A stretch of DNA of 64,000 nucleotides from a virus (IMGVR_UViG_3300048694_000674:1-64000), one strand, 5' to 3'; shown: positions 1 through 64,000, counted from the first letter of the stretch. Numbers and translations: made by a program. Notes: generated by a model from the letters alone, not told the origin.

Positions 1-161
1 AAATTATTTTTACCATATTTTTTTATGGCTTTATGTAATAGAGTATTTGATCCCTTTTCAGATGATTTAATATGTTGGGAAAATCTTATATATTCATTTG
101 TTATAGTTTTTCCTATGTACATTTTTTGGTTAATTTTATTTTGTATTTTATATATAATCAT
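1..161 (-). CDS. GIY-YIG homing endonuclease, 5' part (runs off window edge)
   Basis: Minus-strand translation from ATG 161: MIIYKIQNKINQKMYIGKT...RFSQH...LLHKAIKKYGKNNF; TATAAATA upstream at 207-200. Confidence 0.85.
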   Translation of the reverse strand, partial: MIIYKIQNKINQKMYIGKTITNEYIRFSQHIKSSEKGSNTLLHKAIKKYGKNN

Positions 162-199
162 AGAAGCATAACCCTTATTCTTTATGAAGTTGGATACAT

Positions 200-207
200 T
201 ATTTATA
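200..207 (-). promoter_or_regulatory. T4-type late promoter TATAAATA
   Basis: Exact T4 late consensus upstream of the GIY-YIG start. Confidence 0.7.
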
Positions 208-223
208 AAATAAGAATTTTAAT

Positions 224-325
224 ATGGGTCCAGAAACACAGAAGGAGCATCGTGAAATCGCGACTGATGCTTGGTATCAAATTACTGATAAATTTCCTAG
301 CCTGAAGGATGCTTTGGATATATAA
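224..325 (+). pseudogene. thyX: Orphan C-terminal fragment of flavin-dependent thymidylate synthase ThyX
   Basis: MGPETQKEHREIATDAWYQITDKFPSLKDALDI* resembles the phage ThyX C-terminal TQKEHxxIA motif; in-frame stop at 206-208 upstream. Confidence 0.65.
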
Positions 326-328
326 ATA
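321..328 (+). promoter_or_regulatory. T4-type late promoter for the curli-like operon
   Basis: TATAAATA, then GGAG SD and ATG 354. Confidence 0.75.
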
Positions 329-353
329 ATACAGTATTGTATGGAGATATGAC

Positions 354-791
354 ATGAAGAAAATGGCACTATTATTGTGTCTGTTTTCTTCTGTTTCGTT
401 TGCAAATGAAATGCAGTTCCAATTCAAGAGTCCTGCATTCTCTGGTAATGGTTATTCGTCTCATGTTCTTACAGTTGAAAATCTTGAGCAGACAAGAAAA
501 CAGAAGATCATAGACGATCAAAAGGCTGCTGCTGCTCAGGCTGCGGCAGACGCTAGAAATACAAATTTACAGAAGTTTTTGAACAATCTAGAGAGTCGTA
601 TCTATGCAACGATTTCTCAGAATATAGCTGCTCAACTGTTCAAGTCAAATGGTTCTACATCTGGTGAGTTTACAGTTGATGGAAACACTATGAATTGGTC
701 TTCAAACGGTCAGGAAGTGTCTTTACATATCACTGACCCAAATGGTAATACAACAGATGTTGTTGTTCCATATGGGAGTCTAGCATGGTAA
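354..791 (+). CDS. csgF: Curli assembly protein CsgF-like
   Basis: Signal peptide then QFQFKSPAFSGNGY (CsgF N-terminal F.NP.FGG-type motif), FLNNLESRIY; adjacent to csgG. Confidence 0.8.
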   Translation: MKKMALLLCLFSSVSFANEMQFQFKSPAFSGNGYSSHVLTVENLEQTRKQKIIDDQKAAAAQAAADARNTNLQKFLNNLESRIYATISQNIAAQLFKSNGSTSGEFTVDGNTMNWSSNGQEVSLHITDPNGNTTDVVVPYGSLAW

Positions 792-1594
792 AGTATGTTT
801 TGTTATTTGCTAGTTTGATTTTGGCTGGTTGTTCTGGTTCTAAAGCTACAAAAGAAACTATTGAAGCACAGGCTGAAGCTCCTGTGATTGTTACTCATGG
901 TAGATTCAATGAGCTTTTGAATATGACACCACCAGCTGGACCATTGATTCCGATTGCTGTTTATCGTTTTGCTGATTTGACTGGTCAACGTAAGCCATCT
1001 AATTCATTTGCGAGTTTGAGTTCGGCAGTTACACAAGGTGCTGAAGTTATATTATTGAAAGCATTACAGGATGCTGGTCATGGGAAATGGTTTCAACCAG
1101 TTGAACGTGTTGGTTTAGATAATCTTGTCAAAGAAAGACAACTGATTCGTTCACAAAGAGAATTATACGAGAAGGATCAGGCGAAACCACTGACACCTCT
1201 TATAGTAGCAGGGATTATGATTGATGGCGGCATTGTCGGGTATGATTCTGATCTGGGTACTGGTGGTGTTGGTGCTCGCTTTCTTGGAGTAGGCGCTGAT
1301 CAACAGTATAGGAAAGATGAAGTAACAGTAATGATTCGTTTGATTTCAGTTAATACTGGTGAAATATTATTATCTACTGCAGTAACAAAGAGTGTCTTTA
1401 GTACAGGTGTAAATGCTAATATGCTGAAGTTTGTTGATGCTGGTACAAAAGCAGTGGAGTTTGAGGCAGGTTCATCTATCAATGAACCGACAACGTATGC
1501 TGTAAGAATAGCTATCGAGGCAGCAGTTACTGATATGATAAAGCAAGGCGTAACAAAAAAACTCTGGGATTACAAGAAAGGAACAAAGAAATGA
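785..1594 (+). CDS. csgG: Curli secretion pore lipoprotein CsgG
   Basis: Lipobox LAGC; IAVYRFADLTGQRK, AVTQGA, WFQPVERVGLDNLVKERQLIR, GGIVGYD motifs. Confidence 0.92.
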   Translation: MVKYVLLFASLILAGCSGSKATKETIEAQAEAPVIVTHGRFNELLNMTPPAGPLIPIAVYRFADLTGQRKPSNSFASLSSAVTQGAEVILLKALQDAGHGKWFQPVERVGLDNLVKERQLIRSQRELYEKDQAKPLTPLIVAGIMIDGGIVGYDSDLGTGGVGARFLGVGADQQYRKDEVTVMIRLISVNTGEILLSTAVTKSVFSTGVNANMLKFVDAGTKAVEFEAGSSINEPTTYAVRIAIEAAVTDMIKQGVTKKLWDYKKGTKK

Positions 1595-2265
1595 AACTGA
1601 TAGCAAGAATGATGGCGTTATTGTCATTCTTGGTTATGTTTCAATATGCAAATGCGGCGAATAATAGTATCTATGTGGATCAAATTGGTGATGGAACAAC
1701 TATATCACTAACGCAAACTGGAAGTGGAAACCAAATAGGAAGTACTGCTAAAAGATCTTCTTTTACTGGCAGTAATAATATAGTAAACGTACAACAGATT
1801 GGTAATCAGAATACTGTCGATATGACTGTCGTTGGTTCTGGTGCAACAATCACAAACACAATCACTGGTAACAATAACAAGGTTGATTTGGTTTGCGATA
1901 GTTGTACAGCATCTACGATCAATAAACAGATTACTGGTAACGGTAACGAAGTATCGATGACAAACGATGGTCTTACTAATACAAATATTGTTATTGAATC
2001 AGACAACAACAAAATCACTATGACAAATAATACGTCATCTGTTGCTGGTGTAAACAATGACATCAATATCTCTGGTGGTAATGGTAACGAAGTAACACTT
2101 GATCAAACAGGAGCAGCATCTACCGAAGGACACTTCTTCAAGTTGGTAGTTGTTGGTGCAATGAATTTATTCAATATAGGACAGGGTGGTACAGTTGACT
2201 CAAAGATCGATGCTACAGTTACTGGTTCTAGCAACACTGTTACTATCAAGTCCAACCATCAGTAA
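1591..2265 (+). CDS. Secreted curlin-like repeat protein (CsgA/CsgB-like beta-solenoid)
   Basis: Signal peptide; N/G/T-rich repeats of QxGxxN (QTGSGN, QIGNQN, ITGNNN, ITGNGN). Confidence 0.75.
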   Translation: MKLIARMMALLSFLVMFQYANAANNSIYVDQIGDGTTISLTQTGSGNQIGSTAKRSSFTGSNNIVNVQQIGNQNTVDMTVVGSGATITNTITGNNNKVDLVCDSCTASTINKQITGNGNEVSMTNDGLTNTNIVIESDNNKITMTNNTSSVAGVNNDINISGGNGNEVTLDQTGAASTEGHFFKLVVVGAMNLFNIGQGGTVDSKIDATVTGSSNTVTIKSNHQ

Positions 2266-3295
2266 TGCTGGCGTAGGATTAGTAACAGAACAAACTGGAC
2301 CGACTGAAATAAAAAGGCAGAACGCATTCGTTCCTAGTTCGCTCAATTCAGATGTTGAGATGAACGATACGATTACAACTGCCAATGCAAAAGCTGGTAT
2401 CACCTTCAAAGATGAGACCAAAGTTGAAATAACTGAACAAAGCAAATTAGTTATTGACAACTTCGTCTATGATGGTGAGAAGAAAGCTGGCAAGCTAGGT
2501 ATCAAGATGGCTCTTGGTACTATCAAGTATGCTTCTGGTCAGATAGCAAAGTCTGATCCGCAGCAGGTTAAGGTTGAGACTCCGACTGCAACTATTGGTG
2601 TTCGTGGTACGGATTTCTCAGGAACTGTTGATGAAACTGGTAAGTCAACAATCATCCTTCTACCTTCTTGTCCAGTAGGGTGGAAAGACATTGGGCGCGA
2701 TTGTATTACTGGTAATATTTCTGTTACTACTATTATGGGGACTATTTGGCTCACCAAACCTTTTGAATCGGTAACTGTTCAAACTGGTATGACGAAGCCA
2801 GTCTCCTCAATACTAAATCTTGATCTCAATCAGATCAATAACCTTTTGATTGTAACACCACCAAAAGGACGACCAGTAGAAGTTACTGCTGCCGCAAAGG
2901 AAATAAACTTTCTTGATCAGGATTTTCTGAAACAAGATCTACTAAAATATGATGAGCTGAATAAGAACTATTTGAGCGGAGAAGATTTTTTCAAGAATCC
3001 GTTGGCTGCTGATTACTTCCTTAGTATGCTAGACGTTACTAGATCACAGCTGCTTGGTAATGAGCTGGAACAGTATGGTAAGCTACTGCCGAAGTATGAT
3101 CCTGCTAGCGGCATTAAATATAACGTGACAGGCGAGCAGGTTGTGTTGTTCAGAGAAACTGTAAATAGTTATGCTGAAGTGAACGTAGAAACTACAAGAA
3201 TGTCTTCATTGACTTTCGATCAAGAAAACGTTGCTGTGAAGCAGCTAGTAAATGGACCTGGAACTACAACAATAACTATAAGGCAGAGTCAATGA
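2210..3295 (+). CDS. Periplasmic FecR-domain protein
   Basis: Signal peptide from ATG 2210; VETPTATIGVRGTDF FecR motif. Confidence 0.85.
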   Translation: MLQLLVLATLLLSSPTISNAGVGLVTEQTGPTEIKRQNAFVPSSLNSDVEMNDTITTANAKAGITFKDETKVEITEQSKLVIDNFVYDGEKKAGKLGIKMALGTIKYASGQIAKSDPQQVKVETPTATIGVRGTDFSGTVDETGKSTIILLPSCPVGWKDIGRDCITGNISVTTIMGTIWLTKPFESVTVQTGMTKPVSSILNLDLNQINNLLIVTPPKGRPVEVTAAAKEINFLDQDFLKQDLLKYDELNKNYLSGEDFFKNPLAADYFLSMLDVTRSQLLGNELEQYGKLLPKYDPASGIKYNVTGEQVVLFRETVNSYAEVNVETTRMSSLTFDQENVAVKQLVNGPGTTTITIRQSQ

Positions 3296-3564
3296 GAACG
3301 ATTATAGCTTTACTACTAATGACTGGATCTGTTTTTGCTCAGACAGTTAGCAATATAAACAATGCCACAGTGAATATGCAAGGAGCGAATCAGAATGTTA
3401 GTATTACTCAAACTGGTACTGGCCACAGTGCTACTGTTGATCTTCGTGGCAACAATGTCAGTTTTATCGGATCACAGAATTCCAGTAGCCCTCAAAGCTA
3501 TTCTTTTAGTGTTGACTGTGGCACTTCATGCCCTACTTCTCCCTACACTATCACTCAGTATTAA
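3292..3564 (+). CDS. Small secreted curlin-like protein
   Basis: Signal peptide (VFAQ), QGANQN/QTGTGH repeats, C-terminal Cys pair. Confidence 0.6.
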   Translation: MRTIIALLLMTGSVFAQTVSNINNATVNMQGANQNVSITQTGTGHSATVDLRGNNVSFIGSQNSSSPQSYSFSVDCGTSCPTSPYTITQY

Positions 3565-3567
3565 TTA

Positions 3568-5643
3568 ATGGAAAAGCTCGGTATATTACTAACAAGCACA
3601 TGGGCAGCTGTTATATCAGCATTACTGCTGGTAGCTGTTTATTTTTGGAATCCAAGCGCAGTAGAGATTCTGCGCCTAAAGACATTTGATTATCTAATTA
3701 CATCATTACCACAAAAAGAATCAAAAGAGATAGTTCTCGTTGAGTTTGGAGAAAAATCTGTACAGAAATTTGGTCAATGGCCATTCGATCGCAGAGATAT
3801 TGCTAACACAATAAAGAAGCTAAGAGAGAATGGTGCTGGAGTTATTATTGCTCCTATTTTATTTTCCGAGAAAGACAGAGCTGGTGGCGATCAGGCTCTG
3901 ATAGAAATTCTAAAGGAAAATGGAGTTGTCATTGCACAAACACCAACCACACAGACCAAAAAGCCAGATGCTGCTAGAAGAGGGTTTGCCGCTATCGGTT
4001 CTGACCCTCGTCCATGGACTTACACTTGGGATGGTGCTATCCCCCCTCTACCAGCTCTTGCAGGAGCAGCGGATGGTGTGGGATTACTCGCCACATTCAG
4101 TGAGCGTGATGGTGTTGTCCGCAGGTTGCCTATGCTTGCTAGGATTGTGGATGTTCTTTATCCATCAATTGTACTGGAAGGACTACGAGTCGCAGCTGGT
4201 GATCCCAGTTATCAAATCAAAACCAGTGAAGCAGGAATCGAGTTTGTCCGTATCCCTCAGTTCCCGCCAATCCAAACCGATGAACATGGTAGGATCTGGC
4301 TCTCGTGGAACACAAAGTTCGAAACAATTGATGCAACAGAAATTGGGTCAAAAGACTCCTATGAAAAAATCACAGAAAAAATTGTTATCTTAGGATTGAC
4401 AATTGAAGGTGTTGGAGGTATAATAGCAACTCCGATTGGCGAGAAGTGGGCGCACGAACTACAGGCTCAGGCATTACAAACTGTTATTGATGGAACTACA
4501 ATAACTCGTCTGTCATATGCAAACATAGTAGAGCTATTCCTGCTATTATCGCTCCTAGCCATGCTACTATTTCTAGTACCGAGGACATCTGTAAAGTGGA
4601 CCATTCCATTATATTCGTTCTTTGTTGCTAGTATAATCGGTAGCTCTTACTATGCATTCAGCGAATACATGCAGCTATGGGACCCAAGCTATTTAGTTCT
4701 ATCAGCTACAATCGTTTTTGGTCATTTGATTTACAATAACTTTGCTCGTGAGAACAGATTGAAACTGCAAATCAAAAAGCAGTTTGGAACTTATCTTTCT
4801 CCTGCTCTGGTTGAGAAACTACAAAAAGATCCATCGTTACTCAAACTTGGAGGAGAAACACGTGAGCTCTCAATCATGTTCACTGATGTTCGCGGTTTTA
4901 CTAGCATATCTGAGCATTATGGTGCTAACGTTCAGGGCTTAACTCAAATTATGAATCGCTATATGACAGCGATGACTGCAAAGATATTACAAAACGAAGG
5001 CACATTGGACAAGTATATTGGTGATGCTCAGATGGCATTCTGGAATGCACCACTAGATGATAAACTACATGCTAAACACGCAGTAAAGACAGCATTGGAG
5101 ATGTTAGGTGACTTGGAAAGATTTAATAACGAGATTATGGTTGAGGGTGTTCCTCCTTTCGGTATGGGTCTTGGTATTAATACGGGCAGTGTTGTGGTGG
5201 GAAACATGGGATCTTCTCAAAGATTCGATTATACTTGTCTCGGTGATTCTGTTAACCTTGCATCACGCCTTGAAGGACAGTCCAAACCATACCATGTCAA
5301 ATTAGTAATTGGTCCTAAAACATATGAGTACGTTAAGGATGAATATCTCTGTCTTGAGTTAGATTGTCTTGCTGTTAAAGGAAAAACAGAAGGCGTAAAC
5401 ATCTATACGATTGTCAACAAAAAGCCAAAGAATATTGCTGATGCTCGTTCACACAAGCTATTCATAGATGCATATCGTAAACAAAACTGGTATCTTTGTA
5501 AGGATTATGCAACCAGTTTAGAAAATTCATTTGATGGTGATATGAAAGAGTATTATCATATGATGTTAGAAAGAATAGAGGAATACAAAAGCAATCCTCT
5601 ACCTTTTGATTGGGATGGCGTTTACAGAACAAACACCAAGTAA
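3568..5643 (+). CDS. CHASE2-domain transmembrane class III adenylate cyclase
   Basis: N-terminal TM; CHASE2 (GQWPFDR, DGVVRR); about 3 TMs; catalytic FTDVRGFT, DKYIGDAQMAFW, YTCLGDSVNLASRLEG. Confidence 0.93.
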   Translation: MEKLGILLTSTWAAVISALLLVAVYFWNPSAVEILRLKTFDYLITSLPQKESKEIVLVEFGEKSVQKFGQWPFDRRDIANTIKKLRENGAGVIIAPILFSEKDRAGGDQALIEILKENGVVIAQTPTTQTKKPDAARRGFAAIGSDPRPWTYTWDGAIPPLPALAGAADGVGLLATFSERDGVVRRLPMLARIVDVLYPSIVLEGLRVAAGDPSYQIKTSEAGIEFVRIPQFPPIQTDEHGRIWLSWNTKFETIDATEIGSKDSYEKITEKIVILGLTIEGVGGIIATPIGEKWAHELQAQALQTVIDGTTITRLSYANIVELFLLLSLLAMLLFLVPRTSVKWTIPLYSFFVASIIGSSYYAFSEYMQLWDPSYLVLSATIVFGHLIYNNFARENRLKLQIKKQFGTYLSPALVEKLQKDPSLLKLGGETRELSIMFTDVRGFTSISEHYGANVQGLTQIMNRYMTAMTAKILQNEGTLDKYIGDAQMAFWNAPLDDKLHAKHAVKTALEMLGDLERFNNEIMVEGVPPFGMGLGINTGSVVVGNMGSSQRFDYTCLGDSVNLASRLEGQSKPYHVKLVIGPKTYEYVKDEYLCLELDCLAVKGKTEGVNIYTIVNKKPKNIADARSHKLFIDAYRKQNWYLCKDYATSLENSFDGDMKEYYHMMLERIEEYKSNPLPFDWDGVYRTNTK

Positions 5644-6015
5644 TTATTTTTGGTCAGGTGTATCGACGTGTTTAGCTGCGAGTTCCTTTGCAGCTTTCAC
5701 CTGTCTGTCAGCAGCCAACAATTCTTTCGCCTGTGCTGCTGAAGCAGTTTCAACGTCATGGATATGTCTTTCTGATTCGATCTCTTTACCGCGAAGTTGA
5801 AGAACGATGTTGATCTTCTGATTCAGTCTGATAAGATCGTTGTCCAACATGCGTATGCGATCGATCAGAGCAATCAAAACTCCATTTGCTTCACCAAGTA
5901 CTGGTTTGATTTCAGTTGTCGTCCACTGCCATACGAAGTAAACAAAATAACCTAGTCCTGCAGCAGCAACAATAGGAAACCCATACTTGTTGATTAGATC
6001 AGCTATCTCGCCCAT
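5644..6015 (-). CDS. Small membrane/coiled-coil protein (paralog of 7280-7567)
   Basis: N-terminal TM GFPIVAAAGLGYFVYFVW, then a heptad-rich segment. Confidence 0.75.
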   Translation of the reverse strand: MGEIADLINKYGFPIVAAAGLGYFVYFVWQWTTTEIKPVLGEANGVLIALIDRIRMLDNDLIRLNQKINIVLQLRGKEIESERHIHDVETASAAQAKELLAADRQVKAAKELAAKHVDTPDQK

Positions 6016-6018
6016 CGA

Positions 6019-6552
6019 TTAAAACCACAACCATATGCCTTGCGACATTAATGTCAAACCGACTGCCATAACACCAAAACTAGCCCAGAACATTGCTGCG
6101 CTCACAGCAACGATTGAAGCGGAAACAAGAACAATAGCCATCTGCATAGCAGAACCAGCAAATGAAATCCATGGAGACTTCTTCTTTGCTAAGTCACGTT
6201 CAGCTTCAAGAGCTGCAGCTTTTTCCATTAGTTCTTTCTTGCCTTCACCAGTAGTAGGATCTGACTCATAGCGTTTTGATGTTGCTCTGTATTTGTCAGC
6301 TTTTTCTTTATCGCCTCTAACATCTGCATCATCTGCTGCGTTATCTACGATAGTTTGCTTGATTGACTTAGCCTGATAGAAAGACCATGTATCATTTGCT
6401 TTGATAGTGTTTGTTAAAATTGTGCCACTCAGTCCATTAGCTATATAAGTATTGAATGCAAGAAATAGAGCGAATACTGAAATAACGAATCCAGCTTTGT
6501 CTTTTATTTTTGCTTCGCGTTCGCTTCTTGATAAAGGTTTTACTTCGGTCAT
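6019..6552 (-). CDS. DUF4337-like membrane protein
   Basis: NDTWSFYQAKSIKQ motif; one N-terminal and two C-terminal TMs. Confidence 0.75.
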   Translation of the reverse strand: MTEVKPLSRSEREAKIKDKAGFVISVFALFLAFNTYIANGLSGTILTNTIKANDTWSFYQAKSIKQTIVDNAADDADVRGDKEKADKYRATSKRYESDPTTGEGKKELMEKAAALEAERDLAKKKSPWISFAGSAMQMAIVLVSASIVAVSAAMFWASFGVMAVGLTLMSQGIWLWF

Positions 6553-6564
6553 ATTGGGAATCTC

Positions 6565-7197
6565 CTATATATTTTTGTGCGTTTTTAAATGCGAAGACAT
6601 TGAATTTGATGGATATAATAAACCACAACATTTACAAGGAATTTTTGGATATTTTTTACCTTTTTGACCAATAGACATATTTAATTTACCTTGTTCTGAT
6701 TTTGGTTTTCTAAATGATTTTTTTGTTTCTTCGCTATATATAACTTTGGATCTTGATTCGGCGTTTTTTGAAACTCTAGGATCTTCTTTATTTAATCCTT
6801 TATTCCAAGGTTTTCTACCTTTACCAGCTATTGATAATTTTAATTTTGATTCAATAGTATGTAGTTTACCTTCTCTACCTTTTGTTGATTTAGATATTTT
6901 CAATTTTGTTTCTTCAGACACAGTGTATATCCTGCCACTAACACCTTCACCACCGTCAGTTTTATTATGAAGTATACCTGTTTTATTGTTTTTTCTTCCA
7001 TATTTCGCAATTAATTCCATTTCAAAGTTATGAGCTTCTTTTTCACTTATATTTTCTTTAATTATTTGTATATTATTAGGGTTTTTGGGCAATTTAACGC
7101 TATGATATTTTGACCAAGCTCTTTTTTCTTTACCTTTTCCTATGTAATATGGTGTTCCGTTTTCGCGGAGATATTGATAAACGTAATAAATATGCAT
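6565..7197 (-). mobile_element. Free-standing GIY-YIG homing endonuclease with NUMOD3-type repeats
   Basis: YYVYQYLRENGTPYYIGKG, LHNKTDGGEG, SEETKLKIS, KPWNKG; GGAGGAG SD before ATG 7197; very AT-rich. Confidence 0.88.
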
Positions 7198-7226
7198 ATG
7201 CTGATTCTCCTCCAATAAGAATTAGA

Positions 7227-7267
7227 GTAGTTGGGACTGCAGTCCGCGAACTACAATATTATTTATA
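7227..7267 (-). promoter_or_regulatory. Late promoter TATAAATA plus 5' leader hairpin of the endonuclease gene
   Basis: TATAAATA 7267-7260; GTAGTT/AACTAC and GGAC-TGCA-GTCC stems at 7227-7254. Confidence 0.65.
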
Positions 7268-7279
7268 ATAAGTAAGAAG

Positions 7280-7567
7280 TCAGTCACGCCTAGCGTCATT
7301 TTTACCATCGGCTCTGGCTATACGATCTACGTCTGGTTTTACACCGAGTGCATTACTAACTAAAGTATCGATACGGATAACGTCATGGTTCATTGTTCTA
7401 ACACGATTATCGAGTGCCATAATGATTCCTTTCAAACCATTTACAGAACTTGTAACACCAGCCAGAATAAACTTCATTGTAAGAAAAACAAAATAGCCAC
7501 CAGCGCATGCTGCAGCTATAGGGAAACCAACATCGGCTACTAACTTAAAAAAAGCATTGATATCCAT
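7280..7567 (-). CDS. Small membrane/coiled-coil protein (paralog of 5644-6015)
   Basis: GFPIAAACAGGYFVF TM; ALDNRVRTMNHDVIRID aligns with ALIDRIRMLDNDLIRLN. Confidence 0.75.
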   Translation of the reverse strand: MDINAFFKLVADVGFPIAAACAGGYFVFLTMKFILAGVTSSVNGLKGIIMALDNRVRTMNHDVIRIDTLVSNALGVKPDVDRIARADGKNDARRD

Positions 7568-7587
7568 GTTTTGATTCCTTTTTATTA

Positions 7588-7616
7588 TTGACTTTTTTTG
7601 ACATATATGGTATATT
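7588..7616 (+). promoter_or_regulatory. sigma70-type promoter for nrdA
   Basis: TTGACT-17-TATATT. Confidence 0.6.
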
Positions 7617-7639
7617 TAGAAGAATAAACGGAGAAGAAA

Positions 7640-9934
7640 ATGATTCAACAAATTCAGGTAACGAAACGAGATGGTGTTAAAGAGGCTCTTGATTTAAATA
7701 AATTCCACAAAGTTGTGGCTTGGGCATGTCAGGGCATCAACAATGTTTCCGAGTCTGAAATTGAATTACGTTCTCATATTCAGTTTTATAATGGTATTAA
7801 AACAAGTGACATTCAAGAAACTCTGATCAAGGCAGCTGCTGATTTGATTAGCGAAGATACTCCAGGGTATCAGTATGTTGCAGGTCGTCTGATCAACTAC
7901 CATTTAAGGAAACAAGTCTATGATTCTTACGACCCTCCTAATCTTCGCGATCACATTATCAGTGTTGTCAATAGTGGATATTATGATAAAGACATTCTCG
8001 ATTGGTATTCTTCAAACGAGTTGGATATTCTTAACAGCTTTATTGATCACAGCCGCGATTTTAATATTGCGTATGTTGGGATGGAACAGTTTCGTGGCAA
8101 ATATCTTATAAGAAACAGAGTTACCAATCAAACTTATGAAACACCACAGTTCTGCTATATGCTTATTGCTATGGTTCTGTTTCGTAACTATAAAGAAGAC
8201 AGACTAAAGTGGGTAAAGGATTTATATGATGCAACGTCTAATTTTGAAATTTCAATGCCAACTCCTATTATGGCAGGTCTACGCTCGCCTCAGAAGCAAT
8301 TCAGCTCGTGCGTTCTTATCGAGACAGATGACAGCCTTGATTCAATTTCTTCAACGGCTGCTTCAATCGTTAAGTATGTTAGTCAAAAAGCTGGTATTGG
8401 TATTGGTGCTGGTCGTATTCGTGCTCTCGGCTCTCCTATTCGCGCTGGCGATACTACACATACTGGTGTCATTCCCTTTTATAAACATTTTCAGTCTGCG
8501 GTTAAATCGTGCTCACAAGGCGGTGTCAGAGGCGGTGCAGCAACTCTTTACTACCCTATCTGGCATTTGGAAGTTGAAGATCTGTTAGTTCTAAAGAACA
8601 ACAAAGGTACAGAAGACAATCGTATCAGAGGATTAGACTACGGTGTACAATTCAATAAAGTCATGTATGAAAGACTACTGGGCGGTGGCAATATTACTCT
8701 TTTTAGCCCTAACGACGTTCCTGATCTCTATGACGTTTTCTTTACTGATACTGATAGGTTCAGGGAGCTCTACGAAAAGTATGAGAGATCAACAAAGATT
8801 AGAAAGAAGTCAATCCCTGCCATTGAGCTCTTTTCAGCTTTCATGCAAGAGCGAAAAGACACAGGACGAATTTACCTGCAAAATGTTGACCACGCAAACG
8901 ATCATGGATCCTTTATCAAAGAACTAGCGCCAATCAAGCAGTCAAACCTTTGCTGTGAAATTGATCTACCAACAAAACCACTAAAAGATATTAATGATGA
9001 GAATGGAGAAATTTCACTATGCACACTAGCTGCAATCAACTGGGGAAAAATTCGTGATACTTCTGACTTTGAGCGTCCTTGTACCCTCGCTGTTCGCGCT
9101 TTGGATGAATTGCTGGATTATCAAGAATACCCAGTACTTGCTGCTCGACTTTCAACCATGGCTCGTCGTCCTTTGGGTGTGGGGATTATTAATCTTGCTT
9201 ACTGGCTTGCTCGTAACGATCTATCTTATCAACACATCGATGCTATAGGACTTCAAAAACTTCATGAATATTCTGAAGCATGGTCTTACTATTTGATCAA
9301 GGCATCGATCGATCTTGCAAAAGAAAAAGGTGCATGCCCTAAGAGTGGAGAAACAAAGTATGGACAGGGTATCTTCCCTATTGACACATACAAAAGAGAT
9401 GTTGATGAGCTTTGTGCAGGAGTTCTAACACATAGATGGGAGGCGTTACGCGATGATGTCAAGAAATATGGTATACGAAATTCAACCCTCATGGCTCTTA
9501 TGCCATCAGAGACATCAGCGCAGATTAGTAATGCAACAAACGGTATTGAACCTCCGAGATCGCTCGTATCAGTCAAACAGAGCAAGGATGGAGTACTCAA
9601 ACAAGTTGTACCAGAAGTTAGAAAACTCAAGAAGAAGTATGATCTCCTGTGGGATCAAGCTTCACCCGAAGGCTACCTCAAGATATGTTCCATTCTACAA
9701 AAGTTCATTGATCAAGGTATCTCCGTCAACACATCATACAATCCCAAGTTCTATGAAGAAGAAAAGATCCCAATGTCTGTTATGATTGGTCACCTTTTGA
9801 TGTTCTATAAGTATGGTGGCAAACAGCTCTACTACTTCAATACTTTTGATGGTGCTGGTGAAATTGAAATGAAACAACCAGAATTACAGGCTGGCGAAAT
9901 TGATGATGAAGATTGCGAAGCATGTAAGATATGA
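7640..9934 (+). CDS. nrdA: Ribonucleotide reductase class Ia alpha subunit
   Basis: ATP cone VTKRDG; PTPIMAG, FSSCVL, SNLCCEI, C-terminal CEACKI. Confidence 0.97.
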   Translation: MIQQIQVTKRDGVKEALDLNKFHKVVAWACQGINNVSESEIELRSHIQFYNGIKTSDIQETLIKAAADLISEDTPGYQYVAGRLINYHLRKQVYDSYDPPNLRDHIISVVNSGYYDKDILDWYSSNELDILNSFIDHSRDFNIAYVGMEQFRGKYLIRNRVTNQTYETPQFCYMLIAMVLFRNYKEDRLKWVKDLYDATSNFEISMPTPIMAGLRSPQKQFSSCVLIETDDSLDSISSTAASIVKYVSQKAGIGIGAGRIRALGSPIRAGDTTHTGVIPFYKHFQSAVKSCSQGGVRGGAATLYYPIWHLEVEDLLVLKNNKGTEDNRIRGLDYGVQFNKVMYERLLGGGNITLFSPNDVPDLYDVFFTDTDRFRELYEKYERSTKIRKKSIPAIELFSAFMQERKDTGRIYLQNVDHANDHGSFIKELAPIKQSNLCCEIDLPTKPLKDINDENGEISLCTLAAINWGKIRDTSDFERPCTLAVRALDELLDYQEYPVLAARLSTMARRPLGVGIINLAYWLARNDLSYQHIDAIGLQKLHEYSEAWSYYLIKASIDLAKEKGACPKSGETKYGQGIFPIDTYKRDVDELCAGVLTHRWEALRDDVKKYGIRNSTLMALMPSETSAQISNATNGIEPPRSLVSVKQSKDGVLKQVVPEVRKLKKKYDLLWDQASPEGYLKICSILQKFIDQGISVNTSYNPKFYEEEKIPMSVMIGHLLMFYKYGGKQLYYFNTFDGAGEIEMKQPELQAGEIDDEDCEACKI

Positions 9935-10149
9935 GTAATATAACACAATTAAATCCACCAATTCCATTGATGACGCCGAAAGGTAAAGCAATCGCACATT
10001 TCATAATTGATTATGGAATAGAAAACGATTTGATGTGGGTTTGCTTTCAAGACGATACTGGCGAATGTTGGACTTGGGAAAATGCTTATATTAGAGCAAG
10101 AATAAATGAAACTATTGGTAGATCTAAAATGAGTAAGATAGAAAAATGA
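9931..10149 (+). CDS. Hypothetical phage protein
   Basis: Stop/start overlaps (ATGA) with nrdA and nrdB. Confidence 0.7.
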   Translation: MSNITQLNPPIPLMTPKGKAIAHFIIDYGIENDLMWVCFQDDTGECWTWENAYIRARINETIGRSKMSKIEK

Positions 10150-11246
10150 GTTATTCAGTATTTGATTCGGGAAATAAAAAAGATCACACACAGGTAAAAG
10201 CATTCTTTGATAATGCTCCGACTATTGCTCGTTATGATAAGCAGAAGTATAACTGGATTGAAAAGTTAACTGATCGTCAGCTCGGATTCTTCTGGCGTCC
10301 AGAGGAAGTTGACATATACAAAGATGCTAAAGACTTCAAGGATCTGACAAAACATGAACAACACATCTTCACCAGCAATCTCAAGCGACAAATCCTTCTT
10401 GACTCTGTGCAAGGACGAGCTCCAACAGCAGCATTTGGTCCTATTTGTTCCTTACCAGAACTGGAAACATGGATCACTACCTGGACATTTAGCGAAACAA
10501 TACACAGCAGAAGTTATACACACATCATTAGGAACATATATCCAAATCCTTCGAAAGTTTTCGATGAAATAACAGATATTGTAGAGATCATTGATTGTGC
10601 TAAAGACATCAGTATACACTATGACAACTTAATTGATTGGAATAACTCTGCTATAGCAAATCATTTAGATACAAATAACAAATACGAACATAAGAAAGCT
10701 CTATGGCTTGCACTCGTATCAGTAAACATTCTTGAAGGAGTTAGATTCTATGTATCTTTTGCATGCTCATGGGCATTTGCAGAAGTAAAGAAAATGGAAG
10801 GCAATGCCAAGATCATCAAGTTTATTGCTCGTGACGAAAACTTACATCTTGCTGGAACACAACAGTTATTGAAAGCGTTAGTTAAAGAAGATGAAGACTT
10901 TGCCAAGATTGCAGAAGAAACAAAAGATGAATGTGTAAAAATGTTTATTGATTGTGTCAATCAAGAAAAGGCATGGTCAAGTTATCTATTCAAAGACGGA
11001 TCAATGATTGGTCTGAACGCATCCTTATTGGATGAATATATAGAGTGGATTGCTAACAAACGTATGACAGCTATTGGTTTGCCTACTCCATACAAAGGTG
11101 GTTCTAATCCTTTGCCATGGACACAAAAGTGGATCTCAGGAGCTGAAGTGCAGGTAGCGCCACAGGAAACAGAAGTCCAGTCATATATAATCGGAGGAGT
11201 AAAAAAAGACGTAACAACAGATACATTCAAAGGATTCTCATTATGA
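10146..11246 (+). CDS. nrdB: Ribonucleotide reductase class Ia beta subunit
   Basis: FFWRPEEV, LLDSVQGR, ETIHSRSY, LEGVRFYVSF, DENLH, QVAPQE. Confidence 0.97.
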   Translation: MSYSVFDSGNKKDHTQVKAFFDNAPTIARYDKQKYNWIEKLTDRQLGFFWRPEEVDIYKDAKDFKDLTKHEQHIFTSNLKRQILLDSVQGRAPTAAFGPICSLPELETWITTWTFSETIHSRSYTHIIRNIYPNPSKVFDEITDIVEIIDCAKDISIHYDNLIDWNNSAIANHLDTNNKYEHKKALWLALVSVNILEGVRFYVSFACSWAFAEVKKMEGNAKIIKFIARDENLHLAGTQQLLKALVKEDEDFAKIAEETKDECVKMFIDCVNQEKAWSSYLFKDGSMIGLNASLLDEYIEWIANKRMTAIGLPTPYKGGSNPLPWTQKWISGAEVQVAPQETEVQSYIIGGVKKDVTTDTFKGFSL

Positions 11247-12148
11247 AAAAACTATTAGCAATTTTATTTACTATTTTCACTACATCAGTTTATGCAGCAG
11301 AAATCACAGGAGCAGGAGCAACTTTTCCATATCCTGTTTATTCAAAGTGGGCTGACTTATATAAGAAAGAAACAGGTAATACAATAAATTATCAATCGAT
11401 TGGTTCTGGCGCTGGTATCAAGCAGATTCAAGCTAAGACAGTAACATTTGGCGCTTCTGATATTCCTCTACAAGAAAAAGATCTTATTAAAGATGGATTG
11501 TTTCAGTTCCCAATGGTAATTGGTGGCAATGTCATTGTAGTAAATGTTGAAGGTGTAAAGAGTGGAGAGCTAAACATCGACGGTCCAGTTATTGCTGATA
11601 TTTTCCTCGGCAACATCAAAAAGTGGAATGATGATAAAATACAAAAACTCAATCCTTCAATAAAGTTACCAAACACAAACATTGCTGTTGTACATAGAGC
11701 TGATGGATCTGGAACAACTTACATCTTTACAAAATATCTTTCTTCAGTTTCTAAAGAATGGGAAAGTAAAGTTGGTGCAGACTCATCTATTGAATGGCCA
11801 ACAGGCGTAGGCGCTAAAGGTAATGATGGTGTTGCTGGTAATGTGGCTCAAACTAAAAATTCAATCGGCTATGTTGAATATGCATTCGCTAAACAAAGTA
11901 ATCTTGTAATTACTAAGATAAATGGCGTATCTCCATCAAAGCAAACATTTCAAACAAATGAATGGCCAATCACTTCTCCAACTTATATAATCATGTATAA
12001 AACACCTGTTGATGTAGCTGCCCAAAAAGAGGCATTTAAATTTTTTGAATGGTGCTATAACAATGGCGATAAAATAGCTGACGAATTAGATTACGTTCCT
12101 CTTTCTAAACAAGAAAAGAGTGATATTATAAAAGGATGGAACAAATGA
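11243..12148 (+). CDS. pstS: Phosphate ABC transporter binding protein
   Basis: Signal peptide; GAGATFPYP, YQSIGSGAG, FGASD, HRADGSGTT, GYVEYA. Confidence 0.93.
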   Translation: MKKLLAILFTIFTTSVYAAEITGAGATFPYPVYSKWADLYKKETGNTINYQSIGSGAGIKQIQAKTVTFGASDIPLQEKDLIKDGLFQFPMVIGGNVIVVNVEGVKSGELNIDGPVIADIFLGNIKKWNDDKIQKLNPSIKLPNTNIAVVHRADGSGTTYIFTKYLSSVSKEWESKVGADSSIEWPTGVGAKGNDGVAGNVAQTKNSIGYVEYAFAKQSNLVITKINGVSPSKQTFQTNEWPITSPTYIIMYKTPVDVAAQKEAFKFFEWCYNNGDKIADELDYVPLSKQEKSDIIKGWNK

Positions 12149-12315
12149 TTACATGCGAAGAATGCGAAGAAGAGTTTGAGATTGTTTGTGATACAATCGT
12201 TCAACCAGAGTTTTGTCCATTCTGTGGATCTAAGTTAGCATACGATGATTTAGATTTATGGGAAAGCTTGAGCGATGATGAAACAGATGAAGATGATGAT
12301 TTAGACGACAAATAA
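12145..12315 (+). CDS. Small zinc-ribbon protein with acidic tail
   Basis: MITCEECEEEF...FCPFCGSKL...DDDLDDK, 56 aa; overlaps the pstS stop. Confidence 0.75.
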   Translation: MITCEECEEEFEIVCDTIVQPEFCPFCGSKLAYDDLDLWESLSDDETDEDDDLDDK

Positions 12316-12349
12316 ACCACAATAAATATAGGGAGGAGGACTCCCTGTA

Positions 12350-12757
12350 ATGTGGCTTTATGAAAATGTAGTATTTGAACAGATACCTGAGGGAATAGTT
12401 GGGTTTGTATATTGTATTACCAATCTCACCAATAGCAGGAAGTACTTGGGGAAGAAGAATTTTTACTTCTCCAAGACAAAAACTGTTAAAGGTAAAAAGA
12501 AAAGATTCAAAGTCGAATCAGATTGGCGAGATTATTATGGTTCAAACAAAGAACTCAACGCAGATGTTACTCTACTCGGTAAAGAAAACTTCAAAAGAGA
12601 AATCCTAAAACTCTGCAAGTCCAAAGGTGAATTTGGATACTACGAAGCTAAGTATCAATTTGAAAACAATGTTCTTGAGTCAGATGACTGGTATAACTCG
12701 TGGATTATGGTAAGAATTCACAAAAAACATTTGACTTTTCTCAAAAATCAGGTATAA
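12350..12757 (+). CDS. Short GIY-YIG nuclease (endonuclease II/DenA-like)
   Basis: GFVYCITNLTNSRKYLGKK, YYGS, FKREIL, WYN; 135 aa. Confidence 0.75.
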   Translation: MWLYENVVFEQIPEGIVGFVYCITNLTNSRKYLGKKNFYFSKTKTVKGKKKRFKVESDWRDYYGSNKELNADVTLLGKENFKREILKLCKSKGEFGYYEAKYQFENNVLESDDWYNSWIMVRIHKKHLTFLKNQV

Positions 12758-12766
12758 TTATAACTT

Positions 12767-12843
12767 GCCCGTGTATTCCAATCGGTAGAGAAGGTGGACT
12801 TAAAATCCATACAGTGTCAGTTCGAGTCTGACCACGGGCACCA
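12767..12843 (+). tRNA. tRNA-Leu(TAA)
   Basis: Acceptor GCCCGTG/CACGGGC-ACCA; anticodon arm GTGGA-CTTAAAA-TCCAT; T arm GTCAG-TTCGAGT-CTGAC; upstream TTGACT-16-TATAAT. Confidence 0.9.
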
Positions 12844-12862
12844 GATAATAAATAGGTTAGTC

Positions 12863-13339
12863 ATGAAACACGAGTTCAACGTAGATGAAGTTAAAGAATT
12901 TATCCGTAACACTTCAGATGCATCCAATATTTACATTGGAGCCGATAGCGAACGCTATCGTGGTGACGACGACCAGTGGTATGCTGATTACACAGTTGCT
13001 ATCGTGGTTCATCTTGATGGCTCACGTGGATGTAAAGTATTCGGGAAAGTCACTACTGAGCGCGATTATGACAGACGACACGACCGTCCAGCGTACAGAT
13101 TGATGAATGAAGTATATAAGGCATCAGAGATGTACCTCGAACTGGCTGATGCAATTGGCGATCGTCATGCTGAAGTACATCTTGACATTAATCCTGATTA
13201 CATGCATGGTAGCTCCTGCGTTGTTACCCAAGCTATTGGTTATGTTTTGGGAACGTGTAATGTCAAGCCTATGATCAAGCCAGAAGCCTTCGCAGCAAGT
13301 TATGCTGCCGATAGATTGAAAGAAATCCTTTCTCACTGA
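12863..13339 (+). CDS. RNase H-like YkuK-family protein
   Basis: IYIGADS, RLMNEVY, EVHLDIN, KPEAFAASYAAD; start moved to ATG 12863 downstream of the tRNA. Confidence 0.82.
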   Translation: MKHEFNVDEVKEFIRNTSDASNIYIGADSERYRGDDDQWYADYTVAIVVHLDGSRGCKVFGKVTTERDYDRRHDRPAYRLMNEVYKASEMYLELADAIGDRHAEVHLDINPDYMHGSSCVVTQAIGYVLGTCNVKPMIKPEAFAASYAADRLKEILSH

Positions 13340-13346
13340 GGAATAC

Positions 13347-13423
13347 GTCCCTATAGCACAATTGGTCAGTGCCATTCGCTCATAACGGATCGGTTCCAGG
13401 TTCGAGTCCTGGTGGGGACACCA
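13347..13423 (+). tRNA. tRNA with CAT anticodon (probably Ile2, possibly elongator Met)
   Basis: GTCCCTA/TGGGGAC-ACCA; ATTCG-CTCATAA-CGGAT; CCAGG-TTCGAGT-CCTGG; paired 1:72, so not initiator. Confidence 0.9.
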
Positions 13424-13492
13424 ATTATATAATATGCCTTACCCTCGTAAAAATCAGTTTATTATAAATAAATTGAATAGAGGAGTAAGATA

Positions 13493-14173
13493 ATGTTCTT
13501 AGAAAATAAGTATACAAAATGGTATAACGCTATAATTGATAACGCTAAAACTCAACCGCGCCAAAAGAAAAAAGGTATATATTATGAATCTCATCATATT
13601 ATGCCGAAATCATTAGGTGGTATTGAAGAAGTTCTTTTGACTGCTAAAGAACACTATATTTGTCATCTTTTATTATGCAAAATGTTTATTGGTAAAAACA
13701 AATACAAGATGGTGAATGCATTAATAAAAATGGCTTTCAGTAAAAGTAAAGGTCAACATAGGTATACTGCTAGATCTTATGATTTGGTTCGTAAATTTAT
13801 AGCTGAGAAAAATTCAGCCGAATTCAAAGGCGTTCCTAAATCTCAAAAAGCTAGAAATAATATGAAGGGTAATTCTGGTACTTGGAAAAGAACACAAGAA
13901 CATAAAGAAAGAATGATTGGTAAAAATAATCCATCTTATGGCAAAAAAGGTATATTAAATATTGCTAATGATCCAGAAATAAGAAAAAAAATTTCTGATA
14001 AAAAGAAATTTTATGACCTCAATCCTACTAAAAATATTATTTTAGGTAGAGAAAAGATGAGAAAAAATATGAAAAATAAAAAATGGTTTACTAATGGTGA
14101 AAAAGATGTATTTTCTGAAGTATGTCCTGAAGGATACTATAACGGAAGATCAAAAAATAGAAAGGTGAAATGA
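13493..14173 (+). mobile_element. Free-standing HNH homing endonuclease
   Basis: YESHHIMPKSLGG...LTAKEHYICHLLL; GKNNPSYGK, KWFTNG; late promoter TATAAATA 13463-13470. Confidence 0.88.
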
Positions 14174-14275
14174 ATGCATGCTAGGAAAAATCGACCACGT
14201 AAAGGACGCCGTAAAGTTGGATCTGGAAAGAGGAAAGCTCGTCGTCTGAAAGGTAAGAAGAGAGGTAGGAAATGA
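14174..14275 (+). CDS. Small Arg/Lys-rich peptide
   Basis: MHARKNRPRKGRRKVGSGKRKARRLKGKKRGRK; fills the gap exactly between flanking ORFs. Confidence 0.6.
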   Translation: MHARKNRPRKGRRKVGSGKRKARRLKGKKRGRK

Positions 14276-14490
14276 AACCAATTGATGAGAAAATGAAACC
14301 AATTGATGAGGAAATGAAACCAATTGATGAGATTACCTGGGACGACGTCTGCGGAGTTCAGATAATTACAAGTCCAACTGGTTTGATTTTCGCTGAGAAA
14401 ATGAAACCAATTGATGAGGAAATGAAACCAATTGATGAGATTACCTGGGACGACGTCTGCGGAGTTCAGATAATTACAAGTCCAACTGGT
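14272..14490 (+). repeat. Nested tandem repeats: 21-nt unit and a 108-nt-period duplication
   Basis: atgaaaccaattgatgag occurs 5 times; 14286-14382 identical to 14394-14490. Confidence 0.95.
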
Positions 14491-14613
14491 GTAATTTTCT
14501 CATTGCGTCCGAAGTACAACACACAGTCAAATACTGCTGGTGGTTTCGGTGCTGGTAACCAAGACAACGAAACATTCTACAACGAAGTCAATCCAGTTGG
14601 TACCAAAAAGTAA
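14272..14613 (+). CDS. Repeat protein derived from a major capsid protein (gp23) fragment
   Basis: DDVCGVQIITSPTGLIF (two copies) and ETFYNEVN resemble gp23 DICGVQPMxxPTGxxF...EAFxNE. Confidence 0.65.
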   Translation: MKPIDEKMKPIDEEMKPIDEITWDDVCGVQIITSPTGLIFAEKMKPIDEEMKPIDEITWDDVCGVQIITSPTGVIFSLRPKYNTQSNTAGGFGAGNQDNETFYNEVNPVGTKK

Positions 14614-14628
14614 GAAGACAGGTAGGAA

Positions 14629-14997
14629 GTGAAACCAATAATAACTATCTGCTGCCTTCTGTTTTTAGCTGGATGCGCTACTACGGAGGCAGCAGATAAT
14701 AAGAAAATATACAGAGGAACGGCTAGTTGGTACCAAAAAGGTAAGAAAACAGCCGATGGTAAGAAGTTTGATCCGAATAAATACTCTGTAGCACATCGTA
14801 CTCTACCTTTTGGGACGATGTTGAAATTAACAAACGTGGCGAATGGAAACACTATCGAGGCGATCGTAAACGATAGAGGACCATTTGTCAAAAGCAAAGA
14901 ATTAGATGTATCACGTGGAGCTGCTCAAGCATTAGGTTTTTTCCATTCTGGGCAAGCCAAGCTGATTATCGAAGTTCTTGACAGGAGAACAAAATGA
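14629..14997 (+). CDS. rlpA: RlpA-like lipoprotein (DPBB lytic transglycosylase)
   Basis: Lipobox LAGC; GTASWY, AHRTLPFGT, VNDRGPF, LDVSRGAA. Confidence 0.9.
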   Translation: MKPIITICCLLFLAGCATTEAADNKKIYRGTASWYQKGKKTADGKKFDPNKYSVAHRTLPFGTMLKLTNVANGNTIEAIVNDRGPFVKSKELDVSRGAAQALGFFHSGQAKLIIEVLDRRTK

Positions 14998-15803
14998 TTA
15001 AGTTTTTGTTAGCAGCGACTGTTTCTGTCTTTGCATTGACTGCATCGATTGGAGAAGTCAGCGCGAAGCCAAAGCAATCAGAACAACATGTTGTTGTTAA
15101 AAAGAAAAAGAAAGCTAAGAAGAAAGCCGTAAAGAAAGTTGTTGCACCAGTTGCAGCTGCAGTTGCTGCAGCTCCAGTGCTTTTATATGATGATGAAGTT
15201 CCTTCTGGTTTTCTCATGAACGATCAGATCAGAAGAAGCAAGCCAGAAACTATCGAACAGGTTATCGAACAAGCCGAAGAACCAGTAAAAACTACAAAGA
15301 CAAAAGTTGCATCAACTAAGTCAACAAAGACTAAAACAACCACAGTTGCTGTAAAAGAATCTCCTTCTTGCTGGATTTGCACCAACAAAGTAGTTGAGGA
15401 AGCAAAGAAGTGGGAAGGCAAAGATGCTCGTAGAAACAAGCAAGAACTAAAGTCGCTATTCGCTGAAAATTCAGTGCCACCAATTGATCCTACTCGTGTT
15501 CCATGGTGCGCTGCATTTGCGAATGCTATTCTGAATAGAATTGGTTATGAAACAACAAACAGCCTCCAAGCTCGTAGCTTCCTAGCATGGGGTCAGAAAA
15601 CTTGGAATCCAAGTGATGGTGATATTGTTGTGCTTGCCAGAGGAAGAAGTAAGTCAACTGGGCATGTTGGTTTCTTCCAGGGATATGAGACATGGAACGG
15701 TACTAAGTATGTAAAGGTACTTGGCGGTAATACAGACCATGGCGTACAGATTGGTTATTTTCCAGTAAACAGAGTATTAGGTTATAGAACTGCACACGCA
15801 TAA
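14994..15803 (+). CDS. Exported TIGR02594-type (CHAP/NlpC-like) cell-wall hydrolase
   Basis: Signal peptide; PWCAAFAN, ARSFLAWG, GHVGF, VLGGN. Confidence 0.82.
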   Translation: MIKFLLAATVSVFALTASIGEVSAKPKQSEQHVVVKKKKKAKKKAVKKVVAPVAAAVAAAPVLLYDDEVPSGFLMNDQIRRSKPETIEQVIEQAEEPVKTTKTKVASTKSTKTKTTTVAVKESPSCWICTNKVVEEAKKWEGKDARRNKQELKSLFAENSVPPIDPTRVPWCAAFANAILNRIGYETTNSLQARSFLAWGQKTWNPSDGDIVVLARGRSKSTGHVGFFQGYETWNGTKYVKVLGGNTDHGVQIGYFPVNRVLGYRTAHA

Positions 15804-15822
15804 TTGACATCAAGGATTTGTT

Positions 15823-16386
15823 ATGATTGATAAAGAAGATAAAGTATCGAATATACCATCTATTGCAGATCATCACTACCTACTATTCTTTAAAGAGTTT
15901 GATGCATCTAATGCGAGCGAAGCTATTGAGTTTATAATCGCTCGCAATCTTATGAGTAAAAACACTCCCAAATTTATAAAGCTATTGATCAACTCTCCTG
16001 GTGGAGAAGTATCAGCTGCATTCTCATTGATTGATACAATGAAAGGATCGAGGATTCCGATCTATACGTATGGTCTTGGTGAGATTGCTAGTTGCGGACT
16101 TCTCACATTTATTGCTGGTGAGAAAGGTCATAGATATATAACGAGGAACACATCGATTCTTTCTCATCAGTATAGCTGGGGTTCATGGGGTAAGGAGCAT
16201 GAGCTTCATGCCAGAGTAAAAGAATTTGATAACACTCAAGCAAGAATGTTAGAGCACTACAAGAAGTGCACTGGTCTTTCTGAAAAAGATATTAAGAAAT
16301 ATTTGCTTCCACCAGAAGATGTTTGGTTGACTGCAAAAGAAGCTGTGAAGTTTGGCATTGCCGATGAAATTGTTGATTTTTATTGA
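15823..16386 (+). CDS. clpP: ClpP-like protease subunit
   Basis: INSPGGEV, GEIASCG (Ser), ILSHQ (His), EDVWLTAKEAVKFGIAD. Confidence 0.9.
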   Translation: MIDKEDKVSNIPSIADHHYLLFFKEFDASNASEAIEFIIARNLMSKNTPKFIKLLINSPGGEVSAAFSLIDTMKGSRIPIYTYGLGEIASCGLLTFIAGEKGHRYITRNTSILSHQYSWGSWGKEHELHARVKEFDNTQARMLEHYKKCTGLSEKDIKKYLLPPEDVWLTAKEAVKFGIADEIVDFY

Positions 16387-16397
16387 GGAGAAAACAT

Positions 16398-17090
16398 ATG
16401 ATTATTAGATTTAGTGATGAAGAAGTTTTTGGTACTGACTCTCAGGAATATGAAATTCTTGTTGAAGCGGCAAATCAAGCAAAAGATGTCCCAGGAGCTG
16501 CTATTGAAATTGGAACAAGACGTGGTGGTTCCGCTAAGATGATCATGGATGCATTGCGTGGTGGTATTCCCAATCGCCCAATGTTTTGTATCGATCCGTA
16601 TGGTAATATTGAAATTGAATGTACTAATTTGAACATGACAATTCATAATCCTGATCGTGCGATCGAAGGCGATAAGATGTCTAAGGAAATCACATCACCA
16701 CAACGATTTGATTATGACAATACTATGCGTAACAGAATCATTCCTTCTTTATATTTCTATGGGTATCAGGCTGGCTTTGACTTCTCGTTCTTCTGTTTAG
16801 AGGATACAGAATTCTTCAAGCGTTACTCTGATGGTGTACCAACATACAATAATCAGAAGGAAATCGTCAATCAGTATGCGTTCGTATTCTTTGATGGTCC
16901 GCATGATAATGCAACACTTGATCTTGAGACAAAGTTCTTTTTAGAAAGAGCTCCTGTTGGTTCAGTATTTGTTTATGACGATATCTGGATGTATGATCAT
17001 GATATTATCGTCGAAGAAAAACTTTTTGCAGCTGGATTTGAGACTATCAAGAAGGGTGCCATCAAAGCGAGCTATAAAAAGGTTAGCTAA
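16398..17090 (+). CDS. Class I SAM-dependent methyltransferase
   Basis: IEIGTRRGGS, CIDPY, FFDGPH, VYDD. Confidence 0.82.
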   Translation: MIIRFSDEEVFGTDSQEYEILVEAANQAKDVPGAAIEIGTRRGGSAKMIMDALRGGIPNRPMFCIDPYGNIEIECTNLNMTIHNPDRAIEGDKMSKEITSPQRFDYDNTMRNRIIPSLYFYGYQAGFDFSFFCLEDTEFFKRYSDGVPTYNNQKEIVNQYAFVFFDGPHDNATLDLETKFFLERAPVGSVFVYDDIWMYDHDIIVEEKLFAAGFETIKKGAIKASYKKVS

Positions 17091-17245
17091 TGTGGCGACT
17101 GTGGGCAAAAGCTCTTGGTGAAAAAGCAGGTTCTGATGATAGAGAAGCAGATAAAGTTGCTATCGTCAGAACCATTATAGTTTTATGTTACATTATAACA
17201 AATTTGTTCATTATAGCTGGTGTAATCAGGCATTGGAATGGTTGA
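17090..17245 (+). CDS. Small membrane protein typical of T4-like aquatic phages
   Basis: MWRLWAKALGEKAG...EADKVAIVRT...IIAGVIRHW. Confidence 0.7.
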   Translation: MWRLWAKALGEKAGSDDREADKVAIVRTIIVLCYIITNLFIIAGVIRHWNG

Positions 17246-17471
17246 TAATAAATATAACTGGGTTTGGTATTTTGAATGGATCTCAACCATCGTCCTATTG
17301 ATTGGTTGTACTCTCAATGCAATGAACATCTATCCTGCTAATATCTACTGGTGTCTTGCTGGCAACTTTGGATGGGCAGTTGTAGGTTTTGTCTGGAGAA
17401 AATGGTCATTGATAGTAATCCAAGCTGTTGTCACAGTAATATATCTCTACGGTATATACAACTCCTGGTAA
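17238..17471 (+). CDS. Small multi-TM membrane protein
   Basis: Three hydrophobic segments; NIYPAN motif. Confidence 0.7.
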   Translation: MVDNKYNWVWYFEWISTIVLLIGCTLNAMNIYPANIYWCLAGNFGWAVVGFVWRKWSLIVIQAVVTVIYLYGIYNSW

Positions 17472-17474
17472 AAA

Positions 17475-18155
17475 ATGATCAAAGTAAATTACGAGCATTT
17501 TTATGGATCTCAAGAAAGATACGATATCCAGCTCGTAAAGATGAAGCTTGATCAGAGTGTATTATCATCAGAAACAGAAGCACTAGAAAATGGCTGGCTA
17601 ATTCATAATAACGAATGGTATGCTTCGCGAAGTGTTCGTATAAAATTAGACGAATACAAAATGAGACATGAGTTACCAAACACCATAACATACCAGTTCA
17701 CAACATATGATCTAGAACCAATCAAAAAGATATATGAAGAGTATAAGGCATATAAAAAATTTGATGAAGACTTCGATATATTCTCAGATTCAGAAAGAGC
17801 TGTTTGGCTGATAGTAAAAGACGATGAAGTTCCTGTAGCATTCACCAAGTTTATCAGATACAATGATGGTATCGAAAGTCAATTTACTTGTTGGAATTAT
17901 CATAATCCAAAATTATCGATAGGCAAGAATATTGTTGATATGGAAGTCTGGTACGCATCGGCTTTGTTTTTAGATTACCTGTATATCGGTCAGGGATATG
18001 AGAAAGGTAGTATATACAAATCTCAATATCCAGGATTTCAGTGGTGGACTGGAACAGAATGGTCAACGAATAAAGCCAGATATAAAGAATTATGTTCTCG
18101 AGATTCAAATATAAATACAATACAAGATCTCTCAAAGACGTACAGCGATGCCTAA
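17475..18155 (+). CDS. Aminoacyl-tRNA-protein transferase-like protein (ATE1/Bpt-like GNAT fold)
   Basis: ALENGW...SRSVRI; WNYHNPKLSIG; YLYIGQGY..GSIYK..YPGFQWW resembles the ATE C-domain. Confidence 0.6.
   Translation: MIKVNYEHFYGSQERYDIQLVKMKLDQSVLSSETEALENGWLIHNNEWYASRSVRIKLDEYKMRHELPNTITYQFTTYDLEPIKKIYEEYKAYKKFDEDFDIFSDSERAVWLIVKDDEVPVAFTKFIRYNDGIESQFTCWNYHNPKLSIGKNIVDMEVWYASALFLDYLYIGQGYEKGSIYKSQYPGFQWWTGTEWSTNKARYKELCSRDSNINTIQDLSKTYSDA
18110..18117 (+). promoter_or_regulatory. T4-type late promoter
   Basis: TATAAATA 30 nt upstream of ATG 18148. Confidence 0.65.
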
Positions 18156-19356
18156 ATTTGGACAAAAACACAAACAATTGAGTGATAGTTCTCCTGAATT
18201 ACAGAAGATCAAGAACGATCCACGTTTCAAGGCACGCGTAGCTAAGATCAGCTCAACTCCAATCATTCGTGGAAAGTATGACATTCCATATCTCTGTGGA
18301 TATTCAGATGATGCAAAGAAAGTTTATTTCGATCGCCATTTAGATACCAATTTCAAAGGTCATGACCTGTCTAAGTTTCTTCGTATACATGAGCTGGCAG
18401 AAAAAGCTATCCTCGATATTTTTGGAATGAAGTATCAACAGGCTCATAAGTTCGCTTCGTATTTTGAGCGCAAAGCAGTTGAAGCTGCGGGTATTAATTG
18501 GGATGATTACTGCGATTACCTTCGTCCATTTATCAAAGACGTTTCGCACGAGAACATAAAGAAGTTTCCAAAAGATATAGATCTTACTCCATATCAGGAT
18601 GAGCATGATAAGAAAACTCTCAAGAATATTCAGAGTTCGCTGAAAGAATCTGTTTCTCTTATTGAAACAAAAATAAGTTTAGAGTATCATGACAAGTTAA
18701 ATCAAAAGCTATGGGATGGCGCAAAGATAAAACCAGAAGTAAGAGAAGTTCTTCTTAAATTTGGATATGCTTGGGCAGACTTTGCAAAGATAGACAGAAA
18801 CATAATTATGGATATCATCATGACTGGTGGTAATGCAAACTATAATTACACACCTAAGTCAGATATCGATGTTCATCTTGTCATTGATAGAAATGCATTA
18901 GGATCCAATAGAGAGTTTGTTGATGAGTATCTACAGGATAAAAAGGTCTTATGGACTCTTACCCATAAAATTAGTGTACTCGGATACTCGCTTGAACCCT
19001 ACGCACAGGATAATGGAGACAGATATCCAGCCAATCAGGGAGTCTATTCACTCCTCCGTAGTAGATGGATACAATACCCGAATCGCGGAAACTATAACTG
19101 GAAAGACGATCCAGGTCTCAAAAGGAAAGTCCTTTTCTATAAGCATCTAATTGATGAGATCATTAGAAACAAGATGGATGTTCAGTCAGTAAAAGATCTA
19201 AAGAATAAAATCAAAACGATGAGAGCTGCATCGATTGCAGCTGGTGGTGAATTTTCTTTTGAAAACTTGGTATTCAAAGAACTACGCAATCGTGGATATC
19301 TTGATAGAATAAATCGTTATGAACAAACTTTGAAAGACAAAGAACTCAGTTTGTGA
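18148..19356 (+). CDS. Two-domain protein with a C-terminal Pol-beta-type nucleotidyltransferase
   Basis: IIMTGGNANYNY..KSDIDVH, GEFSFENLVFKELR; N-domain has IHELAE. Confidence 0.75.
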   Translation: MPKFGQKHKQLSDSSPELQKIKNDPRFKARVAKISSTPIIRGKYDIPYLCGYSDDAKKVYFDRHLDTNFKGHDLSKFLRIHELAEKAILDIFGMKYQQAHKFASYFERKAVEAAGINWDDYCDYLRPFIKDVSHENIKKFPKDIDLTPYQDEHDKKTLKNIQSSLKESVSLIETKISLEYHDKLNQKLWDGAKIKPEVREVLLKFGYAWADFAKIDRNIIMDIIMTGGNANYNYTPKSDIDVHLVIDRNALGSNREFVDEYLQDKKVLWTLTHKISVLGYSLEPYAQDNGDRYPANQGVYSLLRSRWIQYPNRGNYNWKDDPGLKRKVLFYKHLIDEIIRNKMDVQSVKDLKNKIKTMRAASIAAGGEFSFENLVFKELRNRGYLDRINRYEQTLKDKELSL

Positions 19357-19368
19357 GAAATATTTTGC

Positions 19369-19397
19369 TTGACAAAAAACGCAAAAGAACGTATAAT
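19369..19397 (+). promoter_or_regulatory. sigma70-type promoter
   Basis: TTGACA-17-TATAAT (perfect consensus). Confidence 0.8.
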
Positions 19398-19485
19398 AAA
19401 AAAGTGTCAATGATGCATGAGAAAACTCGTACGATATATAAGTTATATCGTGGAGGCAAATTAATCTACATAGGAGTGTTGAATA

Positions 19486-19602
19486 ATGAATCTACTACAT
19501 AGTGATCTTGAATTGATGGTTATCCATGATATGTGGATTAATGGATTTGATCCAACTATCCCAGCAGATGTCCAAGAATATTGGGAACAAAGACTATCAT
19601 GA
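19486..19602 (+). CDS. Small hypothetical protein
   Basis: AGGAG SD; MNLLHSDLELMVIHDMWINGFDP...EYWEQRLS; stop overlaps glutaredoxin start. Confidence 0.55.
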   Translation: MNLLHSDLELMVIHDMWINGFDPTIPADVQEYWEQRLS

Positions 19603-19868
19603 ATCATGTAGTCATTTGGTCTAAGAAAGACTGTCCATATTGTACTCGTGCAAAGAGTGCGCTGAATGGACTAAATATACCGTTCGAAGAAAAAATGCTC
19701 GACCGAGACTTCACTAGAGAAATGCTTCTCGAATCATATCCAACAGCAAAGACTTTCCCTGTAATTGTGATTGATGGATTTTATATCGGTGGTTATACTC
19801 AGTTACAGCAAAAGCTAGACGAAGAATTCAAAGATACTCGCAGACTATTGAATGAAAACAATATCTAA
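19599..19868 (+). CDS. nrdC: Glutaredoxin (NrdC-like)
   Basis: CPYC, TFPVI, YIGGY. Confidence 0.9.
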   Translation: MNHVVIWSKKDCPYCTRAKSALNGLNIPFEEKMLDRDFTREMLLESYPTAKTFPVIVIDGFYIGGYTQLQQKLDEEFKDTRRLLNENNI

Positions 19869-19885
19869 CATTATGGAGTTATATT

Positions 19886-20164
19886 ATGGGAAACTATCAA
19901 AGACAAGCAGTCATCAACGATCTAAAGCAAGCAGTATGTGAAGTTACCTTTATTAAGGTAAATGGCGAACGTCGAGTTATGAGATGTACTCTCGATTCTC
20001 GTTACATGCCACCTATGACTTTTGATCAGCAAAATCATTTAGAAGAACAGTATAAGAAGCCAGAGAACAAGGAAGTAATTGCTTGTTGGGATGTACAATC
20101 TGGTGGCTGGCGTTCATTCCGCGTAGATTCAATTCAGTATATGCAGGAAATAGACGGATACTAA
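19886..20164 (+). CDS. Conserved T4-like SH3/WYL-like small protein
   Basis: VTFIKVNGERRVMRCTL...WDV..GGWRSFR. Confidence 0.75.
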   Translation: MGNYQRQAVINDLKQAVCEVTFIKVNGERRVMRCTLDSRYMPPMTFDQQNHLEEQYKKPENKEVIACWDVQSGGWRSFRVDSIQYMQEIDGY

Positions 20165-20165
20165 T

Positions 20166-20444
20166 ATGAAAAAGATTGTTATGGTTGATTGCATATCCCA
20201 ATTTCGTGTTAGATTTGCAATCGAAGTTGAAGATGATATTGCTCATGCATTGGATGAAGTTGTGTGTAACGAAGGTTACCTAACTGAATTTAATCAAGAA
20301 CATCTTGGATTAACTATATTTGATCATTATGAGATTACTGAGGAAGAATATCTCAAAATGTTCGATAAAGATAATGAGTATTTGAGTAACTGGACAAAAG
20401 AACAAAAATTACTTTGGATTAACAAAATACAGGAGAATGAATGA
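20166..20444 (+). CDS. Hypothetical protein
   Basis: Tightly packed ORF in operon. Confidence 0.65.
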   Translation: MKKIVMVDCISQFRVRFAIEVEDDIAHALDEVVCNEGYLTEFNQEHLGLTIFDHYEITEEEYLKMFDKDNEYLSNWTKEQKLLWINKIQENE

Positions 20445-20799
20445 AATGGCATACTGGGGTTATCATCTGATTCTTGACTGCGCTGGCTGTTCGCATGAAG
20501 CCATCACTAGCAATCATAACATCTATAATTTCACAAAGAAGTTGGTAAAAGACATCGATATGGTTGCTTATGGGGAACCACAAATTGTTGACTTTGGTTC
20601 TGGCAACAAGGCAGGTTATACTCTTGTTCAGTTAATCGAAACATCAAACATCTGTGCGCACTTTGTTAATGAGAATGATACAATGTATCTTGATGTGTTT
20701 AGTTGCAAGCCATTTGATGACAAGGTTGTTATTGGTCTTGTCAAAGAATACTTTGGTGCTACTTCAATTCGTCCATCTTACTTAACAAGACAGGCATAA
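20437..20799 (+). CDS. speD: S-adenosylmethionine decarboxylase proenzyme-like
   Basis: GYHLILD, GYTLVQLIETSNICAHF, YLDVFSCK. Confidence 0.85.
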   Translation: MNEMAYWGYHLILDCAGCSHEAITSNHNIYNFTKKLVKDIDMVAYGEPQIVDFGSGNKAGYTLVQLIETSNICAHFVNENDTMYLDVFSCKPFDDKVVIGLVKEYFGATSIRPSYLTRQA

Positions 20800-21203
20800 T
20801 GATAGTAGGATTTACTTGTGGTACTTTCGATCTTCTGCATCCAGGTCATATTGCGATGTTGAAAGATTGTAAATCTAACTGTGATAAATTGATTGTGGGG
20901 TTGCATACAGATCCTACAATCGATCGACCTGATACAAAGAACAAACCAATTCAAACTATGTTTGAGCGGTATATACAATTACAAGCAGTCAAGTATGTTG
21001 ACGAAATTATTCCTTATGATACAGAAGCTGATTTGTCTAATCTTCTTGGCGTTATAGATATCGATAGAAGATTTGTTGGTGAAGATCATATCAATGATAA
21101 ACTAACAGGACAATTAATTTGCGATCAGCGTGGTGTTGAAATTGTATTCAATGAACGATGCCATAACTGGAGCTCAACAGAATTAAGGAGTAGATTGAAA
21201 TGA
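20799..21203 (+). CDS. HxGH cytidylyl/nucleotidyltransferase (TagD/RfaE-II-like)
   Basis: GTFDLLHPGH, LIVGL, VDEI, SSTELR. Confidence 0.88.
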   Translation: MIVGFTCGTFDLLHPGHIAMLKDCKSNCDKLIVGLHTDPTIDRPDTKNKPIQTMFERYIQLQAVKYVDEIIPYDTEADLSNLLGVIDIDRRFVGEDHINDKLTGQLICDQRGVEIVFNERCHNWSSTELRSRLK

Positions 21204-21751
21204 ACGAGATCGATCTAACGATAAAAGGCGAAGCTAATGATCTTCCTGTAGCATATAAACTTGCACCAGCTGGACTTGCTATGGAGTTTGGTGTTGCTAA
21301 GGGATCTTCAATTAGAATTTTAGCAAATGCAAACAAAGATAGAACAATCTATGGGTTTGATTCTTTCGAAGGATTGCCTGAATCATGGAATGGTCTTGGT
21401 GTTGGACACTTTGCTTGCGATCTTCCAGAAGTTCCGAAGAATGTAACTCTTGTTCGTGGATTATTTGATGAAACTCTTCCTAAGTTTCTTGAGGAAAACG
21501 ATGAACAGGTAGCATTCATTCATATCGACTGTGATCTCTATTCATCAACTAAAACTATATTCGACAATGTAAAGAATAGAATGGTTGATGGATGTGTTAT
21601 TGTATTTGATGAGTTGCTTAACTATGGTGGCGAAACATGGAGACATCATGAATATAAAGCGTTTCAAGAGTTTTTAGAAGAAACAGGGTATCAGTATACT
21701 TGTATTGGAAAATGGGGAGCGCATCAGGCTGCGTTCAGAATCAATAAATGA
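21200..21751 (+). CDS. TylF/MycF-like O-methyltransferase
   Basis: EFGVAKG, GFDSFEGLP, HIDCDLYSS, VFDE. Confidence 0.85.
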   Translation: MNEIDLTIKGEANDLPVAYKLAPAGLAMEFGVAKGSSIRILANANKDRTIYGFDSFEGLPESWNGLGVGHFACDLPEVPKNVTLVRGLFDETLPKFLEENDEQVAFIHIDCDLYSSTKTIFDNVKNRMVDGCVIVFDELLNYGGETWRHHEYKAFQEFLEETGYQYTCIGKWGAHQAAFRINK

Positions 21752-21760
21752 GGTAATATA

Positions 21761-22348
21761 ATGTCATTCGCTGATAAGTATTTTGAAGAAGTAGTAAACA
21801 TCGCAACTGATATAAACAAAGATAAGGTAGAAACACTTGTTAACACCCTCACAACAACTAGAGATATCACTGAAGGTCGCGTCTTCGTCCTTGGAGTTGG
21901 CGGTAGCGCTGGCAACGCCTCACACATGGTTAACGATTTACGCAAGCTCTGCGGAATCGAATCTTACGCGCCAACTGACAACGTATCGGAACTGTCTGCT
22001 CGAACAAACGACGAAGGCTTTGACACTGTCTTCGAAGAATATCTTAGAGTCAGTCGAATCAATTACAAAGACACGATCTTCATCCTCTCAGTAGGTGGTG
22101 GTGACGAAGAACGTAATGTATCTGTTGGTCTTATCAAGGCAATAAAATATGCTCGCGCTAAGGATGCAACTATCATTGGTATCGTTGGTAAGGAAGATGG
22201 ATATACAGCAAAAAATGCTGATGCTTGTGTAGTTGTTCCTCCAGTTGAACCTTCTCGTATTACACCACACTCGGAAGCATTCCAAGCAGTTGTTTGGCAT
22301 TGCATCGTTTCTCATCCTAACCTGCAGGTTAACAAAACCAAGTGGTAA
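21761..22348 (+). CDS. gmhA: SIS-domain phosphoheptose isomerase
   Basis: GVGGSAGNASH, RTNDEG, LSVGGG, TPHSE. Confidence 0.8.
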   Translation: MSFADKYFEEVVNIATDINKDKVETLVNTLTTTRDITEGRVFVLGVGGSAGNASHMVNDLRKLCGIESYAPTDNVSELSARTNDEGFDTVFEEYLRVSRINYKDTIFILSVGGGDEERNVSVGLIKAIKYARAKDATIIGIVGKEDGYTAKNADACVVVPPVEPSRITPHSEAFQAVVWHCIVSHPNLQVNKTKW

Positions 22349-22902
22349 AAATACCATATCCTTATTATAATAACAGAGCTGTCTTTCTTGATAGAGATGG
22401 CGTCATTAATAAGCTCGTAAACCATGACGGTGTGTATACTGCGCCATGGTCCATAAATGAATTTGAAATCATCAGTGGTGCTGAATTAGCTATTGACGTT
22501 TTTAAAGAATCAGGGTATAATGTATTTGTAGTCACGAATCAACCTGATGTACATGATGGTAAGCTAGATATAAGAGATCTGGCTAATATGAATATCATCC
22601 TCAAAATGTTGGGAGTTGATAAGGTTCTTTGTTCTTTGGAACGTGGCTCAGCATGGTATAAGCCAAACAATGGAATGATTGAGACTCTTTGTAGAGAGCG
22701 AAAGATCGATCGTTCGAGCAGCTATATAATTGGGGATCGTTGGAAAGATATAGTTGCTGGTCATAAAAGCAGATTGATGACTATCTTTGTTGGTAAAGAA
22801 TATACAACACCCGAAAAATACAATCATATACAACCAGATTATATCGTTGACAATGTGTTGCATGCAGCAACATTAATTATGGAGCTAGAGAAGTATGACT
22901 AA
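22342..22902 (+). CDS. gmhB: Heptose-1,7-bisphosphate phosphatase (HAD)
   Basis: FLDRDGVIN, VTNQ, KPNNGM, IGDRWKD. Confidence 0.85.
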   Translation: MVKIPYPYYNNRAVFLDRDGVINKLVNHDGVYTAPWSINEFEIISGAELAIDVFKESGYNVFVVTNQPDVHDGKLDIRDLANMNIILKMLGVDKVLCSLERGSAWYKPNNGMIETLCRERKIDRSSSYIIGDRWKDIVAGHKSRLMTIFVGKEYTTPEKYNHIQPDYIVDNVLHAATLIMELEKYD

Positions 22903-23620
22903 GTTATTCGCCGATGGCGCTGATTGGAATGGGATCGTTACAGCGGCTGAAGATCCAATGATTCAAGGATTTACAACAAATCCTACATTGATGAAACAGG
23001 CTGGCGTTACAAATTACAGCGACTTCGCTACATTTGCAATTGCCTATCTTGCAAAGAGCAGACCAGAAACTTCTATCAGTCTTGAAGTGTTTGCTGATAC
23101 TGAAGAAGAAATTATTCGTCAGGCTCGTAGGATTAGCGATTGGGGTAATGTGTTTATGTACAGAGTCTATGTAAAGATTCCTGTTATGTACACTGATGGA
23201 AAGCCGACATATGACTTGATTCGTAAACTAGCCAATGAAGAAATCAATCTAAATGTCACAGCTGTGTTTACAGAAGAACAGTGTAAGAATGTTCTAGATG
23301 CACTTGATACAGAAACTCGTCATATCCTTTCTATCTTTGCTGGTAGAATCACTGACGTTGGCGCTGATGCAAAAGCATTATTCCGTACGACTCATGTCTA
23401 TCGTGAGATTCACAGAAAGCATAATGTCGAAACATTATGGGCTAGTTCCAGAGAAGCATATAACTATAAAGACGCTGAAGAAGTTAATGCTGATATTATT
23501 ACAATGACACCAGATCTAATTAAAAAGGTAAAGGGATTTGGTAAAGATTTGACACAGTTCTCATTGGAAACATGCCGTATGTTCCATGCAGACGCAGCAT
23601 CGAGTGGGTTTGAGCTATGA
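22895..23620 (+). CDS. talC: Transaldolase (TalC/FSA family)
   Basis: GFTTNPTLM, YVKIP, NVTAVF, SIFAGRI, LWASSRE. Confidence 0.9.
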   Translation: MTKLFADGADWNGIVTAAEDPMIQGFTTNPTLMKQAGVTNYSDFATFAIAYLAKSRPETSISLEVFADTEEEIIRQARRISDWGNVFMYRVYVKIPVMYTDGKPTYDLIRKLANEEINLNVTAVFTEEQCKNVLDALDTETRHILSIFAGRITDVGADAKALFRTTHVYREIHRKHNVETLWASSREAYNYKDAEEVNADIITMTPDLIKKVKGFGKDLTQFSLETCRMFHADAASSGFEL

Positions 23621-24624
23621 GTGGATTTGCAGAAAACGAAATCAGTAAGAATGCCAATGGTGGAACAGAACTAGCAAAACGTAAACTTGCTAGTCTAATT
23701 GATCCAGAGCTCTTGAGCAATTTTCAAATTATCTGTTCCAGACCAAGAGAAATTGAAACAGACAAGATTCGTTTGTTCTGGTGTCATGATCTACCAGAAG
23801 ATCCTGAGTCAAAGAAGTTTCAGGATAAGTCTTTCAAAGACAGTTTCCACAAGTATGTGTTTATCTCTGATTGGCAGTATCAACGTTACCAACTTGTCCA
23901 TGGTATTCCTTATGATGACAAGTCTATTGTGATTGAATCAGGTATTGAACCTGCTCCATCTAATGTGTTTGATATGAAAGATGATGGAAAGATTCATATC
24001 GTCTATACATCAACACCTCAACGTGGTCTTGATATTCTTGTTCCAGTATTTGAAAAGTTAGCAGAAATTCATTCAGATATTCATCTTGATGTTTTCTCTT
24101 CGTTCAAGATTTATGGATGGGATGAAGCTGATAAACAGTTTGAACCACTTTACAATAGAATACGTAATCATCCGCAAATGACCTATCATGGTTTTGTTGC
24201 TAACGAACAACTACGCGAGCATCTAAATACCAGCCACATCTTCGCATATCCTTCTATCTGGCTTGAAACATCCTGTCGTGCTATGCTAGAAGCAATGTCA
24301 GCTGGTCTTATTTGTGTTCATCCTAACTTTGGCGCATTACCAGAAACATCTGGTGGTTTGAACATTATGTATCAGGGTGATTTCGAAGATAGGAATGCGC
24401 ATGCTAATGCATTTATTAATCATCTAAATGCATCTATTACATTTGTTCGTGATAAACAGCATGAATCGATGTCAAGGTTCAATAAACTGTTTGTTGATGG
24501 TCGGTTCAATATTGATAGAATCAAGAATCAGTGGGATATGATGCTTAATAGCTTGTTGCAGAAATATCCTACTGTTGAATCAAGAGCAATCCCTAAAAAT
24601 CAATTTGTCTATAGGACTGTCTAA
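23617..24624 (+). CDS. GT-B (GT4-like) glycosyltransferase
   Basis: GGTE, WCHD, YTSTPQRGL, YPSIWLETSC..MLEAMSAG. Confidence 0.88.
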   Translation: MSGFAENEISKNANGGTELAKRKLASLIDPELLSNFQIICSRPREIETDKIRLFWCHDLPEDPESKKFQDKSFKDSFHKYVFISDWQYQRYQLVHGIPYDDKSIVIESGIEPAPSNVFDMKDDGKIHIVYTSTPQRGLDILVPVFEKLAEIHSDIHLDVFSSFKIYGWDEADKQFEPLYNRIRNHPQMTYHGFVANEQLREHLNTSHIFAYPSIWLETSCRAMLEAMSAGLICVHPNFGALPETSGGLNIMYQGDFEDRNAHANAFINHLNASITFVRDKQHESMSRFNKLFVDGRFNIDRIKNQWDMMLNSLLQKYPTVESRAIPKNQFVYRTV

Positions 24625-25616
24625 TGATTCTGACCAAAACACCTTTACGTATTAGCTTCTTCAGTGGTGGTAGTGATATGCCTTCTTTCTTTGAAAAAGA
24701 AACAGGCGCAGCTCTTTCTGTCACCATTGACAAGTACATATACGTCATGCTTCATAAGACTCCACATTTGGGAATCAAGATCATGTATGATACGATCGAA
24801 GAGTTCCCAGATCTAGAACAGATGCAGCATGCAATTACCAGAGAGAGCCTAAAACATTTTGATATTCACAGCGAAGTAACAGTTGCTTCTATTGCTGATA
24901 TTCTTTCGAAAGGTTCTGGATTAGGTTCATCCTCTGCATTTACTGTTGGTTTGGTCAACGCATTAGCAACTCCTCATAGACATATTTCAATGATGACGAG
25001 AGAATATCTCGCGCAAACAGCTTATCATATTGAACGAAATTTGTGTAATTATCCTGTAGGTAAACAGGATCAATATGCAGCTGCATATGGTGGTATGAAT
25101 ATTTTTGAATTCCATACAGACGGATCTGTTGAAACTAGACCGCTGACTTATAACGAAGCATGTTGGAATGACCTAGAAAGTAGGTTACTGCTTGTTTATT
25201 CTGGACGTGGGAGAAACGCTAACAGCATCCTTCAAAAACAGTCCGCAGCTATGTCTGATGTGGATAAGTTTAATCTGGTGAAAAGAAGTAGAGACAAAGC
25301 ATTTGTTGCTAAAAGATATCTCACACAAAACAGATTAGACGACTTCGGCGCATTACTGCACGATGCATGGGTGGATAAAAAAGAAGTAGAATCATCTATT
25401 ACAAATGAATACTTCGATGGCATCTATGAGCGAGCAAGAGAAGCTGGAGCATTGGGAGGAAAACTTCTTGGAGCTGGTGGTGGTGGATTCTTTATATTTT
25501 ATGTTCCACCAGCTGCCAAAGAGAAGGTAACGAGTGCTGTTCTAGATGGAACTTCTTGTAAAATCTATGATTTCAAGTTCGTAGAAACAGGTAGCTCCGT
25601 AGCAAGTCACTGCTAA
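24624..25616 (+). CDS. hddA: GHMP kinase, D-glycero-alpha-D-manno-heptose-7-phosphate kinase-like
   Basis: TPLRISF..GGSD, GSGLGSSS, GKQDQYAAAYGG, GGKLLGAGGGGF. Confidence 0.88.
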   Translation: MILTKTPLRISFFSGGSDMPSFFEKETGAALSVTIDKYIYVMLHKTPHLGIKIMYDTIEEFPDLEQMQHAITRESLKHFDIHSEVTVASIADILSKGSGLGSSSAFTVGLVNALATPHRHISMMTREYLAQTAYHIERNLCNYPVGKQDQYAAAYGGMNIFEFHTDGSVETRPLTYNEACWNDLESRLLLVYSGRGRNANSILQKQSAAMSDVDKFNLVKRSRDKAFVAKRYLTQNRLDDFGALLHDAWVDKKEVESSITNEYFDGIYERAREAGALGGKLLGAGGGGFFIFYVPPAAKEKVTSAVLDGTSCKIYDFKFVETGSSVASHC

Positions 25617-25630
25617 TCATAAATAATAGG

Positions 25631-25659
25631 TTGACATTTTATATCAATTAGGGTATTAT
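25631..25659 (+). promoter_or_regulatory. sigma70-type promoter (predicted leaderless mRNA)
   Basis: TTGACA-17-TATTAT; ATG 25667 is 7 nt downstream. Confidence 0.65.
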
Positions 25660-25666
25660 AATCTTT

Positions 25667-26065
25667 ATGGCTAAAGAAAGTAACGTGATTCAGTTTCCAT
25701 CTCGTGGCAAATCAGCCCAAGCTGTTCTCTCAGAGAAGGAAATCAGCGAGAATGTCAGTTTTATGAAGCATAATCATATCAATGAAACTCTGAATACATT
25801 GGTTCCAATGATATTCAATAACATTGAATTGGCTGGCTTTCATCTGATACCTGACGAAGATGAAGTGGACGAGAATCTAAAAGATAGTGCGCTTATGGTC
25901 GAGTCGTTACGTTCTTTGCTATGCAAGCATTATGGAATGAAGCATCCATTTCAAAAACTAGCTGAAGAAATATTCATTCCAACAAATGAGGGAGCGTTTA
26001 CTCTCTCAAAAGCATTAATAGTAGACTTCGAAGACTTCAAGGAAGAAGGGAACAGCGAAAGCTGA
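25667..26065 (+). CDS. Conserved hypothetical protein
   Basis: NVIQFP N-terminus; upstream of rnh. Confidence 0.7.
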   Translation: MAKESNVIQFPSRGKSAQAVLSEKEISENVSFMKHNHINETLNTLVPMIFNNIELAGFHLIPDEDEVDENLKDSALMVESLRSLLCKHYGMKHPFQKLAEEIFIPTNEGAFTLSKALIVDFEDFKEEGNSES

Positions 26066-26072
26066 TTATATA

Positions 26073-26921
26073 ATGATTATCGTTGACCTGTCGCAAGTTA
26101 TGTTATCCAATCTGATGATGCAGCTGGGTAACCATACAAATGCAGAGATAGAAGAATCTATGGTTCGCCATATGGTGTTAAATTCTCTGAGATCATATAA
26201 AGTTAAATTTGGTGATGAATATGGTGAAATGGTTATCGCCTGTGATAATACCAACTACTGGCGCAAGCAGTTGTTTCCATATTACAAGGCTAACCGTAAA
26301 AAGAATCAAGAGAAGTCAGAGCTTAACTGGAAGTCAATCTTCGAATGCCTGAACAAGATTCGTCAAGAACTAAAAGATTATTTTCCATATCGAGTTATCG
26401 ATATTGAGTCAGCTGAAGCTGATGACATCATCGCAACTCTTATCAAGACGTTGAGTGGTGAAGAAAAGATTCTTATCCTGTCTGGCGATAAAGACTTTAT
26501 TCAGCTTCATGTTTATCCAAATGTTAAGCAATACGATCCTGTTCGCAAGAAATGGATCAGTAATGAAAATCCTGATAGATATCTTGAAGAGCACATTCTA
26601 AAAGGAGATTCTGGTGATGGTATACCTAACGTTCTCTCTCCTGATAATTGTTTTGTTGTTGGCGAACGGCAGAAACCATTAACGACTAAGAAGATCGATG
26701 CGTTGATTGAGTTAGGACTGCTTGGTAAATACGATCATCCTCTTGCACGTAACTATATGCGCAATAAACACTTGATTGATCTTAGTATGGTGCCAAAGGC
26801 TATTGAGGCGGCTATCATTGGTTCATATGCAAGTCAGGAACATAAAACTAGAGACAAGATGTTTAATTATTTTATTGCAAACAAACTAAAAAATCTTATG
26901 GAACATATCGGAGAATTTTGA
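26073..26921 (+). CDS. rnh: T4-type RNase H (5'-3' exonuclease)
   Basis: YKANR, EADDIIA, SGDKDFIQL, GDSGDGIPN. Confidence 0.93.
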   Translation: MIIVDLSQVMLSNLMMQLGNHTNAEIEESMVRHMVLNSLRSYKVKFGDEYGEMVIACDNTNYWRKQLFPYYKANRKKNQEKSELNWKSIFECLNKIRQELKDYFPYRVIDIESAEADDIIATLIKTLSGEEKILILSGDKDFIQLHVYPNVKQYDPVRKKWISNENPDRYLEEHILKGDSGDGIPNVLSPDNCFVVGERQKPLTTKKIDALIELGLLGKYDHPLARNYMRNKHLIDLSMVPKAIEAAIIGSYASQEHKTRDKMFNYFIANKLKNLMEHIGEF

Positions 26922-27358
26922 TGGGTACAAGAATTGGTGTTGCTGAATTTCTCGAAAGTGTCAGCAAGTTAAAAAAGAAAGAAGAAAAGATCGCTGCATT
27001 GCAACATAATGATAGCTACATTCTTCGTACAATCCTGCAGGGTGCATTTGATCCACGTATTAAGTGGGCATTACCTGAAGGAGCTCCTCCATATAAAGTA
27101 AACGAACTTGTTGATCAGGAAAATGTATTGATTAAGGATGCGCGCAAGCTAGTCTATTTCGTCGAAGGTGGTAATCCTGGTATGAAACAATTAAGACGAG
27201 AAACATTGTTTGTTGAGTTTCTCGAATCATTAGCACCAGCAGATGCTAAGATGGTTATCGCTATGAAGGACAAGAAACTTCCATGGAAGGGAATCACACC
27301 AGAGTTGGTCAATGAAGCATTTCCAGGATTTATTCCAGCAGAGGAGAACAAAGCATAA
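26918..27358 (+). CDS. Conserved T4-like hypothetical protein
   Basis: LPEGAPPYK, RRETLF; typical neighbour of rnh. Confidence 0.75.
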   Translation: MMGTRIGVAEFLESVSKLKKKEEKIAALQHNDSYILRTILQGAFDPRIKWALPEGAPPYKVNELVDQENVLIKDARKLVYFVEGGNPGMKQLRRETLFVEFLESLAPADAKMVIAMKDKKLPWKGITPELVNEAFPGFIPAEENKA

Positions 27359-27592
27359 ATGAAGAAGCGACGTTATTCAATTGAAGACAGAGATTATCTT
27401 GACGAAGAATTCGAAGTCGACACTCGAAAGATCAAAGACAAGCGCAAAGAGCGTAGATTTGAGAGAGCATTGAGAACGAAAGACATATCTGAGCTTTCCC
27501 ATGAGGATGGTTTAGATCCCGAAGACATTGAAGATGAAATTTGGGATGACGAAATAGTTGATAACACCACTCAACAGGTTTGGACACGCTAA
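27359..27592 (+). CDS. Small charged hypothetical protein
   Basis: Packed ORF. Confidence 0.6.
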   Translation: MKKRRYSIEDRDYLDEEFEVDTRKIKDKRKERRFERALRTKDISELSHEDGLDPEDIEDEIWDDEIVDNTTQQVWTR

Positions 27593-27834
27593 TGCCAACT
27601 TATAAATTCCTAAATAATAGCACTGGTGAAGAGTTTGAAGACTTTATGAGTATTTCAGCTCTGGATCAGTTTCTCGAAGAGAATCCGAATATAGTGCAAC
27701 TTATTAATGGAGCTCCTTTAGTTCATTCTGGCAGAGGCTTGGGTAAACCTGATTCGGGATTCAGAGATCTGCTAAAAGATATGAAGAAAAAACATTCCCA
27801 GGGAATATCGAGGAGCAGCATTAATACTTTTTAG
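27592..27834 (+). CDS. Small conserved protein (FmdB-like MPTY start)
   Basis: MPTYKF...KPDSGFRDLL. Confidence 0.7.
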   Translation: MPTYKFLNNSTGEEFEDFMSISALDQFLEENPNIVQLINGAPLVHSGRGLGKPDSGFRDLLKDMKKKHSQGISRSSINTF

Positions 27835-27845
27835 AAGAAGAGTTA

Positions 27846-28595
27846 ATGACAGCAAACAACAAAAGACTAACTCGTAAACAAAGACGTATCCTCCAACAGA
27901 ATGGGCATATTCAAGAAGAAAATTTTGTAAAGTTAAATTTTCGATTAAATCAAATAGAACCACTAACTGATAATCAACGTCTAACGTTTGAGAAATATCA
28001 TGACGGAAAAAACCTCCTCCTCCATGGCATTGCAGGCACTGGAAAAAGCTTCCTCTCAGTATACCTCGCTCTTCAATCCATACTATCAGATTCAAGTAGA
28101 TACAAGAAACTTATCATCGTTAGATCTGTCGTCCCAACAAGAGATATGGGATTCCTCCCAGGAAACAATAAAGAAAAATCAAAAGTATATGAAGCACCAT
28201 ATCAAGCAATCTTCACAGAACTGTTTGGTAGAGGAGATGCCTACGAATATCTCAAGCAAAAAGGTCTTGTGGATTTCATTAGCACTAGCTTCATTCGTGG
28301 TATCACTCTCAACGATTGTATTATTGTAGTTGATGAGATAGCTAACATGACGCTGCATGAGTTGGACTCTGTAATCACTCGTGTAGGTAAGAACTGCAGA
28401 ATACTATTCTGTGGCGACTTTAGGCAGTCTGACTTCACTCGCGAGCATGAACGAAATGGGTTGATTGATTTTATGAGAATCCTCAATAGAATGAAATCTT
28501 TTGAGTATGTTGATTTTACCGAGAACGATATCGTTCGCTCGGCTATGGTGAAGGAATATATTATTGCAAAGGACAGACTCAAAATCGTCGCGTAA
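27846..28595 (+). CDS. phoH: PhoH-family ATPase
   Basis: GIAGTGKS, GFLPG, SFIRG, IVDE, GDFRQSD, DIVRS. Confidence 0.93.
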   Translation: MTANNKRLTRKQRRILQQNGHIQEENFVKLNFRLNQIEPLTDNQRLTFEKYHDGKNLLLHGIAGTGKSFLSVYLALQSILSDSSRYKKLIIVRSVVPTRDMGFLPGNNKEKSKVYEAPYQAIFTELFGRGDAYEYLKQKGLVDFISTSFIRGITLNDCIIVVDEIANMTLHELDSVITRVGKNCRILFCGDFRQSDFTREHERNGLIDFMRILNRMKSFEYVDFTENDIVRSAMVKEYIIAKDRLKIVA

Positions 28596-29241
28596 GATCT
28601 TTACGCATAAGCTTTTCGAGTATGATGAATTACCAAGAGTAGAAATAGAAGGCAAGCGATACTATCAGTTACCCGATGGGTCGCTTGCTAAATCTGTTAC
28701 AACTGCTATTGGCGATGCATCAGACAAGACAGCATTATATGAATGGCGAAAAAAGATTGGCGAACAAGAAGCCAATAAGATTTCAACTCAAGCCGCTGTT
28801 CGTGGAACCGCATTACATTCTATCTGCGAACATTACCTATTGAACAATGAAGGTATGCCGAAGAAAGCAATGCCTTCTAATGTTTCTACATTTAAACAAA
28901 TACAATCAACAATAGACGAACACATTGATGTGGTTTATGGAATTGAAGCAAGATTGTATTCATATGACTTGAAAGCTGCTGGCACTGCCGACTGTATTGC
29001 TGAGTGGGATGGCATTCCTTCGATTATTGACTTCAAAACATCAAGAAAAGAAAAGAAAGAAGAATGGATTGAGAATTACTTCCTTCAAGCCACAACCTAT
29101 GCGATGATGGCAGAAGAACGGACTGGTTTGATTATACCTCAAATCGTTATTCTAATCGCCATCGATGATCGCCCTGAACCACAAATTTTCCGTAAGCTAA
29201 AGCTTGGCTATATCGAAAAAGTCCGCAAAATTTTCGCTTGA
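28564..29241 (+). CDS. PD-(D/E)xK exonuclease
   Basis: SVTT, RGTALH, AGTADC, IIDFKTS, YFLQATTYA. Confidence 0.88.
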   Translation: MQRTDSKSSRKIFTHKLFEYDELPRVEIEGKRYYQLPDGSLAKSVTTAIGDASDKTALYEWRKKIGEQEANKISTQAAVRGTALHSICEHYLLNNEGMPKKAMPSNVSTFKQIQSTIDEHIDVVYGIEARLYSYDLKAAGTADCIAEWDGIPSIIDFKTSRKEKKEEWIENYFLQATTYAMMAEERTGLIIPQIVILIAIDDRPEPQIFRKLKLGYIEKVRKIFA

Positions 29242-29266
29242 CTTTTTTTCGGTTTTTAGGTATAGT
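29238..29266 (+). promoter_or_regulatory. sigma70-type promoter
   Basis: TTGACT-17-TATAGT. Confidence 0.65.
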
Positions 29267-29294
29267 TATAAATTAGGGTTCGAAAGGGGAAAAA

Positions 29295-29588
29295 ATGTCA
29301 AGCTTGGCTATATTACTAAAACGTTATGGTTCCGCTCAAGGTTCTAAAACTAAAGGTTTTCCGCCTTATTACAATATTGACGCCACCACAAAATGGGCGG
29401 AATATAGTATTGACGAGCTTAAGCTTATAAAGTTAATACAAACCGCTGATTTTATTGAGAAATTTGACGCGGAAAAAGCTTTATCGGTGGTTCGGCGGAA
29501 AATTGAATATATGTATAAGCACAAAAATTTTGACCATTCGGAGGCGGTCGCCTATTATAAAAAGCTTAAACGGGCTATAAATTACTAA
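29295..29588 (+). CDS. Hypothetical early protein
   Basis: AAGGGG SD; own promoter; atypical codon usage. Confidence 0.7.
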   Translation: MSSLAILLKRYGSAQGSKTKGFPPYYNIDATTKWAEYSIDELKLIKLIQTADFIEKFDAEKALSVVRRKIEYMYKHKNFDHSEAVAYYKKLKRAINY

Positions 29589-29692
29589 GTTATTGATTTA
29601 AAAGGAAAATCTTCGGGTTCTCCTTTTTCTTAAGTCTTTGATTTTACAGTAAAAAGAAAATGCTTTACTTTTATTTAAATCGGACGTAGAAT
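29586..29692 (+). promoter_or_regulatory. Paired IHF-like sites, hairpin and promoter TTTACT-17-TAGAAT
   Basis: TAAGTTATTGATT 29586 and TAAGTCTTTGATT 29631 (reverse complement WATCAANNNNTTA); -35 at 29664, -10 at 29687. Confidence 0.6.
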
Positions 29693-29698
29693 ATGAAT

Positions 29699-30757
29699 AT
29701 GGTTGAGATTGGTTCAAACGTTACTTTAAAGGTCAAAAATCCCTATTGGGATCGCCGATCGGCTTATAGCTTCGCTATAGCTGAGTTTGAGACCTATATG
29801 GGTACGGTATTGCCTAGCCCAAAATGGGTTGGACCAGACCAGCTATGCCTTTCCACGGGCGACCCTAAGTTCCCGTTCCGTGTTATTGACAAGGTTCGAA
29901 TCTTAGGTGAGGCTATGGAGAGGCTTCCAGAGCCCGTCCAGAGCGTTTGGACGATCGCTGGGTCCAAGGTAGGGCAGAACTATATAGTTACCCGATCGGG
30001 TTCCCACTGGTCCTGCAATTGCGTCGGGTTCGGCTATAGGAGAACTTGCAGCCACGTAAACGAGGCTAAATCTTTGATTTATAACGATAATTCTAAGTCG
30101 TTGATTTCAAAGGAAGAAAAAAAATTGAAAAAAAGCGAAAAAAGTGCTTTACTTATATCCAAATCGGCGGTAGAATCTAAAAGTGAGTTGATGAAACGGG
30201 GTAATTCCGCCCCAATATATAATGAGGTTAATATGGCTAAGGTTGAGAAGCACGGCGATAAGACGAAAATCGCTATTGAGGTTATGGAACAAAATGTCAG
30301 CAAGACCTACGACGAGGTTTGTGAGCTTATCGCGAAGGCTATTGGTGTACCCGTAGCTCGCGCTCGTGTCTATTATCGTCACAAGGTAATCAATAAGCTC
30401 GCCGAGGGCTATGAGAATATGACTCGTCCTTTCCCATGGGAAGGCAAAGCTCGTACGCCCAAGACCAAGCAAGTTTCGGCTAAGAAGCTTCTTAAGGAAG
30501 TTGGTCTTAAAGCCCAAGCAAAGTCCGTTGAGGACATTGCGGCGATTAAGGAAGCCAATCTTGCTCGTCTTCGCGAAGTTTCTGCCAAGGCTAAGAAAAC
30601 TGTTCGTCGCGATTACGGCGACCGTCAAGCTCGTTCGAACGATAGCGAAGGTGTTGCTGACTTTGATCCGCAATTGGCCAAGGAAGAAATTCAATCGATT
30701 CTCCGCGATGAGCGTTTGATTGATGTCGTTCCGAAGTTCATCCGTGAGGATGCCTAA
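29699..30757 (+). CDS. SWIM zinc-finger protein reading through in frame into the next gene
   Basis: WSCNCVGFGYRRTCSH SWIM motif; no stop before the second start at 30233. Confidence 0.65.
   Translation: MVEIGSNVTLKVKNPYWDRRSAYSFAIAEFETYMGTVLPSPKWVGPDQLCLSTGDPKFPFRVIDKVRILGEAMERLPEPVQSVWTIAGSKVGQNYIVTRSGSHWSCNCVGFGYRRTCSHVNEAKSLIYNDNSKSLISKEEKKLKKSEKSALLISKSAVESKSELMKRGNSAPIYNEVNMAKVEKHGDKTKIAIEVMEQNVSKTYDEVCELIAKAIGVPVARARVYYRHKVINKLAEGYENMTRPFPWEGKARTPKTKQVSAKKLLKEVGLKAQAKSVEDIAAIKEANLARLREVSAKAKKTVRRDYGDRQARSNDSEGVADFDPQLAKEEIQSILRDERLIDVVPKFIREDA
30067..30176 (+). promoter_or_regulatory. Paired IHF-like sites and promoter TTTACT-17-TAGAAT inside the ORF
   Basis: TAAATCTTTGATT 30067, TAAGTCGTTGATT 30094; A-tract; -35 at 30148, -10 at 30171. 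Confidence 0.6.
30233..30757 (+). CDS. Basic early protein (independent start inside the long ORF)
   Basis: GAGG SD, ATG 30233, own promoter; codon style differs from upstream part. Confidence 0.65.
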   Translation: MAKVEKHGDKTKIAIEVMEQNVSKTYDEVCELIAKAIGVPVARARVYYRHKVINKLAEGYENMTRPFPWEGKARTPKTKQVSAKKLLKEVGLKAQAKSVEDIAAIKEANLARLREVSAKAKKTVRRDYGDRQARSNDSEGVADFDPQLAKEEIQSILRDERLIDVVPKFIREDA

Positions 30758-30762
30758 TGGTT

Positions 30763-30823
30763 TGGGTCTTCGGACCCATTCCAAAAAAAAAATCTTTACT
30801 TATTTCTAAAACAAGCGTATGAT
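30763..30823 (+). promoter_or_regulatory. CUUCGG hairpin followed by A-tract and promoter TTTACT-17-TATGAT
   Basis: TGGGTC-TTCG-GACCCA; -35 at 30795, -10 at 30818. Confidence 0.6.
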
Positions 30824-30854
30824 AGATAATGTGGTCAACTGAAAGGGTAATCCA

Positions 30855-31814
30855 ATGGCTCATATGATTGAGGAAGTGAATGGTAAGGCGCAAATGGCTT
30901 ATGCTGGCGATGTTCCGTGGCATGGTCTTGGTACTCGTGTGCCGAATGATCTGACACCTGTTCAGATGCTTGATGCGGCTGGTCTCGATTGGTCCGTCGA
31001 GAAGATTCCTGCTTACGCTAAGGTAGGCGGTAAGAATGTTGCAATCGGTCAGTCGGCTCTCGTCCGTTCTTCTGATAACAAGATTCTCGACGTGGTTTCT
31101 GATGACTGGAATCCTGTCCAGAATCTCGAAGCGTTCGAGTTCTTCAATGACTTTGTCGCTGCTGGCGATATGGAAATGCATACGGCTGGTTCGCTTCGCA
31201 ATGGCCAGATCGTGTGGGGTCTTGCCAAGGTTAAGGAATCATTCGAGTTGTTCAAAGGCGACCAGATCGATTCCTATCTGCTGTTCTCCAACTTCCACAA
31301 GTACGGTCATTCGACCGATGTGCGCTTCACTCCGATACGCGTGGTCTGCAATAATACGCTGACTCTTTCGCTCAACTCCAAGGTCGAGCAAATGGCTAAG
31401 ATTAGCCATCGTCAGGTATTCAATCCTGATGACGTGAAGGGTATGCTTGGTATTGCTAACGACAAGCTTGCGAAGTACAAGGAAATGGCTTCGTTCCTCG
31501 GTTCTCGTCGTTACAGTGATGAAAACATTGTCGAGTACTTCACTCGTGTGTTCCCCGTTTCTGGTGCTAACGATAAGAAGAAGAAAGAAGTATCTAAGAA
31601 TGCTGAGCTCGCACTCGATGTTCTTGAAAACCAACCAGGAGCTGAATATGCTCCAGGTACTTGGTGGCAAGCATTCAATGCTGTTACCTATGTAACGGAC
31701 CATCTCCATGGTCGCAATGCTGACAATCGCCTCCAGTCTGCATGGTATGGTTACCATAAGAATGTGAAGGCTAAGGCTCTTGAAACTGCTGTCGAAATGG
31801 CTGAGGCTGCTTAA
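30855..31814 (+). CDS. DUF932/DUF945 phage-plasmid protein
   Basis: PWHGLG, AGLDW, AGSLRNG, TPIRVVCNNTL, WQAFNAVT. Confidence 0.88.
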   Translation: MAHMIEEVNGKAQMAYAGDVPWHGLGTRVPNDLTPVQMLDAAGLDWSVEKIPAYAKVGGKNVAIGQSALVRSSDNKILDVVSDDWNPVQNLEAFEFFNDFVAAGDMEMHTAGSLRNGQIVWGLAKVKESFELFKGDQIDSYLLFSNFHKYGHSTDVRFTPIRVVCNNTLTLSLNSKVEQMAKISHRQVFNPDDVKGMLGIANDKLAKYKEMASFLGSRRYSDENIVEYFTRVFPVSGANDKKKKEVSKNAELALDVLENQPGAEYAPGTWWQAFNAVTYVTDHLHGRNADNRLQSAWYGYHKNVKAKALETAVEMAEAA

Positions 31815-31844
31815 TTGCAGCCTCTCTTGTTTAGGAGATAACAG

Positions 31845-32345
31845 ATGTCTATCAATGTAGCGAAAGAAAAAGCGTTCATCAATCTTGCAATACAAGAAGG
31901 TTTATACGATAATTCTGCGCTTAATTGCTTAAAAGATCTTGCAGAATCTGGTGTGGCGCTTGCTCCATTTATTTTCGAAAAGTTGATCAGTAAGCTTATG
32001 GGCAAAAAGCAACTTCACAACGAAGCATATCGCGACTTTGATGACGATAGCGACGCAAAAACTTCTTCTTGCAGTGCATATGTCAGAGGACAAGGTTGGG
32101 TAAATTATAAAGGAGCAATTGGTAAAGCTGAGCATAAAATTGGTTATGTTCGCGCTGCAATATACAACGAGTATACCAATAAAATTGACTTTTTTCTTAT
32201 CCCGCCATCAAATAAAAATCGTTGTAATTATAATTATGCTGGTAGTATTATGTATTCATACAATATTTGCTCTCGTAAATATTCAAATGGTTTAGAAAGC
32301 TATCGAAAAGAAAATTTAAAAGAAGTTTGTGTTGATATCGCATAA
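31845..32345 (+). CDS. Hypothetical protein
   Basis: AGGAG SD; clean ORF. Confidence 0.7.
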   Translation: MSINVAKEKAFINLAIQEGLYDNSALNCLKDLAESGVALAPFIFEKLISKLMGKKQLHNEAYRDFDDDSDAKTSSCSAYVRGQGWVNYKGAIGKAEHKIGYVRAAIYNEYTNKIDFFLIPPSNKNRCNYNYAGSIMYSYNICSRKYSNGLESYRKENLKEVCVDIA

Positions 32346-32350
32346 AATGC

Positions 32351-32379
32351 TTGACATTATCCCAGTTCTAAGCTATAAT
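32351..32379 (+). promoter_or_regulatory. sigma70-type promoter
   Basis: TTGACA-17-TATAAT. Confidence 0.8.
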
Positions 32380-32404
32380 TCTATAATAAAAATGGAGAAT
32401 AGAT

Positions 32405-33532
32405 ATGGCTCGTCGCGCACCATTGATCGCTAAGAAAGCAAAGAAAACTCGCAGCACACGCAGCGAAAGCTATCTTGTCAATCTAAAGTATCTTGGCGAC
32501 GAGCCAATATTCAATGCACCACTTACACAGGGCGAATATAGCTCAGCATTGAATTGGTATAATTACATGTGCGAAACAAAAGACGCACGTGAGTATATCG
32601 AAACTTATCTTAAGCAGAATGGTCGAGTGGCTGAGATCAAGAAGCTCAAGCGTGTATCTGATACATGGATACCAACAACAGTTGCTTGGGTTTGTCGAAT
32701 GTTGTCTCGAGGATACAATCTTCCTGGCAATCCAAGACAATATATCGATCAACGATTGATTGAAGTTGTTGCTAAAGCAACAAAAGAAGAACAGCCAAAG
32801 GAAGAAACAGCGCAGGTTGTATCGATCCAAGATCGTATCCGCGAACGTCAGCACGATATTCTCGGCGAGATCGAAGGAATGATCGATGAATCAAATTATG
32901 AATTCAATCTTTACGATTGGTTAAAGGCGAACCAAATACCTGCTACATATTGTTCTTCGATTGTAGCGAAGTATTCACCATGCCTTTCTGAGCTCTTAGA
33001 AGCTTATGAAGGAAATGATGAACAGCTAAAAGAAGGCTATAGTCATCTCAAGAAGGCACAACTAAAAGAACTGATTGTGTTCTTCTCCAAGTTGATCGAA
33101 GACGCAGAAAAGTATGGTGATGTAGCTAAGAAGACTCGTGCACCACGTAAACCTCGTGCAGTTTCTGTTGAAAAGAAATTGAAGAATCTGAAGTATCAGA
33201 AAGAAAGTAAAGAGTATAAGATTGCATCGATCAATCCTGAAAAGATAATTGGTGCACAAGAATTATGGACGTTCAACACTAAATATAAGTTGGTAACTGT
33301 GTTTCGCGCCATCGATCGTGGTGGATTGCAAGTCAAAGGAACATCGATCATAGGTTACGACGACAAATCATCTTTCAGTAAAGGTTGTGGGCGTAAGCCT
33401 GAAATAGTACTTGACAAATTACAAAATGGCGGTAAAATAGTATTGAGGAAATTGATGGATGATCTGAAGACAGATAAACCACTTCAGATTCGAATCAATG
33501 AGAATACTATCTTGATGAAAGCGATTACTTGA
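32405..33532 (+). CDS. Conserved T4-like hypothetical protein
   Basis: ALNWYNY, QLKEGYSHL, IIGAQELWTFNTK, RINENTIL. Confidence 0.8.
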   Translation: MARRAPLIAKKAKKTRSTRSESYLVNLKYLGDEPIFNAPLTQGEYSSALNWYNYMCETKDAREYIETYLKQNGRVAEIKKLKRVSDTWIPTTVAWVCRMLSRGYNLPGNPRQYIDQRLIEVVAKATKEEQPKEETAQVVSIQDRIRERQHDILGEIEGMIDESNYEFNLYDWLKANQIPATYCSSIVAKYSPCLSELLEAYEGNDEQLKEGYSHLKKAQLKELIVFFSKLIEDAEKYGDVAKKTRAPRKPRAVSVEKKLKNLKYQKESKEYKIASINPEKIIGAQELWTFNTKYKLVTVFRAIDRGGLQVKGTSIIGYDDKSSFSKGCGRKPEIVLDKLQNGGKIVLRKLMDDLKTDKPLQIRINENTILMKAIT

Positions 33533-34050
33533 TGCAGGTTAATACAGATTCATCTTTCTTAACTAAAGACATGATCAAGAAGATCGAGAAAGCGCGCAAC
33601 TGTAAGTATGTGTTCGAATCTTGCTTGAAGACTGTCGATGGTGGATGGTTCAATGGTCCAGCTGCTATCTTTTATAACGAAGAGAAGCATCCAACTGGTT
33701 CTAACTATATGGCTGTCTATGTTGATGGTAGGACTCTATATCTCGCCGATGGCATTTCAGCTGTCGATAATGTGATCTATGAAGGTATTGAAGCTGAAGG
33801 CGAGGTAGTCTATTCTCGTTACCGCCATGACTTCCGCGAGCATAAGAATGGTGCATACATCGACGGCGGTCGCGATTATACTAAAGTTGGTGGCGATAAG
33901 TTCAATGACTATAATCTGGTTCAGTTCAAAGTCGTTGGTGGTAAAATTGTTTTCATCGCAAAAGACGAAAAATGCGCTGGTGGTAACTGGCGTTCACAAT
34001 GTGATGATTGGAAATGTGTTGGAGGGTGTCGAAACGAAAAGGAGAAATAG
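33529..34050 (+). CDS. Hypothetical phage protein
   Basis: YSRYRHDF...IDGGRDY motif. Confidence 0.7.
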   Translation: MMQVNTDSSFLTKDMIKKIEKARNCKYVFESCLKTVDGGWFNGPAAIFYNEEKHPTGSNYMAVYVDGRTLYLADGISAVDNVIYEGIEAEGEVVYSRYRHDFREHKNGAYIDGGRDYTKVGGDKFNDYNLVQFKVVGGKIVFIAKDEKCAGGNWRSQCDDWKCVGGCRNEKEK

Positions 34051-34356
34051 ATGTTCAAACGAGTATTGCTTATAGCATCATTACTGCTGCTTCCGTCAAC
34101 AGTATATGCTCAGACTTCTTGTGGCAAGACGGAAGACATTGAGGATGTGCTAAAAGCAACTGGTTATGAACCTTTGTTGAGATCGCTAAACTCGCCGACG
34201 AACCAAGTACTGCTTTGGTTCAATAAAGACAAAAGAGTAATAGCTGTATTGGCAGCTCCTCTTACTGTCGGTAAACCAACTGAAATTTGTTTTGTCGATA
34301 GACTGGTCGAGGTACAATTAAACCTTGACTTATTACAGGAATTAATGTATCATTAG
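34051..34356 (+). CDS. Small exported protein
   Basis: Signal peptide ending VYA; two Cys. Confidence 0.65.
   Translation: MFKRVLLIASLLLLPSTVYAQTSCGKTEDIEDVLKATGYEPLLRSLNSPTNQVLLWFNKDKRVIAVLAAPLTVGKPTEICFVDRLVEVQLNLDLLQELMYH
34325..34353 (+). promoter_or_regulatory. sigma70-type promoter for the RNA cluster
   Basis: TTGACT-17-TATCAT. Confidence 0.65.
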
Positions 34357-34359
34357 AAT

Positions 34360-34476
34360 ATAGGATATCGTCTTCACCACAAGCACCACAGACAGAGTGA
34401 CACGTAAGATGACTGTGCATCTGAGGGTCGGGATTCTTTGCCTTGGCAACACCGAGGGTGCTTTTGATGGAGACGA
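34360..34476 (+). ncRNA. Candidate structured ncRNA of unknown family
   Basis: Closing stems TCGTCTTCA/TGGAGACGA and AAGCACC/GGTGCTT; internal hairpins; GC-richer than flanks. Confidence 0.5.
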
Positions 34477-34486
34477 ATAAATAAAT

Positions 34487-34819
34487 TGCTGAGGTCGTTG
34501 AGGCGTTCAGAATAGACGTTTCGGACGGGAGGGCAGTACTCCCCCAGTCCACCATAGATACACTGGTCGTTGGGTGCAACAGTCCTCCTATTATAAAGAG
34601 GGTATGGCAGAAGAGACTAGTATATAACTGTTAGCACTGGGCAAAGCGGTGTCTCACAGTGTATCTTTGATGGGCTGGAAATCAGGTTCGACGGGATGTA
34701 GTAAAGGTGCGAAGAGACCAAAAGCAACGTTCAGATGCAAACGATAATGCACCTATCACTCTGGCACTAGCTGCCTGAGTATGAGCTTCGGGGCTGAGCT
34801 TGGAAACAGAATCAGCCCC
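34487..34819 (+). ncRNA. ssrA: Circularly permuted (two-piece) tmRNA
   Basis: T arm GGGAG-GGCAGTA-CTCCC and CCAGTCC-ACCA (ends 34554) precede 5' strand GGGCTGG (34672, G3:U70); tag ANDNAPITLALAA* at 34737-34778; outer ends approximate. Confidence 0.92.
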
Positions 34820-34851
34820 ACAAATTCCATTTACAACAAGGAGTATATAAT

Positions 34852-35067
34852 ATGAGCGCAGCATTTGATGAATTGTTAGTAAAGTATATCGACTTGAAGA
34901 ACAAGTATGATAATCTCTCTAAGAGTCTTGGTGGCAGCACTATCTCGCTATCAGGAGCTCCCCAAACTTTCTTAACAGAACCAGCACCAGCTCCATATGT
35001 TAAGTCAGGTTATACGGTCTCAGTTAATGCCATTTCTACTGACACTGTTAAGTTACTCGATAGTTAA
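34852..35067 (+). CDS. Hypothetical protein
   Basis: AAGGAG SD. Confidence 0.6.
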   Translation: MSAAFDELLVKYIDLKNKYDNLSKSLGGSTISLSGAPQTFLTEPAPAPYVKSGYTVSVNAISTDTVKLLDS

Positions 35068-35075
35068 TCCATATT

Positions 35076-35152
35076 GGTCTCTTAGCTCAGTTGGATAGAG
35101 CAACAGCCTTCTAAGCTGTGGGTCATTGGTTCGAGTCCAATAGAGATCGCCA
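35076..35152 (+). tRNA. tRNA-Arg(TCT)
   Basis: GGTCTCT/AGAGATC-GCCA; ACAGC-CTTCTAA-GCTGT; ATTGG-TTCGAGT-CCAAT. Confidence 0.93.
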
Positions 35153-35167
35153 TTTCTCGGAGCGCCT

Positions 35168-35377
35168 ATGCAAACGACGAAAATAATCCGCGATATACCT
35201 TTGGGTGTATTGATGTTAGTGGTGTCCCAGTTCTTCATTTATGGAGCATTGTACCTATCGAAGTTCCCAAATGTATTCGAATTTCTTGGTATTATGTTTT
35301 GTGTATGGGCGACTGGATTTTTGACTGACTTAGGCATCCGAGTTATTAAAGGAATTGAAGTTGCTGAATCTGAGTAA
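35168..35377 (+). CDS. Small two-TM membrane protein
   Basis: GGAG SD; two hydrophobic segments. Confidence 0.6.
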   Translation: MQTTKIIRDIPLGVLMLVVSQFFIYGALYLSKFPNVFEFLGIMFCVWATGFLTDLGIRVIKGIEVAESE

Positions 35378-35585
35378 TACATTTTTTGTACAAGAAATAG
35401 AAACATTATGCCAAACAAAGAGTATCGAATATATTGATGCGGTTGTTTATTGGTGCGAAAAGAATAATGTGGAGGTAGAATATGCTGCCGCATTGATCAA
35501 AAAAGACCCAGTATTTAAATCGAAGATAGAGGTGGAAGCTGAAAATCTCAATATCCTGAAAAAGGGAGCTCGATTGCCCGTATAA
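35355..35585 (+). CDS. 33: Late transcription coactivator gp33
   Basis: EYIDAVVYWCEKNNVE...KSKIEVEAENLN; near 59 and 32. Confidence 0.85.
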   Translation: MKLLNLSNTFFVQEIETLCQTKSIEYIDAVVYWCEKNNVEVEYAAALIKKDPVFKSKIEVEAENLNILKKGARLPV

Positions 35586-35615
35586 ATAATATTGGATACA
35601 ACATGGGAGATCCAA

Positions 35616-36068
35616 ATGCTATTACGAACAGCAGGTAAACCCAAAAGAGTTCCAATAAGTTTATGTAAGCAAGCCGTAAAGTGGTATGGTAAGTATCTGC
35701 TAGGCAGACTCTACCATAATATAGAGTTGAAGCTAGAGTTTGATAAGAAATCTCTAGGTCCGTATGTATATGGATGCTGTGATTGGAATGACGATAATCA
35801 CAAGGCTAGAAGCTTCACAATAACCGTTGATCCGAATCTCGGTAAAAGAAACATGCTACTCGTTATTGCCCACGAGATGGTTCATGTTAAACAATATGCC
35901 AAAGGCGAAATGAAAGACTATATCAAAATGGATAGAGTCAAATGGAAGGGTAAAGTTTATAATGAATCAATTATAGATTACTGGGAACATCCATGGGAGA
36001 TAGAGGCTCATGGTCGAGAAAAAGGTTTATACTATAAATTTCTTGAGAACGTTAAACAGAACCATTAA
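35616..36068 (+). CDS. HExxH zinc metallopeptidase-like protein
   Basis: IAHEMVHVKQY...PWEIEA; late promoter TATAAATA 35581-35588. Confidence 0.8.
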   Translation: MLLRTAGKPKRVPISLCKQAVKWYGKYLLGRLYHNIELKLEFDKKSLGPYVYGCCDWNDDNHKARSFTITVDPNLGKRNMLLVIAHEMVHVKQYAKGEMKDYIKMDRVKWKGKVYNESIIDYWEHPWEIEAHGREKGLYYKFLENVKQNH

Positions 36069-36074
36069 TTTATT

Positions 36075-36671
36075 ATGAGTGATGATACAATGTCTGCATT
36101 TGAATGTTATAAAGAGTATATAGCTCTAAAGAACCATTTCACAAAACCATCATATAGCTACCACAAGTATAACGGTAAAACAAAACTATCTTTTCAATCT
36201 TTCGAATCAAGAAAAGATAAGATATACTTTATGAAGGTAGCCAAGCATCCTGATCCAGTCAACTACATCTTATCTAACCTGTTGGAGAATGATAAGCTAT
36301 GGATTAAGGATATCGCTTATAGTGATAGCGCCAAGCTTGTTTATCAGGATTGGCAAAAGCGTCAGCAATCGCTGATGTATATGTTTTCACAAGAATTATC
36401 TAAACTTGCCAATGACTTTGATTCGAATTTCATTAGCGAGGATAACAGCCATCCATATGTAATCAAGTTATTCCTCAGAAAAGAGATTAGCTTGGAGACA
36501 TTGGTAATGCTTGTTGATCTAGTCAAGTGCGTAAAGACTTGGAAAAACAAGTATGAATACGACCCGATTGTTGATGAGCTCTTAACTAAAATTGTGAAGT
36601 ATCGTCCTTTCCTCCAATATGATCATGATAAAGTTAAGAAAACAGTCATTGACAATTTCAGCAATCGGTAG
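36075..36671 (+). CDS. 59: Helicase loader gp59
   Basis: YIALKNHFT..YSYHKYNGK, RKDKIYF, ISLETL, KYRPFL. Confidence 0.9.
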   Translation: MSDDTMSAFECYKEYIALKNHFTKPSYSYHKYNGKTKLSFQSFESRKDKIYFMKVAKHPDPVNYILSNLLENDKLWIKDIAYSDSAKLVYQDWQKRQQSLMYMFSQELSKLANDFDSNFISEDNSHPYVIKLFLRKEISLETLVMLVDLVKCVKTWKNKYEYDPIVDELLTKIVKYRPFLQYDHDKVKKTVIDNFSNR

Positions 36672-36677
36672 TATAAT
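36649..36677 (+). promoter_or_regulatory. sigma70-type promoter for gene 32
   Basis: TTGACA-17-TATAAT; leader hairpin then A-rich tract. Confidence 0.75.
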
Positions 36678-36744
36678 AAATAATGTTGCGAGCTTATGCT
36701 CAACATAACTAATATGATTAATACAAACAATACGGAGAATACAA

Positions 36745-37653
36745 ATGGTAGATTTCGCAAAACTTAAAGCTATGTCTGGTAAGAAGTCACTCGAATCTCT
36801 TACTGCCGAACTTAATAAGATCAATGGTAATCAGAACGATAAGTCAAAGGATGATCGCTTCTGGTATCCTAATGTGGATAAAGCTGGCAATGGTTACGCT
36901 GTTATTCGCTTCCTCCCCGCACCAAATGAAGAAGATGTTCCGTTCATTCGCATGTTCGAACATGGTTTCAAAGGTCCATCGGGTTCATGGTATATTGAAA
37001 ACTCTCTCACAACTATCGGTAAGCAGGATCCTGTTGGCGAGTTAAACACTCAGCTCTGGAATTCTGGTCTTGAATCCGATAAGGAAGTTGCTCGTAAGCA
37101 AAAGCGTAAGCTTCACTTCGTCAGCAATATCTATGTTGTGACTGATCAACAAAATCCTGAGAATGAAGGTAAAGTCTTTCTGTTCAAGTATGGCAAGAAG
37201 GTATTCGATAAGTTGAATGAGGCTATGAATCCTCAGTTTGCTGATGAAGATCCTATGAATCCATTCGATCTTTGGTCTGGTGCTAACTTCAAGTTGAAGA
37301 TTCGCAACGTCGAAGGCTATCGTAACTATGATAAGTCTGAGTTCGCTGCAGCTGGTCCATTGTTCAATGATGATGAGGAAATGGAAGCAGTTTGGAAGAA
37401 GTGCCATTCACTTCAAGCATTCCTAGCTCCTTCTAACTTCAAGTCCTATGATGAATTGAAGGCTCGCTTGAATAAGGTTCTTGGTCTTGATGGTTCAACT
37501 CGCGCTGTTGCTAAGGTTGTTGATGAAGAACTTCCTTGGCAAAACGAAGAAGCTCCTGCTCCTGCATTGAAGGCAAAGGCAGCTCCGAAGTTTGACGAGG
37601 ATGAAGAAGAGGATGAAGATATGCTCCTCTTTGCCAAGATTGCTAATGGCTAA
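36745..37653 (+). CDS. 32: Single-stranded DNA-binding protein gp32
   Basis: GNGYAVIRFLP, WYIENSLTT, GANFKLKIR, NYDKSEF; acidic tail. Confidence 0.96.
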   Translation: MVDFAKLKAMSGKKSLESLTAELNKINGNQNDKSKDDRFWYPNVDKAGNGYAVIRFLPAPNEEDVPFIRMFEHGFKGPSGSWYIENSLTTIGKQDPVGELNTQLWNSGLESDKEVARKQKRKLHFVSNIYVVTDQQNPENEGKVFLFKYGKKVFDKLNEAMNPQFADEDPMNPFDLWSGANFKLKIRNVEGYRNYDKSEFAAAGPLFNDDEEMEAVWKKCHSLQAFLAPSNFKSYDELKARLNKVLGLDGSTRAVAKVVDEELPWQNEEAPAPALKAKAAPKFDEDEEEDEDMLLFAKIANG

Positions 37654-37661
37654 AATGAATT

Positions 37662-37688
37662 GGGGAGCTTTTCAGCTCCCCTTTTTTT
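37662..37688 (+). terminator. Rho-independent terminator between convergent genes
   Basis: GGGGAGCT-TTTC-AGCTCCCC followed by T-run. Confidence 0.85.
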
Positions 37689-37689
37689 A

Positions 37690-38154
37690 TTACTTTGTAA
37701 TCTTTTCCTGAGTTCTACCATATGCGGTAACACCAAGGATAGCACCGAAGGCAAGATGAATCAATCCACCATTATCGAGTGTGATTGACTTCCATGCAAC
37801 ATATGGTAATCCTTTAATGAATACTGGCATGAACATCGAGATAATTGGGAATCCAACAAAGTCACAAAAGCAGATAAGCATATAGAGCCAACCCATTGCT
37901 GGTCTCCAATATGCTTTCATCCAATGTTCGTCTTGTTTAGCGTTCTCTTTTTCCCATTGTTGTTTCTCTAACTCAATCTTAGCAAGCTGTGCTGCTTCTG
38001 ATAGTTGTTGAGTGGGAGCAGAAGAAGAGGATGATGATGTGAATGTAGTAGTAATAGAAGCTGCAGCACCTTTTGTAGCAGGTGGAATTTGATCCATCGC
38101 AGGTTTAGCAACAACTGGCTCTACACTATCATCGACAGTTCCAAATTTAGCCAT
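37690..38154 (-). CDS. Membrane protein, holin-like (3TM/GTA-holin-related)
   Basis: WRPAMGWLY...GAILGVTAYGRTQEK. Confidence 0.65.
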   Translation of the reverse strand: MAKFGTVDDSVEPVVAKPAMDQIPPATKGAAASITTTFTSSSSSSAPTQQLSEAAQLAKIELEKQQWEKENAKQDEHWMKAYWRPAMGWLYMLICFCDFVGFPIISMFMPVFIKGLPYVAWKSITLDNGGLIHLAFGAILGVTAYGRTQEKITK

Positions 38155-38177
38155 GTTATTTTCCTTTTTATTATTAT

Positions 38178-39824
38178 CTAACTATGGTATAAATATAGCA
38201 ATTCAGATGATGTAGGTGGTTTATGTCCAACGACATTATTTATTTCTTGTTCGCTCTGGCTATTTTCCTCGCTATAATATGACATCTCATTATACTGGCT
38301 TTGTTGAGAGTAGTCACCAGATTGTTGTGGGCTATCATATCCACCCATCATCATTTGTGGCTGTTCTTCGACAGCTCCAAGTTGAGCAGCTGATTGTATA
38401 ATTTGAGGTAGCATCATTGCCATTGTTTGGACAGGATCTGATTGCATACCACTGTTCATTCTATCTCCTGGAACACTTGAGTGTGTTGGTTGCGAACCAG
38501 AGTACATATTTGCTACGCTTGAATATTTTGGATCTGAACCGCCAAACATACTGCGAGTAATACCAGCTGGAATAACACTATCGCCCTGTTGAAGATTGCG
38601 AATAACTGGTCCTCTACCAGATGATTTCATTTGACCTGACTTGCTGATGATTGCTTCTGGTCCAAGTTCGCCAGTAATTGCTGGACCAGTTTTTGGAACA
38701 TACATTGATCCTAACATATACGCAGGAAGTTGTTTGACATCGACGCTACCACCTTCACTTTTTGCTATAGAAAAGTGCATTGGGTCTTTTACTGATCTCC
38801 AATTCATTCCCCAACCAAGACCCCACTTTGCTGCTATTTCAGCTGTTTGTGGTGGTAGATCTGTTTGTGTTGTCCCATATGGATTCGTCGAAGGATTGAT
38901 GTCAATCGCAGCACCAAGACCATGAAAACTTAATTTAGAGGGATCAGATTTATTTGGTCTATTTGCATAACCTCCTATCGATTTAATTTTATAACCAGTT
39001 GCTTCTAGATCAGAAACAAATCCTTGAAATTTGTCGATATAATTAGCGCCAACTCTTGCAGGACCAGCAGAAGTTTTGATAATATCAAGAGGTACGTTTG
39101 TTCTTCCACCAGCTAATCTATTACCAACATCCTTAACAGCTTTTTCTCTATCTTCAGCATCTTTAGGAGCAGGAGCAGGTAATAATCCTGGAGAAGATTG
39201 TGAAACATTTACTCCACCAATCCCTTTTACTTCATTTGCTTTGATTAACATTTCATTTGCTGAGAATACAATATCATTAGCAGAGAACTCAATTATATTA
39301 CCATTTACATCTTTTACTGCATCTGATTTATTTTTATTAGCTGCATATCTTGGATCATTGATTGATGTTCCTACCATCCCACCAGTCATTCTATAAACAA
39401 AGTCATCTACCTTTGCAGCTCCTGGAATGTTTTCATTTATCCAATTTCCAATTATACTGTTTCCCGCCTTAGATTCATCAGCATCGAGGAAATGAGAAAC
39501 GCCTCCAGCAATCGCAGCTGGTATTGCAGCTATAGCTAGACCAGCCAATGCGCTTAGGATAGATGTACCACCAAACCCACCACTGCCACCTGTCTTAACA
39601 TTTTCCAACGATTTCAACATCTCAACAAGAAGATAGTTCTGTGTTTGTTGTGCGTCTATCAGTACTTTGGTAAGTTCAGTTGATTGTGATATTGCTTCAC
39701 CAACTGCAGCGATAGTTCCCTGTTCAGCAGTTGTTGGTTTTTCCTGCACCATGGTAGCATTAATACTACGGTATTTTTTCTTTTCACTGAATAATGCAGA
39801 AAATATAGTTGAGAGTAAAGCCAT
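38178..39824 (-). CDS. Tail/hub protein with M15-family peptidoglycan peptidase domain
   Basis: GGYANR..SFHGLGAAIDIN..WGLGWG..DPMHFS; GELGPE motif. Confidence 0.8.
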   Translation of the reverse strand: MALLSTIFSALFSEKKKYRSINATMVQEKPTTAEQGTIAAVGEAISQSTELTKVLIDAQQTQNYLLVEMLKSLENVKTGGSGGFGGTSILSALAGLAIAAIPAAIAGGVSHFLDADESKAGNSIIGNWINENIPGAAKVDDFVYRMTGGMVGTSINDPRYAANKNKSDAVKDVNGNIIEFSANDIVFSANEMLIKANEVKGIGGVNVSQSSPGLLPAPAPKDAEDREKAVKDVGNRLAGGRTNVPLDIIKTSAGPARVGANYIDKFQGFVSDLEATGYKIKSIGGYANRPNKSDPSKLSFHGLGAAIDINPSTNPYGTTQTDLPPQTAEIAAKWGLGWGMNWRSVKDPMHFSIAKSEGGSVDVKQLPAYMLGSMYVPKTGPAITGELGPEAIISKSGQMKSSGRGPVIRNLQQGDSVIPAGITRSMFGGSDPKYSSVANMYSGSQPTHSSVPGDRMNSGMQSDPVQTMAMMLPQIIQSAAQLGAVEEQPQMMMGGYDSPQQSGDYSQQSQYNEMSYYSEENSQSEQEINNVVGHKPPTSSELLYLYHS

Positions 39825-42259
39825 TATCTTCTTGCTCTACCGATGTGATGATGCAATCCCTGATATGCCGCATACCCAAGAGCAACAGTTCCGAGTATCT
39901 CGAACACACGTCTGATCATATCATCATTGCCACCATCAACAACTCCAGGCTGTTTTGGTTTTGCTGTTTTGCTTTCAACATGCTTATCCAGTTTCTTTGA
40001 GACTACTGGTTTTGGTGCTGGTTGTGAAACAGAAGGAAGACCACTGAATTGATATGGGCTTACTGATCCAAATGTTTGAACACTTGGAGAAATTGGATAT
40101 AATTGTGCTGCTGGAGTGGCTTGACCTGGACCCAGAGGTAAACCAGATACTGGATCTATCGAATAAGGTTTGTCTGTACCTTTTAATGCTCTTTCGAGAA
40201 TATCTCCCTGTTCAAATTCATATCCAAAAGCTGGTTGATAATCTTCAACATTTATTGCGCCAATTTCGTCCAAATATGCGCCAGCTCCTCTGCGAGCTTT
40301 ATATCTATTAGCAGCATCAGTTAATGAAGCGCCTCTGCCAGCTAAAATATCGCCAACCTGTTTTAAATTTTTACTTCGATCTTCAACATCTCCTGGGACT
40401 GCTTTATTAGCTTCAACGAAATCATCCCACTGTGCGCTTGCTTGACGTACTGTTTGGCCAAGCACTTGAGACATTGGAGTTAATGGTACATCGGTTAGAG
40501 TTGGAGGATTCAATCCACCACTCCAATCAGCAATTGGAATTCTAGTATCAGTAGTTGGCGAGCGAGCTGCTGCAGGTGTTGTTTGAGGAGTTGCTTGCGC
40601 TGGCGTTTGTGTAGTTGTTACTGGAGCTGTATTAGTGTTTGTTAAATTAGCTTTAACTTCTTGGTTTGTGGCTACTGTACCACCACCCATCTTAGCACTA
40701 ATTGATGTTAGTTTTGCTCCATAATCTGGATCTGTTGCATATCCAGATCTGGATTGAGCGGCAATAGCTTCATTGATATTTTTAGCAGCAATAACACCTT
40801 TATATCTTTTATCAGACATTAAAAGATTAACATAATCTGCAGCTGATTCTGTTGGATCGCTATAAGATCTGAAATTCTGTTTGGTGGTAACCATTTTACC
40901 ACCAACAAACTCTTGTGTGGTAGCACTTACAGAATTTGGACCAGAACCTTTTATTCCGAACGCATTATTTCCAACCATGCGTCTACCATATCCAGTTTCA
41001 AGTGAAGTTTGTGTTGCTCCTAGTTGAGCAATAACTTCTGGATTTGGCACGCCTTTCTCTTTTGCAGCTGCATATACAGCATTGTACATTTTATCATAAT
41101 AACTTTTTTGAGATTCTGTTGCAGGTGAAGGAGCGACGCCTGGAGTTATAGGTGTAGTTGGAGTTGGTGGAGTAATCGCTTGTGTAGCGCCTCCACCTAC
41201 TATCGGTGTTTGTGTTGAAAGATTAGGTGTTCCCTGTGGCGTTTGTATTGATGCTGCTGGACCAGTTGCTCCACTAGAAGCGCCACCACCTCCACCCATA
41301 CCGCTAGCAGTAGAAGTTGTGCTACTTTTTGAATCGATCGTTAACGTACCAACTTCAAATGTAAGTTTCTGTGCACTGAAACGTAACTCATCAGCTTTAA
41401 ATGTTATATTGTTTTTGCCACCTCTTTGTTGAGCTTCAGCTATAGCCTGAGATTGTTTCTTATTGTCGCCAAAGAAATAGTCATATCCTTTTTGACCAAG
41501 TTCACTACCAGCTATTGAACCACCAATACCACCAATGACTCCACCTGCAAGAGAACCAAATGGTCCTCCAATCATTCCCAGCGCAGCACCAGCTTCAGCT
41601 CCTGCAATACCGCCAGCTAAAGCACCACCACCAGCTGTTGCAGCTTTACCAACACTACCAGTTTGTTCATAAACATCTGATGCTTCTAATGCAGCACCAA
41701 TACCAGGAAGTAATTTTCTACCTAAAAATCCACCAATTCCTGGACCTTTGACTTTACCACCAACTCCTTTTGGCGTTTTACCACCAGCTGCAGGTTTAGC
41801 TCCACCACCAACACGACCAATTGGAATTTTATCTGTCAGATTTTTGATAGCATCTAATATACCACCACCATCTTTTGATATATTACCAATCTTTTCGGCG
41901 ATCTCAGATAGTAATGTTGATGATTGTTCCATCTCAGCCAGTTGTTCTCTGAGAATGGTATTATTATCACGTATATAATCTTGGATTGATTCGAGCTCTA
42001 ATCTAAGTTCAGCTTTATCTCGCTTATCTTCATTGTCGAGCTTCTGTTTGTCTTCTTGAAAAACCTTACGTTGTTTTTCATTATTATACGTATCAGGGAA
42101 AATGGAACTGAGAAACTTGGCATATCCAGGAAGCGTTTCCTCGATTGCTTTACCTTCTTCGTCGGTAAATCTATCCTGTTTGTCGCGATAAATGTTTCTG
42201 CCGCCAACAACACCCACAAACTCGTGACCAAGTTTATTATTCTTTTTCTTTTTAGCCAT
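39824..42259 (-). CDS. Tape-measure/hub-like protein with GH73 glucosaminidase domain
   Basis: Coiled coil and Gly-rich hydrophobic region; SLETGYG, NNAFGIK, FRSY, GYATDPDY. Confidence 0.8.
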   Translation of the reverse strand: MAKKKKNNKLGHEFVGVVGGRNIYRDKQDRFTDEEGKAIEETLPGYAKFLSSIFPDTYNNEKQRKVFQEDKQKLDNEDKRDKAELRLELESIQDYIRDNNTILREQLAEMEQSSTLLSEIAEKIGNISKDGGGILDAIKNLTDKIPIGRVGGGAKPAAGGKTPKGVGGKVKGPGIGGFLGRKLLPGIGAALEASDVYEQTGSVGKAATAGGGALAGGIAGAEAGAALGMIGGPFGSLAGGVIGGIGGSIAGSELGQKGYDYFFGDNKKQSQAIAEAQQRGGKNNITFKADELRFSAQKLTFEVGTLTIDSKSSTTSTASGMGGGGGASSGATGPAASIQTPQGTPNLSTQTPIVGGGATQAITPPTPTTPITPGVAPSPATESQKSYYDKMYNAVYAAAKEKGVPNPEVIAQLGATQTSLETGYGRRMVGNNAFGIKGSGPNSVSATTQEFVGGKMVTTKQNFRSYSDPTESAADYVNLLMSDKRYKGVIAAKNINEAIAAQSRSGYATDPDYGAKLTSISAKMGGGTVATNQEVKANLTNTNTAPVTTTQTPAQATPQTTPAAARSPTTDTRIPIADWSGGLNPPTLTDVPLTPMSQVLGQTVRQASAQWDDFVEANKAVPGDVEDRSKNLKQVGDILAGRGASLTDAANRYKARRGAGAYLDEIGAINVEDYQPAFGYEFEQGDILERALKGTDKPYSIDPVSGLPLGPGQATPAAQLYPISPSVQTFGSVSPYQFSGLPSVSQPAPKPVVSKKLDKHVESKTAKPKQPGVVDGGNDDMIRRVFEILGTVALGYAAYQGLHHHIGRARR

Positions 42260-42298
42260 TTATGAGCCTGTTATTATTGAATTTATTATATTTAGTTG

Positions 42299-42481
42299 TT
42301 ACCTAGCCTGTTTTTGTTTCTCTTCCAGTTCTTTCAGATAAGCAGATAGTAACTCAACATATATGTCACGCTCAAAAACTATTAGATTCTCTATTTCAGA
42401 TAAAGACCATTTGTGGTGATGAGTCAGAGCAAAAATGGTCTTATAATAGTTGTCGAGCGTATTGTGAGTTACCGCAACGTA
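42299..42481 (-). CDS. Start-less gp51-like ORF, predicted -1 frameshift extension of the upstream gene
   Basis: ...HHHKWSLSEIENLIVFERDIYVELL...; no ATG/GTG/TTG between flanking stops; T TTT TTT at 42487-42481. Confidence 0.75.
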   Translation of the reverse strand, partial: YVAVTHNTLDNYYKTIFALTHHHKWSLSEIENLIVFERDIYVELLSAYLKELEEKQKQAR

Positions 42482-43194
42482 AAAAAATCGGTTAATGCCT
42501 TCATCTCAATTGTGCGGGTATTACCAAGCGAGTTTTTGTATTCTATCTTGTAATAGAGCGAAGGTAGATTAAACATAAACTCGCGAATCTTTTCGAAGCT
42601 CTGAATATCCATCAATTCAATAAACTCAAGCATATCTTCTTCTGAAAAATCTTTGCTCTCATATACATTTTCTGAGTCATAGACCTGATCAATACATCGG
42701 ACTATCAATCTATAGAATGTTTCTTCGCCCTGTGCGCCGAGGAATGTTTTGTCATCATAGATTTCTGCTGTTGGATATCTCATAATCAAACCAGAAGTAG
42801 GTGTGATCGCAATCTTAGTATCAATCTTCTTTGGATAAACAATTGATACTTTCTTTAGATCAACTTCAAACTCATAGCTCTTTTCATCCTCTGTATCTCT
42901 GTATGATACTTTGATTGTATCGCCAATAGAAAAACCACGAAGGCGAACAAACAAATACTCCAATGCAAATAGAGATATCTTTTCAACATTGAGCGAAGGA
43001 TCAAGACAACAATTTGTTACAACCTGTTTGATTGCAGAAAGAATGTCTGTTGGTTCCTCGCTGACTTTTGCCATCAAAAGAAGCTTTTCTTCTTTGACCA
43101 ACATTGGTCGAAACATATATTGTTTCTTTTCGGGAGGGATTGCAATGTTGATTGTCGGATAATCAATTTTAGGTAACTGCATATTATACTCCAA
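42469..43194 (-). CDS. Baseplate hub assembly protein (T4 gp26/gp51 family)
   Basis: LPKI, FRPMLVKEEKLLLMA, EYLFVRLR..SIG, MRYP, C-terminal DFF. Confidence 0.88.
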   Translation of the reverse strand: MEYNMQLPKIDYPTINIAIPPEKKQYMFRPMLVKEEKLLLMAKVSEEPTDILSAIKQVVTNCCLDPSLNVEKISLFALEYLFVRLRGFSIGDTIKVSYRDTEDEKSYEFEVDLKKVSIVYPKKIDTKIAITPTSGLIMRYPTAEIYDDKTFLGAQGEETFYRLIVRCIDQVYDSENVYESKDFSEEDMLEFIELMDIQSFEKIREFMFNLPSLYYKIEYKNSLGNTRTIEMKALTDFFTLR

Positions 43195-43206
43195 TTGTTA
43201 CATAAA

Positions 43207-43902
43207 TTATGGTTGTGGTTGACGAGTAGTTCTTACTCCACCAAGAGTTGTTTGAGTTTGAGGATCGCCGAGCACCCATTCTCTGAATGTCAATCTTGTT
43301 GTTATCTTTACTAGATTATTATGATCGCTCCAGCTGAGAGGAACGTCATTAATAGAAATCGGATAAGCTTTCAGCAATGTTGTTCTTATTGCCTCGAGTC
43401 CAGAAGTATCATATACTGTGATGTTGACAGTCGCTGCGTAATTGTCTTTGTACTCAGCTGTATAGAATGAGCCTCTCAAATTTGAATTAATATCATTGTT
43501 TATTGGTCCAAATATATTTGTTTTCGATTCATGACCATTCATACCAAAAATATAATTGAACCATGTATACCAAAACGAATATGCAAGACCAAATCTATCA
43601 CAAACAAATGTCAAATCAATATCAGTGTAGTTGGCAGAGAATGGCATTTTTTCTTGAATACCAAGACCAAGACGATTGATATCTGTTGTACGCATCGCCA
43701 TTCCAGGTATCGAAGCATTAATACAACGATATGTCAGATCACGAGATGTTTGTCTATTCGAATCGCTATTACCAGCCTGATCGTTAATTCTATAACCTGC
43801 TAACGGACCCTGAAGAAAGATGGTAACATCGTATTTGTTTGTTTGTAGTATACCATCGTCTTCAATATATGCCTTAAAACGTTCTATGTCGAAACCGTAC
43901 AT
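43207..43902 (-). CDS. 54: Tail tube initiator gp54-like
   Basis: CINASIPG, YKDNY, AYPISI, LSW, FREW tube-family motifs. Confidence 0.7.
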   Translation of the reverse strand: MYGFDIERFKAYIEDDGILQTNKYDVTIFLQGPLAGYRINDQAGNSDSNRQTSRDLTYRCINASIPGMAMRTTDINRLGLGIQEKMPFSANYTDIDLTFVCDRFGLAYSFWYTWFNYIFGMNGHESKTNIFGPINNDINSNLRGSFYTAEYKDNYAATVNITVYDTSGLEAIRTTLLKAYPISINDVPLSWSDHNNLVKITTRLTFREWVLGDPQTQTTLGGVRTTRQPQP

Positions 43903-43905
43903 TTA

Positions 43906-44499
43906 TTACACCATTGAAAGAGAATCTTTGAATACGATAGACTTGTTTGCCTTTTGGAATCTTTCAGTCGGTAGCATTAATGCATAATCCCATTCATCTG
44001 GTGAAATGTAAATGAATGGCGAGCCAACATGCGAAAATAGATATTTTTTAACACATGGTTTGAAATATCTAAAACGACTGGCTCCGCTCAATATCTGATA
44101 AGATATCTTCAACAAAGTTGTTTTATCATACTTTTTATTATTTATTGTTGAATAAAGAGCATCCATCAGTCTAGCTCTCAACACAGGAGGCAGGTAATGG
44201 AGATTTATACCAAGGAAACTGTCGCCATAAAACTCAATTGGAAATACCAATGGGAATGTATCATAGTATGGCAAAATGTCTTTTGTTTTGGGATCATAGA
44301 CAAACATATACATTTTACCAATAGAGTTCGCTGACAATGATTGAAAACGAACAAATGGTTGTGTTGTTTGTGTTATCTTTCTGTTGTCTATTCTTTTGAC
44401 TTTGAGAGCTTGAGAACGAAACCAGTCAACAGCCTCTCTAGATCCAGCTTTGAGATCCTGAGAAGAAGCTTTTGTCAATATGTTCTGGAATACAGCCAT
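43906..44499 (-). CDS. 2: DNA end protector gp2
   Basis: YDPKTK..LPYYDTFPL, GINLHYL, KPCVKKYL. Confidence 0.92.
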   Translation of the reverse strand: MAVFQNILTKASSQDLKAGSREAVDWFRSQALKVKRIDNRKITQTTQPFVRFQSLSANSIGKMYMFVYDPKTKDILPYYDTFPLVFPIEFYGDSFLGINLHYLPPVLRARLMDALYSTINNKKYDKTTLLKISYQILSGASRFRYFKPCVKKYLFSHVGSPFIYISPDEWDYALMLPTERFQKANKSIVFKDSLSMV

Positions 44500-44942
44500 C
44501 AGAATTTTATCCCTAACTCTTTTTCGGTCATAATCATAAATTCCCAGCCTCTATCAAGACAGTACTCGCGAGCAGCTTTCCACTTAGCATCATTTACACC
44601 CCATGTCATTACCTCAGTAATATACCTTCTTGTCTTGGTATTCTGGACGACAGGAGGCTTGGTTTGCGCTGCTGGTTTTACTTCGATCAACACTGTTTTC
44701 TTTATACCTTCTTTATTTATGATTGTGGCTATAAAGTCAACAAAGTATCTATGGATTCTGTTATCGACTGGAGAACGATAAGGTATGACAACTTCTTCCG
44801 ATCCCCAGCTAACCACATTTGGGTCTTTATCAAAACGATCCATCAAAAGACATTCCCAGCGAGAGCGATAAATAATATTCGAAGGATTGCCTTTGTATTT
44901 TTGAGGATTCAGCGGTTTGAAATAACCTTTGTAAGTCGCCAT
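44499..44942 (-). CDS. 4: Head completion nuclease gp4
   Basis: NPQKYKG, YRSRWE, WGSEE, HRYFVDF, IEVKP, AKWKAA. Confidence 0.93.
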   Translation of the reverse strand: MATYKGYFKPLNPQKYKGNPSNIIYRSRWECLLMDRFDKDPNVVSWGSEEVVIPYRSPVDNRIHRYFVDFIATIINKEGIKKTVLIEVKPAAQTKPPVVQNTKTRRYITEVMTWGVNDAKWKAAREYCLDRGWEFMIMTEKELGIKF

Positions 44943-44995
44943 GCGTTGTAAAGACTCTCAATAAATAATAAAAAGATATTTATCAAGGAACCAGA

Positions 44996-45904
44996 ATGCC
45001 AGTTGTAATCGATCCAGTCACAGGCGAAGCTATTAGTTCTCCTGGAGTTTCAGGTAAAAGCCCCGCATATTTCCCTTTGGATTTAGCAACGTTTGATTAT
45101 TGGATGACATTTCAATTTTATGAATATCAGATGCCTGATTTAATTTCGCAACAAATTTCAAATAGTTTAACATCTGTTGGGTTTCCCATTAGATTACCTC
45201 TACCTAACTCAATGATTGACGCTAATCATGTTGAATATTCGGCTGAAGGCATAGGATTAGCTGGAGCAGCTGCAGTTACTGCTGCTAAAGGATTATCTGG
45301 AGCAGATTTTAGTTCTGTAACAAGTCTTGGAAAAACGCTTGCTAAACCACTAATGGATACAGGATTGTATGCATTAGGATCTAAATTAGAATCAGTTTTA
45401 AATAATGCGCCTGGGAGAGCTGCTTTAGCAACAAAAGGAGTAGCTTTAAATCCTTTTTTGACAGTTTTATTTAAATCTCCTGCATTCAAAAAACATACAC
45501 TGTCATGGAAATTAACTCCATCTAATGAACCAGAATCTAGAATTCTTAATTCGATATTAACAAAATTTCGCGCTAATATGTTACCTGGGATGGCTGATGG
45601 GTTGGGTGGAGCTTTGTTAACATATCCAAACATTGTTCAAATTGACGTTAATAGTAGCAGCGAAGAATATTTTAGATATACTTTCAAACCAGCAGTAATT
45701 ACTGATGTTGCTATAGATTTTACAGCAGCGGGTCAACCATCATTTTTTGGATCAACGAAAGCTCCTACAGAAGTGTCACTTCGTCTAGAATTGATGGAAA
45801 TTGAATATTGGTTGTCAAGAGATTATGGTTTAAATCCAAATTCAGTTGGTGCTGATTTTGTCAAACAACTTATGGGTAATACAGTTGAAGAAACTCCAAG
45901 ATAA
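44996..45904 (+). CDS. 48: Baseplate tail-tube cap gp48-like
   Basis: IRLPLP, NPFLTVLF, LTP.NE.ES, YP, L.L.EIE. Confidence 0.75.
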   Translation: MPVVIDPVTGEAISSPGVSGKSPAYFPLDLATFDYWMTFQFYEYQMPDLISQQISNSLTSVGFPIRLPLPNSMIDANHVEYSAEGIGLAGAAAVTAAKGLSGADFSSVTSLGKTLAKPLMDTGLYALGSKLESVLNNAPGRAALATKGVALNPFLTVLFKSPAFKKHTLSWKLTPSNEPESRILNSILTKFRANMLPGMADGLGGALLTYPNIVQIDVNSSSEEYFRYTFKPAVITDVAIDFTAAGQPSFFGSTKAPTEVSLRLELMEIEYWLSRDYGLNPNSVGADFVKQLMGNTVEETPR

Positions 45905-45927
45905 TAACATATTAGGTTATAAAATAA

Positions 45928-46842
45928 ATGCCTGAGTCATATTTTAAAAACTTTAACACAATACAGTACGGTAACAGTACATCTAATTCAACTGTTGTTG
46001 ATATAACAGAACGTGTTGTTGTGCTTAATAATGTTCAGAAAAATCTCAATGGTTACTATCCAATGGATATTACAGATGGTAAACGTGCTGATCTTGTTTC
46101 ATATAATATGTACAAAGATCCATACGCTAGCTGGACGCTTTATCTCGCAAACGATATCGTCGACCCATACTACGAATGGTATATGACGGATCAGCAATTT
46201 AATGATTACATTGTTTCAAAGTATGGTTCTATTGCTATTGCATCACAGAAGGTCGCATTTTGGAGAAATGACTGGGTTGATAAACCAACACTATCTCCTG
46301 ACGCATATCAGGCTGAGATCTTAGGTAATCCAGAGCGTATTAAATATTGGCAAGCAAATTATAATTACAGCGGAACACCAATCGATTATTATAGAGTAAA
46401 AGAAGATTGGAAGGTAAACACAAATAAGATTGTAAAGCTGAACGTTGCAGTTGGTAGTAATACTTCATTTATTACCAATGAAGTTCTTACTATTGATTGT
46501 ACTGCTCTCAGCTATGGCTCTGGTAAAGCTCAGGTTATTTCTGCCAACTCAACAAACATAATTATCAATAATCCAGTCGGCGATTTTATTACTAATTTCT
46601 CTGCTGACCCAGTATTCAACATTGGAACAATTACTGGTCAGGAAAGTGGTGTTACCTGTAATATGACAGGAGCATCAGAGATTTATAAAAATTTGGCTGA
46701 CAATGTTGTAGCATATTGGTCGCCTGTTTATTATTATGATTATGAGAGAGAAAAAAATGAGGGTAACAAAACAATTAAAACGATCAAACCAGCTTATGTT
46801 CCAACATTTATTAATAATGTCAAATCATTGTTAGGACAATAA
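45928..46842 (+). CDS. 53: Baseplate wedge gp53
   Basis: YFKNF, RADLVS..Y.DP..W...LANDIVDPYYEW, YE.EKNE. Confidence 0.85.
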   Translation: MPESYFKNFNTIQYGNSTSNSTVVDITERVVVLNNVQKNLNGYYPMDITDGKRADLVSYNMYKDPYASWTLYLANDIVDPYYEWYMTDQQFNDYIVSKYGSIAIASQKVAFWRNDWVDKPTLSPDAYQAEILGNPERIKYWQANYNYSGTPIDYYRVKEDWKVNTNKIVKLNVAVGSNTSFITNEVLTIDCTALSYGSGKAQVISANSTNIIINNPVGDFITNFSADPVFNIGTITGQESGVTCNMTGASEIYKNLADNVVAYWSPVYYYDYEREKNEGNKTIKTIKPAYVPTFINNVKSLLGQ

Positions 46843-48080
46843 TGGCAAGTTTTAATCCTGGCGACGTTCTCATTGATAAAATACAGATAGTATCACCAAG
46901 AACCTCTTCGTGGAACTTGGCACCTAATTTTTTGTCATGCGATATATTCGAATCGATTTTTACTCCTGCAGTTCTTGCCTATATCGAAGTGCTTGATGAT
47001 AGAGATTATCTTGGTACATATGCCAAATTAGCTGGCGATGAGTTAGTAATTTTCACATTTAGAGTTCCAAATAAACAACAGGTATCATATTCATTCCATC
47101 TAAACAGCGTCAAAGATATTGTTAATGAGGGTGCAAACAAGTCAAAGGTTTATAAGCTAGAGTGTATCAGCCGCGAAGCATTGACAGGTCAGGTTAATCA
47201 TGTTCAAAAAGCATATGATGGAACAATCGATGAGATGGTACAGGATATTGTCAAAACAAAATTGAATACGAAGTTGCCACTCGATGCAGAAAAGACAAAG
47301 GGTAAAAGCAAAAGAGTTATTGTCAATCAGCCAGCGCTGCAGGTAATCGAAACACATCGCAAAGAAGCTGTTTCTGATAAGAACAAAGGTTCAAACTTTA
47401 TGTTCTGGCAAACATGGCGTGGATTTTATTTTCAATCATTAGAATATATGATGCAGAAAAACGATGTCAAAAAGTTTAAACACATTAACACAGTTGGTCA
47501 TGATATTAGAACTTCAATCGATGATAACATTCTCGCATACGAAGTAAAACAGAATATGGATGCAGCTTCGCGTATCAAAGCAGGTGTTATGAATCATCGT
47601 ATTACAACATATGATCCACATACCCATGCCTATGTTTCTCAAGACTTCAAGCCAAAAGGCGAAGAGATGACTAACTTGGGCAAAGGTATCATAACAACAT
47701 TAGCATCATTTACAGATCTGTTCTCTGATCCTTCTTATAACAAAACACATTTCAGAGTAAATAATCCAAATTTATCTGTTGGGTTAGGTAAAAGCTTTGT
47801 TCCTGAATCTATACCTTACAAACAGCTGAATATGGCACAGATGCAAGAGCAGATGTTACATTTGACAGTTATTGGAGATCCAGTATTGGAGCCAGGAAAA
47901 ACTATCAATGCTGTAATCAATAAGATTACTGGCGAAACAATATCAAATCAACAGGACACACAGGCGAGTGGTCGTTGGTTGATATCAAAAACACATCATC
48001 AAATAAGAAGAGCAAATCAATTACCTAGATATGTTATGAGTTTAGAATGTCTCAAGGGTTCATATGAGGAGAAGGTATAA
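46842..48080 (+). CDS. Baseplate hub protein (gp27-like)
   Basis: IFESIF, FMFWQ, GDP.L.PG, SGRWLI; position before gp5. Confidence 0.65.
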   Translation: MASFNPGDVLIDKIQIVSPRTSSWNLAPNFLSCDIFESIFTPAVLAYIEVLDDRDYLGTYAKLAGDELVIFTFRVPNKQQVSYSFHLNSVKDIVNEGANKSKVYKLECISREALTGQVNHVQKAYDGTIDEMVQDIVKTKLNTKLPLDAEKTKGKSKRVIVNQPALQVIETHRKEAVSDKNKGSNFMFWQTWRGFYFQSLEYMMQKNDVKKFKHINTVGHDIRTSIDDNILAYEVKQNMDAASRIKAGVMNHRITTYDPHTHAYVSQDFKPKGEEMTNLGKGIITTLASFTDLFSDPSYNKTHFRVNNPNLSVGLGKSFVPESIPYKQLNMAQMQEQMLHLTVIGDPVLEPGKTINAVINKITGETISNQQDTQASGRWLISKTHHQIRRANQLPRYVMSLECLKGSYEEKV

Positions 48081-48403
48081 TGACACAGAGTTCTCTTGGC
48101 AGCTATATGGAAATGTTTGTTGCGGAAGTAAGAGACATTCGAGACCCAAATCCAGGATCTGGTAAAGTTAAGTTGATGATACATGGCCATCATAATGCAG
48201 GTCCAGAACCAATCAAGGATGAAGATTTACCATGGGGGCATTGTATTGTTAACAATTCACCATCATTGAATGGTATTGGTAAAACAATCAACTATTTGCC
48301 AGGAACAACTGTTGTTGGATTTTGGTTAGATCCTGAGACAAAAAAGATTCCAGTTATTTTAGGTAGCATGCACAGAGCTGCGCTACCAGATTATGCGGAT
48401 TAA
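48080..48403 (+). CDS. gp5 N-terminal OB-fold module (split gene)
   Basis: DP...GKVKL...DEDLPW...VVGFWLD...PVILGS. Confidence 0.82.
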   Translation: MTQSSLGSYMEMFVAEVRDIRDPNPGSGKVKLMIHGHHNAGPEPIKDEDLPWGHCIVNNSPSLNGIGKTINYLPGTTVVGFWLDPETKKIPVILGSMHRAALPDYAD

Positions 48404-48406
48404 CAA

Positions 48407-50029
48407 ATGTCAATAGATCCAAATCCAAAAGTAGGAGCGACACCTCCATCTAAAGTTGAAACTGAAGGTACAGCTCCAGACAAAAAACCAAATCCATCAG
48501 CTCCTGTTGGTCCATTACAAAAATTAAATAATCCTATTGCTGGTAAAGATGGTTATAAAATGCCGCAAGGTATTGGCGCTGATGGTACTGGTAAAGTTCC
48601 TTCTGATAGTGCATCTTTATTGTCTAAAACTGGATATACATGGGGATTGAATTCACCAGTAGGCGAACAACAAAGTTCTAATACGCCAACAGATGCGAGT
48701 GCTGTTAGAAAAGCCAAAGATGAAAAGAAAAAACAAAATCCAAAACTAGATCCAGATCAACCAACGATTGTGTCTCAAGATCTCAGTAAAAATGTACAAG
48801 ATGCATTTATGTCTGCAAATCCCCAATCACTTGGAGCTGTTCTTGTAAAAGCAATGCAGTCAATGGTTATGCTGAAGATGATGAACAAACTGACTAGCCC
48901 TGCTGGTATAAACAGTATGTCATCTGGTGGTATCGGTGGAGCTTTACAGGGAGTAGCAGGAGCTGTTGGTCTTGGATCAATGATGGGTGCATTGAATCAA
49001 GTAATGATTCCATTATCAACTTCTGGTCTATTAAATGGATCAGCAACAGATGCTCTTCATGCTGGTATGGTTGGAATGATGAATAATACAGCTGTTGGCG
49101 CATTATCTGCACAAGAGATAGCAGCTGCTCAATCAACAGTTTCGACAGTAGCATATGCTATGAATGCTATTGCTACTGGTAACGCAAGCGGAGCAGTTGA
49201 TGCTATTGCGTCTTTCGGTGGTCCTGCATTTGGATTAACACCTGGATCTCTTGCAGCAAGAATTGCTTTAGTTGGACCAAGTGGCAGAATACAATCTTCA
49301 GGTATATACAATGGTGTAAGAATTTATACGACAATAACAACATCCCCAAATCCACATCTTACAAACAATATTCCTATTCTTACGGGCGCAGAACATGTTA
49401 GTATAGCAACTGCAGCAGTTAGCGTTATTGCTGGTGGCTTGAGTGATGCTCTTGGTATCGATAATCCTGTTGGTTCTACATTAAATTTTGTTAGTAAAGC
49501 ATCTGGAACTGTTAGCGACCTGACAGCTGGTGCTGGACTTATTTCTGGCTTTCCAAATATAAATAGCTTTACTCATAATGCTTTTGGTAGTATAATCAAT
49601 AGTGGGATCGATAATATAGTTAGTTCTGGATTAAACAAAGTACTTGGTGTTCCTACTTCTGGATTGCTGGGTGCTGCGACATCATTACTACCAGCCATTG
49701 GCGGAGATATTATCAGCTCTATATCTGAAGCTCCTTTAGCTAATGTTAATAGCGGTAAGATAAATCAAGCAATGCAGAATGCTACAAAGGCATTAGCATT
49801 ATCAAGAGCTGGATATAACGTTGCTCAGAATATATTTGGAGCTTCAAGAGCAGAACAGATAGTTCAAGCAATTGACAGTTCATCAAATTTAGCTGCAGCT
49901 GTTGGTGGCGCGATTAATATGGTTACAGCTTTTGGAGATATTATCCATAGCGCTCCAGCTGAAATGCAAAATAAAATGGTGACGGCTGGAACACAATATG
50001 CTGTTGGTAATGGTTTAATAAGGTTATAA
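48407..50029 (+). CDS. Gly/Ala/Ser-rich protein between the gp5 modules
   Basis: 540 aa; Pro-rich start then long low-charge helical-type region. Confidence 0.7.
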   Translation: MSIDPNPKVGATPPSKVETEGTAPDKKPNPSAPVGPLQKLNNPIAGKDGYKMPQGIGADGTGKVPSDSASLLSKTGYTWGLNSPVGEQQSSNTPTDASAVRKAKDEKKKQNPKLDPDQPTIVSQDLSKNVQDAFMSANPQSLGAVLVKAMQSMVMLKMMNKLTSPAGINSMSSGGIGGALQGVAGAVGLGSMMGALNQVMIPLSTSGLLNGSATDALHAGMVGMMNNTAVGALSAQEIAAAQSTVSTVAYAMNAIATGNASGAVDAIASFGGPAFGLTPGSLAARIALVGPSGRIQSSGIYNGVRIYTTITTSPNPHLTNNIPILTGAEHVSIATAAVSVIAGGLSDALGIDNPVGSTLNFVSKASGTVSDLTAGAGLISGFPNINSFTHNAFGSIINSGIDNIVSSGLNKVLGVPTSGLLGAATSLLPAIGGDIISSISEAPLANVNSGKINQAMQNATKALALSRAGYNVAQNIFGASRAEQIVQAIDSSSNLAAAVGGAINMVTAFGDIIHSAPAEMQNKMVTAGTQYAVGNGLIRL

Positions 50030-50031
50030 AA

Positions 50032-50712
50032 ATGTCAGCACCAAATACTCCAAATAAAGCAGCAGACGATCAACCAACTCCAGGAAAATTTGGATTAGTT
50101 CAGATTGAATCTGGTCTCACAAATTTAATTGTGCAGTCTCATGATGTTGAAAATGGCATTCATGAATTTCTTGCCAAAATGCATAATGATGGCACTTGGT
50201 CAACACATACCAAGGATGCGAATGGTTCTATTACCGATATAAACCATGGCGCATATAAAAGTTCTTCTCAAGCACAGCATGAAGATGTTATGGCTCATGA
50301 TCAAAAACGTGTCGGAGGTGGATCTGCGGAACATATTGAAAATGGTAAAGATGAACAGGTTGGAAATTCCAAAACATCATCCGTTGATGGACCTACATTA
50401 GAAAATCTATCTGATTCTAAGAAAACACTTAGCTCTGGTGGTGATGGTCATCAGTTTATGAAAGGCGACCAGACGTTTACTGTCGATGAGGGTGGTGTTC
50501 ATTTCGAAGTTGCGAAAGACTTCTCAATTATAAGTAAAGGTAATGCAGTTCAAATTAATACTGATAACGAGTTTTATCTCAATTCAGGTGGCAGAGTTGG
50601 TATTATTGCCGATCTCAGTATTACTTTAACATGTGGTACTTCTCAAATTATCATGGAGCCTAATAAAATCACAATAACGGCTGCTGATATAGAATTCATA
50701 AAGGCGACCTAA
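50032..50712 (+). CDS. gp5 C-terminal spike (beta-helix) module
   Basis: Short beta-repeat pattern; ends ITLTCGTSQIIMEPNKITI; precedes PAAR-like gene. Confidence 0.65.
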   Translation: MSAPNTPNKAADDQPTPGKFGLVQIESGLTNLIVQSHDVENGIHEFLAKMHNDGTWSTHTKDANGSITDINHGAYKSSSQAQHEDVMAHDQKRVGGGSAEHIENGKDEQVGNSKTSSVDGPTLENLSDSKKTLSSGGDGHQFMKGDQTFTVDEGGVHFEVAKDFSIISKGNAVQINTDNEFYLNSGGRVGIIADLSITLTCGTSQIIMEPNKITITAADIEFIKAT

Positions 50713-50716
50713 ATAT

Positions 50717-51004
50717 ATGGCTATCTGTCACAGAAATGGAGATGCAAGAGCTTGTGGTGCTACGACAGTTGTGTCGGGGCAGGATTTTGTTAAAGTAGAT
50801 GGTCAACTTTGGGCGGTAAATGGTGATCCAAATACAGATGGAGATGGTAATCTAATTACTTCTCATAGTTGGTTGAGGATAAACGGTAAGGGTATTATTG
50901 TTAATGGAGACAGTGCAAATCCAGATGATATTTGTTTTATAGCTGGTGGTGCACATTGTAATCCTTCTGCTAGTTCTGGTGATGATTTAATTAACGTATC
51001 ATAA
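50717..51004 (+). CDS. PAAR-like spike tip (gp5.4-like)
   Basis: HRNGD.R.CGA..V.V.G...GD...HC. Confidence 0.8.
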   Translation: MAICHRNGDARACGATTVVSGQDFVKVDGQLWAVNGDPNTDGDGNLITSHSWLRINGKGIIVNGDSANPDDICFIAGGAHCNPSASSGDDLINVS

Positions 51005-51018
51005 AAAAGAGAAAATAA

Positions 51019-51441
51019 ATGGCATCAAGAGCGGACGCGATAACCCAACTACAAAAGAAAGTCGATACATATTCTGACTTTCCAAATAGCTTTGCAAAGC
51101 ACCCAATCACTAATGAGTTGGTCGTTATAAAGAACGAAGCAAGTCTCCGACAGGCATTTAAAAACCTTATTATGACAAACATCGGCGAGCGTCCATTTAA
51201 TCCTTTCTTTGGCTCTAATATATCAAGAACACTGTTCGAGCCATACGATCCATTCGTTCGCGAAGATATTATTCGCTATGTTACAGATGCTGCCAAATCA
51301 TTCGAATCAAGAATCAATGTGCTTGGTGTTGATGTGAAAGATGTTCCAGACAAAAACGGAATGACAGTTAACATTGTTTTTTCAATAATAAATAATCCAG
51401 AACCTGTAGCTTTTAGCATTTTCCTCAAGAGAGTCAGATAA
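51019..51441 (+). CDS. 25: Baseplate wedge gp25
   Basis: NLIMTNIGERPFNP.FGS, FESRI. Confidence 0.92.
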   Translation: MASRADAITQLQKKVDTYSDFPNSFAKHPITNELVVIKNEASLRQAFKNLIMTNIGERPFNPFFGSNISRTLFEPYDPFVREDIIRYVTDAAKSFESRINVLGVDVKDVPDKNGMTVNIVFSIINNPEPVAFSIFLKRVR

Positions 51442-53247
51442 ATGGCGAATACATCTGTAACCTTAACCTCACTAGATTTTGATACTCTTAAGCAGAGCTT
51501 TCAAAACTATCTGACAAGTCAATCAGCATTCAAGGATTACAACTTTACTGGCTCTAACATGAACGTCCTTCTGGATGTTATGTCATACAACTCATATCTC
51601 AATGCGTTCTATTTAAATATGGTTGCGTCAGAAATGTTTCTTGACTCAGCTCAGAAGTATGATTCTATTGTATCGCATGCTAAAGAATTAAACTACGTTC
51701 CTCGTTCTAATCAATCAGCTGTTGCTAACGTTAGTTTTACATTTACTTCGCTCGCAGGACCACCAACATTTACTGTACCAAAGGGCGCTCAGTTTAGTGG
51801 TCAGAATTCTAACGGATCGTTTCTATTTACGACCAACATTGCGCAGAACTATAACTCGCTATCTTCTACATTCTCGGTAAACAATCTAAGAATCTATGAA
51901 GGGTTCTATATCGATGACGTATTTGTTATGGATTATACGATCGATTCACAGAAGTTTATTCTTAGCAATCCGAAAATTGATACTGATAGTTTGACCGTCA
52001 CTGTTATTGAAAGTGGCGCTAATACTATATTTACTCGTGTTGATACACTGTATAATCTTTCAAATACATCGAATGTTTATTTCCTGCAAGGCGCACAAAA
52101 CAATCAGTATGAAATTGTATTCGGCGACGGTATTCTTGGTCGTGTTCCAGATAATCTTGCTACGATTGTTGCTAATTATCGTGTTACCAATGGTTCAGAT
52201 GCGCAGGGGGTTTCATCATTCCAGTTAGTACAAAACCTGAATGGCACACCTTCTAATATTACAACAATATCAGCATCAACTGGTGGCGCGAATGCTGAGT
52301 CAGTTGAATCAGTACGAAAGTCTGCCCCAAGATATTTCGCAACACAGCAAAGAGCTGTTGCTTCTGATGATTACTCTTCGCTTGTATTAGCTAAGTTCGG
52401 CGGTCAGATCGCAGACGTTAGCGTATACGGCGGAGAAACAGCAGAACCAAAACAATATGGTCGTGTTATCGTAACATTGAAGCCAGCTGGTGGAACAATC
52501 GCTGCAGACTATGTAAAGAACTCAGTATCTAATTATTTGTCAAGTTATATTTCATTACCTACACGTGTTATTATTGCTGATCCAGAATACATATATGTTG
52601 GTGTTAACTCAGTTGTACAATACAACGTTACTGCAACAACCAAGACATCTTCTGAAATTGTTCTAGCAATTCGTAATAACATTTCTGCATTTAGCACTGC
52701 TACTCTTGAGCAATTCAATAGCGATTTCCGTTATAGTAAGTTCACAGCTGCTATCGATAATAGCAACGAAAGTATCACAAGTAATGATACAGATATTACA
52801 CTTATCAAGAGAATAGCTCCTCTTCTCAATTATTCTACATCATTCACATTGTACTTTAATAACCCAGCAAGTCAAGAATCCACAGGTTCATATAGTTATA
52901 CGCCAACAACAAAGTTCTACGATGAGCCTGTAATAACTTCATCAGCATTTACATATGTTGATTCGAATGATAAAAAATGGCCACTCAGTTATATTAGAGA
53001 CGATAACTTTGGCAACCTCGTAGTTTACACTACAGTCAATGGCGTATTTACTGTGCTGACTACTTTGGGTACAGTTGATTATGCAACAGGTTATGTGAAT
53101 ATTAAAGACCTAAAAGTTTCTTCATATAGTAATCATATCTCGATTTATATGAAGCCAGAAAACAAAGACATTCTTGCTAACAAAAACAAAATTATTTTGA
53201 TCGATTTGAATGACGTTAATGTATCTGTAATACCCACTCAAAAGTAA
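51442..53247 (+). CDS. 6: Baseplate wedge gp6
   Basis: LDFD.LK, DYNF.GS, EMFLDSA, FGDGILG, Q.RAV...DY. Confidence 0.93.
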   Translation: MANTSVTLTSLDFDTLKQSFQNYLTSQSAFKDYNFTGSNMNVLLDVMSYNSYLNAFYLNMVASEMFLDSAQKYDSIVSHAKELNYVPRSNQSAVANVSFTFTSLAGPPTFTVPKGAQFSGQNSNGSFLFTTNIAQNYNSLSSTFSVNNLRIYEGFYIDDVFVMDYTIDSQKFILSNPKIDTDSLTVTVIESGANTIFTRVDTLYNLSNTSNVYFLQGAQNNQYEIVFGDGILGRVPDNLATIVANYRVTNGSDAQGVSSFQLVQNLNGTPSNITTISASTGGANAESVESVRKSAPRYFATQQRAVASDDYSSLVLAKFGGQIADVSVYGGETAEPKQYGRVIVTLKPAGGTIAADYVKNSVSNYLSSYISLPTRVIIADPEYIYVGVNSVVQYNVTATTKTSSEIVLAIRNNISAFSTATLEQFNSDFRYSKFTAAIDNSNESITSNDTDITLIKRIAPLLNYSTSFTLYFNNPASQESTGSYSYTPTTKFYDEPVITSSAFTYVDSNDKKWPLSYIRDDNFGNLVVYTTVNGVFTVLTTLGTVDYATGYVNIKDLKVSSYSNHISIYMKPENKDILANKNKIILIDLNDVNVSVIPTQK

Positions 53248-53252
53248 AATAA

Positions 53253-55469
53253 ATGCAATTTAATATTGAAAAGAAAATATCAAATTTTGTCGAAAGCCAG
53301 TTTCCACAGTTCTATTTGGAAGATGGCCAAACATTTGTATTATTCGTCAAGGCATATTATGAGTGGCTAGAATCAGAAGGTCAGGCTGTTAATCAATCTC
53401 GTTCTCTTTTTGATCTTAGAGATATTGATAATACTCTCGATAGCTTTCTAGAACACTTTCAGAAGAAATATCTTTATGGTGTTCCTTTCAACGTTATCAT
53501 CAATAAAAGATTTTTGCTGAAACACATTCTTGACGTTTATCGTTCAAAAGGTTCTATTCAGTGTTATAAGCTGTTGTTCAAGCTTATCTACAATCAGGAC
53601 GTTGAAGTATACTTACCTGGTTATGATCTACTCAAGCCATCAGATGGTACATGGGTATTACCAGAATATCTCGAAGTAACAAACTCACCAGTACTAAAGA
53701 ATTATGTTGGTAAACAGATCGTTGGTATCTCATCGAACACTACAGCTGTTGTTGAGAATTATATTCAACAACCAATTAATGAAAACATATCAGCTTCTCT
53801 TATTATTTCAAACATTCTTCCTCGTGGTGGTGCATTTAACGTTGGCGAAGAAGTAATATTATCTACTGATACTGGTAATGCGAATATCGTCTTTACTGCA
53901 CCAAGAGTCGTTGGATCATTAGATAGCTTGAAGATCATTAATGGTGGTCAAAACTTTGCTGTTGGCGACATCATTAAGCTTGTTCATAGAGACCTAACAA
54001 ATAACGCAGTTGTTTCATATGGCGTAGATGGACTACTACGTGTAACAGGATTACAAAGACAACTTGGAGCTGTCAACTTCAATATCATCGATGGTGGTTT
54101 TGGATATGACGAAAATAACAAAGTATTTATTTATCGTGGTGATGGTGACACAACAGGAACAGGCGCTTCTTTTCAGATAGGCAGTCTTTCATATAATCAA
54201 TCACTAAAACATAATACTGATATTATCGCCGACTATGCCAATCTACAATTCAACGTAGCTGCATATAACTTCCCTGCTAATGTAACTGCAAATAGTATTT
54301 CGCTTATACAAAATGCATTGGCGTTCACGAACACAACATATGGTACGCTTGCAACTCTAAACAATGTGTTTACTGGGAATAATTATACACAAACGCCATT
54401 TGTTTTTGTTCGTTCTATTCAGGATTCAAGACTACCACTAGAAGGTAGCATTAGCTATACAACATCCTCTAATACGATAACAGGAACAAGCACTAGCTTT
54501 ACTTCTTATTTCGCAAATGGTGATGTTATTTGTTTACAGGCTGACTCTTCGAATAACTTGACAAGAGAATATCATATTATTAGAAATGTTATTAGTGATA
54601 CGAATATACTTCTTTATGGACATCCTACATATAACTCTGTAGCTAATGCATTTGTAAGAACAGCTCCTGTTGCATTGCCTTCTAATTTTGCTTTATATGA
54701 AGCGCCAATGTTCAGAGCGGATGGGAAAATAAACGGCGAAGATGAAATAATCTATAGCGATCCATCGAGCGGTAACAGTATTATTGCCACAACAACAGCC
54801 TATAATTCTGGTAAAGGATATGTTCAGGACGAAATAGTTCAAGCATATCTTTATTCTGGGTTAGCGCCAATAACGATAAACACTGGTGGATCAATGTACA
54901 TAAACAATGATCCTCTTGTAATTTCTGGTGGTGATTATACAACACCTGCATCTGGTTATGTAACAACTGATTCTTCTGGCGTTATTACTTCTGCGATTTT
55001 AAATTATAGTGGTTCTGGTTATAAGTCAATGCCAACAATATCTGTTAAATCAAGAACAGGTTCTGGCGCTGTATTAGAATCGTCAATCCTGGAATATAAT
55101 ACACAGAGTAAAGTGCTCGGTAAAGTAACAAAAAGAGGCGTTGGTATTGGTCAGGGATACTGGTCAACAACTCGTGGGTTCTTAAATTCTGACAAGTATA
55201 TTCAGGACAGTTATTTTTATCAGGATTTTTCTTATCAAATTAGAGTTGCCTCAACACTCGATAAATATAAGGAGATTCTTTATAACACCTTCCATACAGC
55301 TGGTACAGAATTGTTTGGTCAGTTTTATGATGTTATATTAGACGCTTCTATTGGTAAAATTAATTATGAAATGTCGTCAGCAATAGTTGCAACATTGATT
55401 ACTGTTGATACTAATAACCTTACTGCTGACAACGCTATTTCACCATCTGCGGACTCAGGATTGTTTTAA
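53253..55469 (+). CDS. 7: Baseplate wedge gp7-like
   Basis: QFP.F, AYYEWLE, YRSKGS, SDG.W, IQDSYFYQDFSY, HTAG. Confidence 0.8.
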   Translation: MQFNIEKKISNFVESQFPQFYLEDGQTFVLFVKAYYEWLESEGQAVNQSRSLFDLRDIDNTLDSFLEHFQKKYLYGVPFNVIINKRFLLKHILDVYRSKGSIQCYKLLFKLIYNQDVEVYLPGYDLLKPSDGTWVLPEYLEVTNSPVLKNYVGKQIVGISSNTTAVVENYIQQPINENISASLIISNILPRGGAFNVGEEVILSTDTGNANIVFTAPRVVGSLDSLKIINGGQNFAVGDIIKLVHRDLTNNAVVSYGVDGLLRVTGLQRQLGAVNFNIIDGGFGYDENNKVFIYRGDGDTTGTGASFQIGSLSYNQSLKHNTDIIADYANLQFNVAAYNFPANVTANSISLIQNALAFTNTTYGTLATLNNVFTGNNYTQTPFVFVRSIQDSRLPLEGSISYTTSSNTITGTSTSFTSYFANGDVICLQADSSNNLTREYHIIRNVISDTNILLYGHPTYNSVANAFVRTAPVALPSNFALYEAPMFRADGKINGEDEIIYSDPSSGNSIIATTTAYNSGKGYVQDEIVQAYLYSGLAPITINTGGSMYINNDPLVISGGDYTTPASGYVTTDSSGVITSAILNYSGSGYKSMPTISVKSRTGSGAVLESSILEYNTQSKVLGKVTKRGVGIGQGYWSTTRGFLNSDKYIQDSYFYQDFSYQIRVASTLDKYKEILYNTFHTAGTELFGQFYDVILDASIGKINYEMSSAIVATLITVDTNNLTADNAISPSADSGLF

Positions 55470-55484
55470 ATTGGAGAAATTTTC

Positions 55485-57614
55485 TTGTCACAAGTTATAA
55501 TCAATATTGGTAATGCTCCAAACGATGGAACAGGCGACGCTCTTCGCACAGCATTTGATAAGACAAACCAAAATTTTACAGATCTTTATGACACAATTAG
55601 CACAGTTACTAATGGTCTTGTCAATAGTTCGCAACTTTCTGCCAATCTAAGTAATTATCAAACTACTGCTGGTTTATCTGCTAACGTCGCAAAGCTTACT
55701 GCCAATACAACAACATTTGTTGGGTCAGTATCTGCAGCTAACGTTGTGTCTAATGCCCAACTCACTGCCAATCTCACAAATTATGCTCTATTATCAAATG
55801 CCAATTTTACAGCTAATGTTAATGTGACTGGTAGCGCAAATCTTAGCTTAGATCTTAATGTCGGTAGAAACCTGACTGTGGCTGGTAATCTTACAGTTAG
55901 TGGTAATACCTTCATTGTTGGTGCGAACAATCTAATCGTTCAAGACGCTGTTATTTCTCTTCATACAGCAGCCAATCTTGCTCCTCTTGTTTCAAATGAT
56001 GGTAAACTTGTTGGTGTTGCGTTCCATTATTATGATAGTTCAGATAAACAGGGTCTCCTGTCGCTCAATCAATCAAATGCATTCTTAACTTATTATAAAA
56101 CATCATCAGATGCATCTGTTGGTGATCCAGTAGGAAACACATTAGGAACAATTCAAGCTGATACATTCTATGCTGGTAATGGTTCTGTTTATGCAACAGT
56201 AAATTCTACAATTTATTCTGGAACTGCTAATAACGTAACATATGTAGGTAATGTAACTGCTGCTAACGTTGTATCGAATAATCAACTACAAGCTAATCTT
56301 GGTAACTACCAGACGACTGCAGGATTGAATACGAATATTGCTGCCTATCTTCCATTGTATAATGGTATAGTTAATGCAGCTTCTATCAATGTTGGTTCTT
56401 CATTTATTGCCAATAGTACACAAGTATCTCTTTCTAGCACACCACTATCAGCCAATGGTTCTAATGGAACTTCTGGTTATGTGCTGACTTCCAATGGTTC
56501 CACTGGCTCTCCATATTGGCAGTCGATGGGTTCTGTTGGTGTCAATACTTCTGCTCAGTATACTTGGACAAATACTATATTCTATGCCAACAATATACAA
56601 GTGCTTGGTAACAATAGTCTAATCGTTAATGCTGGTGCAAAAATTATTGACTCTGTTGGTTCTCAAGGTACTGCTGGGCAGGTTCTTACATCAAATGGTG
56701 CAGGTAATGTTTATTGGGCAGCTGCGGCTGCTGGTGTAAACTCAGCAGCCCAGTATACTTGGACCAATACTCATACATTCTCAAATACAGTAACCATCAA
56801 TAACAATCTATATGCTAATGTTGTAAATGCTACATCATATAATACTGGTACGATCTATGGCACAACGCTTGGTGGTTTCTTAGCTAATACTACATTTATG
56901 GGTATTGGTAACTCTGCTACTAACGTTGCGATCAACACAACAGCAATTTCGATCGGTGGTGGCGCTGCGACACTGAATAGCACAGTATATACTGGCACAT
57001 CAAATAATGCATCATATCTTGGCGGTAGTTTAAACTTTTCAGCTAACTCTTCTCAGCTTACTTTAAATACAATACCTTTTTCTGCTAATGGTGGAAAGGG
57101 TAGCGCTGGGCAGGTTCTTACATCAAATGGTTCTACTGGTTCACCATATTGGTCAACAATATCGACTAACGTTTCAGCTCAATATGCATGGACCAATACA
57201 CAAACATTTTCTAACACAGTAACATTCAGCGCAAATATTGACCTGAGCGGTAGCACTATTCAAAACTACCAGGAATATGCTAACGGTTATGTCAATACAG
57301 GAACTGCTATTACTGTTTCAGCTAATAGTAATATCGTAAGATATACACTAACAAATAATTGTACAATTACACTGCCTTCTGGGCAGCCTACTGGCACAAA
57401 TGCTATGAAGAGTATTGTTGTTATGTTAAAACAAGATGCGACTGGCGGTCGTACTATGGCATTTGCTGCTCCATCTGGTCAATCAATCAAATATAATAAT
57501 TCTGCAACTCAGCCAGCAGTGGTTAGTGATGCAAATAAAGTTACAATTTATGTTTGTCAGAAATACGACGGCGATACGGCATGGTACATTTCATTATCGT
57601 ACATCGATGCGTAG
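55485..57614 (+). CDS. Tail fibre protein with gp9/gp10-like N-terminus
   Basis: INIG.APNDGTGD.LR.AF.K.N.NF; repeats NYQTTAGL and G.VLTSNG....YW...SAQY.WTNT. Confidence 0.8.
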   Translation: MSQVIINIGNAPNDGTGDALRTAFDKTNQNFTDLYDTISTVTNGLVNSSQLSANLSNYQTTAGLSANVAKLTANTTTFVGSVSAANVVSNAQLTANLTNYALLSNANFTANVNVTGSANLSLDLNVGRNLTVAGNLTVSGNTFIVGANNLIVQDAVISLHTAANLAPLVSNDGKLVGVAFHYYDSSDKQGLLSLNQSNAFLTYYKTSSDASVGDPVGNTLGTIQADTFYAGNGSVYATVNSTIYSGTANNVTYVGNVTAANVVSNNQLQANLGNYQTTAGLNTNIAAYLPLYNGIVNAASINVGSSFIANSTQVSLSSTPLSANGSNGTSGYVLTSNGSTGSPYWQSMGSVGVNTSAQYTWTNTIFYANNIQVLGNNSLIVNAGAKIIDSVGSQGTAGQVLTSNGAGNVYWAAAAAGVNSAAQYTWTNTHTFSNTVTINNNLYANVVNATSYNTGTIYGTTLGGFLANTTFMGIGNSATNVAINTTAISIGGGAATLNSTVYTGTSNNASYLGGSLNFSANSSQLTLNTIPFSANGGKGSAGQVLTSNGSTGSPYWSTISTNVSAQYAWTNTQTFSNTVTFSANIDLSGSTIQNYQEYANGYVNTGTAITVSANSNIVRYTLTNNCTITLPSGQPTGTNAMKSIVVMLKQDATGGRTMAFAAPSGQSIKYNNSATQPAVVSDANKVTIYVCQKYDGDTAWYISLSYIDA

Positions 57615-57652
57615 CTCTGATAAATATCGATAAAGTATAGCGGAGAAATTAG

Positions 57653-58039
57653 TTGGCACTACAGACTGTTAATATTGGTTCTGCACCTAATGATGGAACT
57701 GGCGATCCGCTGCGTACAGCATTCGATAAGTCGAATCAAAATTTTATTGAGCTTTATTCAAATATGATTGTTGCTAATACAGCAAAATCAGCTAATGGAT
57801 ATGTTTGGCTTTCTAATAATGTATTAATACAATGGGGAACTGTACTAGCTAATACTACAACAGGTAATGCTACATTTTCGGCTGCATTCCCAAATGGATG
57901 TGAATCGGTTACACTTTCTGTTATTGGTTCAGCTAATGTTGCTTACCAATCAACAGCACCGAATACTACTGTTGCGACAATCAGAACTAGCTCGACAACA
58001 ACTGCTATCAGCGTAAATTACATTGCTGTAGGATATTAA
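57653..58039 (+). CDS. Short fibre/baseplate appendage
   Basis: Same NDGTGD N-terminus; GY..L....LIQWG...F...FPN...YIAVGY fibre-tip motif. Confidence 0.75.
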   Translation: MALQTVNIGSAPNDGTGDPLRTAFDKSNQNFIELYSNMIVANTAKSANGYVWLSNNVLIQWGTVLANTTTGNATFSAAFPNGCESVTLSVIGSANVAYQSTAPNTTVATIRTSSTTTAISVNYIAVGY

Positions 58040-58048
58040 GGAACTAAG

Positions 58049-59599
58049 ATGGGCGAATTTTTACCGAGTTATAAAAAGGCAATTATTGACGAGTTGATCA
58101 CGAGTATTGCATCAAATACTTCGCAGTATTACTCGTTCGCTTCGAATCCTGTTCCTTTCATTGGTCCAGTTCCTCCAATTACAAATACAGAATATAGCAC
58201 TACATTTACTAACAACTGGCAAATGATTTTCGGTAAAAGACTTACTAGCTCAGATTTGTCTCCTATGATTATCAATAATCAATGGGCTGCTAATACTGTT
58301 TATGCCATGTACGATAATACCAATTCTCAATATTCAACAACAAATAGTAGCTTTTATGTGATTACTCCTCCCGCAGTTTATGGTGGAGCATATGAAGTTT
58401 ACAAGTGTCTTAATAATGCAAACAACTTGCCATCAACAGTATTACCATCACAGAAATCGCCGCCATCTTCATTTACAACATCTGATGGATATATTTGGAA
58501 GTATATGACTTCAATTCCTGCAGCAACATATGGTAAATTTGCTGTTGACAAATATGCTCCTCTATCGATTAATGCTACCTCTGTTGCAGTTGCATATAAT
58601 TACAGCGGTGTAGATGTTGTTATGATTAATAGCGGCGGTTCAGGCTATATTTCAGTTGCTAATGGTGTTGTTCAGGGCAAATCAAACTCTACATATATTC
58701 AAATTCAAACTGCAAATACTTCTGGTGTTAACGATTTCTATACAAAGAATGCCATTTACTTTGAGAATCCAGGATCATCTACATCCCAGCTAAGAAGAAT
58801 TGTAAAGTATGAGTCTGTTCTTGGTGCTAATTATGTTACTGTCGACACACCTCTTGATCTTACTAAAATTACTGCTGGTGGTACATTATACACTATTTCT
58901 CCTGCTGTTGTCTTTAACACAGATGGGGTTGTTGACCCAAAAGGTTATACAGTAATTAATACTGAAAACTATTCTATCGCCAACGTTGTTATTATTGAAC
59001 CTGGATATGGTGTATCTTGGGCTAATGTATCAATTCAAAGTAATACTAGCTATGGAACTGGTGCTAATGTTTATGCGATTGTGCCACCTCCAGGCGGTCA
59101 TGGTTCTAATCCAACATCAGAATTAAATGTTACTGCTTATGGTATAGCTTTCCATTATGCTAACAGCGAGTTAAGCACAATCCCAACAAATGTTACCTAT
59201 AATAAAATTGGATTGTTAAAGAATCCATTCGAAAGTAATACATCTGGTGGTAAAACATTAACTCCATATTCAGCAACTACATTCAATTGTATTTTTAATG
59301 CTAACGTTTCTCCTGCTCTGACATTTAGTGTTGGTGAAGTTGTTACAGGAGGTACTAGTGGAGCTTTGGGAACTGTAGCATTTTCAAACTCTACAGTTGT
59401 ATATCTGACAGGCGACAAGAACTTTATCGATAGCGAATATATTGTTTCAGCGAACGGAACAGCGACTACACAGATATCGATAAATAGTAGAGGTCAAATA
59501 TACACAAAAGATTTAACTCCACTTTATGTACAAAACATTACTAATGTGACTCGCGACCCACTCAATTCAGAGTCATTTAAATTTATAATTCAGGTATAA
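58049..59599 (+). CDS. 8: Baseplate wedge gp8
   Basis: VYKCLNN, DGYIWKYM, PPGGHG. Confidence 0.85.
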   Translation: MGEFLPSYKKAIIDELITSIASNTSQYYSFASNPVPFIGPVPPITNTEYSTTFTNNWQMIFGKRLTSSDLSPMIINNQWAANTVYAMYDNTNSQYSTTNSSFYVITPPAVYGGAYEVYKCLNNANNLPSTVLPSQKSPPSSFTTSDGYIWKYMTSIPAATYGKFAVDKYAPLSINATSVAVAYNYSGVDVVMINSGGSGYISVANGVVQGKSNSTYIQIQTANTSGVNDFYTKNAIYFENPGSSTSQLRRIVKYESVLGANYVTVDTPLDLTKITAGGTLYTISPAVVFNTDGVVDPKGYTVINTENYSIANVVIIEPGYGVSWANVSIQSNTSYGTGANVYAIVPPPGGHGSNPTSELNVTAYGIAFHYANSELSTIPTNVTYNKIGLLKNPFESNTSGGKTLTPYSATTFNCIFNANVSPALTFSVGEVVTGGTSGALGTVAFSNSTVVYLTGDKNFIDSEYIVSANGTATTQISINSRGQIYTKDLTPLYVQNITNVTRDPLNSESFKFIIQV

Positions 59600-59611
59600 C
59601 AGGAACCAGAA

Positions 59612-62600
59612 ATGCCAATTAAAACTGATCTAAACGTATCACCTTTCTTTGATGATTATAAGGCTAATAGCGAATACTATCGTATTCTGTTTAGACCATC
59701 AGTTCCTGTACAGGCAAGAGAGCTTACTCAAGTTCAATCTATGATGCAGAATCAGATTGAACAATTCGCTTCTAACTTCGCATATAAGAGTGGTGATATT
59801 GTAAAAGACTGCAGTATCGTTGATATTCCTATTATGCCTTATCTTCGTTTAGACGATTTTCAAACAAACGGCGCATCATTCGATGTTTTTTCACTCGTCA
59901 ACACACAGGTTATTAGTGCTAGTTCTAACTTGGCAGCTCGTGTTGTTGTTGCAAATAGTGGTCTAGCTTCAAACTATCCAAATACAAATGTTGTTTATGT
60001 TACATATGGTAGCGTGGGTCAGGCTGTAGGCGCTAATGGCGAACTTATTTTCTCTAATAATGACACATTTACCTTCAGAAAACTGCCATTGACAGGTAAC
60101 GATACGATTGATATCATTGCTGTCGTTAATGCCTATGCAAATGCGACAGCAAACACATATACAACTGGTAATGCGCATGCTATCACAGTAAGCTCTGGTA
60201 TTGTTTATCTGAACGGTCAGTTTGTTACAATCAATAGCCCAATTACTGGGCTCGTTAATAACTTTGGTGTATATGCTGGTAACAACGTTGTTGGCTTCGA
60301 ACTGAATGAATCAATCGTAACAGAAAATCAGGATACATCGCTACTTGATAATGCTCTTGGATATTCAAACGAAAATGCTCCTGGCGCATGGAGATTGAAG
60401 CTCAATGCTTCTATTGCTTCTTATGATCCAGGTTCGGCTCCAAACAATTTCGTTTCGTTTGCCAACTATAACTTCGGCAAGTATGTAGCGAAACAACCTA
60501 TTATCGATGTTAATGCAACCGTTGGGACAGCGATATCAAAAACTCTCTATGAAACATCTGGTAATTATGTTCTAAATCCGTTTACTCTTGACACAGTAAC
60601 AAATACAGGCGACCCAAACAGAGCTCCATCAAATGCTAATACAGTATTGGGTAGAGTGAGCACTGGTGTTGGATATGCTCAGGGTAACAGAATTGAGTTT
60701 TTTGCAACTCAGTATATTAATATGCGTCGTGGTGTTGATACGCTTGTTAAAAAAGAACAACAGATTTCATTTGCCTATGGTGGCTATTATATTCTAACTG
60801 AAGTTGCTGGCGGTTTTGCTTTCGCAAATGCTCAAACTGTCAATCTTTACGATCAACCACAAAAAGCAGTTACAAGCTATAAATTCTCATCATTAACACC
60901 AGCTGGTAATATTATTGGTACTGCTTCTGTAAGATCATTCATACAGGCTAGTGGTACTCCTGGAACAAATACAGCTCAGTATTATCTTCACGTATTCAAC
61001 ATTCAAATGAATAGTGGATATAACACTTCTGATATTAAATCAGTTTATTATGATGGACCTTCATTTAAGGGTGTTGGTGACGTAAAATCAAATGGATTGG
61101 TTGGAACAAATACGAAAGACTTACTCTTTTCATTCGGTTCCAGAGGATTGAAGAATCTAAAAGATTCAGCTAATAACAATAATACTCAATACACATACCG
61201 TACAAGCAAAACATCTACTATGAATTCTAGTGGTGTTGTTGTTATCAATCCAATTGCCACATCACAGCCAGGAGGTACAGATATCCTCCCGTTCGGCAGC
61301 GGTATTACTCTGACAGATACAGAAGCTGCAACAATCGATTTGATTGTCACAGCAAATGCTGATTCTTCTGCGTTATCTGGTACAGTAACAACATACACTG
61401 GTAATACATTAGTTCTTGGTTCTGGTACTTCGTTCACAACCAAGTTTGCTATCGGCGATCAGATTAAGGTACAAAACAGCAGCGCAAACGCTGTCAGAAC
61501 AGTTGTTGGTATCGTAGACAATACACATCTAAATGTTGATGCAGTATTTGGTGACGGCGCTTCTGGCAAAACATTCTACAAGGCGTATATTGCTGGTAAA
61601 ATTATTCCGCTAATTCAAAACCCACAGTATGGACCAGCTGGTAATGTAACAATTGCTGCAGCTAATACTACTGCATTTACAATCAATAGCGGACAGTTCC
61701 CAAGTGGCACAGTTGCTGTCGATGTTGTTTATAACGTATTGAGAACTGTTACATCACCAGCCAAGAAAGAAATTAAAAAGAACAGACTGGTAAAAATTAA
61801 TACTGCGACAAATGCTGGTGGAACAAAAGGACCATGGAGTTTAGGTTTCAGTGACATCCATCAGATCCGCGCTGTATATGGTTCTAACACAGGTTCTTAT
61901 GCTATCAGTGGTGATGGTATTGCTGATATCACATCGAGCTTTGTTTTCGATACAGGTCAGAAAGACACTCATTATGATATCGGTAAGTTATATGTAAAGG
62001 GTGGATATGACTCAACGACATATCCATTGCTGCTTGTTGAGCTTGACTATTTCTCACCAAACACATCAACTGGTTGCGGTTTCTTTACAGTAGAATCATA
62101 TAACATTGACGATGCCAATACGGGTAATACCACAGCTATTCAAACCAAGGATATCCCTCTTTATATTGATGAAAAGGGTAATAAGATTTGGTTGAGAGAT
62201 TATGTTGATTTCAGAACACCTGCAACAAATACTGCTAATAATACTGGCAATATTTCTGTCTATTACGATAACGTATCTCAATCTTGGTTAGCAAACACTT
62301 CTGAGCTAACAACTGCAGTAAGTTATGCTACTGTAAATCCATCAAGCACTCTAGCATTCAACATCCCATCAGGTGGTTTGAATGTTCCTGCTTATGGCGA
62401 AAATTTCCAATCTGATTATACAATTTATCTTGGAAGAAGAGATCTTGTTTATGTATCTCCGCAAAACAATGGCACACTTTATGTCAAGGAAGGCGTTTCC
62501 TCTGAAACTCCACAACAACCATTGTTCCCAGATAACGGTATGGCTCTGAGTGTATTCAATATTCCTCCATATCCTTCATTATCAACAGATCAGATTGACG

Positions 62601-63550
62601 AAGATCAAGCTACAAACAGAACATCTATCAATCTAATTAGAGATACATCTACTGCGATATCAACTAGCTTAGTAACAAATAGACGTTACACAATGCAAGA
62701 CATTGGTAAGCTAGATAATCGTATTACGAATCTTGAATACTACACACAGTTAAGTTTGCTACAACAGAAAGTTAACAATCTAACAATTACTGATTCAAAC
62801 GGTCTAAATCGATTCAAAAACGGTATTTTTGTTGAATCTTTCAATGACTTCCAGAAAAGCGATGTTTCTAATCCAGAATATAAATTTGCTATCGATTTTG
62901 CTAACGCAAAAGGTCGCCCAAGATTCTTTACTGAAACAATTGAATTGGTATATAATGGCGCTGGTTCTGCTAACGTTCAACAGACTGGTAACTTTATCAC
63001 ATTACCATATACAGAAATCAATCTTGTAACTCAGCCATATGCAACAAAATATAGAGCTCCTGCGCATGCTGCAAGAGCATGGTTTGGTCATATCGATTTG
63101 TTCCCATCATATAGCGCTGACGTAGATACTAAGAATACAGCATCTGTAAATATGACTAATGATAATGCAAAACCATATCAAGACTTTGCTCAAACACCAT
63201 TTGCAACAACATATGGCACACCAAGAACCACAACATCAACAACTTCTAGTACAGTTACAACAGGTTCAGTTGAAAATATCACTCAGACAAAAACAGTTGA
63301 TAGATATATTGATAGCACAGTTGTTGTTCCAGGAACTACACAAACTCAAAATATATACATAAGTCTTCCTGGAGGAGGCACAGGTGTAGATTATCAAGCT
63401 ACTTTCAATAGTTGGATTAATGGAGATGTTGCTGTTCCTTTACAATATGTACAGGGTGGATTGCCAAATCAGGGGTTTGGACCAGGAGCTGTAATTGGTA
63501 ATGTGACTGTTAATGAACCAACTCGTATAGTTGAAGACGGATTAAATTGA
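59612..63550 (+). CDS. Large virion structural protein (DUF4815/VrlC-like), N-part
   Basis: PFFDDY..YRILFRP...QARELTQ.Q; RRYTM.DIGKL..RI.NLEYYT.LS; RFKNGIFV. Confidence 0.85.
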   Translation: MPIKTDLNVSPFFDDYKANSEYYRILFRPSVPVQARELTQVQSMMQNQIEQFASNFAYKSGDIVKDCSIVDIPIMPYLRLDDFQTNGASFDVFSLVNTQVISASSNLAARVVVANSGLASNYPNTNVVYVTYGSVGQAVGANGELIFSNNDTFTFRKLPLTGNDTIDIIAVVNAYANATANTYTTGNAHAITVSSGIVYLNGQFVTINSPITGLVNNFGVYAGNNVVGFELNESIVTENQDTSLLDNALGYSNENAPGAWRLKLNASIASYDPGSAPNNFVSFANYNFGKYVAKQPIIDVNATVGTAISKTLYETSGNYVLNPFTLDTVTNTGDPNRAPSNANTVLGRVSTGVGYAQGNRIEFFATQYINMRRGVDTLVKKEQQISFAYGGYYILTEVAGGFAFANAQTVNLYDQPQKAVTSYKFSSLTPAGNIIGTASVRSFIQASGTPGTNTAQYYLHVFNIQMNSGYNTSDIKSVYYDGPSFKGVGDVKSNGLVGTNTKDLLFSFGSRGLKNLKDSANNNNTQYTYRTSKTSTMNSSGVVVINPIATSQPGGTDILPFGSGITLTDTEAATIDLIVTANADSSALSGTVTTYTGNTLVLGSGTSFTTKFAIGDQIKVQNSSANAVRTVVGIVDNTHLNVDAVFGDGASGKTFYKAYIAGKIIPLIQNPQYGPAGNVTIAAANTTAFTINSGQFPSGTVAVDVVYNVLRTVTSPAKKEIKKNRLVKINTATNAGGTKGPWSLGFSDIHQIRAVYGSNTGSYAISGDGIADITSSFVFDTGQKDTHYDIGKLYVKGGYDSTTYPLLLVELDYFSPNTSTGCGFFTVESYNIDDANTGNTTAIQTKDIPLYIDEKGNKIWLRDYVDFRTPATNTANNTGNISVYYDNVSQSWLANTSELTTAVSYATVNPSSTLAFNIPSGGLNVPAYGENFQSDYTIYLGRRDLVYVSPQNNGTLYVKEGVSSETPQQPLFPDNGMALSVFNIPPYPSLSTDQIDEDQATNRTSINLIRDTSTAISTSLVTNRRYTMQDIGKLDNRITNLEYYTQLSLLQQKVNNLTITDSNGLNRFKNGIFVESFNDFQKSDVSNPEYKFAIDFANAKGRPRFFTETIELVYNGAGSANVQQTGNFITLPYTEINLVTQPYATKYRAPAHAARAWFGHIDLFPSYSADVDTKNTASVNMTNDNAKPYQDFAQTPFATTYGTPRTTTSTTSSTVTTGSVENITQTKTVDRYIDSTVVVPGTTQTQNIYISLPGGGTGVDYQATFNSWINGDVAVPLQYVQGGLPNQGFGPGAVIGNVTVNEPTRIVEDGLN

Positions 63551-63566
63551 TTTTAGGAGAAATACT

Positions 63567-64000
63567 TTGGCTGAGTTAAATACTACAACTACTACTCAAA
63601 CTTCTACAACAGCGCAAGATGTTACTAATTTAGTAGTTAGTACACAAACCAGCACACAAACTGTTGGCAATTATGTAACAGATGTATCAATAAATCCATA
63701 CATCAAGTCTCAAACCATTTATTTTTCTGCATACAATCTACGTCCAGGGCAAACGATCCATGCGTTTTTTGACAAAGTTTTAGTTGATCAATATTGCGCT
63801 CCAGGCGATCCTAGCAACCCATCAGTAGATAGTAATGGTTTAAAAACATTTCCTCTAACAGCAGCATTTGGTTCTCCTCTTGTTGTTGACAGTAAAGGAC
63901 GTCTTGCTGGCGCTTTCACAATTCCTGAAGGAATGTTCAAAACAGGAGATAGAACATTCGAATTAGCTGATGCTGATAATCTAGCAGCAGCTGCAGACGC
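63567..64000 (+). CDS. Virion structural protein, DUF4815-like continuation (3' partial)
   Basis: AGGAG SD, TTG start; VTDVSINPYIKSQ...LRP...FFD...F.IP...F.TG.R.F.L.D. Confidence 0.75.
   Translation, partial: MAELNTTTTTQTSTTAQDVTNLVVSTQTSTQTVGNYVTDVSINPYIKSQTIYFSAYNLRPGQTIHAFFDKVLVDQYCAPGDPSNPSVDSNGLKTFPLTAAFGSPLVVDSKGRLAGAFTIPEGMFKTGDRTFELADADNLAAAAD

Follow-up and report, generated by a model that had tools for sequence, protein, structure and literature searches.

The curli secretion genes csgF and csgG, two curlin-repeat genes, a FecR-domain gene and a CHASE2 adenylate cyclase gene form one cassette in phages, and the two halves of this cassette occur apart in bacteria. The cassette was analyzed in a stretch of 64,000 nucleotides (the window) from the 141-kb, 85% complete record of a T4-like phage from an aquatic environment, which is uncultured and akin to the SAR11 phage HTVC008M. 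We put at about one half the probability that phages welded it together from two bacterial modules, one for fiber export and the other an old FecR/CHASE2 envelope sensor making cAMP. The original prediction for this DNA mentioned curli genes reported in SAR11-type myophages but underestimated the literature, as a 2022 paper had already described the complete gene order, FecR and cyclase included, in pelagiphages of the myo- and podo-types (Wittmers 2022, PMC9599517). The additions made here to that published order are the strict co-travel of the genes (48/48 viral loci), the two-module split in bacteria, the lack of an anti-sigma domain in the FecR-fold protein, and the lectin-domain curlins of relatives.

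Gene layout and the curli genes

All six proteins of the cassette could be identified and are intact. As had been predicted, their genes overlap or abut: six co-oriented ORFs on the plus strand at positions 354–5643 follow one another in the order csgF, csgG, Cur1, FecR-fold, Cur2 and CHASE2 cyclase, with successive overlaps of 7, 4, 56 and 4 nt and then a 3-nt gap before the cyclase. The N-termini of all five non-cyclase proteins are signal-peptide-like or contain a lipobox. The features are as follows:

321–328, plus strand: TATAAATA octamer, read directly, T4-type late-promoter-like site 26 nt 5′ of the csgF ATG (putative function)
354–791, plus strand: csgF, curli assembly factor with signal peptide (PF10614, E 1.8e-17; phrog_35372)
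785–1594, plus strand: csgG, lipoprotein pore in the outer membrane for type VIII secretion (PF03783, E 2e-51)
1591–2265, plus strand: Cur1, secreted 224-aa protein with curlin repeats, candidate for the main fiber subunit
2210–3295, plus strand: exported FecR-fold protein of 361 aa, counted from the likely start at ATG 2210 in an ORF that opens at GTG 2186 (PF04773, E 1.2e-12)
3292–3564, plus strand: Cur2, mini-curlin of 90 aa with signal peptide, candidate minor or nucleator subunit
3568–5643, plus strand: CHASE2 class IIIb adenylate cyclase (CHASE2, 1.4e-37; Guanylate_cyc, 2e-20)
5644–6015, minus strand: mpA, small single-span membrane protein (phrog_18771 by PHROG assignment), conserved cassette neighbor and putative system member
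7280–7567, minus strand: mpB, paralogue of mpA, conserved cassette neighbor and putative system member

The predicted late promoter is plausible from the position of the octamer in front of csgF and from the distribution of its copies, five of which (of eight in the window) precede an ORF of at least 145 aa on the same strand by 4–45 nt, although the number of copies is not above that expected by chance (6.3 ± 2.5). On the other side of the cassette, mpA is the adjoining gene in 71 viral loci with three different arrangements, and the order of the cassette is constant whatever its side or orientation relative to the conserved mpA/mpB pair. In one member of this pair, 19 residues at the N-terminus faintly resemble a holin (E 5e-4).

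The alignment of the phage CsgF to E. coli CsgF (6l7a) spans the signal peptide and the N-terminal motif FQF(K/R)xPxFxGN, which is of the type that inserts into the CsgG barrel, with MQFQFKSPAFSGN aligned to E. coli MTFQFRNPNFGGN. CsgG aligns over its full length with E. coli CsgG (9.4e-48), and the cysteine of its lipobox (LAGC) is conserved. The claim that csgC, csgD and csgE are missing held: no match to CsgE was detected in the 141-kb record or among the ORFs of the cluster, and CsgC and CsgD are absent as in the published viral block. These components characterize only the gammaproteobacterial type of the system, and CsgE is also missing from alphaproteobacterial curli operons (PMC9599517).

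Cur1 alone gave no Pfam match at the default threshold. However, all 16 of the 16 members of its family match Curlin_rpt (best 5.7e-10), and the family profile matches the solved curlins 8c50 (1e-10) and 8enq (9e-4). The AlphaFold2 model of Cur1 (pLDDT 84.5) contains ∼18 short strands in a regular, solenoid-like run. Cur2 comprises roughly three repeats of the Q-x-G type along with two invariant cysteines, its family matches Curlin_rpt in 8 of 13 members, and hhalign aligned it with the C-terminal repeats of Cur1 at 90.5% probability. Weak NCBIfam matches connect Cur1 with CsgA and Cur2 with CsgB. Judged by their sequences, Cur1 and Cur2 both belong among the true curlin-repeat proteins. The Cur2 position is occupied in relatives by fusions of curlin with the lectin domains PA14 (HTVC008M gp018) or discoidin, which points to real adhesive fibers and argues for these rather than for a pure relay. 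The proposal that the operon is a sensor rather than a biofilm-fiber operon was therefore not borne out.

The FecR-fold protein and the CHASE2 cyclase

The FecR-fold protein consists of a 21-residue signal peptide, a FecR β-domain from approximately residue 23, an acidic linker and a small C-terminal β-domain. Two cysteines of the FecR β-domain are conserved in the family alignment, and the presence of two conserved cysteines in both this protein and Cur2 fits exported proteins. The AlphaFold2 model has a pLDDT of 58 overall and ∼75 in the FecR domain, with a low-confidence linker of ∼80 residues. The fold is close to that of the PupR cell-surface signaling domain (6ovk; Z 14.8, rmsd 2.8 over 135 residues) and of BDI_1681 (4m0n; Z 14.7). 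In its N-terminal half, the FecR domain also superposes on 5ix9 (Z 10.0, rmsd 2.1, 73 of 76 residues), the retention domain by which the type I-secreted adhesin MpIBP is anchored at the cell surface.

We considered a role of the FecR-fold protein as an iron regulator. The protein has neither an N-terminal anti-sigma domain nor a hydrophobic span beyond the signal peptide. No ECF sigma factor gene is located nearby (the sole Sigma70_r2 match is ∼100 kb away, at positions 108071–108217 of the record), and the 141-kb record contains no STN domain, hence no STN-bearing TonB receptor. For these reasons iron regulation is unlikely.

In the cyclase, CHASE2 (PF05226) covers residues 19–330, and the predicted topology comprises TM1 (6–27), a periplasmic CHASE2 domain (28–318) and three membrane spans (320–390), followed by the catalytic domain (∼430–615) and a conserved C-terminal tail. 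Among relatives of solved structure, P. aeruginosa CyaB gave the best match (3r5g, 8.8e-33). The metal-binding residues D440 and D486, the substrate-binding K482 and T556, and the transition-state residues N563 and R567 align with their counterparts in CyaB (3r5g) and CyaC (1wc1). The catalytic residues named in the original prediction are thus all present, and together with K604 they are invariant in nine diverged phage homologues, down to 51% identity. Every catalytic residue is in place. The enzyme is predicted to synthesize cAMP. Searches of the 141-kb record (85% complete) detected neither a cNMP-binding nor a GAF nor a histidine-kinase domain, and the phage yielded no regulator resembling CsgD or CRP. 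HATPase_c is likewise absent from the record, in which the window opens at the contig end, with only 353 nt in front of csgF. The cassette proteins are predicted to be distributed over the outer membrane, periplasm, inner membrane and cytoplasm, as first proposed.

Co-travel in phages and separation in bacteria

Analysis of IMG/VR loci with at least 7 kb of DNA upstream of the cyclase showed csgF-csgG-Cur1-FecR upstream of the cyclase, in the same order, in all 48. Co-occurrence across related phages is therefore strict, and the FecR and cyclase genes do not assort independently of csgFG. The phage FecR gene always adjoins the curli genes, and 2–5 kb of cargo (amidoligase, glycosyltransferase, RimK, metallophosphoesterase) can separate it from the cyclase gene.

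In bacteria, the two halves are found apart. The seven alphaproteobacterial genomes with the closest CsgG (41–47% identity) all contain csgF-csgG-curlins with neither FecR nor cyclase within 10 kb. Conversely, a FecR-domain gene is present within 3 kb, and often abuts, in 15 of 72 bacterial CHASE2-cyclase loci, and csgG or csgF in none of the 72. The closest cellular cyclases, likewise of class IIIb, are Micavibrio-like (∼32% identity over the full length), and they adjoin the best-scoring bacterial FecR domains. This is in agreement with published pairs, namely LysM-FecR with a CHASE2 kinase in a Burkholderia/Pseudomonas operon (PMC5192318), cyaD1 (CHASE2 cyclase) with smc02177 (FecR domain) in Sinorhizobium meliloti, together with Clr and NsrA (PMC5498481), and a Campylobacterota cluster of CHASE2 cyclase, FecR, TPR and phosphodiesterase (PMC9239204). 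The view of FecR and CHASE2 as signaling partners gains support from this recurrence. The proposed relay from the outer membrane through a CHASE2 cyclase to cAMP also has a precedent in S. meliloti NsrA/CyaD1, in which CHASE2 cyclases make cAMP behind an outer-membrane β-barrel (PMC13001267).

Function of the cassette and comparison with known systems

In the two-module reading, the first module would be a minimal type VIII (curli) secretion system of the alphaproteobacterial type, with CsgG as the pore, CsgF as the pore-bound assembly factor, Cur1 as the main fiber subunit and Cur2 as a minor or nucleating one. It would be made in the infected cell, most likely late, and would export amyloid-type fibers onto a host that has no curli. 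The second module would be the exported FecR-fold protein and the CHASE2 cyclase, a sensor pair found alone in many bacteria, in which the periplasmic FecR-fold protein may assist the CHASE2 domain, either in sensing or as an adaptor, and the cyclase would convert an extracytoplasmic cue, probably the state of the pore or fiber or contact at the cell surface, into cytoplasmic cAMP. Our inferences concern fiber formation, contact between FecR and CHASE2, the type of cue and a putative cAMP reader. The failure to detect a cAMP-reading domain in the record counts against this reading. In addition, the smc02177 gene beside cyaD1 is dispensable for signal perception in S. meliloti (PMC5498481), so the co-sensor role of FecR is not a given.

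Wittmers et al. (PMC9599517) proposed that curli fibers bring about aggregation (‘sibling capture’) or act as a shield against competing phages, and that FecR, tied to iron, and the cyclase only regulate curli expression or secretion. The essential curli set is complete, relatives have lectin-tipped curlins, and the cassette occurs widely, with expression seen in ocean metatranscriptomes (PMC9599517), all of which favors this proposal. Nevertheless, we regard it as unlikely, because the features of the FecR-fold protein and its surroundings described above speak against the iron role, the fixed transcription program of a lytic phage leaves little obvious need for cAMP control of one operon, and the CsgD-like or CRP-like regulator is missing.

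The attachment of FecR to the curli genes, the cargo before the cyclase, and the podophage versions, which often have no cyclase (PMC9599517), suggest that the primary partner of FecR may be the secretion system. The FecR-fold protein could then be a periplasmic stopper or retention domain on the pore or fiber, whose position or load is read by the CHASE2 cyclase, and the cassette a mechanosensor that signals through cAMP that the fibers have caught a cell or particle. Hints in this direction are the resemblance to the MpIBP retention domain, the neighborhood of the closest cellular cyclases, which have a type I secretion system on one side and a giant FecR/FG-GAP protein on the other, the low-confidence linker and separate C-terminal β-domain, and the location of the FecR-fold gene between the two curlin genes. 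We consider this idea improbable at present.

The original prediction was of a pure trans-envelope sensor, with curlins as parts of the signal path and cAMP setting lysis timing or superinfection exclusion upon sibling adsorption or cell contact. The envelope span, the co-occurrence and the FecR/CHASE2 pairing stood, and a role of the pore in lysis timing was also put forward by Buchholz et al. (PMC9004378); the block moreover adjoins the mpA/mpB pair. However, Cur1 and Cur2 are true curlin-repeat proteins by sequence, the lectin domains of relatives fit an adhesive fiber better than a relay, no lysis gene was confidently identified (the holin hint is negligible), and no evidence connects cAMP with lysis in these hosts. 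Nothing was found to support lysis timing or exclusion by analogy with T4, and we give the pure sensor only a small chance. An ungated CsgG/CsgF pore for solute uptake or lysis timing, with the cyclase separately reprogramming host metabolism through cAMP and the genes merely sharing a hypervariable island (ideas raised in PMC7029224 and PMC9004378), would suit the missing periplasmic gate CsgE and the unrelated cargo, but is very unlikely, as order and co-occurrence persist in every locus through at least three block rearrangements, unlike random cargo, a mere pore needs neither curlins nor CsgF, and the FecR/CHASE2 pairing is older than the phages.

In abundant ocean and lake phages, this cassette ranks with the commonest sets of auxiliary genes, with more than 598 stretches in IMG/VR matching the cyclase and more than 4400 metagenomic clusters (at 90% identity) of the FecR-fold protein. 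Under the two-module reading, curli-free hosts would gain a new surface structure and a second-messenger enzyme. If fibers and cAMP are made during infection, the sticking, aggregation and sinking of infected SAR11- or OM43-type cells would change, and the cassette would, if the reading is true, be the first phage-borne envelope-to-cytoplasm sensor. Pelagiphage curli papers leave the CHASE2 domain unnamed and take FecR as an iron regulator. Our refinement treats FecR and CHASE2 as a sensor pair of old bacterial origin, by which the vague label ‘regulatory genes’ becomes a testable two-module model.

The FecIRA and PupIRB cell-surface signaling systems share the FecR β-domain fold with the phage protein (6ovk, Z 14.8), but the phage has no anti-sigma domain, membrane span, adjacent ECF sigma factor or STN-bearing TonB-dependent transducer. 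Alphaproteobacterial curli operons have the same csgF-csgG-curlin order and also lack CsgE, CsgC and CsgD, and differ in that no FecR-domain gene or CHASE2 cyclase accompanies them. In bacterial FecR/CHASE2 pairs, too, the FecR-domain protein is exported, lacks an anti-sigma domain and is encoded next to a CHASE2 membrane sensor, but these pairs have no curli genes. In the Micavibrio-like loci, the FecR protein is an FG-GAP giant of ∼1100 aa, whose neighbors are a cNMP-binding protein of the EAL type and a type I secretion system, whereas the phage has no recognizable cAMP effector. Among viral curli regions, which have also been reported by Zaragoza-Solas et al. 2020 (PMC7029224) and in the Methylophilales phage Melnitz (PMC9004378), whose infected cultures showed no clumping, a point against the two-module reading (PMC9004378), the published pelagiphage type VIII regions, from T4-like or HTVC023P-like phages, lack CsgC, CsgD and CsgE, as here. 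Podophage versions have a histidine kinase upstream (Wittmers 2022), which was not found in this phage record. The closest parallel in gene content is HTVC008M gp014–gp019 (NC_020484), with csgF, csgG, curlin, FecR, second curlin and adenylate cyclase; its second curlin is a 441-aa PA14-curlin fusion, in contrast to only 90 aa here, and the cassette proteins are 29–47% identical to those of HTVC008M and up to ∼78% identical to those of uncultured relatives.

Composition of the curli-cyclase cassette

The phage record totals 141 kb, of which the window is the first 64 kb. The cassette consists of six plus-strand ORFs spanning 354-5643, whose junctions are overlaps of 4-56 nt or a 3-nt gap. Its 3' end lies stop-to-stop with convergent genes for a small membrane protein, a DUF4337 protein and a NUMOD3 homing endonuclease.

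Features of the cassette and its 3' flank (Pfam E-values in brackets)
354-791, +, csgF (1.8e-17)
785-1594, +, csgG (2e-51)
1591-2265, +, Cur1, curlin-repeat protein of 224 aa
2210-3295, +, FecR-domain protein (1.2e-12)
3292-3564, +, Cur2, mini-curlin of 90 aa
3568-5643, +, cyclase with a CHASE2 domain (1.4e-37) followed by a class III cyclase domain (2e-20)
5644-6015, -, mpA, small membrane protein
6019-7215, -, DUF4337 gene and NUMOD3 homing-endonuclease-like gene
7280-7567, -, mpB, paralogue of mpA

The phage CsgG can be aligned over its whole length with the E. coli protein (9.4e-48) and keeps the lipobox cysteine. CsgF has retained a signal peptide and the N-terminal motif FQF..P.F.GN; in E. 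coli, this motif inserts into the barrel of CsgG. The putative promoter TATAAATA lies 26 nt 5' of csgF. Within the window, this octamer is no commoner than chance predicts (8 copies versus 6.3 ± 2.5 expected); five of the eight copies are located 4-45 nt 5' of long same-strand ORFs, a share that we infer to be far above the ~3% for random placement, and late expression of the cassette from this element is plausible. An internal promoter was also considered at 4396-4424 (+), where a perfect sigma-70 consensus (TTGACA, 17 nt, TATAAT) lies within the CHASE2 coding region of the cyclase gene. It was rejected as a probable coding by-product, because the hexamers show synonymous-site variation across 44 relatives and the peptide that they encode, LTIEGVGGII, is conserved.

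Curlins, FecR-fold protein and cyclase

Taken singly, Cur1 and Cur2 both fall below the Pfam threshold, and the "curlin-like" and "mini-curlin" labels of the original prediction proved correct at the level of families. All 16 aligned relatives of Cur1 match Curlin_rpt (best 5.7e-10), and among solved structures the family profile hits the curlin 8c50 (1.1e-10) and, at 9e-4, E. coli CsgA (8enq). The AlphaFold2 model of Cur1 is confident (pLDDT 84.5) and contains ~18 short strands in a regular series. A Foldseek search with this model gave nothing at E ≤ 0.001, only weak beta-helix and solenoid rows with curlin 8c50 at rank 47, so the curlin assignment of Cur1 rests on its sequence profiles. Curlin_rpt was matched by 8 of 13 relatives of Cur2, the family profile of which aligns to the last two Cur1 repeats (hhalign 90.5%), and faint NCBIfam matches are CsgA-like for Cur1 and CsgB-like for Cur2. 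In relatives, the slot of the second curlin can hold proteins of 441-640 aa with an N-terminal carbohydrate-binding domain, either PA14 or F5/8 type C (discoidin), and a curlin-repeat C-terminus, which would be lectin-tipped curli subunits.

The FecR-fold protein begins with a signal peptide, followed from approximately residue 23 by the FecR fold, and has two conserved cysteines; it has neither an anti-sigma domain nor a membrane span. The fold matches the PupR periplasmic signalling domain (Z 14.8, rmsd 2.8, 135 residues) and BDI_1681 (Z 14.7). The phage record contains no STN-bearing receptor, and its only match to sigma-70 region 2 lies ~100 kb from the cassette. The phage protein is not a FecR anti-sigma factor. 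The best 120 matches to it were phage-type relatives only and gave no bacterial context. A curlin-like character of its C-terminal part was considered and rejected (hhalign probabilities against the two curlin families of only 4.6% and 0.3%). A predicted complex of the CHASE2 periplasmic domain with the mature FecR protein scored an ipSAE of 0.00 in two runs without controls, a value that counts neither for nor against binding. Separately, the N-terminal half of the FecR domain (gene 2210-3295, model residues 19-113) resembles in structure the domain by which the RTX adhesin MpIBP is anchored to the cell surface (5ix9; superposition Z 10.0, rmsd 2.1, 73/76 residues).

In its predicted topology, the cyclase crosses the membrane once (residues 6-27) before the periplasmic CHASE2 domain (28-318) and three more times (320-390) after it; the catalytic domain and a conserved tail follow. 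Its best solved relative is the catalytic domain of P. aeruginosa CyaB (8.8e-33). The catalytic residues named in the original prediction are present. They comprise the two aspartates that bind metal (D440, D486), the lysine and threonine that serve the substrate (K482, T556), and N563 and R567 of the transition state. These residues and K604 match their counterparts in CyaB and CyaC, and none of them varies among nine phage homologues whose identity goes as low as 51%. The residue set is the class IIIb adenylate-specific pattern.

Conservation in phages and bacterial counterparts

The viral comparison set comprised 96 IMG/VR loci for which either CsgG or the cyclase served as anchor. Wherever a cyclase locus extends 7 kb or more upstream, the csgF, csgG, curlin and FecR genes precede the cyclase in the same order; this holds for all 48 such loci, a count that includes a few duplicates of one contig. 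L075 and L097 are exceptions in appearance only, as their contigs are cut within an enlarged cassette. The csgF-csgG-curlin-FecR block is uninterrupted throughout the viral loci. What lies between FecR and the cyclase is variable and can be a 90-aa curlin, a PA14-curlin (gp018 of Pelagibacter phage HTVC008M, a distant relative of the window phage), a discoidin-curlin (L068) or 2-5 kb of cargo. The cargo precedes the cyclase in some phages, after FecR or the second curlin, and includes Amidoligase_2, a GT4 glycosyltransferase, a RimK-type ATP-grasp protein and a calcineurin-like metallophosphoesterase, which could be a cyclic-nucleotide phosphodiesterase.

Large second-curlin-slot proteins and cargo inserts in viral relatives (coordinates of each comparison locus)
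L001 (HTVC008M), 8350-9675, gp018, PA14
L068, 4313-6232, discoidin
L077, 3667-5577, large second-curlin-slot protein
L015, 11971-17096, cargo insert
L068, 6645-8921, cargo insert
L077, 5587-8863, cargo insert

The single-span paralogues mpA and mpB (phrog_18771) adjoin the curli-cyclase block in 71 viral loci in one of three arrangements: upstream on the same strand (HTVC008M gp011/gp012), downstream and convergent (the window phage) or downstream on the same strand (L091, L092). The internal order of the cassette is constant across all three. At the N-terminus of one paralogue, 19 residues faintly resemble a holin (E 5e-4). The pair is either a conserved boundary of the island or additional members of the system. 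The two genes at 6019-7215 (-) between mpA and mpB look like insertions, because the paralogues are adjacent in many relatives. In two loci that lack the cyclase (L011, L015), no histidine kinase was found 5' of csgF, where the upstream ORFs (244-250 aa) have no Pfam match. Given the co-travel at 48/48 loci and an order kept through rearrangements, independent assortment of the FecR and cyclase genes from csgFG, which would have counted against the original prediction, was not seen.

A search of 185,579 species genomes with the cyclase profile yielded 80 loci. Among these bacterial-genome loci, the whole cassette occurs only on two "Bacteroidetes MAG" contigs (cyclase 47-49% identical), which are probably phage DNA binned into a MAG, since one of them also carries the mpA/mpB pair; a different host range is a conceivable alternative. 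The nearest genuine cellular cyclases (~32% identity) belong to Micavibrio-like and other Alphaproteobacteria and to a Pseudobdellovibrionaceae MAG, and csgG and csgF are absent from their loci. A FecR-domain gene lies within 3 kb, often abutting, at 15 of 72 CHASE2-type loci. Such neighbours have been recorded in Burkholderia and Pseudomonas (PMC5192318), in S. meliloti (cyaD1-smc02177; PMC5498481) and in Campylobacterota (PMC9239204), and the CHASE2 cyclases of S. meliloti act behind the outer-membrane barrel NsrA (PMC13001267). In a Micavibrio-like MAG (L106, 4761-16960), a type I secretion system (OEP, C39-ABC, HlyD) precedes the cyclase, and the genes that face it encode a 1101-aa FecR/FG-GAP protein and a cNMP-binding EAL protein; three other loci (L107, L109, L112) have a similar layout. 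The theme of secretion, FecR and CHASE2 is thus also found at these loci, but with a different secretion system from that of the phage cassette. Within the class to which Micavibrio belongs, 401 genomes were sampled, and seven of them encode a CsgG 41-47% identical to that of the phage; csgF, csgG and curlins were together in all seven, and FecR or cyclase genes lay within 10 kb in none.

Interpretation and prior descriptions

The cassette is best read as a putative curli fibre exporter and a putative FecR/CHASE2 cAMP sensor that phages have joined. This reading has weak points, however: a search of the phage revealed no cAMP effector, the FecR-domain gene of S. meliloti is dispensable for signal perception (PMC5498481), and FecR has a closer link with the curli genes than with the cyclase. 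The original prediction of a sensor rather than a fibre operon stands only in part. The genes and their co-travel were confirmed, but the lectin-tipped curlins of relatives argue for real, adhesive fibres and thus against a sensor instead of a fibre. The further idea that the system adjusts lysis timing or exclusion is not supported, with only an analogy and a negligible holin-like hint in a neighbouring gene behind it.

The system is already known. A curli cluster was described in pelagimyophages by Zaragoza-Solas et al. 2020 (PMC7029224) and in the OM43 phage Melnitz by Buchholz et al. 2022 (PMC9004378), who proposed a lysis-timing pore. CHASE2 is mentioned neither in these two papers nor in that of Wittmers et al. 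2022 (PMC9599517), who reported the ubiquity and expression of the cassette in ocean data, an alphaproteobacterial origin, and the exact order CsgF, CsgG, curlin, FecR, second curlin and adenylate cyclase in myo- and podo-pelagiphages. The same gene order as in the window cassette is found in gp014-gp019 of HTVC008M.
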